Of a stretch of DNA of 64,000 nucleotides, positions 1 through 64,000 are shown piece after piece. Numbering within the stretch: the first letter of the stretch is position 1; the number at the start of each line of letters is the position of its first letter. The notes below the pieces were generated by a model that was not told where the DNA came from, made no database searches, and saw only the letters and a list, made by a program, of their open reading frames with translations. The position numbers were made by a program, and so were the translations under genes. The stretch spans positions 43,445 to 107,444 of the forward strand of contig CAVYUC010000017.1 in the NCBI GenBank assembly GCA_963771595.1. Direction: 5' to 3'. This stretch comes from an uncultured Prolixibacteraceae bacterium. GTDB taxonomy: Bacteria; Bacteroidota; Bacteroidia; Bacteroidales; Prolixibacteraceae.

Positions 1-881
1 CAGTAAATTCAGTCAAAAATCCTGAATTGCTCAGGGAAAGCAAATTGTATGTTTCGCTGGAACCCTGCGCCCATCATGGTTTAACGCCGCCATGTTCTGA
101 TCTTATTGTCGAAAAAAAAATTCCGGAAGTTGTTATTGGGACAATTGATCCGTTTTCGGAAGTTGCCGGGAAAGGAATTGAAAAGCTTAAAAAAGCCGGA
201 ATAATAGTGGAAACCGGAATTTTGGAATACGAATGCCGCGAGTTGAACAAACGTTTTTTTACTTTTCACGAAAGAAAAAGGCCGTATATAATATTAAAAT
301 GGGCACAAACTATCGATGGCTTTATCGACATCGAGCGCCTGCCCGAAGGTTTTGGACAGCCAACCTGGATTACCGGAGATCTGGCGCTGCGGCTGGTTCA
401 TAAAATCCGTGCCGAAGAGAATGCAATTCTGGTAGGGACAAAAACGGCGGAGAAAGATAATCCTTCGCTCACCCGGCGACACTGGCCCGGAAATAACCCG
501 GTGCGTTTACTGATTGATAGAAACCTGCGCTTGCCTGCCACTCTGAACCTTTTCGACAAATCGCAAAAAACACTGGTTTTTAATGCCGTTAAAAATGAGG
601 AAAATGAAAATCTGCATTTCATAAAAATCGATTTCGGGAAAAAAATAGCGCAGCAAATACTCGAAATTCTCTACCAACAGCAAATTCTTTCAGTAGTTGT
701 TGAAGGAGGCAAACAATTACTCGAAACTTTTATCGATGATAACCTTTGGGACGAAGCACATGTTTTTATCGGCAATAAATTCTTTTTTGGCGGAATAAAA
801 GCGCCCGTTTTTCAGGGAATTGTAACCGGTTCTGAAATGCTGAATACCGATCGGCTGGTGGTTTTCAGAAATAAAAACTAA
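1..881 (+). CDS. ribD: Riboflavin biosynthesis protein RibD (pyrimidine deaminase / uracil reductase), 5' end cut by window edge
   Basis: The frame is open from nt 3. It has the zinc-binding deaminase motif LYVSLEPCAHHGLTPPC, then a reductase domain (ILKWAQTIDGFI ... VVEGG). The ORF-track start at 27 is a TTG inside the deaminase domain, so the gene begins upstream of the window. Confidence 0.9.
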   Translation, partial: VNSVKNPELLRESKLYVSLEPCAHHGLTPPCSDLIVEKKIPEVVIGTIDPFSEVAGKGIEKLKKAGIIVETGILEYECRELNKRFFTFHERKRPYIILKWAQTIDGFIDIERLPEGFGQPTWITGDLALRLVHKIRAEENAILVGTKTAEKDNPSLTRRHWPGNNPVRLLIDRNLRLPATLNLFDKSQKTLVFNAVKNEENENLHFIKIDFGKKIAQQILEILYQQQILSVVVEGGKQLLETFIDDNLWDEAHVFIGNKFFFGGIKAPVFQGIVTGSEMLNTDRLVVFRNKN

Positions 882-1294
882 AGAGGCACCGATTTTGGAC
901 CACCCGGCATAATTTCAATGTTCAACACATTTTCGACATATAAAAAATAGTAGAACAACTTGTGGTTCAGTTCAAAGCCGTAATCCTGCGTTGGGTCGTA
1001 ACCTACAATCGGTTCAAAAAATTTGCTTTTTCGCGGATCAAGAGCGTTGGCATTCCAGGCATTAACATACTGATGGTTCCAGTTTTCATAGTAGCTTTGC
1101 GAACGGTATTGCGCCGGACTATCGTGTAAAGTGTACCAGGTGTCGAATTTAGGATCCAGCACTTCCAGTTCAAATTCAAGACTGTCTTTTTCCTCAACTT
1201 CAGTGCCGTTATCTTTTATTTTTACCACTTCTTTTTGGCTCGAACAGGCGGCTGCAAAAACCAGAATTATAATCCAATAAACAATATTTTTCAT
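878..1294 (-). CDS. Small lipoprotein of unknown function (DUF6146-like by memory)
   Basis: The internal ATG at 1294 gives MKNIVYWIIILVFAAACSS, a signal peptide plus lipobox Cys. The W/Y-rich mature part (LDPKFDTWY...YYENWNHQYVNAWN) resembles a Bacteroidota lipoprotein family. The upstream part of the long ORF looks non-coding. Confidence 0.6.
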   Translation of the reverse strand: MKNIVYWIIILVFAAACSSQKEVVKIKDNGTEVEEKDSLEFELEVLDPKFDTWYTLHDSPAQYRSQSYYENWNHQYVNAWNANALDPRKSKFFEPIVGYDPTQDYGFELNHKLFYYFLYVENVLNIEIMPGGPKSVPL

Positions 1295-1404
1295 GTGCGA
1301 TTTAACTTTAAATATCCAAACTTTTTTACGTACAAAATGTTTACCAGAATTGTTTATCATCCTAAAAATTATCAATTTTATGCAAGCATTTGCAAAAAAC
1401 TAAA

Positions 1405-2856
1405 ATGAATAACGGACTAAACTTTTGGCCCATTTTCTCCCTTGTTTTTTTAATTACTGCCATTCCGGTTGCGATTATGATTGTGCTCGAAAAAAGATCG
1501 CCCTACAAAACCGCAGCCTGGATTCTGGTGCTTATTCTCCTGCCCATTTTCGGCATTTTTTTTTATCTCTTTTTCGGACAGGAATACCGCAAACGCAAGC
1601 TTTTCTCACGCAAAGGAATAAAAAGTTTGGGAAAATTCCGAAGGCTTTCCCTGAAACAGCTTCGCGAAATTTCGCAAAACAATCTTCACCTCGACAGCAA
1701 AATACTGGAAAAGGAAAACATCATTCATTTATTGCTGAATAATTCCGATTCGCTGCTTACCACCGGAAACCAGATTCAGATTTACAACAACGGGAAAGAA
1801 ACGTTTAAAGCCGTTTTTGAAGCCATTAAAAACGCAAAACACCACATTCATCTTGAATATTATATTTTTTCGAACGACAACATTGGAAACCAGCTTAAAA
1901 ACATTCTTATTGAAAAAAGCAAAGAAGGTGTTGAAGTCCGCGTTATTATTGATGATGTGGGCAGCTGGAGTCTGAGCAAAAAATTTATTGCCGAATTGAG
2001 AGAAAACGGCGTGGAAATTTATTCATTCATGGAAGTGCATTTTCCGCGACTTACCTCGCGTGCCAATTACCGGAACCACAGAAAAATTCTGGTCATTGAT
2101 GGTAATATTGGATTTACCGGCGGAATAAACATCGCCGATCGATATGTAGATGGTGTGGAAGGAATTGGCCCCTGGCACGATACTCACCTAAAAATTACCG
2201 GCGATGCCGTGGTTTGTATGCAGGTAATTTTTGCTGCCGACTGGTATTTTGTTATCACCGAAAATTTATCGGGCCGAAAGTATTTTCCCGCTTTAACCAA
2301 CTCCAAGGGAATTCCGGTGCAGGTTGCAGCCAGCGGCCCCGATTCCGACTGGGAAAACATTGGACAAGCCATTTTTGCTGCAATTGCCACTGCCAAAACA
2401 AATGTTTATATTGCCACGCCTTACCTGATGCCGCCCGATCAAATTATTTCGGCCATAAAAACAGCGGCGCTTAGCGATGTAGATGTCCGGATAATCATTC
2501 CCGGAAAATCCGATTCCACCATATCAAAATGGTGTTCGCTCTCTTTTATCGAAGAATTGCTGGAGGCAGGCGTAAAAATTTATTTTTATGAAGGTGGATT
2601 TATTCACAGCAAGTATGTTCTCGCAGATGGAATTTTTTCTACAGTTGGAACTACCAACCTCGATTTCAGAAGTATTGAAACCAATTTTGAAGTAAATGCT
2701 TTTATGTATGATGAAAAATTTACCGGCAGGCTCGAGAAAATTTTTATGAACGACATAAAAAACAGCCGGCAGGTTTTTCTTGAACAATGGAAAAAAAGAC
2801 CATGGCATCATAAATTGCGCGAATCGCTGGCACACATTATCAGTCCGATGATGTAG
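1405..2856 (+). CDS. cls: Cardiolipin synthase (phospholipase D superfamily)
   Basis: It has two N-terminal TM helices and two HKD motifs (HRKILVIDG...GGINI and HSKYVLADG...GTTNLD). The ATG at 1405 is preferred over the TTG at 1390. Confidence 0.9.
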   Translation: MNNGLNFWPIFSLVFLITAIPVAIMIVLEKRSPYKTAAWILVLILLPIFGIFFYLFFGQEYRKRKLFSRKGIKSLGKFRRLSLKQLREISQNNLHLDSKILEKENIIHLLLNNSDSLLTTGNQIQIYNNGKETFKAVFEAIKNAKHHIHLEYYIFSNDNIGNQLKNILIEKSKEGVEVRVIIDDVGSWSLSKKFIAELRENGVEIYSFMEVHFPRLTSRANYRNHRKILVIDGNIGFTGGINIADRYVDGVEGIGPWHDTHLKITGDAVVCMQVIFAADWYFVITENLSGRKYFPALTNSKGIPVQVAASGPDSDWENIGQAIFAAIATAKTNVYIATPYLMPPDQIISAIKTAALSDVDVRIIIPGKSDSTISKWCSLSFIEELLEAGVKIYFYEGGFIHSKYVLADGIFSTVGTTNLDFRSIETNFEVNAFMYDEKFTGRLEKIFMNDIKNSRQVFLEQWKKRPWHHKLRESLAHIISPMM

Positions 2857-2870
2857 CGGAATCGCTCCAT

Positions 2871-3815
2871 TTAAAACGGCAACTTTCCCAAATCCAGGTT
2901 TCCGCCAGATAAAATTATCCCGACTTTTTTATCCCGAACATCTGTTTTACCTTCAAGAATTGCTGCCAGCGGAACTGCCGATGAAGGTTCAATAATAATT
3001 TTCATGCGTTCCCAAATCAGGCGCATTGCTTCCACAATATTTTCTTCGGAAACGGTAACAATCTCATCCACCTTTTCTGAAATGATTGCAAAATTTCGTT
3101 CGCCCAAAGATGTCAGCAAACCGTCGGCTATAGTTTTTGGATTTTCTGATGGAATAATTTTGCCTGCTCTGAATGAACGGCAAGCATCGTCGGCACCTGC
3201 TGGTTCGGCTGCAATTATTTTGCATTCAGGCAATAAATATTTTGCTGAAATGGCAGTTCCACTTAATAAACCGCCTCCGCCAACCGGCGCCATAATAACA
3301 TTAAAATCGCCAAAATCTTCGATTAATTCTTTTGCAGCAGTTCCCTGTCCGGCAATGACATGAAAGTTGTTGTACGGATGGATTTCAGTTGCACCGGTTT
3401 TTTTCACTACCTCGGCCAAAGTAATTTCACGGGCCTGCAAATTTGGTTTGCAGAATGTAATTCGGCCGCCATATCCGGCAACTGCTTTCTTTTTTATTTC
3501 GGGAGAGTTTTCGGGCATAACAATATGCGCTGCAATTCCGCGCATTTTAGCTGCCAGTGCCAGCGCTGCTGCATGATTACCCGACGAATGCGTTGCAACC
3601 CCCTTTTTTGCATCTGTTTCTGAAAGAGAAAACACAGCGTTACAAGCTCCGCGGAATTTAAATGCCCCCACTTTCTGAAAATTTTCGCACTTAAAAAAAA
3701 GCTTTGCACCAACTATTTTATCTATACCCGAGCAGGTTAAAACCGGGGTGCGGTGTGCATATTTTTTTACAATTTCGTGCGCTTTTTGCACGTCCGAAAA
3801 ATCAGGAAGATTCAT
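2871..3815 (-). CDS. PLP-dependent serine/threonine dehydratase family enzyme (serine racemase / hydroxyaspartate ammonia-lyase-like)
   Basis: It carries the PLP-lysine motif ENFQKVGAFKFRGA, HSSGNHA, and the glycine loop PVGGGGLLSG. The ~314-aa catalytic domain has no ACT regulatory domain. Confidence 0.8.
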   Translation of the reverse strand: MNLPDFSDVQKAHEIVKKYAHRTPVLTCSGIDKIVGAKLFFKCENFQKVGAFKFRGACNAVFSLSETDAKKGVATHSSGNHAAALALAAKMRGIAAHIVMPENSPEIKKKAVAGYGGRITFCKPNLQAREITLAEVVKKTGATEIHPYNNFHVIAGQGTAAKELIEDFGDFNVIMAPVGGGGLLSGTAISAKYLLPECKIIAAEPAGADDACRSFRAGKIIPSENPKTIADGLLTSLGERNFAIISEKVDEIVTVSEENIVEAMRLIWERMKIIIEPSSAVPLAAILEGKTDVRDKKVGIILSGGNLDLGKLPF

Positions 3816-4520
3816 TTATTGCGGTTTAGTAAATTTATCGTTCAACAATTTAAAATCAGTTTTATAGAAACTCTGGTCCGAAAGATTCTTCATTCGCTTT
3901 AACCCGGAGTAATAAAGAAAAATAACAAATCCGGCAAATACGACCGACAACCAGGCAATTCCTGTAAATAAAATAAAATCGTAAATTCCGTGCAGCAAAA
4001 CCGGGTACAACAATGCTTTCTGTTTGAGTTGGCGTGTTTCTTTGGTATAAAATTTTGCCAATCCGAAAAAGAATCCCATTGTAATTCCGAAAACTGCATG
4101 AGCCGGCACAGCGGTCAGTGCGCGTGTTATTCCGGTTGAAATCCCGTTACTTGTTACGTACAATACATTTTCAACTGCAGCAAAACCAAGTGATACAAAA
4201 ACGGCGTAAACAATTCCGTCAAACTTATCATTGAACTCCGGACTTTTCCAAATCAGGATATAAAGCACCAGATATTTAAACAATTCTTCAGTGAAACCAG
4301 CAACAACAAAAGCTCTCCAGGCGGCTTTCATCAGTCCGGGAAAAAATCCGGAAAATCCTTCCAGAAATCCTTCAGCAAAAAAAACAGGAATTACTGTTAG
4401 TCCGCCGGAAACGAGCGCAAAAAGCAACAACCGAAAAGGTTCTTTTTCATATTTATCGCGGAGATAAATGTACAGGGCTATTACAAAAACCGGGGCCAGC
4501 GAAAGTATTAAAAGGTTCAT
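3816..4520 (-). CDS. PrsW-family intramembrane metalloprotease
   Basis: It is polytopic, with the PrsW signatures GFTEELFKY and HGIYDF. It abuts the upstream gene with no gap. Confidence 0.75.
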   Translation of the reverse strand: MNLLILSLAPVFVIALYIYLRDKYEKEPFRLLLFALVSGGLTVIPVFFAEGFLEGFSGFFPGLMKAAWRAFVVAGFTEELFKYLVLYILIWKSPEFNDKFDGIVYAVFVSLGFAAVENVLYVTSNGISTGITRALTAVPAHAVFGITMGFFFGLAKFYTKETRQLKQKALLYPVLLHGIYDFILFTGIAWLSVVFAGFVIFLYYSGLKRMKNLSDQSFYKTDFKLLNDKFTKPQ

Positions 4521-4582
4521 TTCTGAATTATTTCAATCTGTAAAAGTTTAGCCGGTATTTAAATGCAAAGCCAGAACCGGCA

Positions 4583-5530
4583 TTAATTTCCGTCGTTAAA
4601 AAAGTAAGTTTCCACACCTTTTGCTCCGGTGCGGGTTTTAAAAAGGCCACCTGCATGCGGGAATTTTTCCAGTTCTTCTTTCGTTGTTCCCTGCCGGGCT
4701 GTGGTTATGTACAGCGTTTCCAAACCTGGGCCGCCAAATGCGCAGGAAGTAACATTTTTTGCAGGCACTTTAATTGTGCGGAGCAATTCACCGATTTCAG
4801 GATTCCAGCATCCCACAGCAGAACCGCCCCAAAGCGCCACCCAAATATTTCCTTCTGAATCGATGGTCATTCCATCGGGAGCGCCCATTTCTGCCGGAAC
4901 TTCAACAGCCACCTGCCGATTGCTGATTTCGCCGGTTTCGTTGTTGTAACTGTAACTCATCACCTTTTGCGTTGGTGTATCGATATAATACATCTTCCCA
5001 TTTTTAGCATTCCAGACAATCCCGTTTGAAATGCTCACATTTTCAATCATTTTGTGAATGGAGCTGTCTTTGTCGAGCCGGTAAAGCGCGCCTTTTTCTT
5101 TTTCACCATTCATGTTCATGGTTCCTGCCCAAAACCGGCCGGCGGGATCACATTTGCCATCGTTAAACCGGTTTCCCTGAATGGTATCCTCCGGATTAAC
5201 AATTAGTTTTTTTGTACCGGTTTCCGGATCGAGCGAATAAATGCCGTTTTTCAGCGCGACAATCACCTGCCCCGATTCGGCAGGCACAACAGTTCCAATT
5301 ATTTGACCGGTCAGCATTTCCTTGTTGTTGCGCAAATCCTCGTTATAAAAATTAAGAATTTTGGCGCTAATGTTAATCCACAGCAGTTCTCCGGTTTTAT
5401 GGTTCCAAATGGCACCTTCACCCAAATCCGATTTTGTGTCAATTACCAGTTCCACGTCATCTGTTTTTTCTGAAGTACAAGAAGCTATTATTAAGGCAGA
5501 AATTAATATCAGGTATTTTATTTTTTTCAT
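4583..5530 (-). CDS. SMP-30/gluconolactonase/LRE-family beta-propeller lipoprotein
   Basis: It has a lipoprotein signal (LIIASCTSE). Propeller motifs include GEGAIWN, RFNDGKCDPAGRFWAGTM, ISNGIVW and PDGMTIDSEGNIWVALWGG. Confidence 0.8.
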   Translation of the reverse strand: MKKIKYLILISALIIASCTSEKTDDVELVIDTKSDLGEGAIWNHKTGELLWINISAKILNFYNEDLRNNKEMLTGQIIGTVVPAESGQVIVALKNGIYSLDPETGTKKLIVNPEDTIQGNRFNDGKCDPAGRFWAGTMNMNGEKEKGALYRLDKDSSIHKMIENVSISNGIVWNAKNGKMYYIDTPTQKVMSYSYNNETGEISNRQVAVEVPAEMGAPDGMTIDSEGNIWVALWGGSAVGCWNPEIGELLRTIKVPAKNVTSCAFGGPGLETLYITTARQGTTKEELEKFPHAGGLFKTRTGAKGVETYFFNDGN

Positions 5531-5721
5531 TTACAGCGAATAAAATTTGCAACATTCTTTTTCCTATAAAACCATAACAATTAATACCACCCAATCTTTC
5601 ATTCCGGAAGAAAAGATAAAGAAAATTTCAGACACAGGATTTTAGAAAAAGATTCAATTTTAAAACTTGATATTATTCTTTAAACTTTGAACCCGGAACC
5701 CGGAAATTTATAAATTGAACT

Positions 5722-6546
5722 TTAAACGTTAAATTCCGTCCCCTCCACAAGTTTTCGCAGAATCAACGTCATTTTGGGTTCAGCTTTCATAGCCACCTGC
5801 TGCACTTCTTCGTGCGAAATTTCCACAATTTCGCCCGGAACACCGCTGTCGGTAACTATTGAAATTCCAAACACTTTCAATCCCATATGATGTGCAACAA
5901 TTACTTCGGGAACTGTTGACATTCCCACAATATCGGCCCCGAAAATGCGAAACATCCGGTATTCGGCAGGCGTTTCAAATGTTGGTCCCTGAACGCCAAT
6001 GTAAATCCCTTCCTTTAACTGAATTTTATGTTCCTGCGCAATTTCTTTGGCTTTATCAATTAATTGCTGATTGTAAACTTTGCTCATATCAGGAAATCGC
6101 GGTCCCAGTAAATCATTGTTGGGACCATGAAGCGGATGTTCCGGAAAAAAGTTAATGTGATCGTTGATTAAAACAATGTCGCCCACACGCCATTCGGGAT
6201 TTAAACCGCCGGAAGCATTGGACACAAAAAGGTGCGTTATTCCAATAAATTTCATCACGCGCACCGGAAAAGTGACTTCTTTCATCGAATAACCTTCGTA
6301 ATAATGAAACCGTCCCTGCATAGCCAGCACGGGTTTATCGCCCAATTTCCCGTAGATAAGACGGCTGGCATGGCCCTGAACTGTGGACACCGGAAAACCG
6401 GGGATTTCGTTGTAAGGAATTGAATCCAGGATTTCGATTTCGTTTACCAGTCCCCCTAATCCTGTTCCCAGGATAATGCCGATTTCAGGACTGGCGTTTA
6501 TTCTTTCTTTTATATAATTCGCGGTTGCTTTTATTTTCTCCAACAT
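5722..6546 (-). CDS. Purine nucleoside phosphorylase (trimeric PNP/PunA type)
   Basis: Motifs are GIILGTGLG, RFHYYEGY, SNASGGLNP, GPxFETPAEYRM and GADIVGMSTVPEV. Confidence 0.85.
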   Translation of the reverse strand: MLEKIKATANYIKERINASPEIGIILGTGLGGLVNEIEILDSIPYNEIPGFPVSTVQGHASRLIYGKLGDKPVLAMQGRFHYYEGYSMKEVTFPVRVMKFIGITHLFVSNASGGLNPEWRVGDIVLINDHINFFPEHPLHGPNNDLLGPRFPDMSKVYNQQLIDKAKEIAQEHKIQLKEGIYIGVQGPTFETPAEYRMFRIFGADIVGMSTVPEVIVAHHMGLKVFGISIVTDSGVPGEIVEISHEEVQQVAMKAEPKMTLILRKLVEGTEFNV

Positions 6547-7591
6547 AACCTAAAATTCTTTTATTGAACGATTTCCCGTCTTCTCCAAGAAACCGCACTT
6601 TCACAGGTAAATAATATAATAATTCTTTAATTTGTTCATCAATGCCGGCCATTTCCTTCAACCGTACTGCATCCTTTTCGGTGGTAACAATTATTTTATT
6701 TGCCGAATCCATAGCAATGAATTTACTGCTGATTGTCCGGATATCTTCATCAGTAAAATTATGATGATCAGGAAACTGCAGTGTTTCAAGCCGATTGGAA
6801 ACACCTTCCAGATATTTAAATATAAGCAGAGGCGAAGCAATACCCGTTACGGCCAAAATATCGTATTTTTTCCCCGGAATTGATTTATCGAATAATACAG
6901 GGGCCGAAAATACAGGTAAAAATTTATCGTAAACAAGCGTGGTAAAAAACATCTCCTGGTATGGTTTCAGGTGAACTCCATTTTCCATAACCCGCCGCAT
7001 AATGGGCGTAATTTCGCCTGGACATTTGGTGAAAATAATGATGCTGGCGCGGTGTCTTTGGAAAGCGCTTTCGCGAAGATGCCCAGCCGGTAAAAGCATA
7101 TCGTCTTTTATCGGGCGGTTGTAATCGATAAGCAAAATATTTATTCCCGGCGTTATCTGCCGGTGCTGGTAGGCGTCGTCGAGCAAAATAACATCCGGAA
7201 TTTTTATTTCCTGAGCCCGCATGATTTTATCAACACCCACTACCCGTTTTTCGCAAACTGAAACCGAAACATCCCGGAATTTTCGCTTCATCTGCAGCGG
7301 TTCGTCGCCCACATCGGCAACTTTAGAATTCTCTTCGACCCAAAAAAAACCACGGGTTTTACGTTTATAGCCGCGGCTTAAAGTAACCACTTCGAATTTA
7401 TCCTTTAAAAGTTCGATTAAATATTCCACGTGCGGTGTTTTTCCCGTGCCGCCAACTGTAATGTTGCCGATGGATATAACCGGTACTTCAAACTCTGTGG
7501 ATTTCAGAATATTTAAATCGTACAGGCGGTTGCGAACAAACACAACCAATCCATACAAAACCGAAAAAGGAAATAAAATTAATTTCTTCAT
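6485..7591 (-). CDS. lpxK: Tetraacyldisaccharide 4'-kinase
   Basis: It has the P-loop GNITVGGTGKTP, then SRGYKRK and DDAYQH. The 3' end overlaps the PNP start by 62 nt. Confidence 0.85.
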   Translation of the reverse strand: MKKLILFPFSVLYGLVVFVRNRLYDLNILKSTEFEVPVISIGNITVGGTGKTPHVEYLIELLKDKFEVVTLSRGYKRKTRGFFWVEENSKVADVGDEPLQMKRKFRDVSVSVCEKRVVGVDKIMRAQEIKIPDVILLDDAYQHRQITPGINILLIDYNRPIKDDMLLPAGHLRESAFQRHRASIIIFTKCPGEITPIMRRVMENGVHLKPYQEMFFTTLVYDKFLPVFSAPVLFDKSIPGKKYDILAVTGIASPLLIFKYLEGVSNRLETLQFPDHHNFTDEDIRTISSKFIAMDSANKIIVTTEKDAVRLKEMAGIDEQIKELLYYLPVKVRFLGEDGKSFNKRILGYVGENKSNRELYKRKNKRQS

Positions 7592-7757
7592 TCAACTGAA
7601 GTTTCAAAGTTAAAAAAGTATAACGCAAAAATAGGTTTAATAAAGTAAATTTCAGGTTATGTACTACCATTTAATTATATTCATTAGTATGCAATTGATA
7701 CTAAAAGAAAGGGCTTCACATTTGTGAAACCCTTTCAAAATTATTTATCAGTTCCTG

Positions 7758-8627
7758 CTATTTAAACCAGGCATTTACTGTTGCCTTATTTGCCTCGTAC
7801 CAGTTTTTTGCTCCTGTTTCTTCATCATTATTTCTTATTTCCTGCATTAATCCGTAAAGCTGTTCTTCATTCAGATTAAAATTTTTAAAGAAAGCTGCAA
7901 CTTTTGGCATATCTTCTTCAAAACCTCTGCGTGAAATTATGGCGCAAACATCTTTCGGATAGATATTTTTTGGATCTTCGAGGTATTTCAAATCGTTGGT
8001 AGCCCACATAAAATGTGGTTTCCAACCGGTAACAACTATCCAGTCATTGTTTGATATGGCTTTTTCGAGGCTGGCTACCATGGCCGGGCCACTGGAAGTA
8101 ATTTGTTCGAAATCGAGATCATAGGCATCTATCGCTTTAAGTGTATTTGCATGAATACCAGCGCCACCGCCTATTCCAATAATTTCGCCGTCAAATTTAT
8201 CTTTATATTCATTTAATTCGGAAATTGAATTAACCGGAACATAAGAAGGTACAACTAAACCGGTAGTTCCATTGCTGAACGACTCTCCCAGTTTTACCAG
8301 TTTATCACCATAATCAGCCCAGTAATCAGCATGCGTATTAGGCAACCATGCATCGAGAAAAACATCGCCTTTTGAATTTTCTTTTGATAATTCTCCGTAA
8401 ATCAATCCAGGTTCAAGGTTGGTAAGTTCCACCTCGTAACCATTATCTTCAAGCGCTGCTTTGGCCAGATAAGTAAATGCAATACCTTCGGCCCAGTTGG
8501 GATAGAAAATGGTTACTTCTTTTTTTTCGTTTTCTGAACTACTTTTTTTACCGCTGTTGCATGAAATAATGCCAATTGCAAAACTTAAAACAACAAGCAG
8601 GCTCACAAAATTCTTGATTTTCAACAT
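7758..8627 (-). CDS. opuAC: Glycine betaine/proline betaine ABC transporter substrate-binding lipoprotein
   Basis: It has a lipobox (IGIISCNSG) and the aromatic-cage context WAEGIAFTY ... DAWLPNTHADYW ... GWKPHFMW. An alternative upstream ATG lies at 8651. Confidence 0.8.
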   Translation of the reverse strand: MLKIKNFVSLLVVLSFAIGIISCNSGKKSSSENEKKEVTIFYPNWAEGIAFTYLAKAALEDNGYEVELTNLEPGLIYGELSKENSKGDVFLDAWLPNTHADYWADYGDKLVKLGESFSNGTTGLVVPSYVPVNSISELNEYKDKFDGEIIGIGGGAGIHANTLKAIDAYDLDFEQITSSGPAMVASLEKAISNNDWIVVTGWKPHFMWATNDLKYLEDPKNIYPKDVCAIISRRGFEEDMPKVAAFFKNFNLNEEQLYGLMQEIRNNDEETGAKNWYEANKATVNAWFK

Positions 8628-8652
8628 AATATTGATTTTTATAATTTTCAAA

Positions 8653-9540
8653 TTATTTTTTATTTGCTATTGATTGGGTAATGCGGTCGAGAACTATGGC
8701 CAAAATAACAATTCCGACTCCCGATTCGAAACCTTTTGCAATATCATTTTGCTGAATCCCCTGGTAAACGATACTCCCAAGTCCTTTTGCCCCAACCATG
8801 GAAGCTATAACAACCATTGACAGGGCAAGTAAAATCACCTGATTAATACCTGCAAGAATAGTTGGCATTGCCAATGGTAACTGGATTTTAAAGAGAATCT
8901 GGTTTTCGTTGGCACCAAATGCCCTTCCCGCTTCAATCACGTCTCCCGGAACATTTCGAATACCGAGATTGGTTAAACGTACAGCAGGTGGCAACGAAAA
9001 AATCACCGTCGCAATAACTCCCGGTGTGTTTCCTACACTAAAGAAAAATATGGCTGGTATGAGGTAAACAAAAGCCGGCATTGTTTGCATGAAATCAAGA
9101 ACTGGCCGAATAATGGCATCTGCCGTATTATTTTTTGCCGACAATATTCCAAACGGAATTCCAATTATTAAAGCAATTAAGGTGGAAACCAGAACAAGTG
9201 TTGTTGTTTGCATCGATTCCTCCCAATATCCCATACCGTAAATCAGCAAAAATCCCAATAAAACAAACAGGGTCAAACCAGCGCCTTTTTTTAGTCCTTC
9301 TTTTTTTAATAAATTACCTTTTGCTTTTGCATAATAGGCAGCTACAGCTATCAGCAAAACAATGACAAAAAAGGGTACGGAAAGAAGTATATCGTTTAAA
9401 CTCTCAACAGTCCATGAAATACCTTCATCTATTGCATTCCATAAAAAAGAAAAATTTCGTTCCAGTGAATTAATGCCATTTTCGATTATTTCTCCAATAT
9501 TTATAAATTTCTCCATGTTATAACTCATTTGCTTTTTCAA
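8653..9540 (-). CDS. opuAB: Glycine betaine ABC transporter permease
   Basis: It is polytopic with the EAA-type loop EAGRAFGANENQILFKIQLPLA. Alternative starts at 9528 or 9516 would remove the overlap with opuAA. Confidence 0.85.
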   Translation of the reverse strand: MKKQMSYNMEKFINIGEIIENGINSLERNFSFLWNAIDEGISWTVESLNDILLSVPFFVIVLLIAVAAYYAKAKGNLLKKEGLKKGAGLTLFVLLGFLLIYGMGYWEESMQTTTLVLVSTLIALIIGIPFGILSAKNNTADAIIRPVLDFMQTMPAFVYLIPAIFFFSVGNTPGVIATVIFSLPPAVRLTNLGIRNVPGDVIEAGRAFGANENQILFKIQLPLAMPTILAGINQVILLALSMVVIASMVGAKGLGSIVYQGIQQNDIAKGFESGVGIVILAIVLDRITQSIANKK

Positions 9541-10762
9541 TTAATTCATCAAGTTCTTCATCTGCAAAACGGGTAGATTCAATTATCAGTGAAGTTTGAG
9601 TTACAATTCCAAGAAGCTTTCCTTCTTCTTCGCTGATTACCGCCAGCGGATAATGATGACCGGTAATTAAGGGAAGCATTTCTTCAACTGTGTAATATTT
9701 GTACACACTCGGCACATCAGTATGCAAAACTTTATGAACAGATTTTACGTGCTGTTTTTCAAGTTTCAGCAAATCGTCGAGCCAAACATATCCAAGGAAT
9801 TTCATCTCTTCATCTTCAACCGGTAGTACATCAACGCCTGTTGTGCGCATTTTACGCAATGCTCCTTTGGGGCCGTCTTTATCAATCTGCACCAGTGTTG
9901 GTTTTTTGAACATCAGTGTTTCAGCGGTAATAATTGTTTTGCGGTCTACTTTTTCCACAAAAGCTTTCACATAATCGCTGGCAGGATTGGTAAGAATTTC
10001 TTCTGCGGTTCCAATTTGTTCAATCACGCCGTCTTTCATAATGGCTATGCGGTCGCCCACTTTCATGGCTTCATCCAAATCGTGTGTAATGAACACTATG
10101 GTTTTGTGTAGTTTATTCTGAATTTGAAGCAACTCATCCTGCATATCTGATTTTATCAAAGGATCGAGTGCAGAAAATGCTTCATCCATTAGCAATACGT
10201 CACTATCGTTTGCCAATGCCCGTGCTAATCCTACCCGTTGTTGCATTCCCCCCGACATTTCAGAAGGATATTGATTTTCGTATCCTTCGAGTCCTACGGT
10301 TTTTAGTGCCTGTTTTGCACGTTCTTCCCGTTCTGCTTTGGGTTCGCCTCTAATTTCGAGGCCAAAGGCAGCATTCTCAACAATGGTGCGATGAGGAAGT
10401 AATCCAAACTTTTGGAAAACCATGCTCATTTCAGTTCGCCGGGTCTGCAGTAATTGCTTGTTTGTGTCGCGCGTGATATTATGATCTTTAAAAAACACTT
10501 TACCTGCTGTAGGTTCATTCAGGCGGTTTAAACACCGGATTAGCGTTGATTTTCCACTTCCCGACAAGCCCATTATAACGAAAATTTCGCCTTCTTTAAT
10601 TTCGAAATTTGCTTTTTTAACCCCAACAGTACATTTTGTTTTTTTCAGAATTTCACTTTTAGATGCTCCTTTCTCGAGCATGGCAAGTGCCTCTTTCTTT
10701 CTTTTTCCAAAGATGAGGGTTAGGTTTTCAACTTTGAGTCTGATGTTTTTAACATTGCTCAT
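9518..10762 (-). CDS. opuAA: Glycine betaine/proline ABC transporter ATPase with C-terminal tandem CBS domains
   Basis: It has Walker A GLSGSGKST, the signature SGGMQQRVGLARAL, Walker B LLMDEAFSALD, and a long CBS-like C-terminus. Confidence 0.9.
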   Translation of the reverse strand: MSNVKNIRLKVENLTLIFGKRKKEALAMLEKGASKSEILKKTKCTVGVKKANFEIKEGEIFVIMGLSGSGKSTLIRCLNRLNEPTAGKVFFKDHNITRDTNKQLLQTRRTEMSMVFQKFGLLPHRTIVENAAFGLEIRGEPKAEREERAKQALKTVGLEGYENQYPSEMSGGMQQRVGLARALANDSDVLLMDEAFSALDPLIKSDMQDELLQIQNKLHKTIVFITHDLDEAMKVGDRIAIMKDGVIEQIGTAEEILTNPASDYVKAFVEKVDRKTIITAETLMFKKPTLVQIDKDGPKGALRKMRTTGVDVLPVEDEEMKFLGYVWLDDLLKLEKQHVKSVHKVLHTDVPSVYKYYTVEEMLPLITGHHYPLAVISEEEGKLLGIVTQTSLIIESTRFADEELDELIEKANEL

Positions 10763-10781
10763 TCTGTATTCTCCTTTTAAA

Positions 10782-12002
10782 TTAAAAGTAGTAACCGATA
10801 TTTATATTAAACCGCCTGTTCCAATCCGGGTCTTCAACTCCTGATCCCAAACCTTTTCCAAAAGAGCTTGTCAACCAGGGCTGATTTTTTCCCATTGCAT
10901 AATCAACGTACGTGTAAACTGCTCCCGCACTAATTAAAAATCCGGGAATAAGATGCTGGGTATCGTAAAATTCTTTGTTTACTTTGTCAATCATCGTGTA
11001 GTCAACGTAGGTTTGCACACTTGTTACCGGCCCAAAATCAACCGGAATGGTGTATGCCAGCCCCACAACGTACATATTTGCCTGGGTTGCAACACCGCCG
11101 GTATATCCGTCGCCACCAAAATATTCATAACCGTATGCTCCCATTTGCAGCACATCCAGTTCCTGTCCGTCATCTGATTTTGCCTTGTAATTATAATTAA
11201 TGTATTCAGCTTTCAGATTAAATTTACCAAAAGTACCCACTACATGTCCGGCAAAGGCAGTTCCAATCTCACTCTCCTCCAGTACTGAATTGTAAATACC
11301 ACCAATCTGAGCAGAAGCTCCAACTTCCCATCCTTCAACAATATCATACGCTACACGTGCATTAAACTGATCAAGTTCACGTAAACTTGCCGAGGCAGAA
11401 ATAATTTCACCGTTATCTGCCACATAAGCTCCGGTTCCGGGTAAAATATCATACGAATACCGGCCAGAACCGGCATTTCCAAATGTTACATCCCCGCCGA
11501 ATTTTGGTCCCTCGGGTTCTGCCTGCCGGAAATAGGAAAGATTTATTTCGAGTTGATCAGTTGGAGTGATATCAAAATTGATTCCCATGTCATAGTCATC
11601 TTCCAGCCCAACATAATAAGGTCCCTGAAACCACCAGGAATGGGAAGCATAGGGTGTAATACCGAAAGGCACCTGTGTTACGCCCAATTCCATGTAAACA
11701 TTATCTGAAAAAGCATACCCCAAAAAACCGTGGTGAATAAAATGGCTACCGAATGTGGGATAGAAACGATATTCGAAACTTAAATCGATACCAGAAACAG
11801 AGCCATCTACATTTAACCGCCAGGTATCCCAAGTAAATTGAGTATTCAGCTTGTTAGCCGGATTTTCGTAGTTGGTTGAAAGCAGATTAAAGCGCATGGC
11901 TCCCCCAAATTCGAAGCCATCTTCTTTTTCTTCTTCCTGGCCAAAAACCACGCAACTTGAAAATAAAAGTGTAATGAATAGTAATTTCTGTTTTAAAAAC
12001 AT
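10782..12002 (-). CDS. Putative outer-membrane porin (beta-barrel), first gene of the opuA operon
   Basis: It has a signal peptide and alternating amphipathic beta-strand pattern, with aromatic girdles and a C-terminal INIGYYF. The gap to opuAA is only 19 nt. Confidence 0.6.
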   Translation of the reverse strand: MFLKQKLLFITLLFSSCVVFGQEEEKEDGFEFGGAMRFNLLSTNYENPANKLNTQFTWDTWRLNVDGSVSGIDLSFEYRFYPTFGSHFIHHGFLGYAFSDNVYMELGVTQVPFGITPYASHSWWFQGPYYVGLEDDYDMGINFDITPTDQLEINLSYFRQAEPEGPKFGGDVTFGNAGSGRYSYDILPGTGAYVADNGEIISASASLRELDQFNARVAYDIVEGWEVGASAQIGGIYNSVLEESEIGTAFAGHVVGTFGKFNLKAEYINYNYKAKSDDGQELDVLQMGAYGYEYFGGDGYTGGVATQANMYVVGLAYTIPVDFGPVTSVQTYVDYTMIDKVNKEFYDTQHLIPGFLISAGAVYTYVDYAMGKNQPWLTSSFGKGLGSGVEDPDWNRRFNINIGYYF

Positions 12003-12823
12003 AAAAAGTTAGATTTAAAAAATTACTTAAATAGTTGTAATGTTGCCATTTTAAATAGCAACACCTTCTGTTTTTAAATAGTTTGTATTAATTAACAACG
12101 AACAAACACGCTAAATATCAAAGCGAAACACAACCAGTGAATTTCCGGTTGATAAAAACTCAGATTCGAATTTGTCGGTATTTACTGACTCTTTCGTACT
12201 ACAAAAAATCATAATTTGCTGCGAATAAACCGAAAACAATATGGACAACAAAATTTACCGGCATCTTTTTGTGAATATCCGAATATCGTAACCATCAAAT
12301 AACATTAACAACTTTTTTAAAACAAAAAGTAAGTTGCAGTCCTTATTAATAAGGAGACTATGTTATTGATTTTGAGATGTAAAAAAAAATAAATCCTTTT
12401 TCAAACCAACGAAAAAGCTCGAAAATTCATTTTGAAAATTCTTTTTTTTGCATTGGATTGCACTTCTTTTAATAATTTTCCATCGTGCCCGGCGATTGTT
12501 TGGGAAATATTTTAATGGAAGCTTATATGCGTGATGGCATATTATTTCAGCGTCAGTATGTTATTTCATATATTGTGCTGTTTTACTGCGATGCTGCTTA
12601 ATATGGACGTGATATCAGCCTTTAAAATTTATCGAAAAGGAAATGCTGGAAAATAAACGCAACTCATCCAGCTCATTAATCAGGTCCGGTTAAATGAAGC
12701 CCCTCGAGTTGGAGTTAAGGAATGGATCGATCTAAATGAATATATCATCAGCCTTTGGGTAAAAAACTTAAAACCCAAAAGAAAAAAGATAATGTTGAAG
12801 TTAATCCGCAATAAATTATCCCA

Positions 12824-14596
12824 TTAGTTCACAAAAATATCGTAAGGCAATCTAGCATATACCCCCTTCATTTGCGTTGCTTTTTTGAAGAATTCATAGA
12901 ACCTGTATTTGTCACCCAATTCGTTTTGCAGAATTTTAGCTTTAATTTTATTGGGCCCGCTTTTAAACAATTCTTCAAATGGATCGGGTAAATCCGGCAA
13001 CGAAACGGTGCGATATCCTTCCAGACCTTCGATTTCGGCTGCCAGATTTATTGCATCCTGAATGCCGCCAAATTCATCAATTAAACCATTTTCGATAGCA
13101 TTTTCGCCGCTCCAAACCCGGCCCTGGCCAATTTCATCCACCTGCTCCTTTGTCATTCCCCGGCCTTCGGCAACATGTGAAATAAAAATATCATAACCTT
13201 CTTCAATATTTTGCTGCATCAGTTCCCGCTCGTATTCTGTCATTGGGCGGGTTAACGAAAGCAGGTCGGAGTTTTTATTTGTTTTTACCACATCGGTAGT
13301 AATACCGATTTTATCTTTCATTAATTCACCAAAATTCGGGATAATGCCAAAAATTCCGATAGACCCTGTAATGGTATTGGGTTGTGCCACAATTTTATCT
13401 GCCGGGCACGAAATGTAATAACCGCCGGAAGCGGCCACATCGCCAAAGGAAACCACCAGCGTTTTTTCTTCGGCAGCCAGTTTTACTTCGCGCCAGATAA
13501 CTTCGGAGTCGAAAACACTTCCACCGGGAGAATTTACCCGCAAGACAATAGCTTTATAGCTGCTGTCGAGCCGTACCTTGCGGATTTCGCGTCCCAGTTC
13601 TTCACCGATAATTCCTGAACCGCCCATGGGCATACCAATATCGCCGCTGGCATAGATTACTGCAATTTTATTTCGGCTGAATTTCTTATTGTATCCTTTT
13701 ACCTCGGCATTTGCATAATCCGAAACTTCCACCACAGGTATACCTTCCTTTTCACTTGTTCCTGTAATCTCACGCAGATCGGCTAAAACTTCATCTTTGT
13801 ATAATGAAGCATCCACCAAACCTGCATTTACCAGTTCATCTCCTTTTTTGAAAGTTTGAACATGATCGGCCATTTCGTTTAATTCTTCAACAGGAATATT
13901 ACGGGTTGCTGAAACTCCATCCAGCATGTGATTCCACAAACTGTTCATATAAACCAACTGTTGCTGGCGGTTTTCTTCGCTCATGTGGTCAAGCATAAAA
14001 GGCTCCACTGCTGCCTTGAATTTTCCATGCCGGATAATCTGGGCTTCAACACCTATTTTATCGAGCATATTTTTATAGAACATCATTTCGCCTCCCAGTC
14101 CCCGAAAATCAACCGAACCCATTGGATGAACCACAATTTTGTCGGCTACGGTTGCGAGGTAATAGGATTTCTGATCGTACATATTACCGTATGCATACAC
14201 TGGTTTATCGCTGTTCTCCTTAAATTGAATCAGCATGTTGCGGATTTCTTCCACCGATGCCATGCCGCCGTTTGTCAGCGATAATTTCAGGTAAACACAT
14301 TTAATACGATCGTCGTAAACTGCTTTCTCAAGTGACTCCTGAATTTCGTCCAGCCCAATGGTTTTTACCCGGCTAAGTCCCGGCAAATCCAAATCTTCGA
14401 ATGGATCATTAGGCGACCGGTCAACAATCATGTGTTCGAGATTAATAACCAGCATAGAATTATTTTTAACCGAAACCTGTTTTTCCGCCGAAGATATTAT
14501 GGCCCCAATAACCATAAAAAACAGAATAAAGCCAATAATGGAGATGACTATAATTCCGGTAACAGTAGCTAAAACATACTTGAAAAATTGTTTCAT
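12824..14596 (-). CDS. sppA: Signal peptide peptidase SppA, 67K type
   Basis: It has an N-terminal TM helix and duplicated ClpP/crotonase-like domains. The C-terminal half contains the catalytic context GDVAASGGYYIS. Confidence 0.85.
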   Translation of the reverse strand: MKQFFKYVLATVTGIIVISIIGFILFFMVIGAIISSAEKQVSVKNNSMLVINLEHMIVDRSPNDPFEDLDLPGLSRVKTIGLDEIQESLEKAVYDDRIKCVYLKLSLTNGGMASVEEIRNMLIQFKENSDKPVYAYGNMYDQKSYYLATVADKIVVHPMGSVDFRGLGGEMMFYKNMLDKIGVEAQIIRHGKFKAAVEPFMLDHMSEENRQQQLVYMNSLWNHMLDGVSATRNIPVEELNEMADHVQTFKKGDELVNAGLVDASLYKDEVLADLREITGTSEKEGIPVVEVSDYANAEVKGYNKKFSRNKIAVIYASGDIGMPMGGSGIIGEELGREIRKVRLDSSYKAIVLRVNSPGGSVFDSEVIWREVKLAAEEKTLVVSFGDVAASGGYYISCPADKIVAQPNTITGSIGIFGIIPNFGELMKDKIGITTDVVKTNKNSDLLSLTRPMTEYERELMQQNIEEGYDIFISHVAEGRGMTKEQVDEIGQGRVWSGENAIENGLIDEFGGIQDAINLAAEIEGLEGYRTVSLPDLPDPFEELFKSGPNKIKAKILQNELGDKYRFYEFFKKATQMKGVYARLPYDIFVN

Positions 14597-14679
14597 ATCA
14601 GCAATATTTTTGTTTTTGTTAACTTTAATCCCTAATGAATTGGTAAACGGTTATAAAAAGAATTACAAATATACATTCA

Positions 14680-15165
14680 ATGCACAAGGTTTTTTTAGGA
14701 ATAGGGGGAAATATCGGGAATAAAAATGAAAACTTCAGGAAAGTTTATGAATTAATAGATGCAGAGATAGGAAAAATAGTATGTTCTTCCTCCATTTATG
14801 AATCACCCCCATGGGGATTTCATGCCGAAGAATATTTCTGGAACCAGGTGCTTCAAACCGAAACTAAATTGAGTGCCCCGGAAGTTTTGGATAAAATCAG
14901 GAACATCGAAAATTCTTTTGGCCGCGAAAGAAAGAGCAACACCTACACTTCGAGGGAAATGGACATTGACATTTTGTATTATGACGATATTTTTCTGGAA
15001 ACCGATGAGCTGATAATTCCGCATCCACGCATTCACCAGCGTATGTTTGTGCTGGTTCCGCTGGCAGAAATTGCCCCTGATTTTAAACATCCGCTGCTGC
15101 GGTTAACCAGTCTGCAAATGCTCGAAAACTGCAAAGACGAATCGGTTTTGAAAAAAATAAACTAG
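14680..15165 (+). CDS. folK: 2-amino-4-hydroxy-6-hydroxymethyldihydropteridine diphosphokinase (HPPK)
   Basis: Motifs are LGIGGNIGN, YESPPWG, REMDIDIL and IPHPRIHQRMFVLVPL. Confidence 0.9.
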   Translation: MHKVFLGIGGNIGNKNENFRKVYELIDAEIGKIVCSSSIYESPPWGFHAEEYFWNQVLQTETKLSAPEVLDKIRNIENSFGRERKSNTYTSREMDIDILYYDDIFLETDELIIPHPRIHQRMFVLVPLAEIAPDFKHPLLRLTSLQMLENCKDESVLKKIN

Positions 15166-15302
15166 TTAATTTTTTAATAAATCAAAGAATAAACTAGTTA
15201 GTGCGGTTTTTAAGGAATAAAAAAAAGAATCTTAGCCGTTCAACTATTTCAAATACCGCTTCACTTTTATACCTTTCGGATAAATTTTTACAAATAATTC
15301 GA

Positions 15303-16700
15303 ATGATATACATCGACAATAACCTCAACCCTGAAAACCTGGAAAAGAAACTACAGTTATTTTGGGAACTATCAGGAGAAAAAATAAAATCCATCGATAA
15401 AAGTTATAATGCATCAAAAGGTTCGCCTGTATTCACGGTTGACGGCAGATATACCACCCGCGGCTGGACGGAATGGACACAGGGGTTCCGGTTTGGTTCA
15501 TCAGTTTTGCAGTATGATGCTACCGGCGAAAGTTATTTTTTGGAATCGGGGCGCAAAAATATAGTGGATAAAATGGCTCCGCACATCAGCCATTCCGGTG
15601 TACACGACCACGGATTTAACAATTTAAGTACCTACGGCAACCTGCTACGCTTGATGAACGAAGGCAAAATTCCGTTCAACGAGTGGGAACAGCATTTTTA
15701 CGAATTGGCGGTAAAAATATCGGGTGCGGTGCAGGCCAGCCGCTGGACACCAATTAAAGACGGGGGTTTTATCTATTCCTTCAACGGACCGCATTCATTA
15801 TTTGTAGATACTATCCGATCGGTGCGGATTTTAATGGTCAGCCATTTACTCGGCCATGAATTGCAGGGCGAAGGCGATGTAAAATTTTCTCTCCTGAAAA
15901 GAGCCATTCAACACATATCGGCTACAGCAAAGTATTCGGTTTTTTATGGCGAAGGCCGCGATAGTTACGATGTTTGGGGACGTACAGCACACGAAAGTAT
16001 TTTTAATGTGAATGACGGGAATTTCCGCTGCCCGAATTCCCAGCAGGGCTATACCGGATTTTCAACCTGGACCCGCGGACTGGCCTGGGCAATGCTTGGA
16101 TTTGCCGAAGAACTTGAACTGCTGCAAATGCTCCCTGAAGAAGAATTAAATACTATGGGTGGAAAGGCTGAAATTGAAAAATTGATGCAAAAAGCAGCAC
16201 TGGCGACCTGCGATTTTTATATTGAAAACACACCAACCGATGGAATTCCGTACTGGGATACCGGCGCTCCAAACCTGCACCGGCTAGGCGACTACCTTAA
16301 AAAACCTGCCGATCCGTTCAATAACTTTGAACCGGTGGACAGCTCGGCGGCAACAATTGGTGCACAGGGATTGCTTCGCCTTGGAAATTATTTAACAGAA
16401 AACGGAAAGAATGAGGTCGGTAACAAATACCGGCAGGCCGGATTAACGATCATGAATTCGCTGCTGGATTACCCGTATCTGAGTACCAATCCGCAACATC
16501 AGGGATTGATTTTACACAGCATTTACCATCAACCCAATGGTTGGGACAATGTACCCGTGGGGCAAAAAATTGCCTGCGGCGAATCATCCATGTGGGGCGA
16601 TTACCACGCCCGTGAAGCTGCGCTCTGGTTGCAGCGTATTATAAATAATGAAAAGTATTACACTTTTTTTGGAAGCCTCACCCCGGCACTCTTCAATTAA
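15303..16700 (+). CDS. Cytoplasmic GH88-like six-hairpin glycosidase (unsaturated glucuronyl hydrolase family)
   Basis: STWTRGLAWAMLGFAE, IPYWDTGAP, DSSAATIGAQGLLRL and SMWGDYHAREAALWL match conserved GH88 (UGL) blocks. There is no signal peptide. The ATG at 15303 is preferred over the GTG at 15201. Confidence 0.7.
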   Translation: MIYIDNNLNPENLEKKLQLFWELSGEKIKSIDKSYNASKGSPVFTVDGRYTTRGWTEWTQGFRFGSSVLQYDATGESYFLESGRKNIVDKMAPHISHSGVHDHGFNNLSTYGNLLRLMNEGKIPFNEWEQHFYELAVKISGAVQASRWTPIKDGGFIYSFNGPHSLFVDTIRSVRILMVSHLLGHELQGEGDVKFSLLKRAIQHISATAKYSVFYGEGRDSYDVWGRTAHESIFNVNDGNFRCPNSQQGYTGFSTWTRGLAWAMLGFAEELELLQMLPEEELNTMGGKAEIEKLMQKAALATCDFYIENTPTDGIPYWDTGAPNLHRLGDYLKKPADPFNNFEPVDSSAATIGAQGLLRLGNYLTENGKNEVGNKYRQAGLTIMNSLLDYPYLSTNPQHQGLILHSIYHQPNGWDNVPVGQKIACGESSMWGDYHAREAALWLQRIINNEKYYTFFGSLTPALFN

Positions 16701-16768
16701 AAAGGTTCTGGAAATGAGTGAATTTCAAATAAAAGAAGTTTGATTAAATTTGCTAAAAAAGAAATGCT

Positions 16769-17002
16769 ATGAATATTCAGACAGAGAAATTGGACTTGAT
16801 TCAATGGATCTCAAACCTTAATGATAAATCGATAATAGAAAAACTTCGTGACATCAAAAACAGTTATACCCATTCAAAAGATTGGTGGGCAGAATTAAAA
16901 GAGGAAGAACTTGAATCCATTAAACGAGGTTTAAAAGATATGGATGAAGGAAAAGTTCATTCTCACGATACCGCGCGAAAACTCTATGGAAAGTACTTAT
17001 AA
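16769..17002 (+). CDS. Putative antitoxin (small acidic helical protein) of a type II TA pair
   Basis: It is 77 aa and sits immediately upstream of the ParE/RelE-like ORF, overlapping it by 17 nt. It has a charged C-terminal half. Confidence 0.6.
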   Translation: MNIQTEKLDLIQWISNLNDKSIIEKLRDIKNSYTHSKDWWAELKEEELESIKRGLKDMDEGKVHSHDTARKLYGKYL

Positions 17003-17294
17003 GCTTATTTGGTCGGATGAGGCATTGTCCAACCTGAAAAATATTTTGGTATATCTGGAGGAGAATTGGACACAAAAGGAGATTAAGAAATTTGCCGTTT
17101 TGCTCGACCGTCAATTAATTAGAATCCAGAATAATCCATTTCTGTTTGCCGAAAGCTCAAATCATTCACAAATAAGGAAGTCTGTTCTTACCAAACAGGT
17201 TTCAATCTATTATCGCATATCAGAAAATGAAATTCATTTAATTAGTTTATTTGATAATCGACAAAATCCTGAAAAATTAAACCGATTGAAATGA
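16986..17294 (+). CDS. ParE/RelE-family type II toxin
   Basis: It is ~102 aa starting at MESTYKLIWSDEALSNLKNILVYLEENW. The SIYYRISENEIHLISLFDNRQNP tail is typical of plasmid-stabilisation/ParE toxins. The stop overlaps the next gene's ATG (ATGA). Confidence 0.7.
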   Translation: MESTYKLIWSDEALSNLKNILVYLEENWTQKEIKKFAVLLDRQLIRIQNNPFLFAESSNHSQIRKSVLTKQVSIYYRISENEIHLISLFDNRQNPEKLNRLK

Positions 17295-18121
17295 CAACGA
17301 AACTAACCGACTTTTCCAAACTCTGTATTCACACACTTACCACCAAACCCTGGAACTTAAAGCAATGCGTTGAAAATTACAGCGCTGCCGGTATTCACGG
17401 AATCACCATTTGGCGAAACGTGCTGGAAGGACAGAATCTGAAAGAAGCGAAAACCCTTCTTGATGATTTCGGGATGAAGGTAGTTTCCATTTGCCGTGGC
17501 GGTTTTTTTCCTTCCACAGAAAAAAAATTACGTGACCTGGCTATCGATGATAATTTATTGGCCATTGAACAGGCTGCCGGAGTGGGCGCTCCAATGATTG
17601 TCCTGGTTTGTGGTGCAGACGGAAGACAATCACTGGAGAAATCGAGAGAACAGATTAAAGAAGGGATTGAAAAAATATTGCCTGCAGCTAAAGCGGCCGA
17701 CGTTAAACTTGCCATCGAACCACTGCACCCGATGTATGCCGGCGATCGTTCTGCCATTAACACGCTGGCACAGGCCAACAAAATGGCGGAAGAAATCAAC
17801 TCTGAATTTGCTGGTGTGGCTGTTGATGTGTACCATTTGTGGTGGGATGATACCCTGCAGCACGAAATAAAACGTTGTGGGGAAAACGGGAACCTGCTGG
17901 CTTTCCATGTGTGCGACTGGAATGTACCGACGGTTGATTTTTTAAATGACCGCGGATTAATGGGTGACGGATGTATCAACGTGCCGCAAATCAGAGGCTG
18001 GGTGGAAGAAACCGGGTTCAGCGGCTGCAATGAGGTGGAAATTTTCTCTGACAAATACTGGGCAATGGATCAAAAAGAGTATCTTGGAAAAATTAAATAT
18101 TCATACTTAAATTTTACCTGA
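17291..18121 (+). CDS. Sugar phosphate isomerase/epimerase (xylose isomerase-like TIM barrel)
   Basis: It is ~276 aa, with LAIEPLHP and DVYHLWWD metal-site contexts typical of the AP-endonuclease-2/xylose-isomerase-like fold. Confidence 0.75.
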   Translation: MTTKLTDFSKLCIHTLTTKPWNLKQCVENYSAAGIHGITIWRNVLEGQNLKEAKTLLDDFGMKVVSICRGGFFPSTEKKLRDLAIDDNLLAIEQAAGVGAPMIVLVCGADGRQSLEKSREQIKEGIEKILPAAKAADVKLAIEPLHPMYAGDRSAINTLAQANKMAEEINSEFAGVAVDVYHLWWDDTLQHEIKRCGENGNLLAFHVCDWNVPTVDFLNDRGLMGDGCINVPQIRGWVEETGFSGCNEVEIFSDKYWAMDQKEYLGKIKYSYLNFT

Positions 18122-18142
18122 AATGAACCGAATCAACGTATT

Positions 18143-18164
18143 AGAAGCCCCTCCTGACTTTCGG
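18143..18164 (+). repeat. 22-nt post-gene motif AGAAGSCCCTCCTGACYTTCSG, copy 1
   Basis: It matches 20332-20353 at 19 of 22 positions and lies 21 nt after the isomerase stop. Confidence 0.65.
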
Positions 18165-18280
18165 TAAAATCAAAAGAATGAATAAAAAATGAAGATATTC
18201 GATATGATAAATTTACAACGTTACAGTCCTGGCTCCTTCTCCCTCGGGGAAGGTTGGGATGGGACTTTTTATATTTTATT

Positions 18281-19426
18281 ATGATACACAAAGTAGGAAT
18301 AATAATGAACGGCGTAACCGGCCGGATGGGAACGAACCAGCACCTGATGCGTTCGATAGTTGAAATTATCAAGCAGGGAGGCGTGCAGGTAAGTCCTTCT
18401 GAATTTATTATGCCCGACCCGGTTTTGGTGGGACGCAATGAAATCAAGCTAAAAAAGCTGGCCGAACTATCAGGAGTGGAAAAATGGACAACCGATTTGG
18501 AATCGGTAATGAACGATCTGGATTACCAGATTTATTTTGACGCGCAAACCACCGGCCGCCGCGCCGATGCTGTAATACAGGCCGCCAAAGCAGGCAAACA
18601 TGTATATTGCGAGAAACCGGTAGCTACCGATACGGCAACTGCTTTGGAATTATACCGTGTGTGCGAAGAGGCAGGCGTTAAACATGGCGTCGTTCAGGAT
18701 AAACTCTGGCTCCCCGGCTTGCTAAAACTCAAACGGCTGATGGAAAACGATTTCTTTGGGAAAATTCTTTCGGTGCGTGGTGAATTCGGTTACTGGGTAT
18801 TCGAAGGCCACACGGTTGCAGCGCAGCGCCCAAGCTGGAATTACCGCAAGGAAGACGACGGTGGAATTATTGTGGATATGTTGTGCCACTGGCGCTATGT
18901 TTTGGATAATCTTTTTGGCGAAGTGAAAGGCGTTTTCTGTCTTGGAGCAACGCATATTCCTGAACGAATTGATGAACAATACCAACCTTACAAATGTACC
19001 GCCGACGATGCTGCTTACGCTACATTTGAATTGGAAGGTGGCGTGATTGCCCATTTCAATTCCTCATGGGTAACACGCGTGCGCCGCGATGATTTGCTGA
19101 CATTGCATGTGGATGGAACAAAAGGCTCAGCCGTAGCCGGATTACGCGAATGCTGGACACAGCATTACGGCAACACGCCAAAACCGGTCTGGAACCCGGA
19201 TATTCCGCAGCCCATTAATTTTTATGAAGGCTGGAGCAAAGTTCCCGAGCAGGAACATTTCGATAATGCTTTTAAAGCCCAATGGGAATTGTTCCTGAAA
19301 CATGTGGTAAAAGACGAACCATTCCGGTGGAATTTGCTGGAAGGCGCCAAAGGTGTTCAACTGGCCGAAAAAGGATTGGAAAGCTGGGCGAAGAAGATGT
19401 GGGTGGAAATCTCGGAGATTCAGTAG
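18281..19426 (+). CDS. Gfo/Idh/MocA-family NAD(P)-dependent sugar oxidoreductase
   Basis: It has the N-terminal Rossmann VGIIMNGVTGRMG, VYCEKP, and a C-terminal alpha/beta dimerisation domain. The ATG at 18281 is preferred. Confidence 0.8.
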   Translation: MIHKVGIIMNGVTGRMGTNQHLMRSIVEIIKQGGVQVSPSEFIMPDPVLVGRNEIKLKKLAELSGVEKWTTDLESVMNDLDYQIYFDAQTTGRRADAVIQAAKAGKHVYCEKPVATDTATALELYRVCEEAGVKHGVVQDKLWLPGLLKLKRLMENDFFGKILSVRGEFGYWVFEGHTVAAQRPSWNYRKEDDGGIIVDMLCHWRYVLDNLFGEVKGVFCLGATHIPERIDEQYQPYKCTADDAAYATFELEGGVIAHFNSSWVTRVRRDDLLTLHVDGTKGSAVAGLRECWTQHYGNTPKPVWNPDIPQPINFYEGWSKVPEQEHFDNAFKAQWELFLKHVVKDEPFRWNLLEGAKGVQLAEKGLESWAKKMWVEISEIQ

Positions 19427-19467
19427 GCAGTGATCAGTCGCAGTTGGCAGTATAAAAACAGATTGTC

Positions 19468-19543
19468 TGTCATTTCGAATGAAGAATGAATGAGAAATCT
19501 GCAACTAAAAAAGATTTCTCCTCACTTACTCGTCGAAATGACA
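19468..19543. repeat. Imperfect 76-nt palindromic (REP-like) element between the oxidoreductase genes
   Basis: TGTCATTTCGA...GAGAAATCT-11 nt-AGATTTCTC...TCGAAATGACA has outer 11-bp and inner 9-bp arms that are perfect and a degenerate middle. It is preceded by the GCAGTGATCAGTCGCAGTTGGCAGT repeats. Confidence 0.7.
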
Positions 19544-19560
19544 AGAAAATTGATAAAATA

Positions 19561-20331
19561 ATGAATAAAACAGCACTCATAACCGGAGGCTCACGTGGAA
19601 TAGGTTTTGGAATTGCCCTTGAGTTGGCAAAAGCAGGATTTAGTCTTGCAATAAATGGCGTGCGACAACAAGAAGCAGTTCAACCCATTCTGGACGGACT
19701 AAAAATGTTTGGCCACAAAGTAATTTATGCACAAGGTAACATTTCTAAAAAAGAGGACAGGCAAAAAATCTTTGATGCAGTAATTTCTGAATTCGGCCAT
19801 TTAAATGTTTTGGTGAATAATGCCGGAATTGCACCGCGCGAACGCAAGGACATTCTGGAAGCTACCGAAGATATTTTCGACGAAGTTTTGGAAACCAATC
19901 TGAAAGGACCCTATTTCCTGACGCAGCTTTTCGCCAACCACATGGTTCAGCAAAAAAGGGAGTATCCCGGTTTTTCATGTTGTATCATCAATGTTTCGTC
20001 GGTTTCTGCAACTGTAGCTTCCACAAACCGTGGGGAATATTGCATCTCCAAAGCCGGTATTGCCATGGCGACTAAGCTTTGGACAGCCCGGCTGGGAGAG
20101 TTTGAAATTCCGGTATATGAAATTCAACCCGGAGTTATAAAAACCGATATGACTTCAGCCGTAACCGAAAAATATGATCGTATGTTTGAGGAAGGTTTAA
20201 CCATTCAAAAACGATGGGGGTTGCCGGTGGATGTTGGCAAAGTGGCTGCTGCAATGGCCACCGGAATGCTGCCCTACTCCACCGGCCAGGTGGTGATGGT
20301 GGATGGGGGAATGACCATTCAACGATTATAA
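19561..20331 (+). CDS. Short-chain dehydrogenase/reductase (SDR)
   Basis: Motifs are TGGSRGIGFGIA, NNAG, the catalytic YCISKAG and a PG motif. The upstream 25 codons of the long ORF run through a REP-like hairpin and are unlikely to be coding. Confidence 0.85.
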   Translation: MNKTALITGGSRGIGFGIALELAKAGFSLAINGVRQQEAVQPILDGLKMFGHKVIYAQGNISKKEDRQKIFDAVISEFGHLNVLVNNAGIAPRERKDILEATEDIFDEVLETNLKGPYFLTQLFANHMVQQKREYPGFSCCIINVSSVSATVASTNRGEYCISKAGIAMATKLWTARLGEFEIPVYEIQPGVIKTDMTSAVTEKYDRMFEEGLTIQKRWGLPVDVGKVAAAMATGMLPYSTGQVVMVDGGMTIQRL

Positions 20332-20353
20332 AGAAGGCCCTCCTGACCTTCCG
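20332..20353 (+). repeat. 22-nt post-gene motif AGAAGSCCCTCCTGACYTTCSG, copy 2
   Basis: It starts immediately after the SDR stop codon and is followed by ...CTGAGAGGAG, which can pair with CCTCCTGA. Confidence 0.65.
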
Positions 20354-20419
20354 CCAACTAGCTGAGAGGAGAAAGAATAAAAAACAAGACAATATTGAAC
20401 TTCAATAAAACTAAATCGA

Positions 20420-20641
20420 ATGAAAAGAAATAAACGAATCTGGCAATTTTGTGTCGCTGCAGTTATTGTTATTATAGCAATTACATTTTCCCCGCTGGTA
20501 ATTGCTCCGGGAAAAATCCAACCCTTTTTATTTGGATTACCCTACACACTTTGGATAGGAATAGTACTTACCATCGTCTTGGTCGTAATTACTTTAATCG
20601 CAGGAAATGCTTTACCAAACGATGAGGAGGGCCGGAAATGA
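20420..20641 (+). CDS. DUF3311-like small membrane protein, accessory to the sodium:solute symporter
   Basis: It is 73 aa with two TM helices. An ATGA overlap joins it to the symporter start, a characteristic pairing. Confidence 0.65.
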   Translation: MKRNKRIWQFCVAAVIVIIAITFSPLVIAPGKIQPFLFGLPYTLWIGIVLTIVLVVITLIAGNALPNDEEGRK

Positions 20642-22036
20642 TTACATGGGTTATCATTATGTTTGCCGGATTTATATCACTGCTTGTACTGGCATCCATA
20701 AAATCATACAAAAAAAACAGAAGTTCGCAGGAGTTTATGCTGGCTGGTTCCAGCCTGGGCGTATTCCTTGGATTCATGACTTTCTCGGCAGCTTTATTCA
20801 GCGCTTTTACCTTTCAGGGAATGCCCGATTTCTTCCGGACACATGGAATCGGGGCATGGATTTTCCTTGCGTTCTCTGATGGGGTAATGGTATTTTTCAT
20901 CCTCTGGTTTGGAAGAAAACTGCGCCACAAAGCCAGGCAAAAAGGATTCAGGGGAATTGCAGGTTTGATGGCCGACATTTACGGAACCCGCTGGGCCGGA
21001 TATGCCCTTTTCCTGAGTTCATTTTTATTTCTGATTCCTTATGCAGCGATTCAGATTAGGGGCATCTCTGTTTTTTTTGATGCAGCATTTCCCAACTTTT
21101 TACCCCGCTGGGGGTGGTCGCTCATCCTCGTGGTTTTTATGATTTTATATGCCGAAATTGGCGGATTCAAGGCAATGGTTTACAGCGATGCCATTCAGGG
21201 AACGATTTTGCTGGTGGTACTTTGGCTTATTGCCACCACCTGTATTTCAAAATTGGGCGGGGTGCAGGGCATGTTCGAAAAGGTACAGGCAACCAATGAA
21301 GCACTGCTTTCCACCCCGGGGCCAAAAGGACTTTTTACCTGGCAGTTTCTTATTGGGAAGCACCATTGCCGTGGTAATGATTCCGGTTACGCAGCCGCAA
21401 ATGGGTACCCGGCTGGTGGTGATGAAAAGTCTGAAATCGATGAAACGGATGGCATTTGCCGTGGGTACTTTTGCCATTGTGATTATTGCTGCAACTATTT
21501 TTATAGGGATGTACGGTTCAGTGGTTTATCCCAATGCATCCGCTCAGGAATTCTGGGCAAAAGCTTTGTTATACGACCAGTTTGCACCGGTGGCCGGACT
21601 CGCAGTGGTTGGTTTGTTTGCAGCGTGTCTTTCTACCACCAATTCACAAATATTTGCTTTGGGAAACGAACTGCGTTCGCTGTTACCCGACGATGAAAAA
21701 AAATCGATGCGAATCACCAAAATCTTCCTCTTTGTATTTTCTGTGCTGGTTATGATTTTTGCTTCGCTGATGGGCGACCAGATTGCATTGCTGGCACGGG
21801 TAAGTTTTACCGGCACCTCCATGTTTGCACCTGTGGTCCTGGCTGCTGTTGCTATGCGTGGCAAACCGGGAATCGAACTAATTGTGATATCATTTACCGC
21901 ATTACTGGTCTTCCTGGGTTCACTGGCGGGAGTTATTCCCACTAAGGTTGGTGCCATTCAGCTGGATATATTGCTGTATCTGGTTATTACGGTTGCCACC
22001 ATAGTTTCCATACTATTAAGGAAAAGTGGTAATTGA
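20638..22036 (+). pseudogene. Sodium:solute symporter (SSS family) interrupted by a 1-nt frameshift
   Basis: The N-terminal 2/3 is in frame 1 (20638 onward, good TM sequence up to ...GLFTWQFLIG). The C-terminal 1/3 continues seamlessly in frame 2 (...STIAVVMIPVTQPQMGTRLVV... to 22036). After the junction the frame-1 product turns into Cys/Arg-rich junk. Confidence 0.8.
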
Positions 22037-22105
22037 AATAACTATGGATACTTCAGACAGAAGGATTCACATACAAATCATGCCCAGATTGGTGCAGGAA
22101 TCTAT

Positions 22106-23380
22106 CTAATCCATCATCTCAAACCCGCAATACGGAACCAAAACCTTCGGAATTTTTATTCCTTCCGGAGTCTGATTGTTTTCAAGCAGGGCAGCCACTA
22201 TACGCGGTAAGGCCAGTGCGCTGCCATTTAATGTATGCGCCAGCTGTGGCTTTTTGCTGTTTTCGTCGCGGTAACGCAGTTTCAGGCGGTTGGCCTGGAA
22301 CGACTCGAAGTTGGAAACCGAACTTACCTCCAGCCACATTTTCTGAGCTGCAGAAAACACTTCGAAATCGTAAGTTAATGCCGAAGTAAAACTCATGTCA
22401 CCACCACACAGGCGCAAAATACGGTAAGGCAGTTCCAGCTTTTCTACCAGACCGGCAACATGCTGTACCATCTGCTCCAGTACCTCATATGATTTATCGG
22501 GATGTGCTATCTGCACGACTTCCACCTTATCGAACTGGTGAAGGCGGTTCAACCCCCGGACATCCTTTCCGTAGGAACCGGCTTCCCGACGGAAACAGGC
22601 GCTGTAAGCTGTATTTTTATAAGGTAGGTCTTTTGCATTCAGAATTACATCACGGTAAATATTGGTAACCGGCACTTCGGCTGTTGGAATCAGATACAGA
22701 TTATCTTCCGTTACATGGTACATTTGTCCTTCCTTATCGGGTAATTGTCCCGTTCCAAAACCCGATGCCTCATTCACCATTAATGGCGGTTGAATTTCCT
22801 CATAACCCGCTTCCCGGGCTTCGGCAAGAAAAAAATTGATAAGCGCCCGCTGCAGTTGTGCCCCTTTACCACGATATACCGGGAAACCTGCACCGGTAAG
22901 TTTTACGCCCAACTCAAAATCAATCAGCTTATATTTTGCAGCAAGTTCCCAATGCGGAAGTGCATTTTCTGCCAGTTGCGGAATTTCACCTTTCGAAGCC
23001 ACAATTTCATTATCAGATGCACCTTTTCCTTCAGGAACTGAATCATGCGGCAAATTGGGAAGCTGTACAAGCAACTGGTATACTTTTTCTTCTATTTCAG
23101 CAAATTGCTGTTCGTATGATTTTATGTTTTCTTTTAAAAGGGTAGTGTGTTCTTTTGCTGCATTTGCCTCTCCCGTTTTTCCTTCCCTGAATAGTTTTCC
23201 GATTTCTGCTGAAATCCTGTTCATTTCGGCTTTTGCCTGATCGGTTTGTCCCTGCAGTTTATTTTTTTGCTGATACAATCCGGTAATGGAATTTACAATT
23301 TCCTTCGCATCAAAATTTTTGCGTTTCAGCTTTTCGATAACCAGTTCCGGATTATCCTGGATGAATTTCAGATTGAGCAT
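22106..23380 (-). CDS. serS: Seryl-tRNA synthetase
   Basis: It has an N-terminal coiled-coil arm and class II motifs (FRREAGS, GLNRLHQFDKVE, GSALALPRIVAALLEN). Confidence 0.95.
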   Translation of the reverse strand: MLNLKFIQDNPELVIEKLKRKNFDAKEIVNSITGLYQQKNKLQGQTDQAKAEMNRISAEIGKLFREGKTGEANAAKEHTTLLKENIKSYEQQFAEIEEKVYQLLVQLPNLPHDSVPEGKGASDNEIVASKGEIPQLAENALPHWELAAKYKLIDFELGVKLTGAGFPVYRGKGAQLQRALINFFLAEAREAGYEEIQPPLMVNEASGFGTGQLPDKEGQMYHVTEDNLYLIPTAEVPVTNIYRDVILNAKDLPYKNTAYSACFRREAGSYGKDVRGLNRLHQFDKVEVVQIAHPDKSYEVLEQMVQHVAGLVEKLELPYRILRLCGGDMSFTSALTYDFEVFSAAQKMWLEVSSVSNFESFQANRLKLRYRDENSKKPQLAHTLNGSALALPRIVAALLENNQTPEGIKIPKVLVPYCGFEMMD

Positions 23381-23520
23381 GTTTTTCTTTTTAAATAGAT
23401 TGTAAAATTAATAAATGAAACGGCACAACATGAAATTCGCAAATGTAAATTGAGCAGAGGGACAAAAAGGTTAATCTTGTGCAGTTATATTATGAAATGT
23501 AGTGGGTTGATGGCCCTTTT

Positions 23521-23727
23521 TTAGTGATGTGTTTTCATTCCTTTTTTTCTTCGTACAAAAAAATAAAGAATTACTGCAACTGAGATAAACCAAAACACAA
23601 TACCAGTTTTAATAAATACCGCTCCATTCGGATAATGCTGAAGTTTGAAAAAATACCCGGTAAGACTCAGGAGTGCAGAAACAATCAGTAAAATAACGAT
23701 TAAGGTAGTTGCTTGATTTTTGGCCAT
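23521..23727 (-). CDS. Small two-TM membrane protein, unknown function
   Basis: It is 68 aa from MAKNQ, with two hydrophobic helices flanking KLQHYPNGA, which resembles the GldL-like K(I/L)xHWPGA motif. It has a basic C-terminus. Confidence 0.45.
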   Translation of the reverse strand: MAKNQATTLIVILLIVSALLSLTGYFFKLQHYPNGAVFIKTGIVFWFISVAVILYFFVRRKKGMKTHH

Positions 23728-23775
23728 GATATGTTGCACTTTGATTTATCCAAAGCTAAGAATTTTTCTACTTTC

Positions 23776-23813
23776 CAAAAACAAAAAACGCCTGCCATTG
23801 CTGGCAAGCGTTT
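23776..23813 (-). terminator. Intrinsic terminator of rplU-rpmA
   Basis: On the minus strand AAACGCTTGCCA-gcaa-TGGCAGGCGTTT forms a 12-bp stem with one G.U. It is followed by TTTTTGTTTTT, ~30 nt after the rpmA stop. Confidence 0.8.
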
Positions 23814-23844
23814 CATTATATTATGAATAAAAATCCGGAGATTT

Positions 23845-24423
23845 TTATTTTGACAGCTCTTTTGCTTTTTCTATCCAGGGTGCCGGATCTTTTGAAGCAT
23901 AGCGGCTTCCTGCATTTTCAAGGATCTCTTTCATTTTCTCTTCTGACGTTGAAGCCAAATCCGAATAGGTATTTATCCCTGCTTCATTTAGTACTTCCTC
24001 CAGTTTCGGGCCAATACCTTCAATCTCTTTTAAATCACTGGCAGCTGATTTTTCTTTCGCCGCAGCTTTTTCTTCCTTATTATCAGCTTTAGCCTCTTTC
24101 TTTTCCGCTTTTTCTTTTACTTCTGCTTTTTCTGCAACAGGAGCTTCAGCAACTGCCGTATCTGTTTCAACAATTGGAGCAACCGAAATATAGGAGCGGT
24201 TTTTCTTTTTTCTTTTGAATACAACTGTTCCGTCGACCAATGCAAAAAGGGTATGATCTTTTCCCATTCCTACATTTTCTCCCGGGTTATGTTGAGTACC
24301 ACGCTGGCGAACTAAAATATTACCAGCTTTTGCAAACTGACCGCCGTAAATTTTTACACCAAGTCTTTTGCTTTCCGATTCGCGTCCGTTTTTCGAACTA
24401 CCTACACCTTTCTTATGAGCCAT
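23845..24423 (-). CDS. rpmA: 50S ribosomal protein L27 with ~100-aa C-terminal extension (A/E/K linker + HhH-like domain)
   Basis: The N-terminal 88 aa are canonical L27 ([24 protein letters not shown]...[16 protein letters not shown]). The frame stays open for another 104 codons, ending in [27 protein letters not shown]. Confidence 0.85.
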
Positions 24424-24441
24424 GGTAAATTATCTTTTTAG

Positions 24442-24753
24442 TTATCCAACAATATCTTCAATTTGTATCTGCATGAAATTCTGGCGGTGACCATTTAATT
24501 TCTGGTACCCTTTTCTTCTTTTCTTTTTAAATACAAGAACTTTGTCACCTTTCACCTGTCCCAGCACTTTGGCTGTAACTTTTGCACCTTTTACCGCCGG
24601 CGTGCCAACAGTAATACCATCATCGTTGCCAAATAGCAACACTTTCTCAAAATCAACTGAATCGCCTTCTTTGGCATCCAGCAACTGAACATACAGTTTC
24701 TTGTCTTTTTCAACCCTGAACTGCTGACCTGCAATCTCTACAATCGCGTACAT
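24442..24753 (-). CDS. rplU: 50S ribosomal protein L21
   Basis: The sequence is MYAIVEIAGQQFRVEKDKKLYV...KKKRRKGYQKLNGHRQ, 103 aa. Confidence 0.95.
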   Translation of the reverse strand: MYAIVEIAGQQFRVEKDKKLYVQLLDAKEGDSVDFEKVLLFGNDDGITVGTPAVKGAKVTAKVLGQVKGDKVLVFKKKRRKGYQKLNGHRQNFMQIQIEDIVG

Positions 24754-24838
24754 AATTTCAAATTTAACGTTTACACCGGCAGGCGGGATTCCCGTTGGAT
24801 TCCTCTTGTTAAGCCTGAACGATTCATTTTTCGGACTG

Positions 24839-24875
24839 CAAAAGTAGTTATTTTTAAATATTTGGCAAATATTCA
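24839..24875 (-). promoter_or_regulatory. Candidate Bacteroidota sigma-A promoter for rplU-rpmA
   Basis: The minus strand reads TTG-N19-TACTTTTG, matching TTG/TAnnTTTG. The -7 box lies at 24839-24846 and leaves a ~80-nt leader. Confidence 0.4.
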
Positions 24876-25015
24876 GGTATTTATTTCCAAAGGAATGGCC
24901 AAATCCTCCTTCCCTCTGATTTCATAACAGAAAATCAATTATCGACTCTAATTTTCGACATAACTAAAAATGATTACTATCTTTGTTTTACATTAAAAAA
25001 TCACGCAAAAGAAGG

Positions 25016-25609
25016 ATGCAAAAAATTCGGTTAAATATCCTGGGACTCTCTGTAAGTCAAACGCAATCAGGTGCTTATGCGCTGGTATTGGCTGAGGAAA
25101 ACGGAGACAGGAGAATTCCTATTATAATCGGGCCGGTTGAAGCCCAGGCAATTGCCATACAACTGGAAGGGTTGAAACCACCGCGCCCTTTAACCCACGA
25201 TTTAATTAAAAATATTGCCCTTGCATTTGATATTACCCTGCTGGAAGTGACTATTTTTAAACTGGAAGAAGGTATCTTCTTTTCGGAATTGCTGTGCAGG
25301 ATGAATGGTAAGGAAACACGCATCGATTCGCGAACTTCGGATGCCGTTGCGCTGGCGTTACGCTTTAAATGCCCGATTTACACCACCGAGGAAATTCTTA
25401 CAAAAGCCGGAATTGTGCTGGAAATGGATGAATCGGGTTCGCCGGATACCAGCAAATATGAAAAGTCGCCCGAACCTTCAAGTTCATCTCCTTTCTCTCA
25501 TTACACCATGCAGGAACTGGAAGATATGCTGAATGAAGCCGTTCACAACGAAGATTACGAAAAAGCTTCGGTTATACGGGATGAAATTCACAACCGGAAA
25601 AAAAATTAA
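25016..25609 (+). CDS. Bifunctional nuclease (DUF151/BFN) family protein with C-terminal UVR motif
   Basis: It has the BFN core QSGAYALVLAEENGDRRIPIIIGPVEAQAIA...PRPLTHDL and a C-terminal UvrB/C-like helix, EDYEKASVIRDEI. Confidence 0.75.
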   Translation: MQKIRLNILGLSVSQTQSGAYALVLAEENGDRRIPIIIGPVEAQAIAIQLEGLKPPRPLTHDLIKNIALAFDITLLEVTIFKLEEGIFFSELLCRMNGKETRIDSRTSDAVALALRFKCPIYTTEEILTKAGIVLEMDESGSPDTSKYEKSPEPSSSSPFSHYTMQELEDMLNEAVHNEDYEKASVIRDEIHNRKKN

Positions 25610-25676
25610 GCCGCTGAAAAAACAAATAAACCAAATATTGAATTGAAAACCAGGTTACTCATCTAATTATCCGCAA

Positions 25677-27137
25677 GTGAAGAATATAATTGTATTGCTG
25701 GTATTTTGTACCGGCATTTTATTTTTTAAGCCAGCCTTTTCACAAATTCCTGATTCAACCAAAAGTCAATCCGAACAATTGCTTCAGCAGGAAGAAAGTG
25801 CTGACACTTCTGTACTTCTGCTGTCAAAAGAAAAAGAAAATCCATTCTCGATCGTCACTTTATTTCGCGGACTGCTGGGAATGGCAGTGCTTTTATTTTT
25901 GGGATTTATCTTGAGTAGCGACAGGCGGAATATTCCCTGGCGCACGGTATTTATCGGATTAATCATCCAGTTGCTGCTAGCCATCGGAGTTTTATACATT
26001 CCTTTTATACGGGTTATCTTTGAATTCTTTGGGCAGATTTTTGTAAAAATTCTCGATTTTACCACAGCAGGAAGCGAATTTCTGTTGGGAGATTTAATGA
26101 ATGCAGATACCTACGGGTTTATATTCCTGTTCCAGGTGTTGCCAACCATTATATTCTTTTCGGCATTAACCAGCCTTCTTTTTTACTGGGGAATTATTCA
26201 GAAAGTAGTGTATGGCCTGGCCTGGGTATTTACAAAAGCACTGAAAATTTCGGGAGCCGAAGCGCTCTCAGTGGCCGGTAATATTTTTCTTGGCCAAACC
26301 GAATCGCCCCTAATGATAAAAGCCTATCTCGAAAAAATGAGCAAATCGGAAATCCTGCTGGTAATGACAGGCGGTATGGCAACATTGGCGGGAGGCGTTT
26401 TGGCGGCGTATATTGCTTTGCTGGGTGGCGACGATCCGGTTCTGCGGCTCGAATTCGCCAAACATTTACTTGCCGCCTCCGTAATGGCAGCGCCTGCAGC
26501 CATCATCTTTTCCAAAATGCTGGTGCCACCAACAGAGGCCATTAACAAACAAATTGAAGTCAGCCGCGACAAAATCGGGAGCAATGTTTTGGATGCCATA
26601 ACCAACGGCACCAGTCAGGGCGTGCGGCTTGCCGTTAATGTAGCTGCCATGCTGCTGGCGTTTATCGCATTTATTGCCATGTTCAATTTTATCGTTGGTA
26701 AAATAGGCCAGTGGACGCACCTGAACCAGTTAATAATGGAAGGCACAAATGGCAGGTACGACGGACTATCGCTGCAGTTTATCCTCGGCTACACCTTTGC
26801 CCCGCTCATGTGGCTGATAGGTGTTGGAACGGAAGATATTATCGTTGTAGGCCGGTTACTGGGCGAAAAGCTAATCTTAACCGAATTTATCGGGTACATC
26901 AGCCTGGCCGATTTAAAAGCTGCAGGAGTTTTTGTGCACCCGAAATCAATCATTATGGCCACTTATATTTTATGCGGCTTCGCCAATTTCTCTTCCATTG
27001 GAATCCAGATTGGCGGTATTGGAGCGCTTGCACCGGGGCGGCGTGTTTTGCTTTCAAAATATGGTGTACCTGCACTTATTGCAGGCACACTCGCTTCACT
27101 GATGTCGGCAACTATTATCGGAATGATTATGGGCTAA
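25677..27137 (+). CDS. nupC: Concentrative nucleoside transporter (NupC/CNT family)
   Basis: It has a GTG start and is polytopic. Conserved CNT blocks are GSEFLLG, VAGNIFLGQTESPL, MTGGMATLAGGVLAAY and ANFSSIGIQIGG. The N-terminal extension is ~60 aa. Confidence 0.85.
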   Translation: MKNIIVLLVFCTGILFFKPAFSQIPDSTKSQSEQLLQQEESADTSVLLLSKEKENPFSIVTLFRGLLGMAVLLFLGFILSSDRRNIPWRTVFIGLIIQLLLAIGVLYIPFIRVIFEFFGQIFVKILDFTTAGSEFLLGDLMNADTYGFIFLFQVLPTIIFFSALTSLLFYWGIIQKVVYGLAWVFTKALKISGAEALSVAGNIFLGQTESPLMIKAYLEKMSKSEILLVMTGGMATLAGGVLAAYIALLGGDDPVLRLEFAKHLLAASVMAAPAAIIFSKMLVPPTEAINKQIEVSRDKIGSNVLDAITNGTSQGVRLAVNVAAMLLAFIAFIAMFNFIVGKIGQWTHLNQLIMEGTNGRYDGLSLQFILGYTFAPLMWLIGVGTEDIIVVGRLLGEKLILTEFIGYISLADLKAAGVFVHPKSIIMATYILCGFANFSSIGIQIGGIGALAPGRRVLLSKYGVPALIAGTLASLMSATIIGMIMG

Positions 27138-27166
27138 TCAAAAACCAGACAAAATACAATCAGAAT

Positions 27167-28417
27167 TTAATCCAGTTTATGAATCACAAGTCCTGACCGC
27201 AGCTTCGGCTCGAACCATGTGGTTTTTGGCGGCATAATATTTCCGCTGTCGGCAATGTTGATCAATTGTTGCATTGAAACCGGATACAGCGCAAATGCAG
27301 CTTTCATTTTCCCTGAATCCACCCGCTTTTTCAATTCGGCCAATCCCCGTATTCCACCCACAAAATCAATCCGATCTGAAGTACGTAAATCTTTAATCCC
27401 GAGAATGGGCTCCAATACCTGGTTGGATAAAACAGTTACATCCAGCACACCAATTGGATCCCAGTCGTTGTAGGTTTCTTCCTTTGCCGCAAGTTTATAC
27501 CAGTTTCCGGAAAGATACATGCTAAATTCATGCAGTTTTGTTGGTTTAAATATTTCGGCGCCAATTTTTTCCACTTTAAAACCATTTTCAAGTTTCAGCA
27601 GAAATTCCTCATCGGTTAATCCGTTTAGATCGGTTACCACGCGGTTGTAATCAATAATTTGAAGCTGGTCATCCGGAAAATGAACCGCCATAAAATAGTT
27701 ATATTCCTCATCTCCTGAATGATTTGGATTTTGCGATGTCTTTTCAATGCCGATTCTTGCAGCGGCGGCTGTGCGGTGGTGCCCATCTGCAACATAAGTA
27801 TACGGCACTTTATTTGAAAACAGCAACTCCAGTTCTTTTATTACTTTATCATTGTCAATCACCCAAAAATGATGACCAAAACCGTCTTCGGCTGTAAAAT
27901 CGTAAACCGGGGGATTTTCCTTAATTACATTTTCTACAATCTGATCAATTTCAGGGATGGCTTTGTAGGCAAAAAACACCGGCTCAATATTCGCATCCAG
28001 ATAGCGGGTAAGTACCATCCGGTCATCCTCTTTTTCGGGCCGTGTTAATTCATGTTTTTTAATGATTCCGTTTTGATAATCGGCACAGGCGGCAGCCCCC
28101 ACAATTCCATACTGGGTGCGCCCGTACATGGTTTGGGCATAGATGTAATATTTAGGTCTTTCATCCTGCTTCAGCCATTGTTTTTCCTGAAACAGGTTAA
28201 AATTGTACTTTGCTTTCTCATAAACTTTTTCGGAATGAACATCCTCCACATCCGGGAGTTCAATTTCCGCCTTTGTAATCCGCAGCAGCGATTTTTCTTT
28301 TCCGTCAGCCATTTGTGCTGCTTCTTCAGCATTCATCACATCATACGGAAGACAAACCAGTTCTTCCACAATTTCCTTTGAAGGCCGCAGCCCTTTAAAC
28401 GGTTTTATTGTAGCCAT
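27167..28417 (-). CDS. DUF1015-family protein (unknown function), last gene of the serC-serA cluster
   Basis: It is ~416 aa, starting MATIKPFKGLRP, with ADGHHRTAAA and FEPK motifs remembered from DUF1015. Confidence 0.7.
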   Translation of the reverse strand: MATIKPFKGLRPSKEIVEELVCLPYDVMNAEEAAQMADGKEKSLLRITKAEIELPDVEDVHSEKVYEKAKYNFNLFQEKQWLKQDERPKYYIYAQTMYGRTQYGIVGAAACADYQNGIIKKHELTRPEKEDDRMVLTRYLDANIEPVFFAYKAIPEIDQIVENVIKENPPVYDFTAEDGFGHHFWVIDNDKVIKELELLFSNKVPYTYVADGHHRTAAAARIGIEKTSQNPNHSGDEEYNYFMAVHFPDDQLQIIDYNRVVTDLNGLTDEEFLLKLENGFKVEKIGAEIFKPTKLHEFSMYLSGNWYKLAAKEETYNDWDPIGVLDVTVLSNQVLEPILGIKDLRTSDRIDFVGGIRGLAELKKRVDSGKMKAAFALYPVSMQQLINIADSGNIMPPKTTWFEPKLRSGLVIHKLD

Positions 28418-28512
28418 TCTTATTTATGCTTTATTAATTTCGAAAAAACAAATTTAGACAAACAAATTTTATACTGTTTAATAATTTCAAAAGAAGTTCC
28501 TGATACTGAAGA

Positions 28513-29436
28513 TTAATTTTTATTGACCTGATACGTGCAATCCCCTTTTTCAAAAAAGGCAACGATTTGTTCGGCGGCTGCAATACCTGCATTTAAATTG
28601 GCTTCGGCTGTTTGTGCACCTGCTTTTTTGGGAGTAAAGAAATAACGTCCTTCAAACTTTTCCCTGAAAATATTTTCGCAATCGGGCGTGACGTCCGACA
28701 TGTATTTCAATCCTGGTTTTTCTTCCATTATTTTCACCAGATCCGCCTCATTGATCACTTCCTTGCGCGCTGTATTTACTATGATGCTTCCATCTTTTAA
28801 ATGCTGAAGAATCTCGCAGGTAACCGAACCGATATGTTCGCCTTTTGCAGGAACATGAATGGAAATGATATCACTTTTCTCGTAAAGTTGTTCCAGCGAA
28901 TTGGTGACTTTTAAACCAATGGCCGCCGCTGCATGTTTGCTGTACCGCGTATAAACAATCACTTTCATTCCCATTGCACGGGCAATCCGGAATACATTCC
29001 GCGCTACAAAACCAAAACCATGCAACCCCAGGGTACGGCCGCGCAATTCGCCGCCAGGTTTGCCGCTAAACATCTCCCGGATACCGAAAATAGCAAGTCC
29101 GATGGCCAGTTCGGCAACAGCATTTGAATTTTGGCCCGGCGTATTCATGACCACCACCCCATTTTTTGAAGCTGTTTCCAAATCCACATTATCATAACCA
29201 GCCCCGGCACGAACTACAATTTTAAGGTTTTTGGCAGCATTCAACACTTCAGCATCAAACCTGTCGCTTCTAATGACAGCCGCTTCGGCTTCAGAAACCG
29301 CCTTTAACAACTCCTGTTTCGAACTGTAGCTTTCAAGAACCTCCGGCTGGTATCCGGCTTTTGTAAATATCTTACTGATTTTTTTTACTGCAACCGGCGA
29401 AAACGGTTTTTCTGTAGCAATTAATATTTTTCTCAT
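28513..29436 (-). CDS. serA: D-3-phosphoglycerate dehydrogenase / D-2-hydroxyacid dehydrogenase (short form, no ACT domain)
   Basis: It has the NAD-binding motif LGLHGFGFVARNV, then RAGAGYDNVD. It sits between serC and DUF1015. Confidence 0.8.
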   Translation of the reverse strand: MRKILIATEKPFSPVAVKKISKIFTKAGYQPEVLESYSSKQELLKAVSEAEAAVIRSDRFDAEVLNAAKNLKIVVRAGAGYDNVDLETASKNGVVVMNTPGQNSNAVAELAIGLAIFGIREMFSGKPGGELRGRTLGLHGFGFVARNVFRIARAMGMKVIVYTRYSKHAAAAIGLKVTNSLEQLYEKSDIISIHVPAKGEHIGSVTCEILQHLKDGSIIVNTARKEVINEADLVKIMEEKPGLKYMSDVTPDCENIFREKFEGRYFFTPKKAGAQTAEANLNAGIAAAEQIVAFFEKGDCTYQVNKN

Positions 29437-29570
29437 TCTTCAGGTTTTTTTGTGCAGAAAAAATGCAGGATTTTGTCCTGCATCTTTTCTTATGAATTAT
29501 TAATTATCAAAGTTTTTTCCTGTTGTTGTAAAATAAAAATTACTGAGATAATTGAATATTGGCATATACT

Positions 29571-30641
29571 TTATTTCGATTTTTCAAATTCTTTCATGGA
29601 ATCAATCAACGCCTGCACACTTTCGAACGGCATGGCATTATAAATTGATGCCCTGAAACCGCCTACTGAACGATGGCCTTTAATGCCTACCATTCCACGT
29701 GCGGTGGCTAAATCAAGGTATTCCTTTTCAAGCTCTGTATATTCCGGAGTCATAACAAAAGTTACATTCATTCTTGAACGATCCGCAGCATCCGGTACTG
29801 TTGGCAAAAAGAGTTTGTTCCTGTCGAGCTCTGCATAAAGTGCCTCAGCTTTTGCAATATTCTTTTTCTCCATTTCTTCCACTCCACCATTTTCCTTCAG
29901 CCAAATTAAGGTTTGCAGACAGGCATAAACCGGTAAAGTTGCAGGTGTGTTGAACATAGAACCGTTATCGATGTGGGTTTTGTAATTTAAAATGGTTGGA
30001 ATCTGTCTTTCCACTTTACCCAACAGCTCATCCTTTACAATAACCAGTGTTGCTCCCGATGGCCCCAGGTTTTTCTGCGCTCCGGCATAAATCAATGCAT
30101 ATTTCGAAACATCAATCGGACGGCTGAAAATATCTGACGACATGTCAGAAACCAGCGGAACAGCTACTTCCGGATCTTTCAGTATTTCTGTACCAAAAAT
30201 GGTATTGTTGGATGTGTAATGAAAATATTCAGCATCTGCCGGCACCTTATAATTTTTCGGAATATAATTGAAATTGGCATCTTTCGATGACGCTACTTCA
30301 ACCACTTCTCCAAAAAGTTTGGCTTCTTTAATGGCTTTTGATGCCCAGGAACCTGTATTTAAATATGCTGCCTTTTTGTTCAGCAGGTTGTAGGGAACCA
30401 TTAAAAACTGGGTGCTGGCACCGCCCTGCAAAAAAAGCATAGAATACCCTTCGGGAACGTGCAGAAGTTCTTTTACAAGAGATTGTGCCTGATCCATTAC
30501 AGCGACAAATTCTTTGCTGCGATGGGAAACTTCCATCACCGAAAGACCGGTGCCTGCAAAATTAATAGTGGCTTCAGCAGTTTTTTCCTTGGTAAATTCG
30601 GGCAAAATTGAAGGCCCTGCATAAAAATTGTGTTTTTTCAT
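29571..30641 (-). CDS. serC: Phosphoserine aminotransferase
   Basis: It starts [14 protein letters not shown], with SHRSKEF and [10 protein letters not shown] (PLP lysine). The ATG at 30641 is preferred over the longer ORF. Confidence 0.9.
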
Positions 30642-31055
30642 TGTTACAACTGTTTTACGTAAATTAATAATACCTTTTGTTGCAAACACCAAAGCAAAGT
30701 TCGCAATTAGTTGATGGTTTGCAGATGAGAAAAATCAATATTTTATAAAAACCTGAATCATTTTGGAATGATAAACAACACATAATCAGGTGACAGAAAT
30801 CATTTTTCCGGTCATTTTCCTTTTAAAGCTGTCTTGATCAATTCATTAATTCCTCTACAAATTTATTGGAATCCTTATAAGAATATCATTTTTTGAAAAA
30901 GAAATAACTTCAGGTGTAATTATTTAAAAGATACTTAAATTTTTACTTAAAAAAAAGAGGTTGTCCCGAGAGGGCAGCTAAAGAGTTTCCACTTATATCT
31001 GCAGACAATGCATTGATTCATTATTGCATTAATGCGGGAATAAGAAAGAATTTGC

Positions 31056-31273
31056 GACAGATTCACAGATTTAAAAATATTAATAGGCATGAAAAAATCA
31101 GGAAAACAATTAATCTGTGTTTTTCTATCTAATCTGTGGTAAAAAAGAACCAACCACAGATAACGCAGATTTGCACAGATTTTAATTTTAAAATAAACTT
31201 TTGAAAGATTAACAAATATTCGTGTTCATTCGTGGCATTTGTGGCTAAAAAACTTCGCCACTGATTCACAGAT
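31056..31273. repeat. Cluster of CACAGAT/ATCTGTG heptamers and TTCGTG/TTTGTGGC(T)AAAAAA motifs
   Basis: CACAGAT occurs at 31065, 31155, 31174 and 31267. ATCTGTG occurs at 31113 and 31132. ATCTGTGG (31132-31139) and CCACAGAT (31154-31161) form an 8-bp inverted repeat. TTCGTGTTCATTCGTGGCATTTGTGGCTAAAAAA lies at 31219-31252. Confidence 0.7.
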
Positions 31274-31284
31274 TTTAATGTATT

Positions 31285-31317
31285 AAAAAGGCTGCCTCCA
31301 CAGGAAACAGCCTTTTT
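31285..31317 (-). terminator. Terminator hairpin downstream of gcvT (A/T-flanked, potentially bidirectional)
   Basis: AAAAAGGCTG-13 nt-CAGCCTTTTT lies 22 nt after the gcvT stop. Confidence 0.65.
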
Positions 31318-31338
31318 GTATTTGCAATCTGCGATATT

Positions 31339-32422
31339 TTAGATAAAAGGTAATTTCACGATTTCGGCAGGAATGGATTTGTTCCTGATTTTTACAAATA
31401 TTTGTGTTCCAAAAGCAGAATATTCTTTTGCAACGTAACCCATTCCAATTCCTTTGTTCAACACCGGCGAAATGGTTCCTGAAGTGACTATTCCAATATC
31501 AGAACCTTCAGAATTTAACAACTGGTAGCCATGCCTTGGAATTCCTCTCTCCTTCACAACAAAACCGCGTAATCTTCTGGTAACTCCTTCATTTTTTTGC
31601 ATGGTCAGAAATTCGCGATCGATAAACTGGCGGCCGTTGTTAAACTTGGTAATCCATCCCAATCCGGCTTCAATTGGCGATGTATCATCGTCGATATCAT
31701 TTCCGTATAGGCAGTACCCCATTTCGAGGCGAAGGGTATCGCGTGCACCCAATCCAACCGGCTGAATATTAAATTCACTTCCGGCTTCGAATATGGCATT
31801 CCATATTTTCTCTGCATGTTTCATTGCTAAAATAGAGTTCAAAACCTCCGGCTCCGGTATATCCGGTTGCCGAAATTATGACATCATCAACACCAGCAAA
31901 GCGGCCGGTTACGAAATTGTAAAACACAATCTCCGATAAATTTACATCAGTAAGTTTCTGCAGCGTTTTTGCTGCATTTGGCCCCTGCACTGCCAACTGG
32001 CTGATTTTGTCACTGGCATTTATCAGTTCTGCGCCCACATCATTTTGCAAAACAACCCATTTCCAGTCCTTTTCGATATTTGAAGCATTTACCACCATCA
32101 AATATTTTTCATTATCGAAACAATAAACGAGCAAATCATCAACTATTCCGCCCCTGCCGTTTGGGAAACAGGTATACTGTGCCTGACCAGGTTTAAGAAT
32201 GGTAGGATCGTTTGATGATAATTTTTTAATGAGAGCCAGAGCATTCGGCCCCAGCACCCAAAATTCGCCCATATGGGAAACGTCAAAAACTCCGACAGAA
32301 TGGCGAACAGCAAGGTGTTCATCTTTAATTCCACTATACTCAACCGGCATTTCATATCCGGCAAATTCTACCATTTTGGCTCCTGCCTGCTTGTGTAATT
32401 TGTTAAATGCAGTGATTTTCAT
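31339..32422 (-). pseudogene. gcvT: Glycine cleavage system aminomethyltransferase GcvT, split by a 1-nt frameshift
   Basis: The N-terminal part (32422-31775) reads [29 protein letters not shown]...[16 protein letters not shown]. The C-terminal part (31842-31339) continues [13 protein letters not shown]...[13 protein letters not shown] in the other frame. The junction is at the T3/A3 run 31819-31822. Confidence 0.85.
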
Positions 32423-32444
32423 TTGATTTCACGAGTTAAATGTG

Positions 32445-32452
32445 CAAAGCTA
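32445..32452 (-). promoter_or_regulatory. Candidate -7 box (TAGCTTTG) for gcvT
   Basis: The minus strand TAGCTTTG matches TAnnTTTG, 22 nt upstream of the ATG. No convincing -33 TTG was found. Confidence 0.3.
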
Positions 32453-32564
32453 AAAATTCAGATAATGTATACACATGAAATTTATCAGCGTTTAAAAACT
32501 TTGATAATTCAAATAATTCTGTAAATTGCGCTCCTGTTTCTTGAAGAATTATGGACGAAGAATT

Positions 32565-32918
32565 ATGGACACTAAACTGCTACACATTGATTTAACTTAT
32601 GTTGAGGAAATTGCCGGTGGTGACAATGAATTTATAAATGAGCTTATCGGCATTTTTATTTGTCAGATTCCGGATTTTATTGCAAACCTTCAAAAATATC
32701 TGTCTGACAATAATTTGGCTGACCTTGCCAAAGAAGCGCATACCGCAAAATCATCGGCATTAATATTCAGAATGGAAGAAACCGGAAAAATATTGAAAAA
32801 GATACAACTGGCGGCCGAAAAACAGGAAACGGACGAAATTCCGGAATTCATAGAAACTGTAAAATCAGATTTTGATGGTGCAATTAATGAACTGACTGCC
32901 GTTTTAAAAAGATCGTAA
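32565..32918 (+). CDS. Stand-alone Hpt (histidine phosphotransfer) domain protein
   Basis: It is ~117 aa and helical, with the phospho-His context KEAHTAKSSALIF (HxxKxS). The ATG at 32565 is preferred. Confidence 0.65.
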   Translation: MDTKLLHIDLTYVEEIAGGDNEFINELIGIFICQIPDFIANLQKYLSDNNLADLAKEAHTAKSSALIFRMEETGKILKKIQLAAEKQETDEIPEFIETVKSDFDGAINELTAVLKRS

Positions 32919-32960
32919 AACAATTTCAATTCATTCATACCATTCAATTTCAACATATTC

Positions 32961-33012
32961 AAAAAAAAAAATTCATTCCCCGGTGAAAGGAAATGAACCT
33001 TTTATTTTTTTT
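32961..33012. terminator. Bidirectional terminator between convergent Hpt and BI-1-like genes
   Basis: The layout is A10 - TTCATTCC...GGAAATGAA hairpin (one bulge) - CCTTTTATTTTTTTT. Confidence 0.5.
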
Positions 33013-33023
33013 AAATGATTCCA

Positions 33024-33794
33024 TTAATTCCTGCTGGCCAGTTTAGACAATAACCGCAGAATTTCGAGGTAAAGCCATACCAAAGTTACCATTAAACCAA
33101 AAGCCCCGTACCATTCCATGTATTTGGGAGCGCCGGATTCCGAAGCCCTTTCAATAAATGAAAAATCGAGCACCAGGTTTAAGGCAGCAACAGCTACCAC
33201 CACCAAACTAAAACCAATGCTGAAATTACTGTTTCCGTAAAGAAAACCCATTTGAACGCCAAATAATCCGGCAATAAAACCAACAAGGTAAACCAGTGCA
33301 ATACCAGCTGTGGCGGCAAAAACACCCAGCATAAATTTCCGGGTAACTTTTATTATTCCCGAACGATACAAAAACAGCATGGCTGCAAACACCGCCAGTG
33401 TTAATGCAACTGCCCGCATTACTATTCCGGTGTACATCGACTCAAAAACGGCTGATAAACCGCCCAGCAACAATCCCTCGAAAACGGCATAAATTGGCGC
33501 CGATATTCCTGAACTTTGCGGACGAAAAACAGTAACCAGCACTGTTATAAAGCCGCCAATTCCTCCAACCAAAAGCCATGGCCCGACGGCGCCAAATGCG
33601 GCTTCCGGATTTGATGCGGCAGCATCAAAAAATTTATTCCATGTAAACAGGGCCGACGCAACCAGCAACAACAACATCAAAGCGGTTTTATTTACCGTTC
33701 CGCTTACTGTCATTACTTCACCCGAAGCAGCATATCCCCTGTCAAAAACCCGCTCTTTAAATACCGGGTTTGATGTTTTTGAAATATTCATCAT
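33024..33794 (-). CDS. Bax-inhibitor-1/YccA-like membrane protein (COG4760-type)
   Basis: It has N-terminal SNPVFK...MTVSGTVNKT followed by ~7 TM helices, and a charged C-terminus. Confidence 0.6.
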   Translation of the reverse strand: MMNISKTSNPVFKERVFDRGYAASGEVMTVSGTVNKTALMLLLLVASALFTWNKFFDAAASNPEAAFGAVGPWLLVGGIGGFITVLVTVFRPQSSGISAPIYAVFEGLLLGGLSAVFESMYTGIVMRAVALTLAVFAAMLFLYRSGIIKVTRKFMLGVFAATAGIALVYLVGFIAGLFGVQMGFLYGNSNFSIGFSLVVVAVAALNLVLDFSFIERASESGAPKYMEWYGAFGLMVTLVWLYLEILRLLSKLASRN

Positions 33795-33944
33795 TTTTTC
33801 AACATTTAATTAATATTCAACCCAAATTTTTTGGTGAAACCTGAAAGCAAAAAACCTGCCATCGAAGTTTTTATGACATTTTTACCTGAAAACTGCATAG
33901 CAACTTTAAATAGCGGGTATAAAAAAGCTTGATCTTATAAAATC

Positions 33945-34649
33945 CTACTCATCAAAAACATCATGAAAATGACTGCCGGTAAGTTCCTCAAATAATTCTT
34001 CACCTAATTTTACTGCATTTTCAGAATTTTGCTGCTGCAGGGTTACGGCAAATTCAACCACCTGTTCATTCATACATTTTGAGCGGGTGCCAAGCGCCAG
34101 CAGTGAGCGGTACAAAGGAGTGTACAGCTTGCCGTCTTTGGCCAGCGCAGGCAACTCTTCAAAAAAAGGTTCAAACATTTCGTCGATGGCATTTTTCTCC
34201 ACCAACGCAAGTCTGCCCATCAGATGAATTCCGGTATAGCGCACCAGGTGTTTTTTTCCCCTGCACCATTCCAATGCTTTTACAAAGGCAAACCTTGTTT
34301 TTACATACAGATTGGCAGAAGTCTGTTCGGCAATTTCGCTGTTTTCGAAACTTTTTGTCCAGAAATCCATTTGCTCTTCCGAAACCTGTTGTGGTTCGTC
34401 GAGCATTGTTGCCAGAATCATGGTTTCGCGCCACTGCTTGTTCCAGAGTTTTAATGCCAGCAGGTGATCCGGTTGAAACCCGCGGGCAATTTCGCGCAAT
34501 TCAATCAGCGAAACACCCCAGTTCATTTTGTAAATTATTCCTTTTTGTTTCATTAAACCGGCCACATCTCCGTTTTTTCGCGATGGAACAATTGAAATTA
34601 TGTGCTGAAATTTCTGTTCGCTTTCCTGGTTATCGATAATAAAATCCAT
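33945..34649 (-). CDS. DNA alkylation repair protein (HEAT-repeat, AlkC/AlkD-like family)
   Basis: It is all-helical and ~234 aa, with LALKLWNKQWRETMILATML and similar HEAT-like repeats. The ATG at 34649 is preferred. Confidence 0.55.
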   Translation of the reverse strand: MDFIIDNQESEQKFQHIISIVPSRKNGDVAGLMKQKGIIYKMNWGVSLIELREIARGFQPDHLLALKLWNKQWRETMILATMLDEPQQVSEEQMDFWTKSFENSEIAEQTSANLYVKTRFAFVKALEWCRGKKHLVRYTGIHLMGRLALVEKNAIDEMFEPFFEELPALAKDGKLYTPLYRSLLALGTRSKCMNEQVVEFAVTLQQQNSENAVKLGEELFEELTGSHFHDVFDE

Positions 34650-34743
34650 AGTTAAATTTCTGAACTGCAAAACTAGCACAAATGTAATTATTGAGATATC
34701 AATTTGAAAAGATTAAATTTGCCGTTGCTGAATCGTACCTAAA

Positions 34744-36057
34744 TTGATTTATAAAAATTACATCAACAACATTTCGGGGCTCCAGGGATTTCAACTGCTT
34801 CGTTTTGGCACGCTGCTGCTAATCAGCATTGCATTTGCAAAAAGCAACCTTCCAACGGCATCCATCGGAAATTACGAAGTTTTCCTTTTTGTTACCACCC
34901 TGTTTTGTTCGTTCTGGATAAACGGCCTCATCCAGTCGTTTTTGCCGGTTTACAAAAACAATAACACCTTTAAAACCCGCAGCAATAAATCGCCCGAAAT
35001 ATTCAATGCGTTCGTACTGTTAAGTTTTTTAAGCATTCTGGCTATCCTTGTTTTGGTGGTTTTTAAACAGCCGCTTTCCGGCGTTCTCACCGACACCGGA
35101 GCAATTCCATACTTTCAGTTCATCCTGCTGTTTATTTTTTTCAGCAGCCCCTCGTTTTTAATCGAATACATTTATTTGCTGAAAAATAAACCCGGCTCCA
35201 TATTAATTTACGGTATAACTACATTTACTGTTCAGCTGATTGTTGTTGCACTGCCGGCACTGCTGGGCTACAGCATGGAAATTTCAATTTGGGGAATGGT
35301 TGCCATTTCGGTGGTGCGGTACATCTGGTTGCTTATTTTACTGAATAAATATTCGCAGTGGTATTTTTCGGCAGATTTTTTAAAAGAACACATTCACTTT
35401 GCCTATCCTTTAATAATAAGCACTTTACTTGGCAGCTCGGCCGGTTATGTGGATAGTTTTCTGGTGCTGCACCAATTTGATTCGGCCACTTTTGCCATTT
35501 TCCGCTATGGCGCCAGGGAATTTCCGCTGGTTTTGTTAATGGCAAATGCATTAAGTACTGCCATGATTCCCGAATTCTCCAATCCCGAAAAGTTTAGGGA
35601 TACCTTATTTTCGCTTCGGAAAAAAACAATGAAACTGATGCACCTCCTTTTTCCGGTAACCATTGTATTCCTGATTTTCAGCAACTGGCTTTACCCGCGC
35701 ATTTTTAATCCTGATTTTACTGAAAGCGCCGTAATATTCAATATTTATTTGCTCCTGATTATCAGCAGGCTCCTTTTTCCGCACACCATTTTAATCGGGT
35801 TGAAAAAAACTAAAATGATAATGTATGCCTCGCTTGCCGAACTCATCATCAACATTATTCTCAGCATTCTGTTTATCAGTTTTTGGGGAATTGAAGGTGT
35901 TGCTTTTGCAACAATAATAGCGTTTGCCGTTCAAAAAATAATCTGGCTGGCTTACAATAAAAAAGTACTAAGAATTTCTGCCGGAGATTATATCCCGCTA
36001 AAAACTCTTGCTTTATATTCTTTAATAACTTTGGTCGTTTTCTTTATCGTTTACTGA
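34744..36057 (+). CDS. Polysaccharide/oligosaccharide flippase (MOP/Wzx-like)
   Basis: It is ~437 aa with 12-14 TM helices and no soluble domains. It has a TTG start. Confidence 0.65.
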   Translation: MIYKNYINNISGLQGFQLLRFGTLLLISIAFAKSNLPTASIGNYEVFLFVTTLFCSFWINGLIQSFLPVYKNNNTFKTRSNKSPEIFNAFVLLSFLSILAILVLVVFKQPLSGVLTDTGAIPYFQFILLFIFFSSPSFLIEYIYLLKNKPGSILIYGITTFTVQLIVVALPALLGYSMEISIWGMVAISVVRYIWLLILLNKYSQWYFSADFLKEHIHFAYPLIISTLLGSSAGYVDSFLVLHQFDSATFAIFRYGAREFPLVLLMANALSTAMIPEFSNPEKFRDTLFSLRKKTMKLMHLLFPVTIVFLIFSNWLYPRIFNPDFTESAVIFNIYLLLIISRLLFPHTILIGLKKTKMIMYASLAELIINIILSILFISFWGIEGVAFATIIAFAVQKIIWLAYNKKVLRISAGDYIPLKTLALYSLITLVVFFIVY

Positions 36058-36075
36058 AGTTTTTTAACAGGAAAT

Positions 36076-36990
36076 ATGAAAGATCAAAAATTACCTGAAA
36101 TATTAAAGTGCATTCATTGCGGACATGAAGGATTAAATTCTGGTGGAAAACAGTTAGCTTGTCCCGAGTGCAACCGTGAATATCCTGTTTCGGAAAATGT
36201 TCCTGTTTTACTTCCGGAAAAAGAGAATGCTGAAATGGAAAAATCCGGTATTCATCAGAAACTGGGCACTACTTTTAATTATATCGACCACTATCAGAAA
36301 GATGCATTTGAATCGGATTATTTTGCAGAACGCGATGCCGGAACCGAACACAGCGACAAAAGGGTTTGGCAGTATATTGCCTCCGAAATCAATGGAAACG
36401 AAGGAAGGATTCTGGATGTTGGCTGCGGAAAAGCATGGGTTGCCGGTTTATTTTGCCCAAAAGGTTTCGAAGTGGTTTCCATGGACATTTCACTGCGGAA
36501 TACTTCAAAGGCATTAAAGTTGCATCCACATAAAAATCATGCGGCAGTTGTTGCCGATGTATTTTCGCTGCCGTTTGCACAAAATTCGTTCGATTACATT
36601 ATTGCTTCCGAAATTATTGAGCACGTGCAGGATCCGCAGCTTTTTACCGAAAAATTGATTTATGCACTGAAACCGGGCGGCAAATTAATTGTGACAACAC
36701 CATATAAAGAGAAGCTGCAATATTCACTTTGCATCCATTGCAACAAACCAACGCCTATGCATGCACATATTCACTCATTCAACGAAAAAATACTGACAAC
36801 ACTTTACAAGGGCAGCGACTTAAAATCAGTTCATTATAAAACTTTCATCAGTAAAATAGCGGTGCATTTCAGGTTACATATTGTTTTTAAACATCTGGGA
36901 TTCAGCTGGTGGAAAAACCTTGACAAAATGTTAAACCGCTTGTATAATTCGCCAACGCGCATAATGGTAGTTTGGAAAAAATCGACCTGA
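36076..36990 (+). CDS. Class I SAM-dependent methyltransferase with N-terminal Trm112-like zinc ribbon
   Basis: The zinc ribbon is CIHCGH...CPECNREYPVSENVPVLLP. SAM motif I is ILDVGCGKAW and post-I is ALKPGGKLIVTTP. Confidence 0.8.
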   Translation: MKDQKLPEILKCIHCGHEGLNSGGKQLACPECNREYPVSENVPVLLPEKENAEMEKSGIHQKLGTTFNYIDHYQKDAFESDYFAERDAGTEHSDKRVWQYIASEINGNEGRILDVGCGKAWVAGLFCPKGFEVVSMDISLRNTSKALKLHPHKNHAAVVADVFSLPFAQNSFDYIIASEIIEHVQDPQLFTEKLIYALKPGGKLIVTTPYKEKLQYSLCIHCNKPTPMHAHIHSFNEKILTTLYKGSDLKSVHYKTFISKIAVHFRLHIVFKHLGFSWWKNLDKMLNRLYNSPTRIMVVWKKST

Positions 36991-36993
36991 AAA

Positions 36994-37758
36994 TTAATAT
37001 ATTGGCGAGGTGTATAACGATTCAAGCCGGTTAATAATGCTTCTGGAAGCAGGAAGTTCCCACGATTTTCCTTCAAAATACATCAGGCACTTCGACTTCT
37101 TTTTATCGATTTTGCGCAAATAATTTCTGTTAATGCAATATGCACGCCCAATCCTGAAAAAAAGCTGATTGTTAATAGTTTCCAGCGTTTCGTTTATACC
37201 GGTTTTAAGGATTACAGTTTCACCATTTGTGAGGGTAAGAATTGTTTTTGCACGTTCCGACTTGCAAAAAATAATCTCCTTCAGCAGCAAAACAATTATT
37301 CCAGTTTTTTGAAGGAAAACCCTTTTATCGGTTAAATCCTGTTTTCTGGCATAAATATCAAGTTTCCGTTTCAGTTCCTCCCGTTTAAACTGATTTTGGA
37401 GGCGTTCAATCATCTGCTTAATTTGTTCCGTATCCACCGGTGTTGCAATAAAATCGAGCGGCGCCAGTTTTAGCGAATCGTATGCAAGGCGCTCGTCCGG
37501 GGCAATGAAAACCACTCCGGGAAAATGATACCTTTTATGCAGTTGCTCCACAAATTCAAGCCCCGACATGTCTGAAAGTTCAACATTTACAAACAATAGT
37601 TGCGGCGCATAATTTAAAATTAATGCTATTGCCTTTTTGCTGCTGGTGGTGGCTGAAATTATGGATATTTCAGGCATTTTTTCCAACACTTCAACAAGAC
37701 GAGCCTGTTCCTGTGCTGATTTTGCCACTATTAAAGTTGTTATTTTATGTTCAAGCAT
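36994..37758 (-). CDS. LytTR DNA-binding regulator with degenerate (pseudo-)receiver domain
   Basis: It has a receiver-like fold, but the conserved positions read LIVAKS (DD lost), LFVNVEL (phospho-Asp to Asn), VFIAPD (S/T lost) and DFIATP (Lys to Thr). The C-terminal LytTR domain is intact (FFRIGRAYCINRNYL). Confidence 0.7.
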   Translation of the reverse strand: MLEHKITTLIVAKSAQEQARLVEVLEKMPEISIISATTSSKKAIALILNYAPQLLFVNVELSDMSGLEFVEQLHKRYHFPGVVFIAPDERLAYDSLKLAPLDFIATPVDTEQIKQMIERLQNQFKREELKRKLDIYARKQDLTDKRVFLQKTGIIVLLLKEIIFCKSERAKTILTLTNGETVILKTGINETLETINNQLFFRIGRAYCINRNYLRKIDKKKSKCLMYFEGKSWELPASRSIINRLESLYTSPIY

Positions 37759-38512
37759 AATTAAAAGAAGTTGAAAGAAGTTCAGTAATTGCTTTATGGG
37801 ATGCTTTAATTTGCCAGATATGCGAATTGCTTTGCATAATACATTTGTCCAAAGTTTTGTCAATACTCCTGATGTAATCCTGATTAATTAAAACTGAGCG
37901 GCCAAGCCTGTAAAAATTCTGGTTTGCAACCATTTCCTCAATTTGCGACAGAGAGCCGCTGGCAACTTCTTCTTTGCCGCTTGTAAGATACAAAACAGTG
38001 TAACCATCTTCAGTCTGGCAAAAAACTATTTCGTTGGAATTGATAAGTATGTAGCTGTGCCTGGAATTGATCCTGATTTTGGTTTCTTCTTTTAATTTAT
38101 CAAGCATTTCCTCAAGCCGGCGCGGCCAATCCCGATCATTCTTTCGCCGGTACTTTTCAACAATATCCATTAATTCGGCACGGCCTACAGGTTTTAACAA
38201 GTAATCGTACACTCCGTTTCTGATAGCCTGAACTGCATATTCCTTAAATGCTGAAACAAATACAACCGGCACGTCCACATTCCGTTTTTTAATTAAATGA
38301 ATAAGTTCCATACCCGTTTTACCGGGCATATTTATATCCATGAAAACAAGGTCGGGATAGTATTCAACCATGAAATATAATGCTTCTTCGGCCTGACTGG
38401 CTTCGCCAACAACCTCAACATTTGGAATTTCGCTTAACAATGATTTCAGCAACAAACGCGCAATTGCTTCATCATCAACAATTAAAATTTTAAATTTTTT
38501 ATTATCATCCAT
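37751..38512 (-). CDS. LytTR-family response regulator (canonical receiver)
   Basis: Receiver residues are ILIVDDE, the phospho-acceptor in DLVFMDINMPG, VFVSAF and LLKP. The C-terminal LytTR domain reads FYRLGRSVLINQDYI. Confidence 0.85.
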   Translation of the reverse strand: MDDNKKFKILIVDDEAIARLLLKSLLSEIPNVEVVGEASQAEEALYFMVEYYPDLVFMDINMPGKTGMELIHLIKKRNVDVPVVFVSAFKEYAVQAIRNGVYDYLLKPVGRAELMDIVEKYRRKNDRDWPRRLEEMLDKLKEETKIRINSRHSYILINSNEIVFCQTEDGYTVLYLTSGKEEVASGSLSQIEEMVANQNFYRLGRSVLINQDYIRSIDKTLDKCIMQSNSHIWQIKASHKAITELLSTSFNYA

Positions 38513-38878
38513 TTTAAATACTTACTAATAAAAGTATATTAAAATGTCCCTCCATTTTTTTATAATAAGTCCCTTTTTCAAAAATAAACAAAATACAACC
38601 AAATTTCAAGTATTATGTTGAGCTATAATTAATTTCAAATATTAACAGCGGAATTTAAAACAATACGAAATGTTCTTTGTTAATTACAATTCTTTAAATT
38701 TAGACGGTTATTTTTAAAAACAGGTTTTTGCTGAACTCCTGTTATTTACCAAACAGGATTGGCAAAAAATAGCTTGTACAATGTTTTTTTTAATTATATT
38801 TAGAAACCTTTAGAGACAATTTTTGTTAACTTTTTTGTTGTAATAAATAGCCAGAGGTTATAAACTAAACTGAACAGA

Positions 38879-40210
38879 ATGAGAGAATTTTTCTTAGTGA
38901 AAACTGATGTTAAACTCGTTAATGTTTTTATTTTTCTTTCTGTATTAATACTTTGTCTGACATTATCCAATTCTGCTTTTCCCCAGGAAGACAGTTCTGC
39001 AACTACACAAAATGACAGTGCAGCTGTTATTGCTGAAAATGATACAGCAGGTTTGACCAGTGCCGCCGATACTTCTGTAAGTGATAGTGCAGCAGGTAAC
39101 CAGGCTTTGGAAAGTGACAGTGCAGTTGCCGGAGAAAACGAAACGCTGGCTGCCGAAGAACATGGTGAAGCAGGCGCCGGAGGCCATTTAATTGACGAAG
39201 TTAAACGCGGAAAACGTTTCTTCCTCGGAATCCTGCCATTCGACAGGCAATATCCTGCCTGCGTTTCCTGCCATAATATAAAACCAGTGGATACGTTAAA
39301 CTGGAATCCTTCGGCAATTGATCTGGCAATGAAATATGCGGGTAAAGACTTTGCCTCATTTCAGCAATCCGTTCTGCAGCCATCAGGAGTGAAAATAGAA
39401 GCCGCCCATCAAAATATTACCATCAAGGAAGAAGATTTGCGTTCAGTAAAATCCTACCTCGACAATCTCGCGGTGGAAGGGCCGGCGGTTCCAAAACCCA
39501 ATGTTAACAACCTTTTGCTGTTCCTGTTTTTAGGACTGCTAATTACCTGGGCAATTCTGGAACTTCTGTTTTTCAAAAAAATAAAGTACAAAATAATTCC
39601 ACTGGTAGTTTTATTAATTGCTTTTGGTTTGCAGGCACAAATGCTCGTAACCGATGCCATTAAACTGGGCCGCCAGGAAAATTACGCCCCCGATCAGCCG
39701 GTGAAATTTTCGCACCGTATTCATGCCGGCGAAAACGGCATTGAGTGTATGTATTGCCACACCACGGCAGAAAGAAGCAAATCAGCAGGCATTCCGGCAA
39801 CGGCTCTCTGTATGAATTGCCACATCATCATCCGCGAAGGCACAAACAGCGGCAAGTTCGAAATTTCGAAAGTGGTAAATGCAGTTGAAAATGGCGAATC
39901 CATTGAATGGACAAGAATTCACAACCTGCCCGATCATGTGTTTTTCAGCCATTCGGTGCATGTTGGATCGGCAAAACTGGATTGCAAAAAATGCCATGGT
40001 CCGGTTCAGGAAATGGATATCATGCGGCAGTACAGCGACCTTTCAATGGGTTGGTGTGTAAACTGCCACCGCGAAACAAATGTTAATTTCCGCGACAACG
40101 ATTATTATGACGATTATATAAAACTCCACGAAGATTTAAAAGCCGGAAGAATTGATTCGGTTAAAGCAGTAGATATTGGAGCAAATGATTGTATGCGTTG
40201 CCATTATTAG
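38879..40210 (+). CDS. actA: Alternative complex III subunit ActA (multihaem cytochrome c)
   Basis: It has six CXXCH motifs (CVSCH, CMYCH, CMNCH, CKKCH, CVNCH, CMRCH), a central TM segment, and an N-terminal low-complexity S/A/D-rich region. Confidence 0.85.
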   Translation: MREFFLVKTDVKLVNVFIFLSVLILCLTLSNSAFPQEDSSATTQNDSAAVIAENDTAGLTSAADTSVSDSAAGNQALESDSAVAGENETLAAEEHGEAGAGGHLIDEVKRGKRFFLGILPFDRQYPACVSCHNIKPVDTLNWNPSAIDLAMKYAGKDFASFQQSVLQPSGVKIEAAHQNITIKEEDLRSVKSYLDNLAVEGPAVPKPNVNNLLLFLFLGLLITWAILELLFFKKIKYKIIPLVVLLIAFGLQAQMLVTDAIKLGRQENYAPDQPVKFSHRIHAGENGIECMYCHTTAERSKSAGIPATALCMNCHIIIREGTNSGKFEISKVVNAVENGESIEWTRIHNLPDHVFFSHSVHVGSAKLDCKKCHGPVQEMDIMRQYSDLSMGWCVNCHRETNVNFRDNDYYDDYIKLHEDLKAGRIDSVKAVDIGANDCMRCHY

Positions 40211-40260
40211 ATTCAGAAGTAAAAAATTGTTCAAAATCTGTAAGAAAGTAAACCCAGAAT

Positions 40261-43203
40261 ATGACTGAATATTGGAGAAGTATTGAAGAATTAAAAGATC
40301 CGGCAACTTTCAAAAAGAACGAGTTAAAGCTGGAGCTGGATGCAAAGCGGGCAACTGCGAAAAAACAATCAGGTTCTTCCAGAAGGGATTTCCTGAAAAC
40401 TTTTGGTTTTAGTTTAGCTGCTGCTACAGTTGTGGCAAGTTGCAAAAAGCCAATAGACAAAGCAATTCCGTATCTTGTAAAACCTGAGGAAATAACACCC
40501 GGAGTTGCAAGTTATTACGCCTCAACTTATTTTGATGCCAATGAATATTGCAGCGTTTTGGTCAAAGTACGGGACGGACGCCCCATAAAAATTGAAGGAA
40601 ACGATAACTCTTCCATTTCACAACAGGGAACATCGGCCCGCGTGCAAGCATCGGTTTTGAGCTTGTATGATGATGCACGGTTTAAAACCCCGCTAAAAGA
40701 TAAAAATCCGGCATCGTGGGAAGAAATCGATGTGGAAATCATAGAAAAACTTAACCGGTTAAAACAGGAAAACAGGAAGGTAGTACTTTTAACATCTACC
40801 ATCATTTCTCCTTCAACAAAAAAAATAATTGAACAGTTTTTAACTGAATACCCGAATGTAAATTGGATTCAGTACGACGAAGTTTCGGCAACAGGGATTT
40901 TGCTGGCTAACCAAAAAAGTTTCGGAAAGGCATTTATTCCGGATTACCGGTTTGAAAAGGCAAAGGTAATTGTAAGTTTCGGGGCCGATTTTTTGGGTAC
41001 ATGGCTGTCGCCGGTGGAATACGCAAAAGGCTATTCGGCGGGAAGAAGATTGTATGCGAAAACGGATGAAATGAACCGGCACTACCAGTTTGAATCGGGA
41101 ATGTCGGTAACCGGAACAAATGCCGATATTCGATTCCCCGTTCGTCCGTCAGAAGAAGGCCCGATTTTAGCCACACTTTACAACGAATTGTTAAAAGCCA
41201 AAGGACAACCGACAGTTTCAACCCCTGACAAAACGGTTGATTTAAGTGGCCTTGTTGAAGATTTGCTTGAAAATGAAGGAAAATCCATCGTCATTTCGGG
41301 TAGTAACGACATCAATATTCAATTGATTGTTAATGCCATAAATCAGCTTTTAGGAAATTACGGCTCTACAATTCTTACATCGGTAACATTAAACACTCGC
41401 CAGGGAATCGACAGTGAGTTTGAATCCTTTTTCCAGGAGCTTCAAAAACAACAGATTGCGGGTGTATTTTTCTGGGGAGTAAATCCGGTTTACAGTTACT
41501 ACAAAAATATTGAATTGGCAGAGGCATTAAACAAGCTGGACCTGTCCGTTTCATTTTCCGATCGTATAAATGAAACTTCGGCCGAGTGCAGGTACATTTG
41601 CCCGGAACCACATTACCTGGAATCCTGGAACGATGCCGAACCAAAAACGGGAAAATACAGTCTGGCTCAGCCGGCCATTCAAAAATTATTTGACAGCCGT
41701 CAGGTGCAGGAATCATTGGCCCGCTGGAGCGGAACAGAAAATCCTGATTATTATAAAATTTTAATTGATTACTGGCAGGAAAATCAATTCTCCGGACAAT
41801 CAAAATTCCCGGAATACCGGCTGTTCTGGAACAATACATTGCAAAAAGGAGTTTTCGAAAAAGAATCTTCAGGAGGCGAATCAGCGACTTATTCATCAAT
41901 CGGTTTAAAAGATGCACTGGCAGCCTCAAAACCAATTCCCGGAGAATGGGAAGTTACATTCTACGAAGATGTTTCCATGCTCAACGGCAGTTTTGCCAAC
42001 AATCCGTGGTTACAGGAACTGCCCGATCCGGTGGCAAAAATAAGCTGGGACAATTATGCATCGGTTCCCGTAAAATGGGCCGAAGAAAACGGTTTGCTGA
42101 ATGAAAGTGTAATCACGATAAACGGCGTGGAACTTCCGGTATTTATTCAACCAGGGCAGGCAGCAGGAACAATTTCGGTGGCTTTGGGCTACGGAAGAGT
42201 TATTGCCGGGAAAGTAGGTGAAGGAGTTGGTAAAAATATGTTTGCTCTTTCGCCAATTGTAGATGGGGCAAAAAAATTCCGCCTCGACAATGCACAAATA
42301 GGTTTTACTGAAAAAACCTATCCGCTGGCTTTGTCGCAAACCCATTATTCTATGGAAGGAAGACCCATTGTGCGCGATACCACTTACAATAAATGGCAGA
42401 CTGATCCTTCCGCCGGCAATGAAATCCATGAAGTAAACATGGAACACCACGTTACACTTTATCCCGAACCTGAATTTACCGGTCATCATTGGGGAATGGC
42501 GGTTGACCTGACTTCGTGCATTGGCTGCGGAAACTGTGCCATTGCCTGCCAGTCCGAAAATAATGTTCAGGTGGTTGGAAAAGAACAGGTACGAAACCGG
42601 CGAATTATGCACTGGATACGAATAGACCGCTATTTTTCGAACGATCCGGAAAACCCGGATGTGTTCCATCAGCCGGTGATGTGCCAACACTGTGATAATG
42701 CACCATGCGAAAATGTTTGTCCGGTTTCGGCAACACCACACAGCTCCGAAGGATTGAACCAAATGGCATACAACCGTTGTGTGGGCACAAAATATTGCGT
42801 AAACAACTGCCCGTACAGGGTTCGCCGGTTTAACTGGTTCCAATATGTCGACAATGATGAATTTAATTACAATTCGAACAGTGAACTGGGCAGAATGGTA
42901 TTAAACCCGGATGTTACGGTCCGCTCGCGTGGTGTGGTTGAAAAATGCTCTTTCTGTGTTCAGCGTATCCAGGAGAAGAAAATAAATGCAAAAGTAGATG
43001 GCAGGCCGCTGGAAGATGGAGAAATACAACCGGCCTGTGTACAATCGTGCCCATCCAATGCACTTGTATTTGGAGATTTAAGCGATTCCAACAGTAAAAT
43101 TTCGAAGTTGTTTAAAAATCCGAGAAATTATTACCTGCTGGAACAATTACATACATTACCGTCAGTGGGATATTTAACCCAGGTAAGAAATAAAAAAGCA
43201 TAA
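40261..43203 (+). CDS. actB: Alternative complex III subunit ActB (molybdopterin-oxidoreductase-like + 4Fe-4S ferredoxin fusion)
   Basis: It has the Tat signal SRRDFLKTFG and an MopB-like N-terminal 700 aa. C-terminal Fe-S clusters are CIGCGNCAIAC, CQHCDNAPCENVCP and CVGTKYCVNNCP. Confidence 0.9.
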   Translation: MTEYWRSIEELKDPATFKKNELKLELDAKRATAKKQSGSSRRDFLKTFGFSLAAATVVASCKKPIDKAIPYLVKPEEITPGVASYYASTYFDANEYCSVLVKVRDGRPIKIEGNDNSSISQQGTSARVQASVLSLYDDARFKTPLKDKNPASWEEIDVEIIEKLNRLKQENRKVVLLTSTIISPSTKKIIEQFLTEYPNVNWIQYDEVSATGILLANQKSFGKAFIPDYRFEKAKVIVSFGADFLGTWLSPVEYAKGYSAGRRLYAKTDEMNRHYQFESGMSVTGTNADIRFPVRPSEEGPILATLYNELLKAKGQPTVSTPDKTVDLSGLVEDLLENEGKSIVISGSNDINIQLIVNAINQLLGNYGSTILTSVTLNTRQGIDSEFESFFQELQKQQIAGVFFWGVNPVYSYYKNIELAEALNKLDLSVSFSDRINETSAECRYICPEPHYLESWNDAEPKTGKYSLAQPAIQKLFDSRQVQESLARWSGTENPDYYKILIDYWQENQFSGQSKFPEYRLFWNNTLQKGVFEKESSGGESATYSSIGLKDALAASKPIPGEWEVTFYEDVSMLNGSFANNPWLQELPDPVAKISWDNYASVPVKWAEENGLLNESVITINGVELPVFIQPGQAAGTISVALGYGRVIAGKVGEGVGKNMFALSPIVDGAKKFRLDNAQIGFTEKTYPLALSQTHYSMEGRPIVRDTTYNKWQTDPSAGNEIHEVNMEHHVTLYPEPEFTGHHWGMAVDLTSCIGCGNCAIACQSENNVQVVGKEQVRNRRIMHWIRIDRYFSNDPENPDVFHQPVMCQHCDNAPCENVCPVSATPHSSEGLNQMAYNRCVGTKYCVNNCPYRVRRFNWFQYVDNDEFNYNSNSELGRMVLNPDVTVRSRGVVEKCSFCVQRIQEKKINAKVDGRPLEDGEIQPACVQSCPSNALVFGDLSDSNSKISKLFKNPRNYYLLEQLHTLPSVGYLTQVRNKKA

Positions 43204-43217
43204 CTAAATAAATACCT

Positions 43218-44603
43218 ATGTACAAAACAGAGGTTCGCGGAAAGCTAATTGAAGGGGATAAGAATTTTTCCCAGATGTCACGGGAGATTACCGCCCCCCT
43301 AAATGATAAAACACCCATCTGGTGGTACATTGCATTTGTTATAAGCCTCGGAATGTTCGGCTTTGGATTGTACGCAAAGTACATTACTGTAAGCACCGGA
43401 ATCGGAACCTGGGGTGTTCACAATACCAACGCCTGGGGATGGGCAATTATCAACTTTGTGTGGTGGATTGGAATCGGGCATGCAGGAACGGCATTTTCCA
43501 TCTTTCTGCTGATTCTGCGTCAGAAATGGCGTACCGCCATAAACCGAGCTGCAGAAGCAATGACCGTTGTTGCAGTAATCTGTGCAAGTTTATTCCCACT
43601 TTTACATATGGGACGTCCGTGGTTATTCTTTTATATTTTCCCGTATCCAAACTCCCGCGGTCCGCTGTGGGTGAATTTTAACTCCCCGCTGTTCTGGGAT
43701 TTTGTGGCCATTTCGGCTTACCTGCTGATTTCAGCAAGTTTCTGGTATTTCGGAATGGTACCGGATTTTGCCACCATCCGCGACACCACCAAATCGAAAA
43801 TTAAAAAAGCCGTTTATGGTTTCTTTTCATTCGGATGGACCGGCGCCAGCAAAGAGTGGCTGCGTTACGAAGCATTAAGTTTTGTGCTTGGGGGAATTGC
43901 TGCAGTGCTTGTAGTTTCGGTGCACTCCATTGTGGCTACCGACTTTGCCGTTTCGGTGGAACCAGGCTGGCACACCACAATTTTCCCGCCCTATTTTGTA
44001 GTGGGTGCAATCTTCTCGGGATTTGCAATGGTGCTTACCCTGGTGGTACTAATGCGTGTTTTGTACAAACTAAATGATTTTGTTACCGATTCGCATATCG
44101 ATGCCATCTGCCGTGTGCTCACTTTTGTTTCGTTAATAATGGGAACTGCTTACCTCACCGAAATATTTTTAGCCTGGTACTCCGGTTCGGAATACGAAAT
44201 CTACATGTTTTTCAAGGTTCGTATATTCGGGGAATATGCTTTTCAGTTTTGGGCGATGTTTATTTCCAATGCTGTTATTCCGCAGTTATTTTGGTTTAAA
44301 TCGGTCCGCCGGAACATGTGGATTGTTTTTGCCATTTCCATCATTATAAATATTGGAATGTGGTTCGAACGCTTTAATATTGTAGTTACCTCGCTGAGCC
44401 ACGATTATTTGCCGGCAAACTGGGCCACCTATTCACCCACTTGGGTAGAGGTGGGATTTTTCACCGGTACGCTGGGAATGTTTTTCGCCGGTGTTCTGTT
44501 GTTCTTCCGCTTTATACCGATTATTGCAATTTCTGAAGTTAAAAGTGTGTCGAAATACAATAAACCACGTAAAGATTACATAAGAAATGCAGGCCATGAA
44601 TAA
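43218..44603 (+). CDS. actC: Alternative complex III subunit ActC (NrfD/PsrC-like quinol-interacting membrane subunit)
   Basis: It is ~10 TM and NrfD-like (WGWAIINFVWWIGIGHAGT), located directly after actB. Confidence 0.85.
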   Translation: MYKTEVRGKLIEGDKNFSQMSREITAPLNDKTPIWWYIAFVISLGMFGFGLYAKYITVSTGIGTWGVHNTNAWGWAIINFVWWIGIGHAGTAFSIFLLILRQKWRTAINRAAEAMTVVAVICASLFPLLHMGRPWLFFYIFPYPNSRGPLWVNFNSPLFWDFVAISAYLLISASFWYFGMVPDFATIRDTTKSKIKKAVYGFFSFGWTGASKEWLRYEALSFVLGGIAAVLVVSVHSIVATDFAVSVEPGWHTTIFPPYFVVGAIFSGFAMVLTLVVLMRVLYKLNDFVTDSHIDAICRVLTFVSLIMGTAYLTEIFLAWYSGSEYEIYMFFKVRIFGEYAFQFWAMFISNAVIPQLFWFKSVRRNMWIVFAISIIINIGMWFERFNIVVTSLSHDYLPANWATYSPTWVEVGFFTGTLGMFFAGVLLFFRFIPIIAISEVKSVSKYNKPRKDYIRNAGHE

Positions 44604-45093
44604 GAATTATATTTTAGGTGTTTTTAATGACGAAGACAATCTTGTGGAAGCTTTTGAAAAAGTGAGGGAGCAGGGAATTATGCCTGTGGAAGTGTACACT
44701 CCATACCCGGTGCATGAAATTCTGGAAGGCATGAAAAAAAGATCATTCATCACTCATGCGGCATTCTTCTATGGCATTTTTTCGGCACTTGGAGTTTTGG
44801 GATTTCTGTACTATGCTGCAGTTATCAGCTGGCCCTTAAAATACGGAGGTAAGCCGTTCAACTCTTTTCCCTCTTTTATTGTAGTGACGATTGTAGCTAC
44901 AATTTTAGGGGTGACCTTGCTTACCCTGTTTACCTTTTCGGTGCGTGCAAAAATATTTCCCGGCAAAGTGCCCGAAATAGTGCATCCCCGTGCAACCGAC
45001 GATAAATTTGTAATTGTGCTGGATAAGGATAAACTGGACGGAAAAGAACAAACCATCCGTGGAATCTTTCAAGAACATGGTGAAATTGAATAA
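44587..45093 (+). CDS. actD: Alternative complex III subunit ActD (DUF3341)
   Basis: It is ~165 aa, with YTPYPVHE and two TM helices. It overlaps the actC stop; an alternative start lies at 44596. Confidence 0.8.
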   Translation: MQAMNKNYILGVFNDEDNLVEAFEKVREQGIMPVEVYTPYPVHEILEGMKKRSFITHAAFFYGIFSALGVLGFLYYAAVISWPLKYGGKPFNSFPSFIVVTIVATILGVTLLTLFTFSVRAKIFPGKVPEIVHPRATDDKFVIVLDKDKLDGKEQTIRGIFQEHGEIE

Positions 45094-45103
45094 CAGTTGT
45101 ACT

Positions 45104-45661
45104 ATGAATAAAATAAAATACATTCTTTATTCCGCTTTAATAACGCTTGTTATAACCTCATGCGACTACAACCGGCACACTACAGGTTGGGAATATTTTC
45201 GGGACATGGCACATTCTGCTGCCTACGAAACCTATTCGCCAAATCCGGTATTTAAAGATGGCAAAACCATGCAACCGCCGGTGGAAGGAACCATTCCAAC
45301 TGATTTTATGCCTTATCCGTATGAAAAAACAGACGAAGACCGGGCACTGGCTGCAGCAACACTGGAGAATCCGCTGGAAATTACCGATGCCAATCTGGAG
45401 CGCGGCGAAAGGTTTTACGGCATTTACTGCAAACAATGTCATGGCGCGGAAGGTGACGGAAAAGGGCGGCTGTTTGTCAGTAAAAAATATACGTATCCGC
45501 CTGCCAATCTACTCAGCGAGAAAATGATGACAAACAATGAAGCAGCAATTTACCACGTAATTACCGTTGGGTACGGCGTTATGGGCGAACACGGTTCAAT
45601 GATTCGCCCCGAAGACAGGTGGCGGATTGCAATGTATGTTAAACAGGTTTTGCAACAATAA
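45104..45661 (+). CDS. actE: Alternative complex III subunit ActE (monohaem cytochrome c lipoprotein)
   Basis: It has a lipobox (LVITSCDYN) and a single CKQCHG haem site with a distal Met region. Confidence 0.8.
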   Translation: MNKIKYILYSALITLVITSCDYNRHTTGWEYFRDMAHSAAYETYSPNPVFKDGKTMQPPVEGTIPTDFMPYPYEKTDEDRALAAATLENPLEITDANLERGERFYGIYCKQCHGAEGDGKGRLFVSKKYTYPPANLLSEKMMTNNEAAIYHVITVGYGVMGEHGSMIRPEDRWRIAMYVKQVLQQ

Positions 45662-45694
45662 AAAAAATTGGCGAATTCAAAAAAAAGACCCGTT

Positions 45695-46855
45695 ATGGAG
45701 AATAAATTAGTGATTACCAAAAAGTTCAGAATGATTGCCTACGCATTGATTGCCGTCGGTGTACTTTCATTTCTACTTGGTTTTATTTTCGATGCACAAC
45801 GAACATGGGCCAATTACCTGCTGAATAATTTCTATTTTCTGTCGCTGGCAGTTGGCGCTGCATTTTTTGGCGCCATCCAGTATATCAGCCAGTCCGGGTG
45901 GTCGGCAGCATTTAAACGAATTCACGAATCAATGGCCGCTTATATTCCTTTTGCAGCGGTATTCTTCATCATTCTGTATTTTGGTATGCATTCGCTTTTC
46001 GAATGGTCGCACGAGGAAACAGTAAAAAAAGATTTATTGCTTACCCATAAATCCACCTATTTAAACGAAACGTTCTTCTTCATCCGCATTGTGGTATTTT
46101 TTGCAGTCTGGATATTACTCACAAAAGTGCTTCGGCGGTTTTCGCTGAAAGAAGATGAAGTGGGTGGGTTGCACTATTTTGAGCGGTCGGAATTTTATTC
46201 CAAAGTATTTATTTTTGTTATCGCCGTATCTTTCAGTGTATTTTCCGTTGACATGCTCATGTCGCTCGAACCGCATTGGTTCAGCACACTTTTCGCTGCA
46301 AAAATGTTTATTGCCGCCTTCCTGCACGGTTCTTCCATCATCACACTGATTCTGATTATTCTTTTCAGGATAGGGAAATTTGATTTGCTGAACCGCAGCC
46401 ACCTGCACGATTTTACCCGTTATATGTTCATGACCAGCATTATCTGGGGGTATTTTAATTTTGCCGAATTTATGCTTATCTGGTACGGAAACATTCCGGA
46501 AGAAACAATATATTATGTCGAACGTTGGCAGGGTGCTTTTCGGGTGTTGTTTTACGCCAACATAATACTCAACTGGGCAATCCCGTTTTTCATTCTGATG
46601 CCCCGGAAATCATCGCGAAGCAAAATGTTTATTTTCCCGGTAATTATTCTTTTAATGATTGGGCAGTACACAGAGCTCTATTATATTATCTGGCCGGCAA
46701 TTTTAGGAGAGGCAAAATTTGGATTACTTGAAATTGGAACTTTTGCGGGGTTCATCGGATTGTTTGGATTAGTGGTTGCCAACACACTGGCAAAAGCCAG
46801 CCTGGTGCCTAAAAATCATCCTTATCTCGAAGAAAGTATTTATCACCATTTTTAA
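45695..46855 (+). CDS. actF: Alternative complex III subunit ActF (second polytopic membrane subunit)
   Basis: It is a ~10-TM protein closing the act operon. The ATG at 45695 is preferred over the TTG at 45668. Confidence 0.75.
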   Translation: MENKLVITKKFRMIAYALIAVGVLSFLLGFIFDAQRTWANYLLNNFYFLSLAVGAAFFGAIQYISQSGWSAAFKRIHESMAAYIPFAAVFFIILYFGMHSLFEWSHEETVKKDLLLTHKSTYLNETFFFIRIVVFFAVWILLTKVLRRFSLKEDEVGGLHYFERSEFYSKVFIFVIAVSFSVFSVDMLMSLEPHWFSTLFAAKMFIAAFLHGSSIITLILIILFRIGKFDLLNRSHLHDFTRYMFMTSIIWGYFNFAEFMLIWYGNIPEETIYYVERWQGAFRVLFYANIILNWAIPFFILMPRKSSRSKMFIFPVIILLMIGQYTELYYIIWPAILGEAKFGLLEIGTFAGFIGLFGLVVANTLAKASLVPKNHPYLEESIYHHF

Positions 46856-46945
46856 ATGTATGAATGCTTAAATGTAATGCACGAATGGCTTCATGCAATA
46901 ATGATAAATTCGTGATCATTTGAAATCCGGGGCAAAAAACAGGGC

Positions 46946-49327
46946 TTAAAAATATATCCTGTAATTAAACAGCGGAAAAATTCCCAACTGGTAAACTGTT
47001 TCAATGTTGTTGCTGCTGCTTCGATACATGCGTGTAAGCGGGTTTTTATGGTTGGTTACGTTTTCAACATAAAATTCCCAAAGCTGTGAAACCTTTTTGC
47101 CATTGCGGCGGAATCCGATTTTTACATCAGCCTTAAAATAATCAGGAAATTGTTTTGTGTAAGCCAGTTCTTCAACATAAACAGTCGGGTAAGCGCCCAC
47201 CCCGTTTTTCGATGCCTCCACATCAACCGGAGTATAGCGTTTGCCACCGGCCCATGTAATTTTTGTATCAAACACAAGCGTTGAACTGCTGCCCAGCTGC
47301 ACCTCTTTGCCGGCCAAACCGTTGGCAACAAAATTACCGTTGAATGCCGTGTTTCTTTTTATGCCATCGCTGCCGGTATATTTCGATTCGAAAAGTGAAA
47401 CGGTGGTTAGAAAATAATAACCTTTCCGGTAAAATCGTTCCAGCGTAAATTCGATGCCGTAATTCCAGCCTTTACCATTGTTCACCAAATAGTTGCGGGT
47501 ATTCAGCCCCCATTCGGCACCGGTATTCAGCATGCTGAAGTAGGATGATTTTTGTTCAACCGGAACATCGTACAGGTACTGGTAATAACCTTCAGCCTTA
47601 AAACGAAGGAATTCCGAAAGCAGGGCATCGAAACCAACTACCACGTGGTGTGCCTTTGTAAAATCCAGGTTTTGGTTGGTCATAACCATTTGGTCGTCTG
47701 CCGTCCGGGTTTCCATAAAATAGGTGGCAACCGACTGCGTTTTCGAATGTTTTCCGTACCCTAAATTGAGGCTTGTGCGGTAACCGGTTTTCCAGTTGGC
47801 GCCAAAACGTGGTTCAACCGAAACCTTATCATTCAACCCAAACCAAACGAAACTGATTCCCGGTTTAATTTCAAAATTATCTGAAAATTTATAAATAAAC
47901 TGCGAATAGGCGTTGTAAAGGTTAGTTCCGTTCACAATAGTTTTTTGGTTGTTCAGAAGGTATTTCCACGTTCCATCTTCCACAATTTTTGTATCCAGAT
48001 TGTACCCCATTCTGTGAATGAAAGCACCGGAACGATTGGAAAACCGGCGGTTAAATTTCTTATTGAAAATGTATTTCAACCCCACTCTTTTTTCGCTGTT
48101 GTTTTCCCGGTAATAGGGTGCGGGCAATTCGCCCGGATCGAACATATCAAGTCGCGTAAAACCATTCTGACCGACAAATGAAAGGATTAACCTGCTGTAG
48201 GTATTGTCATTGTGAAAGTGTGAATACGTAACACCACTGGCTACCAGTTCCGAACCATTTACCAAATCCATTCCTTCGTCGGTATATAAATCGGCTTCAT
48301 TATCTTCGCTGTCGAGCATGGAAATGCTGCTTTTGCCGGCAAGTCCGAACCAGGTAATCTTTCCTTTTTTCAGCGGAAAGTTCATTTTAAAATTTAAGTC
48401 CTGGTACCTTGGAATTCCGGCAGCGCCAAAACTTATCCCGAACAGGTGAAATATTTCAAGTGTTGAATAGCGGTAATTGGCCAGGAAAGAACTTTTTCCG
48501 CCTTTTTTAAACGGTCCTTCAGCACCCAGTTCAAATCCGTTAAAACCTGCCTGCCCCAGAAATTCGTACTGCTCGTTGTTTCCTTCGCGCATTTTCAGAT
48601 CGAAAACACCTGAAAACACATTTGAATATTCGGCCGGAAAAGCGCCGGTAAAAAAATCGGAATTGCGCAGGGTGTTGTTGTTCAGCATTCCCACGGGGCC
48701 GCCGGTAGTTCCGGATGCTGCAAAATGATTGGGATTTGGAATATCCACATCTTCGAGTCGCCATAAAATACCACCCGGCGTATTTCCCCTGATGATAATG
48801 TCGTTTCGCTGATCGTTGGCGCCCGAAACCCCGGCAAAGTTCATGGCCATCCGTGCCACATCTTCACGGCTCCCGGCGTAGCGACCGGCTTCCTCCACAG
48901 TAAATGCCCGGGCACTGACACTTGCCATTTTATTCATGGCCAAATCTTTCCGGTAATTTCCCACAACAGTCACTTCTTCGGTTGTTTCCACCTTTTCTTC
49001 CAGTTCAACATAAACTACCGTTTCGTGGCCCGAATTTACCACAAGGTTTTTGATCAGCGACTGATGATAACCAATAAAACTAATAAGAATCGCCTGCCGT
49101 CCCAGTGGAATATTTTCGAGACGAAATTCGCCGTTTGCACCGGTGGTGGTGCCAATAACAGGATCAGAATCCACAAGCACCACATTGGCTCCCGGCAATG
49201 GGGCGCGGGTTATTTTATCCACAACAGTTCCTCTTATAACCTGCGTAAATTGATTTACCTGCTCCTGCGAACGGAGCTGCAAAACCAGTAGCTGAACAAG
49301 TAAAAAAAGAAGCACGAACTGTTTCAT
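46946..49327 (-). CDS. TonB-dependent receptor with N-terminal CarboxypepD_reg-like domain
   Basis: It has a signal peptide, GTVVDKITRAPLPGANVVL (Ig-like CarboxypepD_reg), a plug (DIIIRGNTP), a long beta-barrel and a terminal aromatic (YRIYF). No SusD partner is present. Confidence 0.8.
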   Translation of the reverse strand: MKQFVLLFLLVQLLVLQLRSQEQVNQFTQVIRGTVVDKITRAPLPGANVVLVDSDPVIGTTTGANGEFRLENIPLGRQAILISFIGYHQSLIKNLVVNSGHETVVYVELEEKVETTEEVTVVGNYRKDLAMNKMASVSARAFTVEEAGRYAGSREDVARMAMNFAGVSGANDQRNDIIIRGNTPGGILWRLEDVDIPNPNHFAASGTTGGPVGMLNNNTLRNSDFFTGAFPAEYSNVFSGVFDLKMREGNNEQYEFLGQAGFNGFELGAEGPFKKGGKSSFLANYRYSTLEIFHLFGISFGAAGIPRYQDLNFKMNFPLKKGKITWFGLAGKSSISMLDSEDNEADLYTDEGMDLVNGSELVASGVTYSHFHNDNTYSRLILSFVGQNGFTRLDMFDPGELPAPYYRENNSEKRVGLKYIFNKKFNRRFSNRSGAFIHRMGYNLDTKIVEDGTWKYLLNNQKTIVNGTNLYNAYSQFIYKFSDNFEIKPGISFVWFGLNDKVSVEPRFGANWKTGYRTSLNLGYGKHSKTQSVATYFMETRTADDQMVMTNQNLDFTKAHHVVVGFDALLSEFLRFKAEGYYQYLYDVPVEQKSSYFSMLNTGAEWGLNTRNYLVNNGKGWNYGIEFTLERFYRKGYYFLTTVSLFESKYTGSDGIKRNTAFNGNFVANGLAGKEVQLGSSSTLVFDTKITWAGGKRYTPVDVEASKNGVGAYPTVYVEELAYTKQFPDYFKADVKIGFRRNGKKVSQLWEFYVENVTNHKNPLTRMYRSSSNNIETVYQLGIFPLFNYRIYF

Positions 49328-49572
49328 TATGAACCTGATTGTTGATGTGTGGTTTTCAAACTTCAAAGTTAAACAAGTTATTTATTGCAGAGGAATTGTA
49401 ATTTATTCGTGCCCCTCGTTTCACTTTTATTTAATCCGCACCATCTGAAATAACGCCGAAATGTTAAACCGGTAATAATAATGAAGTTTAATTGATCCCG
49501 TTTTTTTAAAAACCATTAACTTCATGGCCTCAATATTTCACAACCAGTTACTAACAACCAAAATGAAATCAA

Positions 49573-50496
49573 ATGGAATTATTTAGCGCACGGCATGTCG
49601 ATAAAGTCTTTGCCAACACCAAAGCGCTCAGCGATGTTAGCATTTCGGTGGAGGAGCAAAGTATTTTCGGGTTGCTTGGTCCCAACGGCGCAGGAAAAAC
49701 CACCCTCATCCGAATCATCAATCAGATTACCGCTCCCGACAAGGGCGAAATTTTACTGGAAGGCCGCAAAATGCGTCCGGCCGATGTAACCCGCATTGGC
49801 TACCTTCCTGAAGAAAGAGGATTGTACAAAAAGATGAAAATCGGGGAACAGGCCATTTACCTGGCCCGGTTAAAAGGAATGAGCCGCCACGATGCCACGC
49901 AAAACCTGAAAAAATGGTTCACGAAATTTGAAATCATGGGCTGGTGGAATAAAAAAATTGAAGAACTGTCGAAAGGAATGCAGCAAAAAGTACAGTTTAT
50001 TACGACGGTAGTGCATCGTCCGCGCCTCCTTATTTTTGACGAACCTTTCAGCGGCTTCGATCCCATTAATGCCAACCTTCTGAAAAGGGAAATTCAGGAC
50101 TTACGCGACGAGGGCGCCACCATTATTTTTTCCACCCATAATATGGAATCGGTGGAAGAACTTTGCGATCATATCGCACTCATCAACAAATCGGTAAAAA
50201 TTGAAGACGGTCCTACCGGCAAAATCCGCGAAAAATATAAATTGAACACATTCGAAATAAAATACAGCGGAAATTTTTATGAAGTGAACAGCGCGCTGGG
50301 AAACCAGTTTAAAATCCTGGACCATTCGGAAGGCGAAATAAATAACCACCTGCGCGTGCAACATCTTGACGGCGGCTCCAACAACCAGCTGCTGCAAAAA
50401 TTAATGTCTGCCGCCGAAATTATTTCATTCGAAGAAATTATTCCGCGAATGAATGACGTATTTATCCAGGCAGTTCAGGAAGCCAATAAACTTTAA
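49573..50496 (+). CDS. ABC transporter ATP-binding protein (ABC-2/NatA-like)
   Basis: It has Walker A GPNGAGKTT, the signature LSKGMQQKV, Walker B LLIFDEPFSGFD, and an extra C-terminal domain. Confidence 0.9.
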   Translation: MELFSARHVDKVFANTKALSDVSISVEEQSIFGLLGPNGAGKTTLIRIINQITAPDKGEILLEGRKMRPADVTRIGYLPEERGLYKKMKIGEQAIYLARLKGMSRHDATQNLKKWFTKFEIMGWWNKKIEELSKGMQQKVQFITTVVHRPRLLIFDEPFSGFDPINANLLKREIQDLRDEGATIIFSTHNMESVEELCDHIALINKSVKIEDGPTGKIREKYKLNTFEIKYSGNFYEVNSALGNQFKILDHSEGEINNHLRVQHLDGGSNNQLLQKLMSAAEIISFEEIIPRMNDVFIQAVQEANKL

Positions 50497-50508
50497 ACTT
50501 ACCGGAAG

Positions 50509-51852
50509 ATGAATAAAATACTTATCATATTAAAACAGGAATACCTGAAGCGGGTAACGAAAAAATCGTTTATCATTCTCACCTTGCTGGTGCCGTTTAT
50601 TTTCATCGGCATGTTTGCACTGATTATTTTTCTGTCCATCAACAACGACAAACAGGAACGCACCATTGCTGTTTATGATGAATCCGGCCTTTTTCCTGGT
50701 CAGCTGGAACAGGAAGGTTACACCAGCTTTCATTTTGTGCCGCGTGAAGAATATGAAAAACTTCGGCATAATCTGAAAGAGAGTGATTTTTACGCCCTGT
50801 TATACATTCCTGAAAATATTTATGTTTCAAATTCGGCCCAGCTGATTTCCGAAAAGCAGCTCCCGTTTGAAATTGTTGAACAGATTGAAGGAAAACTAAG
50901 CCGCTACCTGGAGCAGGAAAAGCGGCAAAAAGTTGTTTCTGAGACCGGAATTTCGGATTTGGAAGAGCGCCTGGCAAATACAGCAACAAATGTTAAACTG
51001 AATACACTGAAGGTGTCGCAAACCGGCGAGGCGCAGAAAAGTTCTTCGGCAGTGGCTTTTATTGCCAGTTATGCCATGGGATTTGTCATTTACTTTTTTG
51101 TGTTCATGTACGGTGCAATGGTTATGCGCAGTGTAATGGAAGAAAAGAAAAGCCGCATTATAGAAGTGATAATTTCGTCGGTAAAACCATACCAGCTGAT
51201 GGCCGGAAAAATTATAGGCACGGCGCTGGTTGGGCTCACGCAGGTTGCCATTTGGGTGCTGCTGGGAATTATCGCAGTCACCGTCATTCAAATCTTTTTC
51301 AGTCCCGAATCGGCGCAGCAAATGGGACAAAGCCTGATGGAAGCGCGGCAGGGAATGAATCCGGCAATGGCACAGGCCGCTGCCGAACAAAACAAGGTAA
51401 ATGAAGCGCTTGAGATGATTGGCAATCTGAACCTGCCGTTGATCCTTTTTGCATTTGTATTCTATTTTTTGGGAGGTTACCTTTTGTACAGTTCTTTGCT
51501 TGGCGCAGTTGGCGCTGCAGTTGACAACGACGAGGATTCGCAGCAGATGGTTTTCCCTATCACCTTTCCGCTTATCTTATCCATTATGCTGTTGTTTCCC
51601 ATTGCCAAAAACCCGGAAGGACCGGTGGCTTTCTGGGCTTCCATCATTCCATTTACATCGCCGGTGGCCATGCTTGCCCGCGTACCATACGGAATTCCAA
51701 CCTGGGAATTACTGCTGTCGATGGCATTGCTGATACTGACTTTGATAGGCGCTATTTGGGTGGCCGCCAAAATTTACCGCACCGGTTTGCTGATGTACGG
51801 TAAAAAAGTAAACTTCAGGGAACTGATAAAATGGCTGCGGTACAATGGATAG
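50509..51852 (+). CDS. ABC-2 family permease (NatB-like) with large extracytoplasmic loop
   Basis: The layout is an N-terminal TM helix, a ~150-aa soluble loop, then 5-6 C-terminal TM helices. It is adjacent to the ATPase. Confidence 0.8.
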   Translation: MNKILIILKQEYLKRVTKKSFIILTLLVPFIFIGMFALIIFLSINNDKQERTIAVYDESGLFPGQLEQEGYTSFHFVPREEYEKLRHNLKESDFYALLYIPENIYVSNSAQLISEKQLPFEIVEQIEGKLSRYLEQEKRQKVVSETGISDLEERLANTATNVKLNTLKVSQTGEAQKSSSAVAFIASYAMGFVIYFFVFMYGAMVMRSVMEEKKSRIIEVIISSVKPYQLMAGKIIGTALVGLTQVAIWVLLGIIAVTVIQIFFSPESAQQMGQSLMEARQGMNPAMAQAAAEQNKVNEALEMIGNLNLPLILFAFVFYFLGGYLLYSSLLGAVGAAVDNDEDSQQMVFPITFPLILSIMLLFPIAKNPEGPVAFWASIIPFTSPVAMLARVPYGIPTWELLLSMALLILTLIGAIWVAAKIYRTGLLMYGKKVNFRELIKWLRYNG

Positions 51853-52130
51853 TTATTGTTTAGCCCGGAGGTAGTGAAAAGCTCTGCCGGAACAGGCTTT
51901 TAACCTAATATGAAATAGTCTGTCCATGCATTATAACGTTTAATTCAATAATTTTAAATTTCCTGAAACAATTCAGTTTAACTGCTGTTACATAAATGAA
52001 TTCATAAAAAAGCTTTACATTGCCACGAAATGAATTACACGACTTTCCATAATATGATGTGTTGCTTTTCCGACAACGGGAAGGAGTGTTTTCATTTATA
52101 GACTTAATAACCAATAGTAAAAAAGAATGA

Positions 52131-52167
52131 AAAGCCTTCCTGAAAAATCAGGGAGGCTTTTTTTTAA
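52131..52167 (+). terminator. Strong intrinsic terminator with no assigned upstream gene, 25 nt before cysK
   Basis: AAAGCCTTCCTG-aaaaat-CAGGGAGGCTTT forms a 12-bp stem with one G.U, running into T8. Confidence 0.7.
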
Positions 52168-52191
52168 TAACCGATTTTTAATATAACAATT

Positions 52192-53103
52192 ATGAAAGTA
52201 CAAAACATTTTAGAAACCATTGGCAAAACTCCGCATGTACGAATTAACCGCTTGTATCCTGCGGATTACGAGGTTTGGGTGAAAATGGAAAAAGCCAATC
52301 CCGGCGGCAGCATAAAAGACCGGATAGCTCTGAAGATGGTTGAAGATGCCGAAAAAAACGGAACAATAAAAAATGGCTCGGTAATAATTGAACCGACTTC
52401 GGGAAATACAGGAATCGGACTGGCACTGGTGGCTGCAGTTAAAGGTTACCGGCTGATTTTAACCATGCCCGAGTCCATGTCGATGGAACGGCGCCAGGTT
52501 CTTGCTGCACTGGGAGCCGAACTGGTGCTTACACCAAAAGAAAAAGGAATGAAAGGTTCGATTGCCAAAGCGCAGGAATTATCAGCCGAAATAAAGGATT
52601 CATGGATTCCGTTGCAGTTTTCCAATCCTTCAAATATTGCAGCTCACAGTTTAAATACAGCACAGGAAATAGTGAATGATTTTCCGGAAGGCCTCGACTA
52701 CCTGATAACCGGCGTCGGAACCGGCGGACACATCAGCGGAGTAGCCGAAGTATTGAAAAAGAAGTTCCCAAAGATTAAGGTTTTTGCGGTAGAACCAGAT
52801 TCAAGCCCGGTGATTGGCGGCGGTGAACCCGGCCCCCACTCCATTCAGGGAATTGGCGCAGGTTTTATCCCCGACAATTTAAAAACTGAACTGCTTGATG
52901 GTACCATCACTGTTTCGAAGGAGGAAGCCTTTGAATATGCACAAAAAGCGGCAAAGGAGGAAGGCATTTTTGGTGGGATTTCATCCGGAGCATCACTGGC
53001 AGCAGTTGCTAAAAAAATTAAGGAACTCCCGTCAGGCTCACGGATTTTAACATTTAATTACGACCATGGCGAAAGGTATCTTTCCATCGATGGTTTGTAT
53101 TAA
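52192..53103 (+). CDS. cysK: Cysteine synthase A (O-acetylserine sulfhydrylase)
   Basis: Motifs are NPGGSIKDR (PLP lysine), [11 protein letters not shown] and [10 protein letters not shown]. Confidence 0.9.
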
Positions 53104-53153
53104 AAAGAAAAGTAACTGGTCATTAATAAATCATGCAGGGCTGCAATATATTT

Positions 53154-53184
53154 ATCCCCGGGTTTTACAGCCCGGGGATTTTTA
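53154..53184 (+). terminator. cysK intrinsic terminator
   Basis: ATCCCCGGG-ttttacag-CCCGGGGAT is a perfect 9-bp stem followed by TTTT. Confidence 0.8.
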
Positions 53185-53278
53185 AATAAAATGTGATTTT
53201 CAAAACTAACCTGAGCTATTCAAAGATTTTCAAAATATGAATAAAGTTCAGGTTAAGAACCTTCCGGCTCCGCATTCT

Positions 53279-54001
53279 TTAATAATCAACCACAGGGATA
53301 AGCACCACTTTAACCGAATTGAAATATACTGCTGTGGTGCTTTTAATTCCCGATTCCACGCCGGCAATCAACCAAATCTGCCCGTGATAATCAGTGGTTA
53401 CATACAATAGTTCCTCGTTGGTAACCGACTTCAAGGGAAATTCATTGCTGCCGGTACTGCTGATTTCATCCACAACCACCATATCTGCACCACCAATTCC
53501 CTGATCTCCTTTGTCAATATTCATGATCAATAAATCTGTACCATCATCTATTGCCTGCGGCTCAACCGTTGTAGCACCAATTTTCATCCAAAGATTTGGC
53601 CCGGAACTTTCATTTGCAGATATTGTATCTCCGGAGAAGTTCAGGGTGTATTCCACTGTAAATTCTACCTGATAGGTTTTACTTTGAATTAAATCTGTTA
53701 CCGGCTTTTTTGCAAACATGAACAAATCCTGGCTGGCATTTTGGCCCGAAAGCATTAATGCCCCGTCTCCCGTACCAGTTGATTCTGGAAGTGAGGTCCT
53801 TTCAAATTTAAGTTCATATACAGTCGTATCTCCTGGCGGATAACCGGCAAAACCTCCTTCCCAACCTTCTGTATCAGCATCAAATGTATAGGAATGTTCA
53901 ACGGTAACATTATTCTCTTCGGTCATGCTGTCATTATCAACACAGGACAAAAAGCCAGCTATTGTTAAAACTACAAATCCCGCTAATCGTATCTTTTTCA
54001 T
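53279..54001 (-). CDS. Lipoprotein of unknown family (paralogue 1)
   Basis: It has a lipobox (AGFLSCVDN). Conserved blocks shared with the upstream gene are GW.G.FA.YP, GALM..G.N.S.DLFM..KK, W.K.GATT.EP, DKG.Q..GGADMVV and WLI.G..SG. Confidence 0.7.
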   Translation of the reverse strand: MKKIRLAGFVVLTIAGFLSCVDNDSMTEENNVTVEHSYTFDADTEGWEGGFAGYPPGDTTVYELKFERTSLPESTGTGDGALMLSGQNASQDLFMFAKKPVTDLIQSKTYQVEFTVEYTLNFSGDTISANESSGPNLWMKIGATTVEPQAIDDGTDLLIMNIDKGDQGIGGADMVVVDEISSTGSNEFPLKSVTNEELLYVTTDYHGQIWLIAGVESGIKSTTAVYFNSVKVVLIPVVDY

Positions 54002-54011
54002 CTTAATTTAA

Positions 54012-54030
54012 TTGTTTGTTTGTTTGTTTG
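54012..54030. repeat. (TTTG)4-5 tetranucleotide microsatellite
   Basis: ttgTTTGTTTGTTTGTTTG lies 10 nt upstream of the start codon of lipoprotein paralogue 1, reading (CAAA)n on the coding strand. Confidence 0.8.
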
Positions 54031-54040
54031 TCGTATAACG

Positions 54041-54082
54041 AAAAAAAATCACCTCACCGGTACAAATACCAACAAGGTGATT
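54041..54082 (-). terminator. Intrinsic terminator between the two lipoprotein paralogues
   Basis: On the minus strand AATCACCT-20 nt-AGGTGATT is followed by T8, 30 nt after the stop of paralogue 2. Confidence 0.7.
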
Positions 54083-54112
54083 GAATGTATGAATGGGGTA
54101 AATCTTTATCTG

Positions 54113-54826
54113 TTAATCCTCAACCAACGGATCGAGTTCTACTGTTATTGCATTGTAATAAATAGTGGTGGCTGCTTCAAAACCTGAATCAGTACCAACA
54201 ATTAACCACAATTCCCCGTCACTATTTGTTGTAACAGTAACCGGTGTGTCATTCGAAACAGTTTTGAGGGTGTATTCATCCATATTTGTATCATTTGAAA
54301 AATCGCCCAAAACCACCATATCAGCACCTCCCTGACTTTGACCACCTTTATCGATTATCATCCGGTAATAATCCATGTCATCCTGTTCAGCAACCGGTTC
54401 AATTGTAGTTGCACCGGCTTTTATCCAGACCGATTCGCCCGGACTGCCGCCTACTCCAGCCATATCATCCGGAACATTGGAGGCAAACTCCACATTAAAG
54501 GTGACATTGTAGGTAGTGTTCGAATCCAAACCATCCACCATTTTTTTGATATACATAAACAAATCATCGCTCATATTTGTACCGGTAACCATCAGCGCTC
54601 CATTATCCTCATCAAGCGGTGCCGGCAGGTTGGTGGCGTTGTAATCCAATGCATATGATTCTTCCTCTCCCACAGGGTAATCAGCGAAGTCGCCAATCCA
54701 CCCGTCTGCGCCGGAATTAAAATCGTACGACAATTCAACAGGTTGATTCAAAACATCATCCACATCTTCCTTGTCGCACGCAAACAGCGCAAACATCAAA
54801 ACTCCCAAAATCATTAATTTCTTCAT
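54113..54826 (-). CDS. Lipoprotein of unknown family (paralogue 2)
   Basis: It has a lipobox (ALFACDKED). It is colinear with 53279-54001 over its full length and shares, by eye, roughly one third of its residues. Confidence 0.7.
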   Translation of the reverse strand: MKKLMILGVLMFALFACDKEDVDDVLNQPVELSYDFNSGADGWIGDFADYPVGEEESYALDYNATNLPAPLDEDNGALMVTGTNMSDDLFMYIKKMVDGLDSNTTYNVTFNVEFASNVPDDMAGVGGSPGESVWIKAGATTIEPVAEQDDMDYYRMIIDKGGQSQGGADMVVLGDFSNDTNMDEYTLKTVSNDTPVTVTTNSDGELWLIVGTDSGFEAATTIYYNAITVELDPLVED

Positions 54827-55170
54827 AGTTTTCTTTTAAAATTTTTACTTCTGTTTTCTTAATTCATTTGCTTTACCGATCAAAATCCTGCCAGAAATTG
54901 AGGCACAACTTCTTCATCCATCTGAAATACAAGAGTTTCAAAACGTTAAATACAACGAAAATAAATAGTGGCGTTATACCGGCAGAAAGCTTTAACTGGA
55001 AGGATGTGGATTTCCGCAGAGAATTTGTAGACGGAATTCCACAAAATCATCTCTTTTAGCTGATGTAGGATTATAATAATTTCAATTGCAGTTTATTTAC
55101 CCGGAATGACTGTTCCTGGTCAATTCCTGAATAAAACAGGTTGGAAATAATGTTTCCCTTTCATTTTGTT

Positions 55171-56832
55171 TTATTCCACAATTATGAATTTACCCTGACC
55201 TGTTTTTCCTGAAGTACTTTTTATTTGATAAGTATAAATGCCAGGTTTTAAATCATTTCGGCGGAAGGTGAAACAATGATTTCCGGGAGGATAAAATCCC
55301 ATTTCCTGCGCAGCAACCTTTCTTCCGCTTAAATCAAAAAGGGCCAGTGAATAACCGCCATTTTCTTCTGAAAAAATGGTGAATTGAGTGGAAACATCAA
55401 ACGGATTGGGAAAACAGGAAACCTGTAGCCGGGAGTTCTGTGTAAAAAGAACATCACCGAGACTGGTACTTCGTTTTGAAATTCGTAGGTCAATTGTATT
55501 GATGGATTTTGGTGCCAGTGTCAATACCGTATCGGTCAGGTAATCCGCAGCTTCAAAATCCTTATCTTCGGTTGTGGAGTAGGCAGTAGCTTCATTTATT
55601 TTATATCCGGTCAACTGCAACCGCAGTTTGAATGTATCGATTGCCGAACGGTTAATGGCCACAAAACTTGCCGAATCACCGGAAGAGCTGATAAAAGCCG
55701 CGGTCTTAATAAGTTCGGTACCGGATGATGTGCCAATTCGTTTCCAGCCGGGCTGTATAAAAGCTGAATAATGTTTGAAAACGTAAAAATCCTTAGTCCG
55801 GTAAAAACCTTTTGAATTGGTCCACTGCGAGCGGTCCCAGGGAAAATCAATGCTCACCAGGCCGCTATTGGGCCAAACAAGGTCCCAGTACAAAAAAGCA
55901 GTAACATTTTCAACTGCCAGCGACTGGTGCATCATTGCTGCCAGCGAAAACCAGTCACCCCGCGAATACTCCGTCTGAAAATGAGGCACTTCTGGATGAA
56001 AATTTCCCACCTTTTTGTAATTAGCCGAAGTAAACGGATCGTCCTGCACCGAACCACCTTCTGCACCGTGATACAGATGATGCGCAATTCCATGGAGTTT
56101 TGACAAATCAAGTGCATTTACATAATTCTCCACAGCATTGTACCCGATACCAATACATTCGGGTCCGAGAAAAACGGGAGGATTTTCGCGTTGCATCACG
56201 GTATCGTAAACGGCAACAAGTGCTTTATTGTATCCGGCAATGGTATCCGAAGCGCTTACCACTTCAGAAGGCCGCAGCAGGCAGCTTTCGTAGGATGCTG
56301 ACCAATCGGGTTCGTTTTGGATACTGATATATTTCGGATAAATTCCGTTGGAATTGTAGTTATCCAGCGATTCGTTCCACCAGTTGGCAAAACCCGCATA
56401 ATCGAAATTAACCTTGCCGTTGGAAATACTGAATTTTAATGTGCCTCCGTTATTGCGGTCATTGTTGCTCTTCAGGTATCCGGGAGGGCTCCATGAAGTA
56501 ACCAGAATATCAATAGGATGGCCCAACGATTTCTCAGCGGCGGCAGCAAACTGCTGCACGCGGCCAATCATTCCATCGTCGTAACCGTAGGCATTTCTTA
56601 TCCTGAGAATGTCGAGGCTCAGTTCACTAAAAATAACGTCGTAGATTTCAGATCGGTTGGGATGGGCCGTCAGCCAGCCTTCGTAATAAGCCAGTGATGC
56701 GCCAAAGCCTGTAATGGACTGGTATTGCTGATTTGCATCAACCGAAATGGTTTTTATTTCCTCCTGGGCATTTGCTGCGGTTAAAACTGAAATAAGTAGG
56801 GCTATGGCAATGAATATAAAACTGAATTTCAT
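55171..56832 (-). CDS. Glycoside hydrolase family 30 enzyme with T9SS C-terminal sorting domain
   Basis: The acid/base context is ISIQNEPDW and the nucleophile context is HFQTEYS. The C-terminal ~80 aa (FPNPF...LALFDLSGRKV...GIYTYQIK...GKFIIVE) match a type A Por secretion tail. The ATG at 56832 gives a signal peptide. Confidence 0.8.
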   Translation of the reverse strand: MKFSFIFIAIALLISVLTAANAQEEIKTISVDANQQYQSITGFGASLAYYEGWLTAHPNRSEIYDVIFSELSLDILRIRNAYGYDDGMIGRVQQFAAAAEKSLGHPIDILVTSWSPPGYLKSNNDRNNGGTLKFSISNGKVNFDYAGFANWWNESLDNYNSNGIYPKYISIQNEPDWSASYESCLLRPSEVVSASDTIAGYNKALVAVYDTVMQRENPPVFLGPECIGIGYNAVENYVNALDLSKLHGIAHHLYHGAEGGSVQDDPFTSANYKKVGNFHPEVPHFQTEYSRGDWFSLAAMMHQSLAVENVTAFLYWDLVWPNSGLVSIDFPWDRSQWTNSKGFYRTKDFYVFKHYSAFIQPGWKRIGTSSGTELIKTAAFISSSGDSASFVAINRSAIDTFKLRLQLTGYKINEATAYSTTEDKDFEAADYLTDTVLTLAPKSINTIDLRISKRSTSLGDVLFTQNSRLQVSCFPNPFDVSTQFTIFSEENGGYSLALFDLSGRKVAAQEMGFYPPGNHCFTFRRNDLKPGIYTYQIKSTSGKTGQGKFIIVE

Positions 56833-56980
56833 AAAACGGACAGGATTGGTTTTGCTTTCCGAAAGGTAAAAATATGAAAACAAACCAAAAGTCAAAATTT
56901 TGACATTCATGACTTATAAAAATTCCTTCTATAAGCCAACTATTATTCAGCTTTAACTTAAAAACATCAAAATGCCGGTG

Positions 56981-57592
56981 CTATCTTTTATTTCGTTCCA
57001 TCCGGGTACGGTGCAGCTCCATATTCAGCGAGGTGTACCGTTCAAGGGCATTCTTTTTATGCACTTCAAACTCTTCCTTCAGTTCGTTATAATCTTTTTT
57101 AGTCCTTATTGTTACTGCATTACTTCTTCTGTAAAGCAGGAAAATAATTCCCAGAAGTATTAAAAGCGAAAGAATAAACAGGGACATGAAAATGGTATAG
57201 ACACTTTTCTCAATATTCATCCCAAAAACTTCAATAGCATTTTGATTTTTGATGCTGGTTTCCAGCTCAGCTTTTGTATCTTCCAACTGTTTACCTACTG
57301 CATTCAAGTCATTTTGAAGGGCATTAATTTTTGTTGCCTTATTCTTCGTTTCATTTTCGAGAGCGGAAACCGAATCGTTAAAAGCCCCGTAAAATTCGTC
57401 CATCTGCTTTCCTGTAATAATATATTTGCCACTCCAGTAATCAAGATTCTTCTTAAATACCTCGTACTGTTGTTCAAGGTTCTTTTCGTTTTTCCATGCC
57501 TCAATATCCTTTTGGGCAAATAATGCGGGGGACATCAAAAATAAAATTCCGACAACTAATACTAATCTCTTCATCCTTTTCATTTCTGCCAT
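56981..57592 (-). CDS. Secreted/anchored coiled-coil protein, unknown function
   Basis: It has a signal peptide (LFLMSPALFAQ), a long heptad-like region, a single C-terminal TM helix and a basic tail. Confidence 0.55.
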   Translation of the reverse strand: MAEMKRMKRLVLVVGILFLMSPALFAQKDIEAWKNEKNLEQQYEVFKKNLDYWSGKYIITGKQMDEFYGAFNDSVSALENETKNKATKINALQNDLNAVGKQLEDTKAELETSIKNQNAIEVFGMNIEKSVYTIFMSLFILSLLILLGIIFLLYRRSNAVTIRTKKDYNELKEEFEVHKKNALERYTSLNMELHRTRMERNKR

Positions 57593-57881
57593 TTAACAAT
57601 TTATTATACACCCTCAGGAGTATTTTATGCTCCCGGGCTTCATCAATCAAAACCTGTAAACGTGTAAATGCTCATTCTGTTGTATCAGAAAATAACAACT
57701 TTCGCCTCAGGATAATTCCTGCTTTTTTATGACAATTGATCATTTTACCGGAAATGACTGACAACCAAAAACTTTGTTCTGCCTTTCATTCAAAAAAATA
57801 AAACCAGAAATGGTTAAAATACATTGGAACCTGATTCCGGATTCTCTAAATTTACCGCCAAATTAAAATGGTCGGTTTTTT

Positions 57882-58745
57882 ATGAAAGCAATTGCCGAAA
57901 AATGGTGGTCGAAGGAGTTTCCCCGTAATTTCATTATAAAGTACCCGCTTTACGGCAGCCTTCTGATTGCGTTTTTCACCATCATTTTTGCACTCCTGTA
58001 CAATCCATTGGGAGCACATCCCGGACGTTTCTTAGGATACACAGCAACTATGGTCGCCTATGCCCTTATTTCGGGAGTATCGCTTTTTGCTGGCATCAGT
58101 ATTTTATTGCGAACTAATTTTTTTTCAAAAAAAGCCGCATGGACAAGTGGAAAAGAATTGCTGGCTGTTTTTATCCTGCTGCTTGGAATGGGCATTGCAA
58201 TTTACTTTGCGGCATTTATCATTGAAGAACCCGCCAACCGCTGGAACATTCCTACGCTTTTAGACTCGCTGAAAAATGCCTTCCTCATCGGAATTATTCC
58301 TTTTCTTTTTTTTACACTGACCAATTTGCGGTACCTGAAAATTCCTGCCGGCTTGCCGGCGAACTTCAAACCAACATCGGCCGAAGTAAAGGAAGAACCA
58401 CTGCAAATAAATTCGCAGCTGAAAAAAGAATCGTTAAGTTTTTACCCGGGCCAGCTCATTTACGCCGTTTCCGACAGCAACTACATTCATTTCTACCTGC
58501 AAGCCGATGATAAAATCCGGAAAAAAGTGATTCGGAATACCATGAACAACATTGAAAGCCAGCTTCAACAATTTCCATACTTCATCCGCACACACCGTGC
58601 ATTTATGGTGAATCTGAAAAAAGTGACCGCGGTAAAAGGAAACAGTTTGGGCTACCATTTAAAACTGCAGGGCATTGACCAGGAAATTCCGGTTTCGCGC
58701 GCCAACACCAAAAATTTCAGCCAGCGGTGCATAGAATTTTGCTGA
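57882..58745 (+). CDS. Membrane-anchored LytTR-domain transcriptional regulator (no receiver domain)
   Basis: It has ~4 N-terminal TM helices and then a LytTR domain (IYAVSDSNYIHFYL...FIRTHRAFMVNLKKV). Confidence 0.75.
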   Translation: MKAIAEKWWSKEFPRNFIIKYPLYGSLLIAFFTIIFALLYNPLGAHPGRFLGYTATMVAYALISGVSLFAGISILLRTNFFSKKAAWTSGKELLAVFILLLGMGIAIYFAAFIIEEPANRWNIPTLLDSLKNAFLIGIIPFLFFTLTNLRYLKIPAGLPANFKPTSAEVKEEPLQINSQLKKESLSFYPGQLIYAVSDSNYIHFYLQADDKIRKKVIRNTMNNIESQLQQFPYFIRTHRAFMVNLKKVTAVKGNSLGYHLKLQGIDQEIPVSRANTKNFSQRCIEFC

Positions 58746-58747
58746 TC

Positions 58748-58804
58748 CACCCGTCACAGATCTTTACCACCTGTAACAACTTTTTCACCTGAACTTTACA
58801 CCTG
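58748..58804 (+). promoter_or_regulatory. Four direct CACCYG repeats in the LytTR-OMP intergenic spacer
   Basis: CACCCGTCAC (58748), CACCTGTAAC (58768), CACCTGAACT (58786) and CACCTGCAAC (58799) are spaced 20, 18 and 13 nt apart. Confidence 0.4.
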
Positions 58805-58889
58805 CAACAAATAGTTGCTGAGTATCCCCGAAATTTGTGCAAGCCGTTCCTGTTCCGTCAATTTGTAATGGAATTAAAAACCATTTACA

Positions 58890-61241
58890 ATGAAAACGAA
58901 CATGAACATTTTGAAACAGCTAGCCCAAACAACGATTTTAATACTTATGTGGATGTGCATTTTTGTCTTTCCGGTACATGCCCAGAAAGGTAATTCAATT
59001 ACCGGTGAAATTCTGAACCAAACGGACAGCGAAGCGGTTGCCTTTGCCAATGTTGCGCTTTTCGATTCAACAGGGAATCTTTTACTGAATGGTACAGCGG
59101 CCAGCGAGAGCGGAATATTCCTGATCGAAAATGTAACTCCCGGAAGTTACCGCATTCAGTTTAGTGCGATTGGGTTTGAAACCTCGACAAAAAATCTGGA
59201 GGTGGAAAACGAAAAAATTGGTCTGGGAACGATATTCCTTCCTGAAAAAACCCTTGATTTAAAAGATGTCGATGTGGTAGCCAATCGCATCAGGGCAAAA
59301 ACGGCCACAGTCAACTCCACCTTTTTTATAAGCCAAAAAATGCACGATTCATCCAACACCGGCGCCGACATTCTGAAACTGATACCCGGCGTGCAGGTGG
59401 ATTTACAACAAAATGTTTCGCTGCAGGGAAGCCGGAACATCATTATTTTGGTAGATGGAAAAGAACGCGATGCCGGTTACCTGCGCCAGCTTTCGGCTGA
59501 AAAAATAGATAAAGTGGAAATTATGGGTACGCCGCCGGCAAAATATGATGCCAGTGTTTCCGGAGTCATTAATATTAAACTTGTACATGAGAAAAGTTCA
59601 GGTACCGACGGACATATTTACCTCGAAGTTCCTTCATCGGAACATGAAATTTTTCTGCAGCCTGCCTATGGTTTCAACTACGGATTTGGGAAAATCAACC
59701 TGTTTACCTCGTACAACGGCGATATTCGTCATTTCAGCATTACAGAAACTTACAGCAGGAAAATTTTCAATAATCCGGATTGGAATGAAATCAACTCAAA
59801 ACAAATGCTGCGGCAGAAAACCTGGTCGCACCGGTTTCATTACGGGTTCGACTGGTTTGTGAATGCACAAAACCAAATCAACTTCTATGCATTTTACAAC
59901 CCTTACTCCCAGGAACTCGATGGAACAATGAACCTTCAGACCACCGGTTTTGAAACAAAAAGTGAAACAGCGGAAAAACAGGATGAAGACATCAACCGCA
60001 GTCAGTTTTACTCCCTCTGGTACAAACATATTTTCAACGAAACAACAGGCCATGAACTGACCCTGGATATGAGCGGTCAAAAACTCGATGCTGAAAATAT
60101 TACAACACTAACCTCTGCCGAATCGGGCAACTCCATTGAAAATACAACGAAGCCGCTAACGCATTCCCTGTATATCAAACTGGATTATGTTTTACCTGCC
60201 GGTGAAAAAATAAAACTGAATTCCGGCATGCAAATACGGTCGACTGATATGAAAGACCGGAATACGGAAGGTTTCAGCTACCATGAAAAAACCGTTGCAG
60301 CATTTGCAGCAGTTAATTTTACCCTTCCGCAGTTCGAATCGAATACAGGTTTCAGAGCGGAGTACTGGAAAAATGGCGCTGAAAAAACAGCATTATTCTT
60401 TCTGCCCTATCTTGCAATGAAATACAACCTGACAAATTCGCAGAACCTGAAACTGATTTACCGGCAGTCAGTTTCATACCCAGGATTCTACCAGTTGAAC
60501 CCTTATGTTTCCTATACCGATCTTTTTACGGTGAATATGGGAAATCCGTCACTCGAACCTGAAATTCATCACCAGTTGAGCTTTGAATATTCCCGCACTT
60601 TCAAAAACAATTTCCTTTCGGTACAACTGTTCCGGCAACAAACAGCACAGGTTATCCGCAGTTTGACGACTGTAAATGACCCGCCGGTATTTGAATCTCA
60701 AAAAATGAATATGGGAATGCTGCAACAAACAGGAATTCTGTTGAGCGGTTCGCTGGGATTTGGAAATTTTGGCATCAATCCCTATTTGAAAATTGCCAAT
60801 GTTACTTCAATTCCTGTTCCGGCAATCAAAAACTGCGACATACACCGGCAAAACATGCTGTCTGTTGAAACAAGTTTATCGGCATTTGCAACTTTTAAAA
60901 AAGGCTTTGCAGCATCAGCGAATTTCCAGTATAACAGCCCTCGGAACGAAATACAGGGAACTTCATTTAGCGGCGCCCTTTATTTCCTGTCACTTGAAAA
61001 ATCATTTGCCAATGGGTTTAAAATAGGACTGACCACCGGTGCTCCTTTTGTTAAAAATTTTGTTTACCAGGGTTCCGGTTTTTCATCTGCCAACTTCAGC
61101 TATCATTCAAAAGGTGTGGTTAATTTATCGGCTGTCCCTTTATGGTTTAAACTGAGTTACCGCTTTTCTTCGGGGAAAAAACGCGAAAAAATTGCGCCTG
61201 TGCGAAATGAACCTCAACATGAGTTAAAAAAGGGATTTTAA
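58890..61241 (+). CDS. TonB-dependent-receptor-like outer membrane beta-barrel protein (CarboxypepD_reg + plug-like + barrel)
   Basis: It has a signal peptide, GEILNQTDSEAVAFANVALF (CarboxypepD_reg), a plug-like segment (NIIILVDGKE) and a ~550-aa barrel. Confidence 0.75.
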   Translation: MKTNMNILKQLAQTTILILMWMCIFVFPVHAQKGNSITGEILNQTDSEAVAFANVALFDSTGNLLLNGTAASESGIFLIENVTPGSYRIQFSAIGFETSTKNLEVENEKIGLGTIFLPEKTLDLKDVDVVANRIRAKTATVNSTFFISQKMHDSSNTGADILKLIPGVQVDLQQNVSLQGSRNIIILVDGKERDAGYLRQLSAEKIDKVEIMGTPPAKYDASVSGVINIKLVHEKSSGTDGHIYLEVPSSEHEIFLQPAYGFNYGFGKINLFTSYNGDIRHFSITETYSRKIFNNPDWNEINSKQMLRQKTWSHRFHYGFDWFVNAQNQINFYAFYNPYSQELDGTMNLQTTGFETKSETAEKQDEDINRSQFYSLWYKHIFNETTGHELTLDMSGQKLDAENITTLTSAESGNSIENTTKPLTHSLYIKLDYVLPAGEKIKLNSGMQIRSTDMKDRNTEGFSYHEKTVAAFAAVNFTLPQFESNTGFRAEYWKNGAEKTALFFLPYLAMKYNLTNSQNLKLIYRQSVSYPGFYQLNPYVSYTDLFTVNMGNPSLEPEIHHQLSFEYSRTFKNNFLSVQLFRQQTAQVIRSLTTVNDPPVFESQKMNMGMLQQTGILLSGSLGFGNFGINPYLKIANVTSIPVPAIKNCDIHRQNMLSVETSLSAFATFKKGFAASANFQYNSPRNEIQGTSFSGALYFLSLEKSFANGFKIGLTTGAPFVKNFVYQGSGFSSANFSYHSKGVVNLSAVPLWFKLSYRFSSGKKREKIAPVRNEPQHELKKGF

Positions 61242-61490
61242 TTTTTTGTTGTTCTGGTTCTCTGCAATCTTTTGAACCCTAACATCCTAACCTGCTAAAG
61301 CCGTTTTCCCCTCCCGGAGAGGAGTGGAAATTTTTGTGACTACTGAATTTCCGGTCCAAAAAATTATGTTTCACAAACACTCCGGGTTTAGGAATCACGT
61401 CAAAAAATCCTGTAAATCAAATCTTCCGGGCATTATTTTTAATCCACTGATTATTAATTAACTTTGAACAACTTAATAACATCGAAGAAT

Positions 61491-61748
61491 ATGGATCAGG
61501 AAAAAAATAAAGAACCGCAAAAACCGAAGGAAAAGGAAAATTTTCAGGAAAAAACAGATAAGTGGATCGATAAAGCAGAAGAATATATCGACGATAAGGC
61601 AGAAAAAATACACGACAGCAAAACGTACAAAAAAGCCGATAAATCGATGGAAAAAGCTACAAAAAATATTTTCCGCAAAGCCGGGCGGTTGTGGGGAAAA
61701 TCGGAGCGGTATTTTAAATCCGGAAACAAAAAAAACAAACCGGAATAA
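61491..61748 (+). CDS. Small lysine/glutamate-rich hypothetical protein
   Basis: It is 85 aa from the ATG at 61491, highly charged (KEKE-like), with no TM segment. Coding status is uncertain. Confidence 0.4.
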   Translation: MDQEKNKEPQKPKEKENFQEKTDKWIDKAEEYIDDKAEKIHDSKTYKKADKSMEKATKNIFRKAGRLWGKSERYFKSGNKKNKPE

Positions 61749-61784
61749 TATTTTCAGTCGGGCAAACTTTCAACTACCACCACC

Positions 61785-61824
61785 CTCCGCCAAACAGGCG
61801 GAGTACCCCTCCTCAAAGGAGGGG
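61785..61824. repeat. GC-rich double-hairpin element A (hairpin-GGAGTACCC-hairpin)
   Basis: CTCCGCC-aaaca-GGCGGAG is followed by TA and then CCCCTCC-tcaaa-GGAGGGG. Confidence 0.7.
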
Positions 61825-61925
61825 AAACATTCTTAGTCCATACAAAATGTATTATTCCAATGTTTTCTCCTGCTCCTTATTCCAAAAATTTTCCGTGCAC
61901 CAAACAATATATGTAGTATAAATTT

Positions 61926-61966
61926 CTCCTCCTAGGAGGAGTACCCGAGGTACTAGGGGGAGGTGG
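61926..61966. repeat. GC-rich double-hairpin element B (same orientation, shares GGAGTACCC core)
   Basis: The CTCCTCCTAGGAGGAG palindrome overlaps GTACC-cga-GGTAC and is followed by TAGGGGGAGGTGG. Confidence 0.7.
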
Positions 61967-62048
61967 CTCTTAAACCCTGTTTCAAAATATTGATACAAAC
62001 AAACAACCGACTGAACCTGTTTAATTTTAAAGCATTAACACCACATAT

Positions 62049-62582
62049 ATGGACAAATTATTTTTTCAATCGTGGGAAAGCCTTGGCCGGATAACTGTTA
62101 TCACCATACTGGCTTATATCTCACTGATAATTATTTTAAGGATTACCGGTAAACGCACGCTGTCAAAAATGAATGCCTTCGATTTTATAATTACAATCGC
62201 ATTGGGTTCTTCTTTTGCCACGGTAGCCTTAAATAAAAGCATACCGCTTGTTGATGGAGTGTGGTTGTTATTTCTTTTAGTTATTCTCCAGTTTATTATC
62301 ACGTGGCTGTCGGTTCGGATTAGCAGATTTAAAAAGTTGATAACGAGTCAGCCTAGTTTATTGGTTTATAAAGGAAACATTTTGCACGGTGAACTGAAAA
62401 AACACCGGGTGACTATTGAAGAGCTCTATGTGGCAGCCCGAAAAAAAGGTATCCCTGACATTTCAGGAATCGATGCCGTTATTCTTGAAACCACCGGCGA
62501 TCTCACCATAATTGAAACATTGGATTCAAAAGATGTTCAAACACTCAGCGATGTGGAGAAAACTCCTGTTAATAAGGAGTAG
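62049..62582 (+). CDS. DUF421 (YetF-like) membrane protein
   Basis: It has N-terminal TM helices with LRITGKRTLSKMNAFDFIITIALGS, and a C-terminal soluble domain. Confidence 0.7.
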   Translation: MDKLFFQSWESLGRITVITILAYISLIIILRITGKRTLSKMNAFDFIITIALGSSFATVALNKSIPLVDGVWLLFLLVILQFIITWLSVRISRFKKLITSQPSLLVYKGNILHGELKKHRVTIEELYVAARKKGIPDISGIDAVILETTGDLTIIETLDSKDVQTLSDVEKTPVNKE

Positions 62583-62649
62583 AAATAAAGATAACGGGCA
62601 ACATGGAAACAGCAAAAAAGGATGGCATTTCGACCTTTTTTTGAGAATA

Positions 62650-62859
62650 GTTCCTCCAATCCGTCAGCGGATTGAACAATAATAGCCGTAGGTGCAATCT
62701 ACGGGTTTAACACGTGGTGTTGGCAATCCGTTAATGGATTGAACAGGTGAATAAAATAAACATCTGCAGTTAATTTGCCCTTTCAGGGCGCTGCCCGTGG
62801 TCTGTTTCCCATTCCCGGGGCGGTGCCGCCGGGCTGAATTAATATGTCCTTTCAGGACG
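62650..62859 (+). repeat. Palindrome-dense 210-bp repeat unit, copy 1
   Basis: It contains CAATCCG-tcag-CGGATTG (62657-62674), CCGTAG-gtgcaat-CTACGG (62686-62704), AACAC-gtg-GTGTT (62709-62721), CAATCC-gttaat-GGATTG (62724-62741), GCCCT-ttc-AGGGC (62777-62789), a GC-rich GGCGGTGCCGCC segment, and GTCCT-ttc-AGGAC (62846-62858). Confidence 0.85.
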
Positions 62860-62981
62860 AGGAGGCTGTAGCTATTCAACAAGCCATAAGCATGTGGCAA
62901 AATCGTAATAGAAAAAATATTATTCAGAAACAAAGGAGCAGAGCACCGAAATATAAAATGAATATTGCGATCCGGTAAATG

Positions 62982-63190
62982 GTTCCTCCAATCCGTAAGC
63001 GGATTGAACAATAATAGCCGTAGGTGCAACCTACGGGTTTAACACGTGGTGTTGGCAATCCGCTAATGGATTGAACAGGTGAATAAAATAAACATCTGCA
63101 GTTAATTTGCCCTTTCAGGGCGCTGCCCGTGGTCGTTTCCAATTCCCGTGGCGGTGCCGCCGGGCTGAATTAATATGTCCTTTCAGGACG
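62982..63190 (+). repeat. Palindrome-dense repeat unit, copy 2 (~97% identical to copy 1)
   Basis: It has the same order of palindromes, offset by 332 bp. Apart from two changes in a segment for which I propose no pairing (see the finding), differences fall in loops or convert G.T to G-C. Confidence 0.85.
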
Positions 63191-63561
63191 GAAAACAACA
63201 ATAATTATTTGCAAATAACCCTGAACTGCGGGCAGTCAGAAAAAAAACATTCTTATGTTGAACAAAAAACAACTGTTTTATTCTGTTTTTATTTGGAATA
63301 TTATAGCATTTTTCTAATTTAGATGGCTTAAATATTTGAACGTCACCAACCTGACAAAACATCATTTTAAACTAAAGATTAAACAAAAAACCTGACGCAT
63401 GGAACACCAAAACCAGAACCACACCGGCAAATACGGGCCGGATTCCTTCTGTTAAATAAACAAAAACGAAAATAAAAAAAGCCAACTGCACAGTTAAAAG
63501 CTTACAGGTGGTCCGCAGGCAAATAATATTTATTTTTTATAAACCAATAAAATCATCTACT

Positions 63562-63885
63562 ATGGGATCTTTGAATGATAATGAAAAAAGAGCTTTTATA
63601 GCTGAAACTGTTACGATTACTTCTCAGAAAACATCAACGTTAACTGCTGCCGGGTACGACCCGCTAAACCGGTTAACACAGTTACAAACCAAAGTAGCCA
63701 CTGCCGACGAAGCTGAGGCTGCACAGCAAATTGCGGCGGTGGCAGCAAAAGAAGCTACGCTGGCTGCACAGAATGCACTTACGGAGGCATATAAAGATGC
63801 GTCTGCAATGATTGACCTTTTTGAAGGGCTGCTGGGTAAAGACAACTCTCTTGTTTTTCAACTCAGGCAACTGAGAAAAAAATAA
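63562..63885 (+). CDS. Small alanine-rich helical hypothetical protein
   Basis: It is 107 aa from the ATG at 63562 (MGSLNDNEKRAF...). It looks predominantly helical by eye (ATADEAEAAQQIAAVAAKEATLAAQNAL) and I recognise no family. Confidence 0.45.
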   Translation: MGSLNDNEKRAFIAETVTITSQKTSTLTAAGYDPLNRLTQLQTKVATADEAEAAQQIAAVAAKEATLAAQNALTEAYKDASAMIDLFEGLLGKDNSLVFQLRQLRKK

Positions 63886-64000
63886 CAAGTTCACAGGTCC
63901 TGTTTTTTTTGCCCGCGGCAGGGCCTGTACTTAAAATCCCCCGACACTCCTAAATCTTTTCATTTCCATTTTTACATCTTGCTTGAGTCTGAAGATTCCT

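Follow-up and report, generated by a model that had tools for sequence, protein, structure and literature searches.

A helix–hairpin–helix module at the C-terminus of ribosomal protein bL27 in a Prolixibacteraceae bacterium: a candidate ribosome-to-nucleoid tether

The rpmA gene of an uncultured Prolixibacteraceae bacterium encodes, in a single reading frame, a genuine ribosomal bL27 core followed by a disordered linker and a C-terminal helix–hairpin–helix (HhH) module. The gene lies in a 64,000-nucleotide stretch of contig CAVYUC010000017.1 (assembly GCA_963771595.1), hereafter the window, and the coordinates of its parts and neighbours are collected in Table 1. Long bL21 and uS2 proteins with a tail of this kind are already known from curated models, and L27 fusions have been deposited under the plain L27 name; a literature search on L27/bL27 HhH or C-terminal extensions in Bacteroidota and on COG3743 turned up no paper that deals with this module on ribosomal proteins. 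The fusion described here is not unique but adds one more case to a tag that is widespread and has been little studied. Judged by homology, the tail may serve as a flexible tether between ribosome and nucleoid.

Table 1 Features of the rpmA locus, in window coordinates
Feature	Position	Strand	Remarks
rplU (bL21)	24442..24753	-	103 aa, normal length; Pfam Ribosomal_L21p 4.9e-38; directly upstream of rpmA, same operon
rpmA, whole ORF	23845..24423	-	192 codons + stop; sole L27 gene in genome
bL27 core, aa 1-85	24169..24423	-	PF01016 127.7 bits; TIGR00062 119 bits; canonical N-terminus
Linker, aa 86-128	24040..24168	-	Conserved 'AVAEAP' start, then low-complexity A/E/K; net charge -2
HhH module, aa 129-192 (64 aa)	23848..24039	-	HHH_5 28.8 bits; COG3743/PhaH-tail type; net charge -5, pI 4.6
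Intrinsic-terminator-like hairpin	23814..23785	-	13-bp stem with 6 GC pairs, then T-run; 3' of extended stop

By every sequence test run, the rpmA product belongs with bL27. The Pfam L27 family (PF01016) matches amino acids 2-81 at 1.7e-37 (127.7 bits, cut-off 20.5) and TIGR00062 covers the whole core, the cut-off here being 90.35 bits. The protein has an A-H-K-K-G-type N-terminus with no Prp-type propeptide, the rplU–rpmA order is kept, with a gap of 18 nt between the two genes, and PF01016 matches only once in this genome, which is 97.5% complete. Equally, a search with a profile of the HhH module found a single copy in the genome, the one inside rpmA.

The first-pass annotation of this DNA had proposed that L27 is fused here to a C-terminal HhH extension of about 100 amino acids at positions 23845-24159, reached through an A/E/K-rich linker, and that the terminator follows the extended stop. 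These proposals hold. There is one ORF of 192 codons, within which PF01016 and HHH_5 both score above cut-off; the interval corresponds to codons 89-192 plus the stop, whilst the short-form L27 proteins of relatives stop 2-6 residues past '...SYVSVEP', at 86-88 aa; and the linker is low in complexity and predicted to be disordered. The terminator-like hairpin lies 30 nt beyond the extended stop and is the only one of its kind on the minus strand here, a scan of that strand having found none in the vicinity of codon 90. The extension had also been described as lying in AT-rich DNA. That merely reflects the genome at large, GC content being 0.41 in core, linker, module and whole window alike, and a foreign composition of the extension is thereby ruled out. 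In positions 20000..28000 no RNA family matched at or above its gathering score.

Might the long frame nevertheless be an artefact, produced by a lost stop, a shift of frame or the wrong joining of a downstream gene during assembly? The chance of this is vanishingly small. We found no point in its support, and against it stands the recurrence of the same unbroken frame in over 20 genomes assembled independently of one another and in over 100 database proteins, which rules out an assembly artefact or lost stop, together with the placing of the terminator 3' of the long ORF and the uniform composition across it. A module encoded by a separate downstream gene in relatives was likewise ruled out by searching about 1.2 kb around rpmA in six frames with the module profile: no remnant or copy of the module was seen in any frame at short-form, linker-only or Lys/Ala/Pro-tail loci. 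The fusion is conserved within a clade.

Searching 5.8 billion proteins gave more than 100 of 174-222 aa and 61-76% identity in which L27 and HHH_5 are both present, including proteins from Mariniphaga, Maribellus and Tangfeifania deposited simply as L27. Within the Prolixibacteraceae (121 genomes), seven of the 36 genera have long L27 frames, of 180-222 aa. The remaining L27 frames in these genomes measure 86-108 aa, apart from four intermediates of 120-144 aa, all in the same seven genera, three of which have linker-only tails and one of which is cut at a contig end. Order-wide, nearly all L27 frames in 151 genomes are of 85-100 aa. Further L27 fusions were found in Saprospiraceae, Lewinellaceae, Anseongella and Draconibacterium mangrovi.

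Translations of the long forms follow a common plan, in which the core leads into the conserved 'AVAEAP', then a freely varying low-complexity linker of 36-67 aa and finally a conserved module of about 63 aa. The module is clearly under purifying selection while the linker drifts freely: dN/dS for the module is 0.06-0.3 (Nei–Gojobori method, 58 codons, 31 unsaturated pairs), and not one of the 121 long L27 proteins listed, among them that of the window, is without the folded module. Some species in three genera have no module, and two genera have linker-only forms of 115-142 aa. Such repeated loss in close relatives implies that the module is dispensable.

In one genus the module has a counterpart of a quite different kind. 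Four of its species carry a Lys/Ala/Pro-rich, histone-H1-like tail of 94-134 aa on L27, with a net charge of +12 to +19, and two others (L012 and L028) bear the HhH module at the same L27 position. The Lys/Ala/Pro-tailed proteins (L009, L016, L020 and L023, from genomes G007, G216, G236 and G255) are 179-219 aa long and have no HhH module. A further L27 protein, of 190 aa, from another family of the order (L029, genome G095) ends in a non-homologous, repetitive acidic 'ETPV...' extension, which shows that tails of other kinds too are tolerated at this end of L27.

Trees were built on the first 62 columns of the module. Modules of the long L27 proteins returned by the protein search group into one clade (support 0.93), split at its base into five full-length and 100 truncated copies (support 0.97), and this clade nests with modules borne by other Bacteroidota ribosomal proteins. 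With so few columns the trees can do no more than lend support to a single acquisition in this lineage, the last helix having been lost afterwards.

As to the identity of the module, the first-pass annotation had pointed to DUF4332/HHH_5-like HhH domains. The HHH_5 half of this is upheld: PF14520 matches aa 129-167 with 28.8 bits, a marginal pass against a cut-off of 27, the hairpin signature h-x-x-h-x-G-h-G-x-x-x-A is present, and relatives score 30-38 bits. The DUF4332 half is not, since PF14229 reaches only 17.6 bits against a cut-off of 23.2; L048, a true DUF4332 protein from a relative, gives only a weak match to the module profile. TfoX_C, Cdd1 and the RNA polymerase alpha CTD gave sub-threshold matches. 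On profile evidence, the module belongs to the COG3743/PhaH-tail family, as a truncated member. It corresponds to positions 2-67 of the 81-position profile (A1), breaks off at about position 62-67 of the 80-aa family module and is without the terminal helix (LAA-G-W--L---QD-L-GG) of the latter; only seven of the 121 listed long L27 proteins, counting the window's, reach position 80, and one genus (L004, L018) still has the module complete.

The family is very large. The A1 profile finds 11,789 clusters at E <= 0.001 among 1.84 billion representatives, and many members have 2-25 tandem copies joined by linkers. Source databases name them 'helix-hairpin-helix domain-containing protein' or, at JGI, 'predicted flap endonuclease-1-like 5' DNA nuclease', the latter of which we take to be the COG3743 label. 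The best conserved part of the family is the GIGPK hairpin, with K/R at the hairpin in 77% of 796 modules, and the net charge is negative in 98% of L27-borne modules and in all bL17-borne ones.

Several curated NCBIfam models share the tail. Amino acids 86-192 match the last ~100 positions of the long bL21 model NF008916 (2.9e-15) and likewise match NF008915, as well as the C-terminal regions of NF009040 (NuoE), NF045508 (PhaH, 4.2e-9) and NF008966 (uS2), these matches spanning E-values from 2.9e-15 to 3.7e-8. Scored over the whole protein, the PhaH, long bL21, uS2 and NuoE equivalogs give only 33-57 bits against cut-offs of 193-526, because it is the tail alone that is shared; by these scores the rpmA product is not a member of any of the four.

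AlphaFold2 predicts a five-helix fold for the module (pLDDT 84.9). In the full-length model the linker lacks secondary structure, its pLDDT being under 50; the domains take up no fixed orientation (pTM 0.33), and the module is not seen to dock on the core. A Foldseek search of the PDB with the module model gave nothing at E <= 0.001. With VIA-align, scores were middling, and values below about 8-13 are common for small helical domains: the C-terminal domain of POLQ/Hel308 gave Z 9.3 (rmsd 2.8 over 66 residues), the N-terminal domain of Rad51 Z 7.6, the NusA acidic repeats Z 6.4-7.9 and many SAM domains Z about 5. A complex prediction with two copies of the module scored 0.00 and, having been run without controls, counts neither for nor against binding.

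The tail had been thought an unusual ribosome decoration, a view that did not survive comparison with other proteins: the same module occurs on bL21, bL17, bS1 and uS2 and on many non-ribosomal proteins. We surveyed an even sample of 251 Bacteroidota genomes at E <= 1e-5 and found the module in 29. Readable ribosomal hosts were bL21 (seven cases), bL27 (four, this genome counted), bS1 (three) and bL17 (one), and readable non-ribosomal hosts were membrane-anchored coiled-coil proteins (nine) and CBM20/AMPK1_CBM-like proteins (three). More than 100 bL17 fusions are known to us from database searches, among them those of Balneicella halophila, Sphingobacterium spiritivorum, Fluviicola and Crocinitomicaceae. 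Compared with the window's protein, the bL17, bL21 and bS1 fusions share the phylum and the linker-plus-module tail, and the modules on ribosomal proteins cluster in the 62-column tree; they differ in their point of attachment to the ribosome, in having the full 80-residue module and in being more acidic (mean net charge -7.6 on bL17).

Individual hosts are of some interest in their own right. Three bS1 proteins with at least four S1 domains, from another Bacteroidota family, end in a linker and a full 80-residue module (L056:73-1746, L065 and L078, in genomes G397, G473 and G409), and in G409 the bL27 bears it as well as the bS1. Three small proteins (L058:1081-1746, L066 and L067, in genomes G394, G449 and G311) combine an N-terminal CBM20/AMPK1_CBM-like starch- or glycogen-binding domain with a C-terminal module, and could play for glycogen granules the part of the phasin PhaH. 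A further family (L008:1111-1773, L055, L057, L060, L061, L063, L069, L071, L072 and L074) has a single transmembrane helix at the N-terminus, a coiled coil and the module at the C-terminus; it is common in module-bearing Bacteroidota and absent from this genome. A metagenomic protein of 1205 aa (P0160) is of RNA polymerase beta-prime type (Rpb1 domains 3-5) and has three tandem C-terminal modules. The bL17 of Balneicella halophila (L047) matches NF051448, the 'sunset domain variant', over core and linker only, with 139 bits against a cut-off of 280, which implies that there are at least two different long bL17 forms.

Among named systems, the phasin PhaH of Caulobacter crescentus, the primary study of which is reportedly that of Salinas et al. 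2023 (Mol Microbiol 120:307), resembles the long bL27 in plan: its N-terminal part binds the cargo and is joined by a low-complexity linker to a C-terminal HhH module homologous to that of L27. Amino acids 88-190 of the L27 protein align with positions 124-231 of the 234 in NF045508. The resemblance is nevertheless confined to the tail, the match being of 37 bits where the whole-protein cut-off is 250 and the window's module being the shorter by its last helix, and the cargo of PhaH is a PHB granule, where here it would be the ribosome, by way of the bL27 core. NF045508 has no other match elsewhere in this genome. According to a review, the N-terminus of PhaH binds PHB granules whilst its C-terminal HhH domain binds DNA non-specifically, so tying the granules to the nucleoid, and PhaM, PhaF and AlgP bring about the same nucleoid tethering via histone-like tails (PMC13052382). 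The tails of PhaM, PhaF and AlgP are functional analogues only, being non-homologous to the window's tail and basic where it is acidic, but a Lys/Ala/Pro tail of this sort is what the L27 proteins of some sister species bear in place of HhH.

The long forms of bL21 (NF008915/NF008916, PRK12278), uS2 (NF008966, PRK12311) and NuoE (NF009040, PRK12373) likewise join a housekeeping core through low-complexity sequence to a module of the same family, but are mostly alphaproteobacterial, with another core and another module subtype. Their NCBIfam models carry plain core-protein names; the older PRK names describe them as 'unknown domain fusion' proteins. Searches of PDB sequences with the module gave, barring a weak match to eL32, only the unresolved C-terminal domains of RC-LH1 proteins of the protein-O/Urf1 type. 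Protein-O/Urf1 of Dinoroseobacter shibae (8YY9/8YZ2; E 1.1e-10) and the protein-3h precursor of Rhodovulum sulfidophilum (9WQV; E 1.1e-7) each have a homologous C-terminal domain after a long flexible loop, with the differences that a membrane anchor replaces the ribosomal core and that the module is not resolved in the maps. The authors of these structures call the role of the homologous tail domain 'obscure' (PMC12079452, PMC13066640), a word applied also to the function of the NuoE/Urf1 tail (PMC12079452). Haloarchaeal eL32 (NF009401/PRK12766; 1S72 chain Y) is another ribosomal protein with an HhH domain and weakly matches the first hairpin, but its domain is N-terminal and of another HhH family, the E-value is about 0.003-0.1 and the match does not speak for a common origin. 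In the spinach chloroplast ribosome, the C-terminal extension of bL27c adjoins the remodelled H38 on the solvent side (PMC5071890), a geometry that agrees with the solvent-side position envisaged for the extension in the first-pass annotation.

How might such a tail act? The reading that we prefer, at about even odds of being correct, is that it is a flexible tether between the ribosome and the nucleoid, binding DNA non-specifically. The single functional rpmA would then supply a normal bL27 core for assembly into the 50S subunit, with a disordered spacer of ~43 residues holding an independently folded HhH module off the bL27 C-terminus; the tail would give each large subunit a weak, sequence-independent hold on chromosomal DNA, as homology suggests; and that hold, being on a flexible leash, would presumably bias ribosomes towards the nucleoid surface. 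Nucleic-acid binding by the module is plausible from its homology to the PhaH tail. What the analysis shows is the structure of the gene, its conservation and purifying selection, the homology of the tail, the predicted fold and the predicted linker disorder; that the nucleic acid is DNA, and that there is any effect on ribosome position or on transcription–translation coupling, we infer.

Conservation of the fusion and purifying selection on its module speak for the tether, as does the reported DNA binding of the homologous PhaH tail. No part of the module is better conserved than the GIGPK hairpin, the predicted fold is like that of the DNA-binding (HhH)2 domains of POLQ/Hel308 and Rad51, and the module does not dock on the core in the full-length model. 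Its presence at unrelated ribosomal sites (bL21, bL27, bL17 and bS1) and on membrane anchors and CBM20-like proteins fits a ligand outside the ribosome, and the HhH and Lys/Ala/Pro tails on the L27 proteins of a single genus are the same two tail types that phasins use. Against it, an acidic module is unusual for a non-specific DNA binder, and the linker here is neutral to acidic as well. The structural matches are middling and include protein-binding NusA repeats and SAM domains, the last helix of the window's module is missing, PhaH is a distant member of the family whose DNA binding comes to us through a review, structure authors find the NuoE/Urf1 tail 'obscure', and relatives appear to manage without the module. 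A broader reading, that every 50S subunit in the clade bears a leashed, weakly DNA-binding module and that the module is a portable 'nucleoid address tag' used across the Bacteroidota on ribosomes (by way of bL27, bL21, bL17 or bS1), glycogen-binding proteins and membrane anchors, we put forward tentatively and think somewhat more likely wrong than right.

Several of the same observations could be turned to a different end, in which the module is a protein–protein adaptor akin to the NusA acidic (HhH)2 repeats or to SAM domains, bringing a partner to the ribosome or the ribosome to a scaffold and binding no DNA. The net negative charge of nearly all module copies would suit such a role, as would the structural neighbours (NusA AR1/AR2, including the complex of AR2 with alphaCTD, 2jzb, and the many SAM domains), the tandem arrays, which are typical of multivalent scaffolds, and the attachment of the module to very different large assemblies. 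We nonetheless regard an adaptor as unlikely, if deserving of serious attention. With a single module copy in the genome there is no module-bearing partner here, the most conserved feature of the module is the canonical DNA-contacting hairpin, its sole characterised homologue is described in the review cited above as binding DNA, and the strongly basic, histone-like replacement tail of sister species suggests a polyanion as ligand.

That the ligand might be RNA, be it mRNA or the rRNA at the surface of the ribosome itself, so that the tail would be an ordinary lineage-specific extension docking on the particle, is distinctly improbable. Extensions of bL27 can pack on the ribosome, as the spinach protein does by H38, the module is also fused to the mRNA-binding bS1, and there are weak profile matches to the HhH regions of uS13 and eL32. 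An RNA ligand is, however, hard to square with the acidity of the module or with its occurrence at distant ribosomal sites and on the non-ribosomal NuoE, PhaH, CBM20-like proteins and membrane anchors, and a disordered linker that varies in sequence and length misfits one fixed docking site. Still less credence is due to a tail with no specific ligand at all, be it a tolerated passenger or a general modifier of the solubility or charge of the ribosome surface. The repeated loss, shortening or replacement of the tail (linker-only in two genera, Lys/Ala/Pro in a third) and the absence of the last helix from most L27 copies would be expected of a passenger; clear purifying selection on the 58 module codons beside a freely drifting linker would not, and nor would a folded domain in every one of the long L27 proteins listed.

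Ribosomal proteins are among the most conserved known, and a folded extra domain on a cell's sole L27 alters a core machine. The module is portable and has been attached repeatedly, not only to ribosomal proteins at differing sites but also to complex I, RNA polymerase, membrane anchors and proteins of storage granules. Should its ligand be the chromosome, as is reported for PhaH, the fusions point to an unstudied positioning of ribosomes relative to the nucleoid, and if the address-tag reading were true there would be a protein-based route by which translation is kept near transcription, with the cytoplasm organised around the chromosome. Initiation in Bacteroidota is largely without Shine–Dalgarno sequences. 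Close relatives offer natural 'experiments' in which the module has been kept, lost or swapped for a histone-like tail. Should the ligand prove to be something else, the ribosomal fusions would still be the most abundant and most tractable handle on the role of a family of thousands, and the L27 fusion in particular a moderately interesting place from which to work out what this very large orphan module does.

One further feature of the locus may be mentioned. Between the rpmA terminator and serS (22106..23380) there is an ORF of 72 aa at 23521..23739 on the minus strand, a putative gene with no Pfam family above threshold and two predicted hydrophobic helices.

What the first reader, a model, noticed from the sequence alone, without database searches (positions are those of the whole stretch)
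62583..63561. Two tandem ~210-bp repeat units, each a string of short palindromes, in a 979-bp gene-free tract
The region between the DUF421 gene and the next plausible ORF has no credible coding potential. The only ORFs there (62664-63029 and 62924-63142 on the minus strand, 63107-63322 on the plus strand) read straight through the repeats. The tract holds two direct copies (62650-62859 and 62982-63190, period 332 bp, ~97% identity) of a unit made of seven consecutive short palindromes. Two of these are near-identical, CAATCCG(N4-6)GGATTGAAC. I counted six differences between the copies. Two are in hairpin loops (tcag/taag and gttaat/gctaat). One turns a G.T closing pair into G-C (CCGTAGg..tCTACGG versus CCGTAGG..CCTACGG). 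That pattern is tolerated only if the plus strand is the folded strand. The rest are a 1-nt indel and two substitutions in the segment GGTCTGTTTCCCATTCCCGGGG versus GGTC-GTTTCCAATTCCCGTGG, for which I propose no pairing. Change concentrated in loops and wobble pairs is what a structured RNA or a ssDNA-hairpin element would show, not random drift. There are no terminal inverted repeats, no adjacent transposase, integrase or cas gene, and no family I can name.
Basis: seen in the sequence. Interest (0 to 1): 0.7.

Follow-up and report, generated by a model that had tools for sequence, protein, structure and literature searches.

The report
Gene-less hairpin modules from a Y1-transposase element
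The two repeats are real, but their first ~110 bases are a copy of a three-hairpin DNA module that brackets a small IS200-like (Y1/HUH) transposase gene in many bacteria, so this is a REP/BIME-like mobile-element remnant and not a new RNA gene.

Summary
Observation confirmed: two direct copies (62646-62859 and 62978-63190, 96-97% identical) lie in a gene-free tract, each made of short palindromes. A 98.7%-identical relative (L001) carries only one copy.

The 5' ~110 nt of each unit (hairpin A1, then AAC-AAnAATA, hairpin P2, a linker, hairpin A2, then AAC) belongs to a dispersed family. A covariance model built from 40 copies scores the two window copies at 75-77 bits and hits nothing else in the 64 kb. 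In public contigs the module sits just upstream of, and inverted just downstream of, ~148-aa Y1_Tnp genes. This held for all 5 genes chosen independently from a protein search, and for 8 loci found by DNA pattern. Gene-less copies are scattered: 9 contigs of one metagenome share only the module.

14 of 19 stem pairs show compensatory changes. The transposases fit TnpA_Y1 "subclass 1.2", for which the defining survey (PMC6006769) reported no REPs.

The 3' ~100 nt of the unit is specific to this lineage. It may be a diverged inverted copy of the module, but that support is weak.

Verdict: a REP/BIME-like element derived from a Y1 transposase element. The instance is ordinary. The family-level link may be undescribed. 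No promoter, terminator or Rfam family supports a dedicated RNA gene.

The parts
62646..62859 (+). Repeat unit, copy 1 (214 nt): three-hairpin core plus a lineage-specific GC-rich tail
   Evidence: Direct repeat families D1 and D2; sequence
62649..62757 (+). Core module, copy 1. A1 is CAATCCG/CGGATTG at 62657-62674, followed by AAC and AATAATA. P2 is CCGTAGG/TCTACGG at 62686-62704. A small hairpin lies at 62709-62721. A2 is CAATCCG/TGGATTG at 62724-62741, followed by AAC.
   Evidence: Covariance model R1, 74.6 bits, E = 1.7e-13; aligned to the model
62758..62859 (+). Tail of copy 1. It holds hairpins GCCC-TTTCA-GGGC (62777-62789), CCCGG..CCGGG (62814-62833) and GTCC-TTTCA-GGAC (62846-62858). 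It may be a diverged core in inverted orientation.
   Evidence: No homologue in 45 related loci. Sub-threshold Acido-Lenti-1 hit at 62814-62859, 26.8 bits against gathering score 37. Weak R1 hit on the minus strand at 62761-62869, 6.5 bits.
62860..62977 (.). 118-nt unique spacer between the copies. It is absent from relative L001. Together with one unit it makes the 332-bp presence/absence difference.
   Evidence: blastn of L001 against the window. No similar sequence in other loci. The 44-aa ORF is not on record.
62978..63190 (+). Repeat unit, copy 2 (213 nt)
62981..63089 (+). Core module, copy 2 (A1 62989-63006, P2 63018-63036, A2 63056-63073)
   Evidence: R1, 76.8 bits, E = 5.3e-14. Its 30-nt AACAATAATAGCCGTAGGTGCAACCTACGG is identical to the core upstream of the Y1 gene in L107.
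63090..63190 (+). Tail of copy 2
   Evidence: Weak R1 hit on the minus strand at 63093-63200, 9.8 bits. The two TGAAA-loop end hairpins align to A1 and A2; the middle does not align.
63168..63276 (+). Possible decayed third core. It comprises the last unit hairpin, AAAACAACAATAA, the palindrome TTATTTGCAAATAA, and AACAT-TCTT-ATGTT followed by GAAC.
   Evidence: R1, 15 bits, E = 0.006 in a 1.1-kb search. Also present in L001.

Best explanation
Each unit is a gene-less, REP/BIME-like derivative of the ends of a Y1 (HUH, IS200-like) transposase element.

Shown: the first ~110 nt of each unit (A1 hairpin, AAC-AAnAATA, P2 hairpin, linker, A2 hairpin, AAC) is the same three-hairpin module that brackets ~148-aa Y1_Tnp genes in Bacteroidota, Cloacimonadota, Planctomycetota and Verrucomicrobiota contigs. 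One copy ends just before the start codon. An inverted copy begins right after the stop codon. The same module also occurs without a gene, alone, in tandem, or as inverted doublets, at unrelated loci.

Inferred: as for IS200/IS605 TnpA and RAYT/REP, the Y1 enzyme recognises these hairpins as single-stranded DNA. The nearly invariant GAAC-AAnAATAGCC linker would be part of the recognition or cleavage site. Gene-less copies are then either moved in trans or left behind when the gene is lost. The tandem pair here, against one unit in a 98.7%-identical relative, is a recent gain or loss of one unit plus a 118-nt spacer. The lineage-specific 3' tail may be a diverged inverted core. That would make each unit a REPIN-like doublet laid out as A1-P2-A2 ... 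A2'-P2'-A1', which is the arrangement around a Y1 gene with the gene missing.

Any RNA-level effect, such as acting as a 3'-UTR structure of the DUF421 mRNA, would be secondary.
For: Family membership:
- R1 scores the two window cores at 74.6 and 76.8 bits.
- 30 of 30 nt are identical to a Y1-flanking core in L107.

Association with Y1 genes, starting from DNA:
- Pattern scans gave 19 genome loci and 26 metagenome loci.
- tblastn finds intact Y1 genes next to the module in L081, L085, L093, L102, L103, L104, L106 and L107, and Y1 fragments in L100 and L108.
- The sequences show core(+)-ATG...stop-core(-).
- The L081 protein matches PF01797 at E = 4.9e-22.

Association with Y1 genes, starting from protein:
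- Across the 11 Y1 loci, 10 of 11 have an upstream core in the gene's orientation. 9 of the 10 loci with downstream sequence have an inverted core there.

Hairpins are under selection:
- 93.3% of cells are paired, against at most 57% when the 3' partners are slid by one column or more.
- 14 of 19 pairs carry double changes; 0 of 500 shuffles reach the observed values.

Dispersal and clustering:
- 9 contigs of metagenome Ga0114934 share only the 90-150-nt module at 84-98% identity.
- Tandem and inverted clusters are seen in L085, L090, L097, L098, L101, L103, L107 and L123.

Polymorphism in this lineage:
- L001 has one unit and the window has two.
- L113, 99.9% identical to the window, ends inside the unit. 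That is typical of an assembly break at a repeat.

No support for a dedicated RNA gene:
- No Rfam family at gathering score and no promoter or terminator signal above background.
Against: - No Y1 gene lies in the 64-kb window, and the rest of the genome is unknown. A transposase acting in trans is therefore unproven for this organism.
- Only two copies, at one locus, are seen in 64 kb. High copy number in this genome is not shown.
- The 3' ~100 nt of the unit and the 118-nt spacer have no homologue anywhere I could search. The inverted-core reading rests on 6.5 and 9.8 bits.
- The variable sites of L001 resemble copy 2 at the one 5' site and copy 1 at the three 3' sites. That does not fit a simple deletion by crossover between the two copies, so the direction of the indel is unresolved.
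- No cleavage or transposition has been shown for this Y1 subclass.
- The covariation alignment was fitted to the model, and many of the sequences are related to each other.
Confidence: 0.78

Rival explanations
1. The unit is a stand-alone structured small RNA gene, duplicated in tandem and transcribed from the + strand. Its hairpins would be protein-binding sites. It may have been exapted from a mobile-element end.
For: The + strand fold is strong (-93.7 kcal/mol, z = -5.8) and better than the - strand. Substitutions in this lineage fall in loops or make G.U wobbles on the + strand. The 3' tail is lineage-specific and has a sub-threshold Acido-Lenti-1 match at E = 0.002.
Against: The same module occurs in both orientations around Y1 genes and next to unrelated genes. 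There is no Bacteroidota-type or sigma-70-type promoter above background, and no + strand terminator after the unit. No Rfam family reaches its gathering score. Copy number differs between near-identical strains.
Confidence: 0.12
2. The units are relics of full Y1 elements that decayed in place after internal deletion of the gene. On this reading they were never mobilised in trans, and the tandem state arose by ordinary recombination.
For: Y1 gene fragments lie next to cores in L100 and L108, so decay in place does happen. The unit layout of core(+) followed by a possible core(-) mimics a gene-less element.
Against: No trace of Y1 coding sequence lies between or near the cores in the window. 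Tandem same-orientation cores are common in the family, which suggests amplification of the module itself. This rival is a sub-case of the main explanation and not a different kind of object.
Confidence: 0.25
3. It is a cis-regulatory leader or 3'-UTR element, or a CRISPR-like repeat-spacer-repeat mini-array, specific to the DUF421 gene and the 107-aa gene.
For: The units lie between two co-oriented genes. The two CAATCCG..GGATTGAAC hairpins resemble a pair of CRISPR repeats ending in ATTGAAC.
Against: The flanking genes differ in every locus. The would-be spacer is itself a conserved hairpin (P2) with compensatory changes. No third repeat or unique spacers are present. PADLOC finds nothing in the neighbouring genes.
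Confidence: 0.03

Closest known systems
REP/BIME sequences with their RAYT (TnpA_REP) gene, the 'REPtron' of E. coli and Pseudomonas
   Same: Short extragenic palindromes occur singly, in tandem clusters and as inverted doublets. The single Y1 HUH transposase gene is flanked by the same palindromes in inverted orientation. No target-site duplication is seen. The stems covary.
   Different: The repeated object is a ~110-nt composite of three hairpins with a conserved GAAC-AAnAATAGCC linker. It is not a single 20-40-nt palindrome with a 5' GT[AG]G. The associated protein is not a class-2 RAYT: NF047646 scores 23-26 bits against a cutoff of 80. The copy numbers seen are low, not hundreds per genome.
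IS200/IS605 family (TnpA Y1 with subterminal hairpins)
   Same: The protein matches PF01797, and its best NCBIfam match is IS200/IS605 transposase at 51-64 bits around a cutoff of 55. Hairpins lie at the ends of the gene.
   Different: IS200/IS605 ends are different hairpins on the same strand (from my knowledge of the family and from PMC6006769). Here the two ends are inverted copies of one module. Gene-less copies also exist.
TnpA_Y1 subclass 1.2 of Quentin et al. 2018 (PMC6006769)
   Same: Length is 145-149 aa. The motifs are [DN]H[LIV]H, WQ and YI.NQ.EHH, with a conserved C-terminal tail. These match the published signature (148 aa, DH[IV]H, WQ, YIKNQKEHH).
   Different: [quoted passage not shown] Here every gene examined has structured inverted modules, and the taxa include Cloacimonadota, Planctomycetota and Verrucomicrobiota.
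Acido-Lenti-1 RNA motif (RF01687)
   Same: Two hairpins joined by an AU-rich linker resemble 62814-62859 (26.8 bits, E = 0.002).
   Different: The score is below the gathering score of 37. Copy 2 scores only 20.3 bits. The motif is described from other phyla. I treat it as a lead only.

Membership tests
REP/BIME (classical) | Short imperfect palindromes in extragenic DNA | tested here: met
   Hairpins of 13-20 nt lie in a 979-bp gene-free tract.
REP/BIME (classical) | Conserved GT[AG]G tetranucleotide at the 5' foot of the hairpin | tested here: not met
   The conserved flank is GAAC 3' of the hairpin, which reads GTTC 5' of it on the other strand.
REP/BIME (classical) | Many dispersed copies within one genome | tested here: inconclusive
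   The 64-kb window holds only two copies, at one locus. Nine contigs of one metagenome share only the module. Two MAGs each carry it on two contigs. The whole genome of the source was not available.
REP/BIME (classical) | A cognate class-2 RAYT (TnpA_REP) gene flanked by the repeats in inverted orientation | tested here: not met
   The flanking arrangement is met. The protein fails NF047646 (23-26 bits against a cutoff of 80) and fits class 1 subclass 1.2 instead.
Y1 subclass-1.2 terminal three-hairpin module (defined here) | A1 hairpin, AAC-AAnAATA, P2 hairpin (GCCGT...ACGG), linker, A2 hairpin, AAC; scored by model R1 | tested here: met
   74.6 and 76.8 bits, full-length 1-110 matches.
Y1 subclass-1.2 terminal three-hairpin module (defined here) | Adjacent Y1_Tnp gene | tested here: not met
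   No Y1 homologue in the window. The window copies are gene-less copies.
IS200/IS605 insertion sequence | tnpA (PF01797) between non-inverted left and right ends whose hairpins are on one strand | tested here: not met
   The ends are inverted copies of one module. No tnpA lies in the window.
REPIN (inverted REP doublet) | Two copies in inverted orientation separated by a short spacer | tested here: inconclusive
   Clear in L097, L098/L101 and L123. In the window the inverted partner scores only 6.5 and 9.8 bits.
MITE | Terminal inverted repeats and a target-site duplication | tested here: not met
   No duplication is visible at the junctions of the 332-bp indel between the window and L001.
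Rfam families (any), including Acido-Lenti-1 RF01687 | Score at or above the gathering threshold | tested here: not met
   No hit at gathering score in the window or in 18 related loci. The best sub-threshold score is 26.8 against 37.
CRISPR array or creTA-like mini-array | Identical repeats separated by unique spacers, with cas genes nearby | tested here: not met
   The segment between the two hairpins is a conserved, covarying hairpin. Only two 'repeats' occur per unit. PADLOC finds nothing in the neighbours. cas genes were not searched for across the whole window.

The most novel reading that the evidence does not exclude
The window copies are gene-less members of a REPtron-like system that appears not to have been described. 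In it, TnpA_Y1 subclass-1.2 genes across FCB and PVC phyla are bracketed by inverted copies of a ~110-nt three-hairpin module, and the module also spreads or persists without the gene. The survey that defined this subclass reported no REPs and no terminal structures for it. If the reading holds, the subclass would be a structural intermediate between IS200-type insertion sequences and domesticated RAYT/REP systems.
Probability: 0.5. Interest if true: 0.5.

Novelty: new variant of a known kind. Interest (0 to 1): 0.4.

Why it matters
For this window the result is deflationary. The striking string of palindromes is debris or a satellite of a mobile element, not a new riboregulator.

At family level it gives a concrete sequence-and-structure definition (model R1) of the DNA partner of a Y1 transposase subclass that was thought to lack one. 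This makes three things testable: which strand and site the enzyme cuts, whether gene-less modules move in trans, and how IS200-like elements turned into REP/RAYT-type systems. It also flags a repeat class that breaks metagenome assemblies in Bacteroidota and related phyla.

Tried and rejected
- Rfam, at gathering score on the whole window and on 18 related loci, and at E-value threshold on 61500-64000: nothing except a sub-threshold Acido-Lenti-1 match.
- blastn of the region against plasmids and phages: no match.
- Three scans of viral contigs. The single-hairpin pattern gave 65 hits, each a single match with no similarity to the unit beyond the hairpin. The core pattern and the tail pattern gave none.
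- CRISPR-like or creTA mini-array: rejected because the 'spacer' is a conserved covarying hairpin.
- Resemblance of GTTCAATCC (the reverse complement of GGATTGAAC) to a tRNA T-loop: rejected because that sequence lies in the stem, not the loop.
- Promoter scans (Bacteroidota -33/-7 consensus and sigma-70) and a terminator scan: none at the units and nothing above background on the + strand.
- Searching the 121-aa ORF that reads through the repeats, to find other copies through spurious gene calls: no hits.
- Exact look-up of the 44-aa spacer ORF: not on record.
- Using G.T versus A.C counts to fix the folded strand for the whole family: inconsistent between alignments.
- Literature search for a REP/RAYT description in Bacteroidota after 2018: nothing relevant found in the held library. 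The search was not exhaustive.

Full report
**1. The observation**

The tract between the DUF421/YetF gene (62049-62582, Pfam) and the next ORF (63562-63885, 107 aa, no Pfam hit) holds two direct copies. They are 62646-62859 and 62978-63190, 96-97% identical, with a spacing of 332/331 nt.

- CAATCCG-N5-GGATTGAAC occurs four times on the + strand, only in the units, against 0.11 matches expected by chance.
- The + strand folds at -93.7 kcal/mol (z = -5.8). The - strand folds at -70.7 (z = -3.2).
- The ORFs that cross the repeats have no relatives.

**2. A close relative has one copy**

The DUF421 protein is also encoded on ENA contig ERZ25039483:contig_43987 (L001). L001 is 98.7% identical to the window from 61811 to 64000 but carries a single unit. 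The window therefore has 332 extra bases, made of one unit plus a 118-nt spacer that matches nothing else I hold.

A second contig of the same sample (L113) is 99.9% identical to the window from 63173 onwards. It ends inside the last hairpin of the unit, as expected for an assembly break at a repeat.

The L001 unit differs from the window copies in loops, in a G.T-to-G-C change, and in AACAC/GTGTT becoming AATGC/GTGTT. The last change gives two wobble pairs on the + strand only.

The informative sites of L001 resemble copy 2 at the one 5' site and copy 1 at the three 3' sites. That is not what a simple deletion by crossover between the two copies would give. The direction of the indel is open.

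**3. Known RNA families and nearby sequence collections**

Rfam gives nothing at gathering score in the window or in 18 related loci. The only weak hit is Acido-Lenti-1 on 62814-62859, at 26.8 bits against a gathering score of 37. Plasmid, phage and viral collections hold nothing related.

**4. The family**

A scan of 185,579 species genomes for the two-hairpin pattern gave 19 loci. A metagenome scan for GGATTGAACAANAATAGCCGT gave 26 loci.

Prolixibacteraceae, Maribellus and Cloacimonadales contigs share the first ~100 nt of the unit: A1 hairpin, AAC-AAnAATA, P2 hairpin, linker, A2 hairpin, AAC (alignment A1). The 3' half of the window unit is not shared.

Ignavibacteria, Kapaibacterium and other Bacteroidota MAGs carry clusters of the simpler CAAYYCC..GGRRTTG-AAC hairpin with covarying stems. 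These include a >3-kb tandem array in L085.

**5. Link to a transposase**

The module lies directly beside a ~148-aa Y1_Tnp gene in L081, L085, L093, L102, L103, L104, L106 and L107 (PF01797, E = 4.9e-22 for L081; tblastn). L100 and L108 carry gene fragments beside it.

The sequences show one core ending 15-60 nt before the ATG and an inverted core starting at the stop codon. In both cases A2 is nearest the gene.

To remove the bias of having found these loci by DNA pattern, I took five homologues from a protein search, chosen only for long contigs. P0085 is named Planctomycetes by its source and P0097 Verrucomicrobia. All five have model-R1 cores on both sides in inverted orientation, at E = 1e-7 to 1e-17. 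Across the 11 gene loci, 10 have the upstream core in the gene's orientation. Of the 10 loci with downstream sequence, 9 have the inverted downstream core.

**6. Structure**

I built a covariance model (R1, 110 positions, 19 pairs) from 40 distinct cores. It finds 92 matches in the loci held. In the window it finds only 62649-62757 (74.6 bits) and 62981-63089 (76.8 bits).

On the resulting alignment:
- 93.3% of cells pair, against at most 57% when the 3' partners are slid by one column or more.
- 14 of 19 pairs show changes on both sides.
- No shuffle out of 500 reaches the observed values.

Two caveats apply. The alignment was fitted to the model, and many of the sequences are related.

The most conserved part is not a stem but the linker GAAC-AAnAATAGCC. 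I infer that it is part of the recognition or cleavage site.

Strand asymmetry at family level is not robust. G.T versus A.C is 18 versus 4 in helices 2 and 3 of A3. It is 8 versus 9 in the gene-flanking set.

**7. Dispersal**

Nine contigs of metagenome Ga0114934 share only the 90-150-nt module, at 84-98% identity, and several of these contigs end in it. Tandem cores in the same orientation (L090, L103, L107, L101) and inverted doublets (L097, L098/L101, L071, L075, L123) are common.

No Y1 gene lies in the window. The window units are therefore gene-less copies.

**8. The 3' half of the unit**

It has no homologue elsewhere. Read on the minus strand, it has the layout of a core. It starts with a hairpin with a TGAAA loop (GTCC/GGAC), followed by an AT-rich linker. 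A GC-rich hairpin beginning GCC comes next, then a linker, then a second TGAAA-loop hairpin (GCCC/GGGC).

R1 gives weak positive scores exactly there: 6.5 bits at 62761-62869 and 9.8 bits at 63093-63200. The two end hairpins align but the middle does not. If this is real, each unit is core(+) followed by a diverged core(-), which is the arrangement around a Y1 gene with the gene missing. I rate this as plausible but unproven.

A further decayed core may follow copy 2, at 63168-63276 (15 bits).

**9. What is known**

The flanking proteins have [DN]H[LIV]H, WQ and YI.NQ.EHH motifs, a conserved C-terminal tail, and lengths of 145-149 aa.

This fits TnpA_Y1 subclass 1.2 of Quentin et al. 2018 (PMC6006769). 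[quoted passage not shown]

NCBIfam places the proteins at the IS200/IS605 model (51-64 bits against a cutoff of 55). They fall far below the REP-associated tyrosine transposase model (23-26 bits against 80).

The system therefore works like REP/BIME plus RAYT. It shows inverted palindromic modules around a single Y1 gene, gene-less copies elsewhere, and no target duplication. However, it fails two defining features of that family: the GT[AG]G tag and a class-2 RAYT. It also fails the IS200/IS605 end architecture. I found no paper describing it, but the library is not complete.

**10. Verdict**

The claim that it belongs to no family is wrong, and nothing supports a dedicated RNA gene.

The instance itself is ordinary: a strain-variable, gene-less hairpin module in an intergenic region that also borders a restriction-modification system and IS4-type transposases in the relative.

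The moderate interest lies in the family-level finding. A Y1 transposase subclass that was reported to lack structured ends or REPs in fact has a conserved three-hairpin module on both sides, together with satellite copies.

Noticed in passing
L085:4580-8000: A tandem array more than 3 kb long. It has at least 10 units of ~315-424 nt, each holding 3-5 'TTGAAC' hairpins plus one on the opposite strand. The units run in the same orientation on both sides of a Y1 gene (6492-6926, minus strand). This is far larger than any other cluster seen.
   Followed up: partly
L104:3869-3978 and L106:7417-7526: Two otherwise identical contigs differ only in the P2 hairpin of the core downstream of the Y1 gene (CCGTAGGTGAAACCTACGG versus CCGTCCCGAGCGTTCGGGACGG). 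The second type also occurs in another core of L104 and in L071. It looks like cassette-like conversion between two coexisting P2 types.
   Followed up: no
L001:5330-5830 (begins just beyond window 64000); L113:1375-1760: Downstream of the 107-aa gene lies an array of ~30-nt GGTCAGA(A/G)..TGAC(T/C)CAG repeats, followed by repeated GGATGGCATCGCT motifs. L113 carries extra copies of a ~180-nt block. An EcoRII-type restriction-modification system (L001) or an HNH/NOV_C gene set (L113) follows, so the region is variable.
   Followed up: no
window 61811 / L001:3460: Similarity between the window and L001 stops at window 61811. Upstream of that point L001 has two DDE_Tnp_1 (IS4-like) transposase genes, where the window has the TonB-dependent receptor-like gene and a 94-aa Lys-rich ORF.
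   Followed up: no
window 62814-62859 and 63160-63190: Sub-threshold match to Rfam Acido-Lenti-1 (RF01687): 26.8 and 20.3 bits against a gathering score of 37. The G-to-T change in copy 2 breaks the first hairpin of that match. Whether Acido-Lenti-1 is itself a REP-like motif was not examined.
   Followed up: no
L074:7290-7400 and L076:5430-5540: Runs of N (masked sequence) directly adjoin the tandem CAATCCC..GGGATTGAAC-GTTTGTAG hairpin repeats in two Ignavibacterium album contigs, so the full extent of those arrays is hidden.
   Followed up: no
window 63203-63216: A perfect 14-nt palindrome, TTATTTGCAAATAA, sits in the position of P2 in the possible decayed third core.
   Followed up: no
L071:2526-2637, L075:800-916, L072:6916-7015: In Prolixibacteraceae MAGs the core is preceded by an inverted partial core plus another hairpin (GAACCC-TTTCGA-GGGTTC and CACCCGCC..GGCGGGTG). 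GGCTATTATTGT upstream can pair with ACAAAAATAGCC in the core, giving a long-range stem typical of a REPIN.
   Followed up: partly
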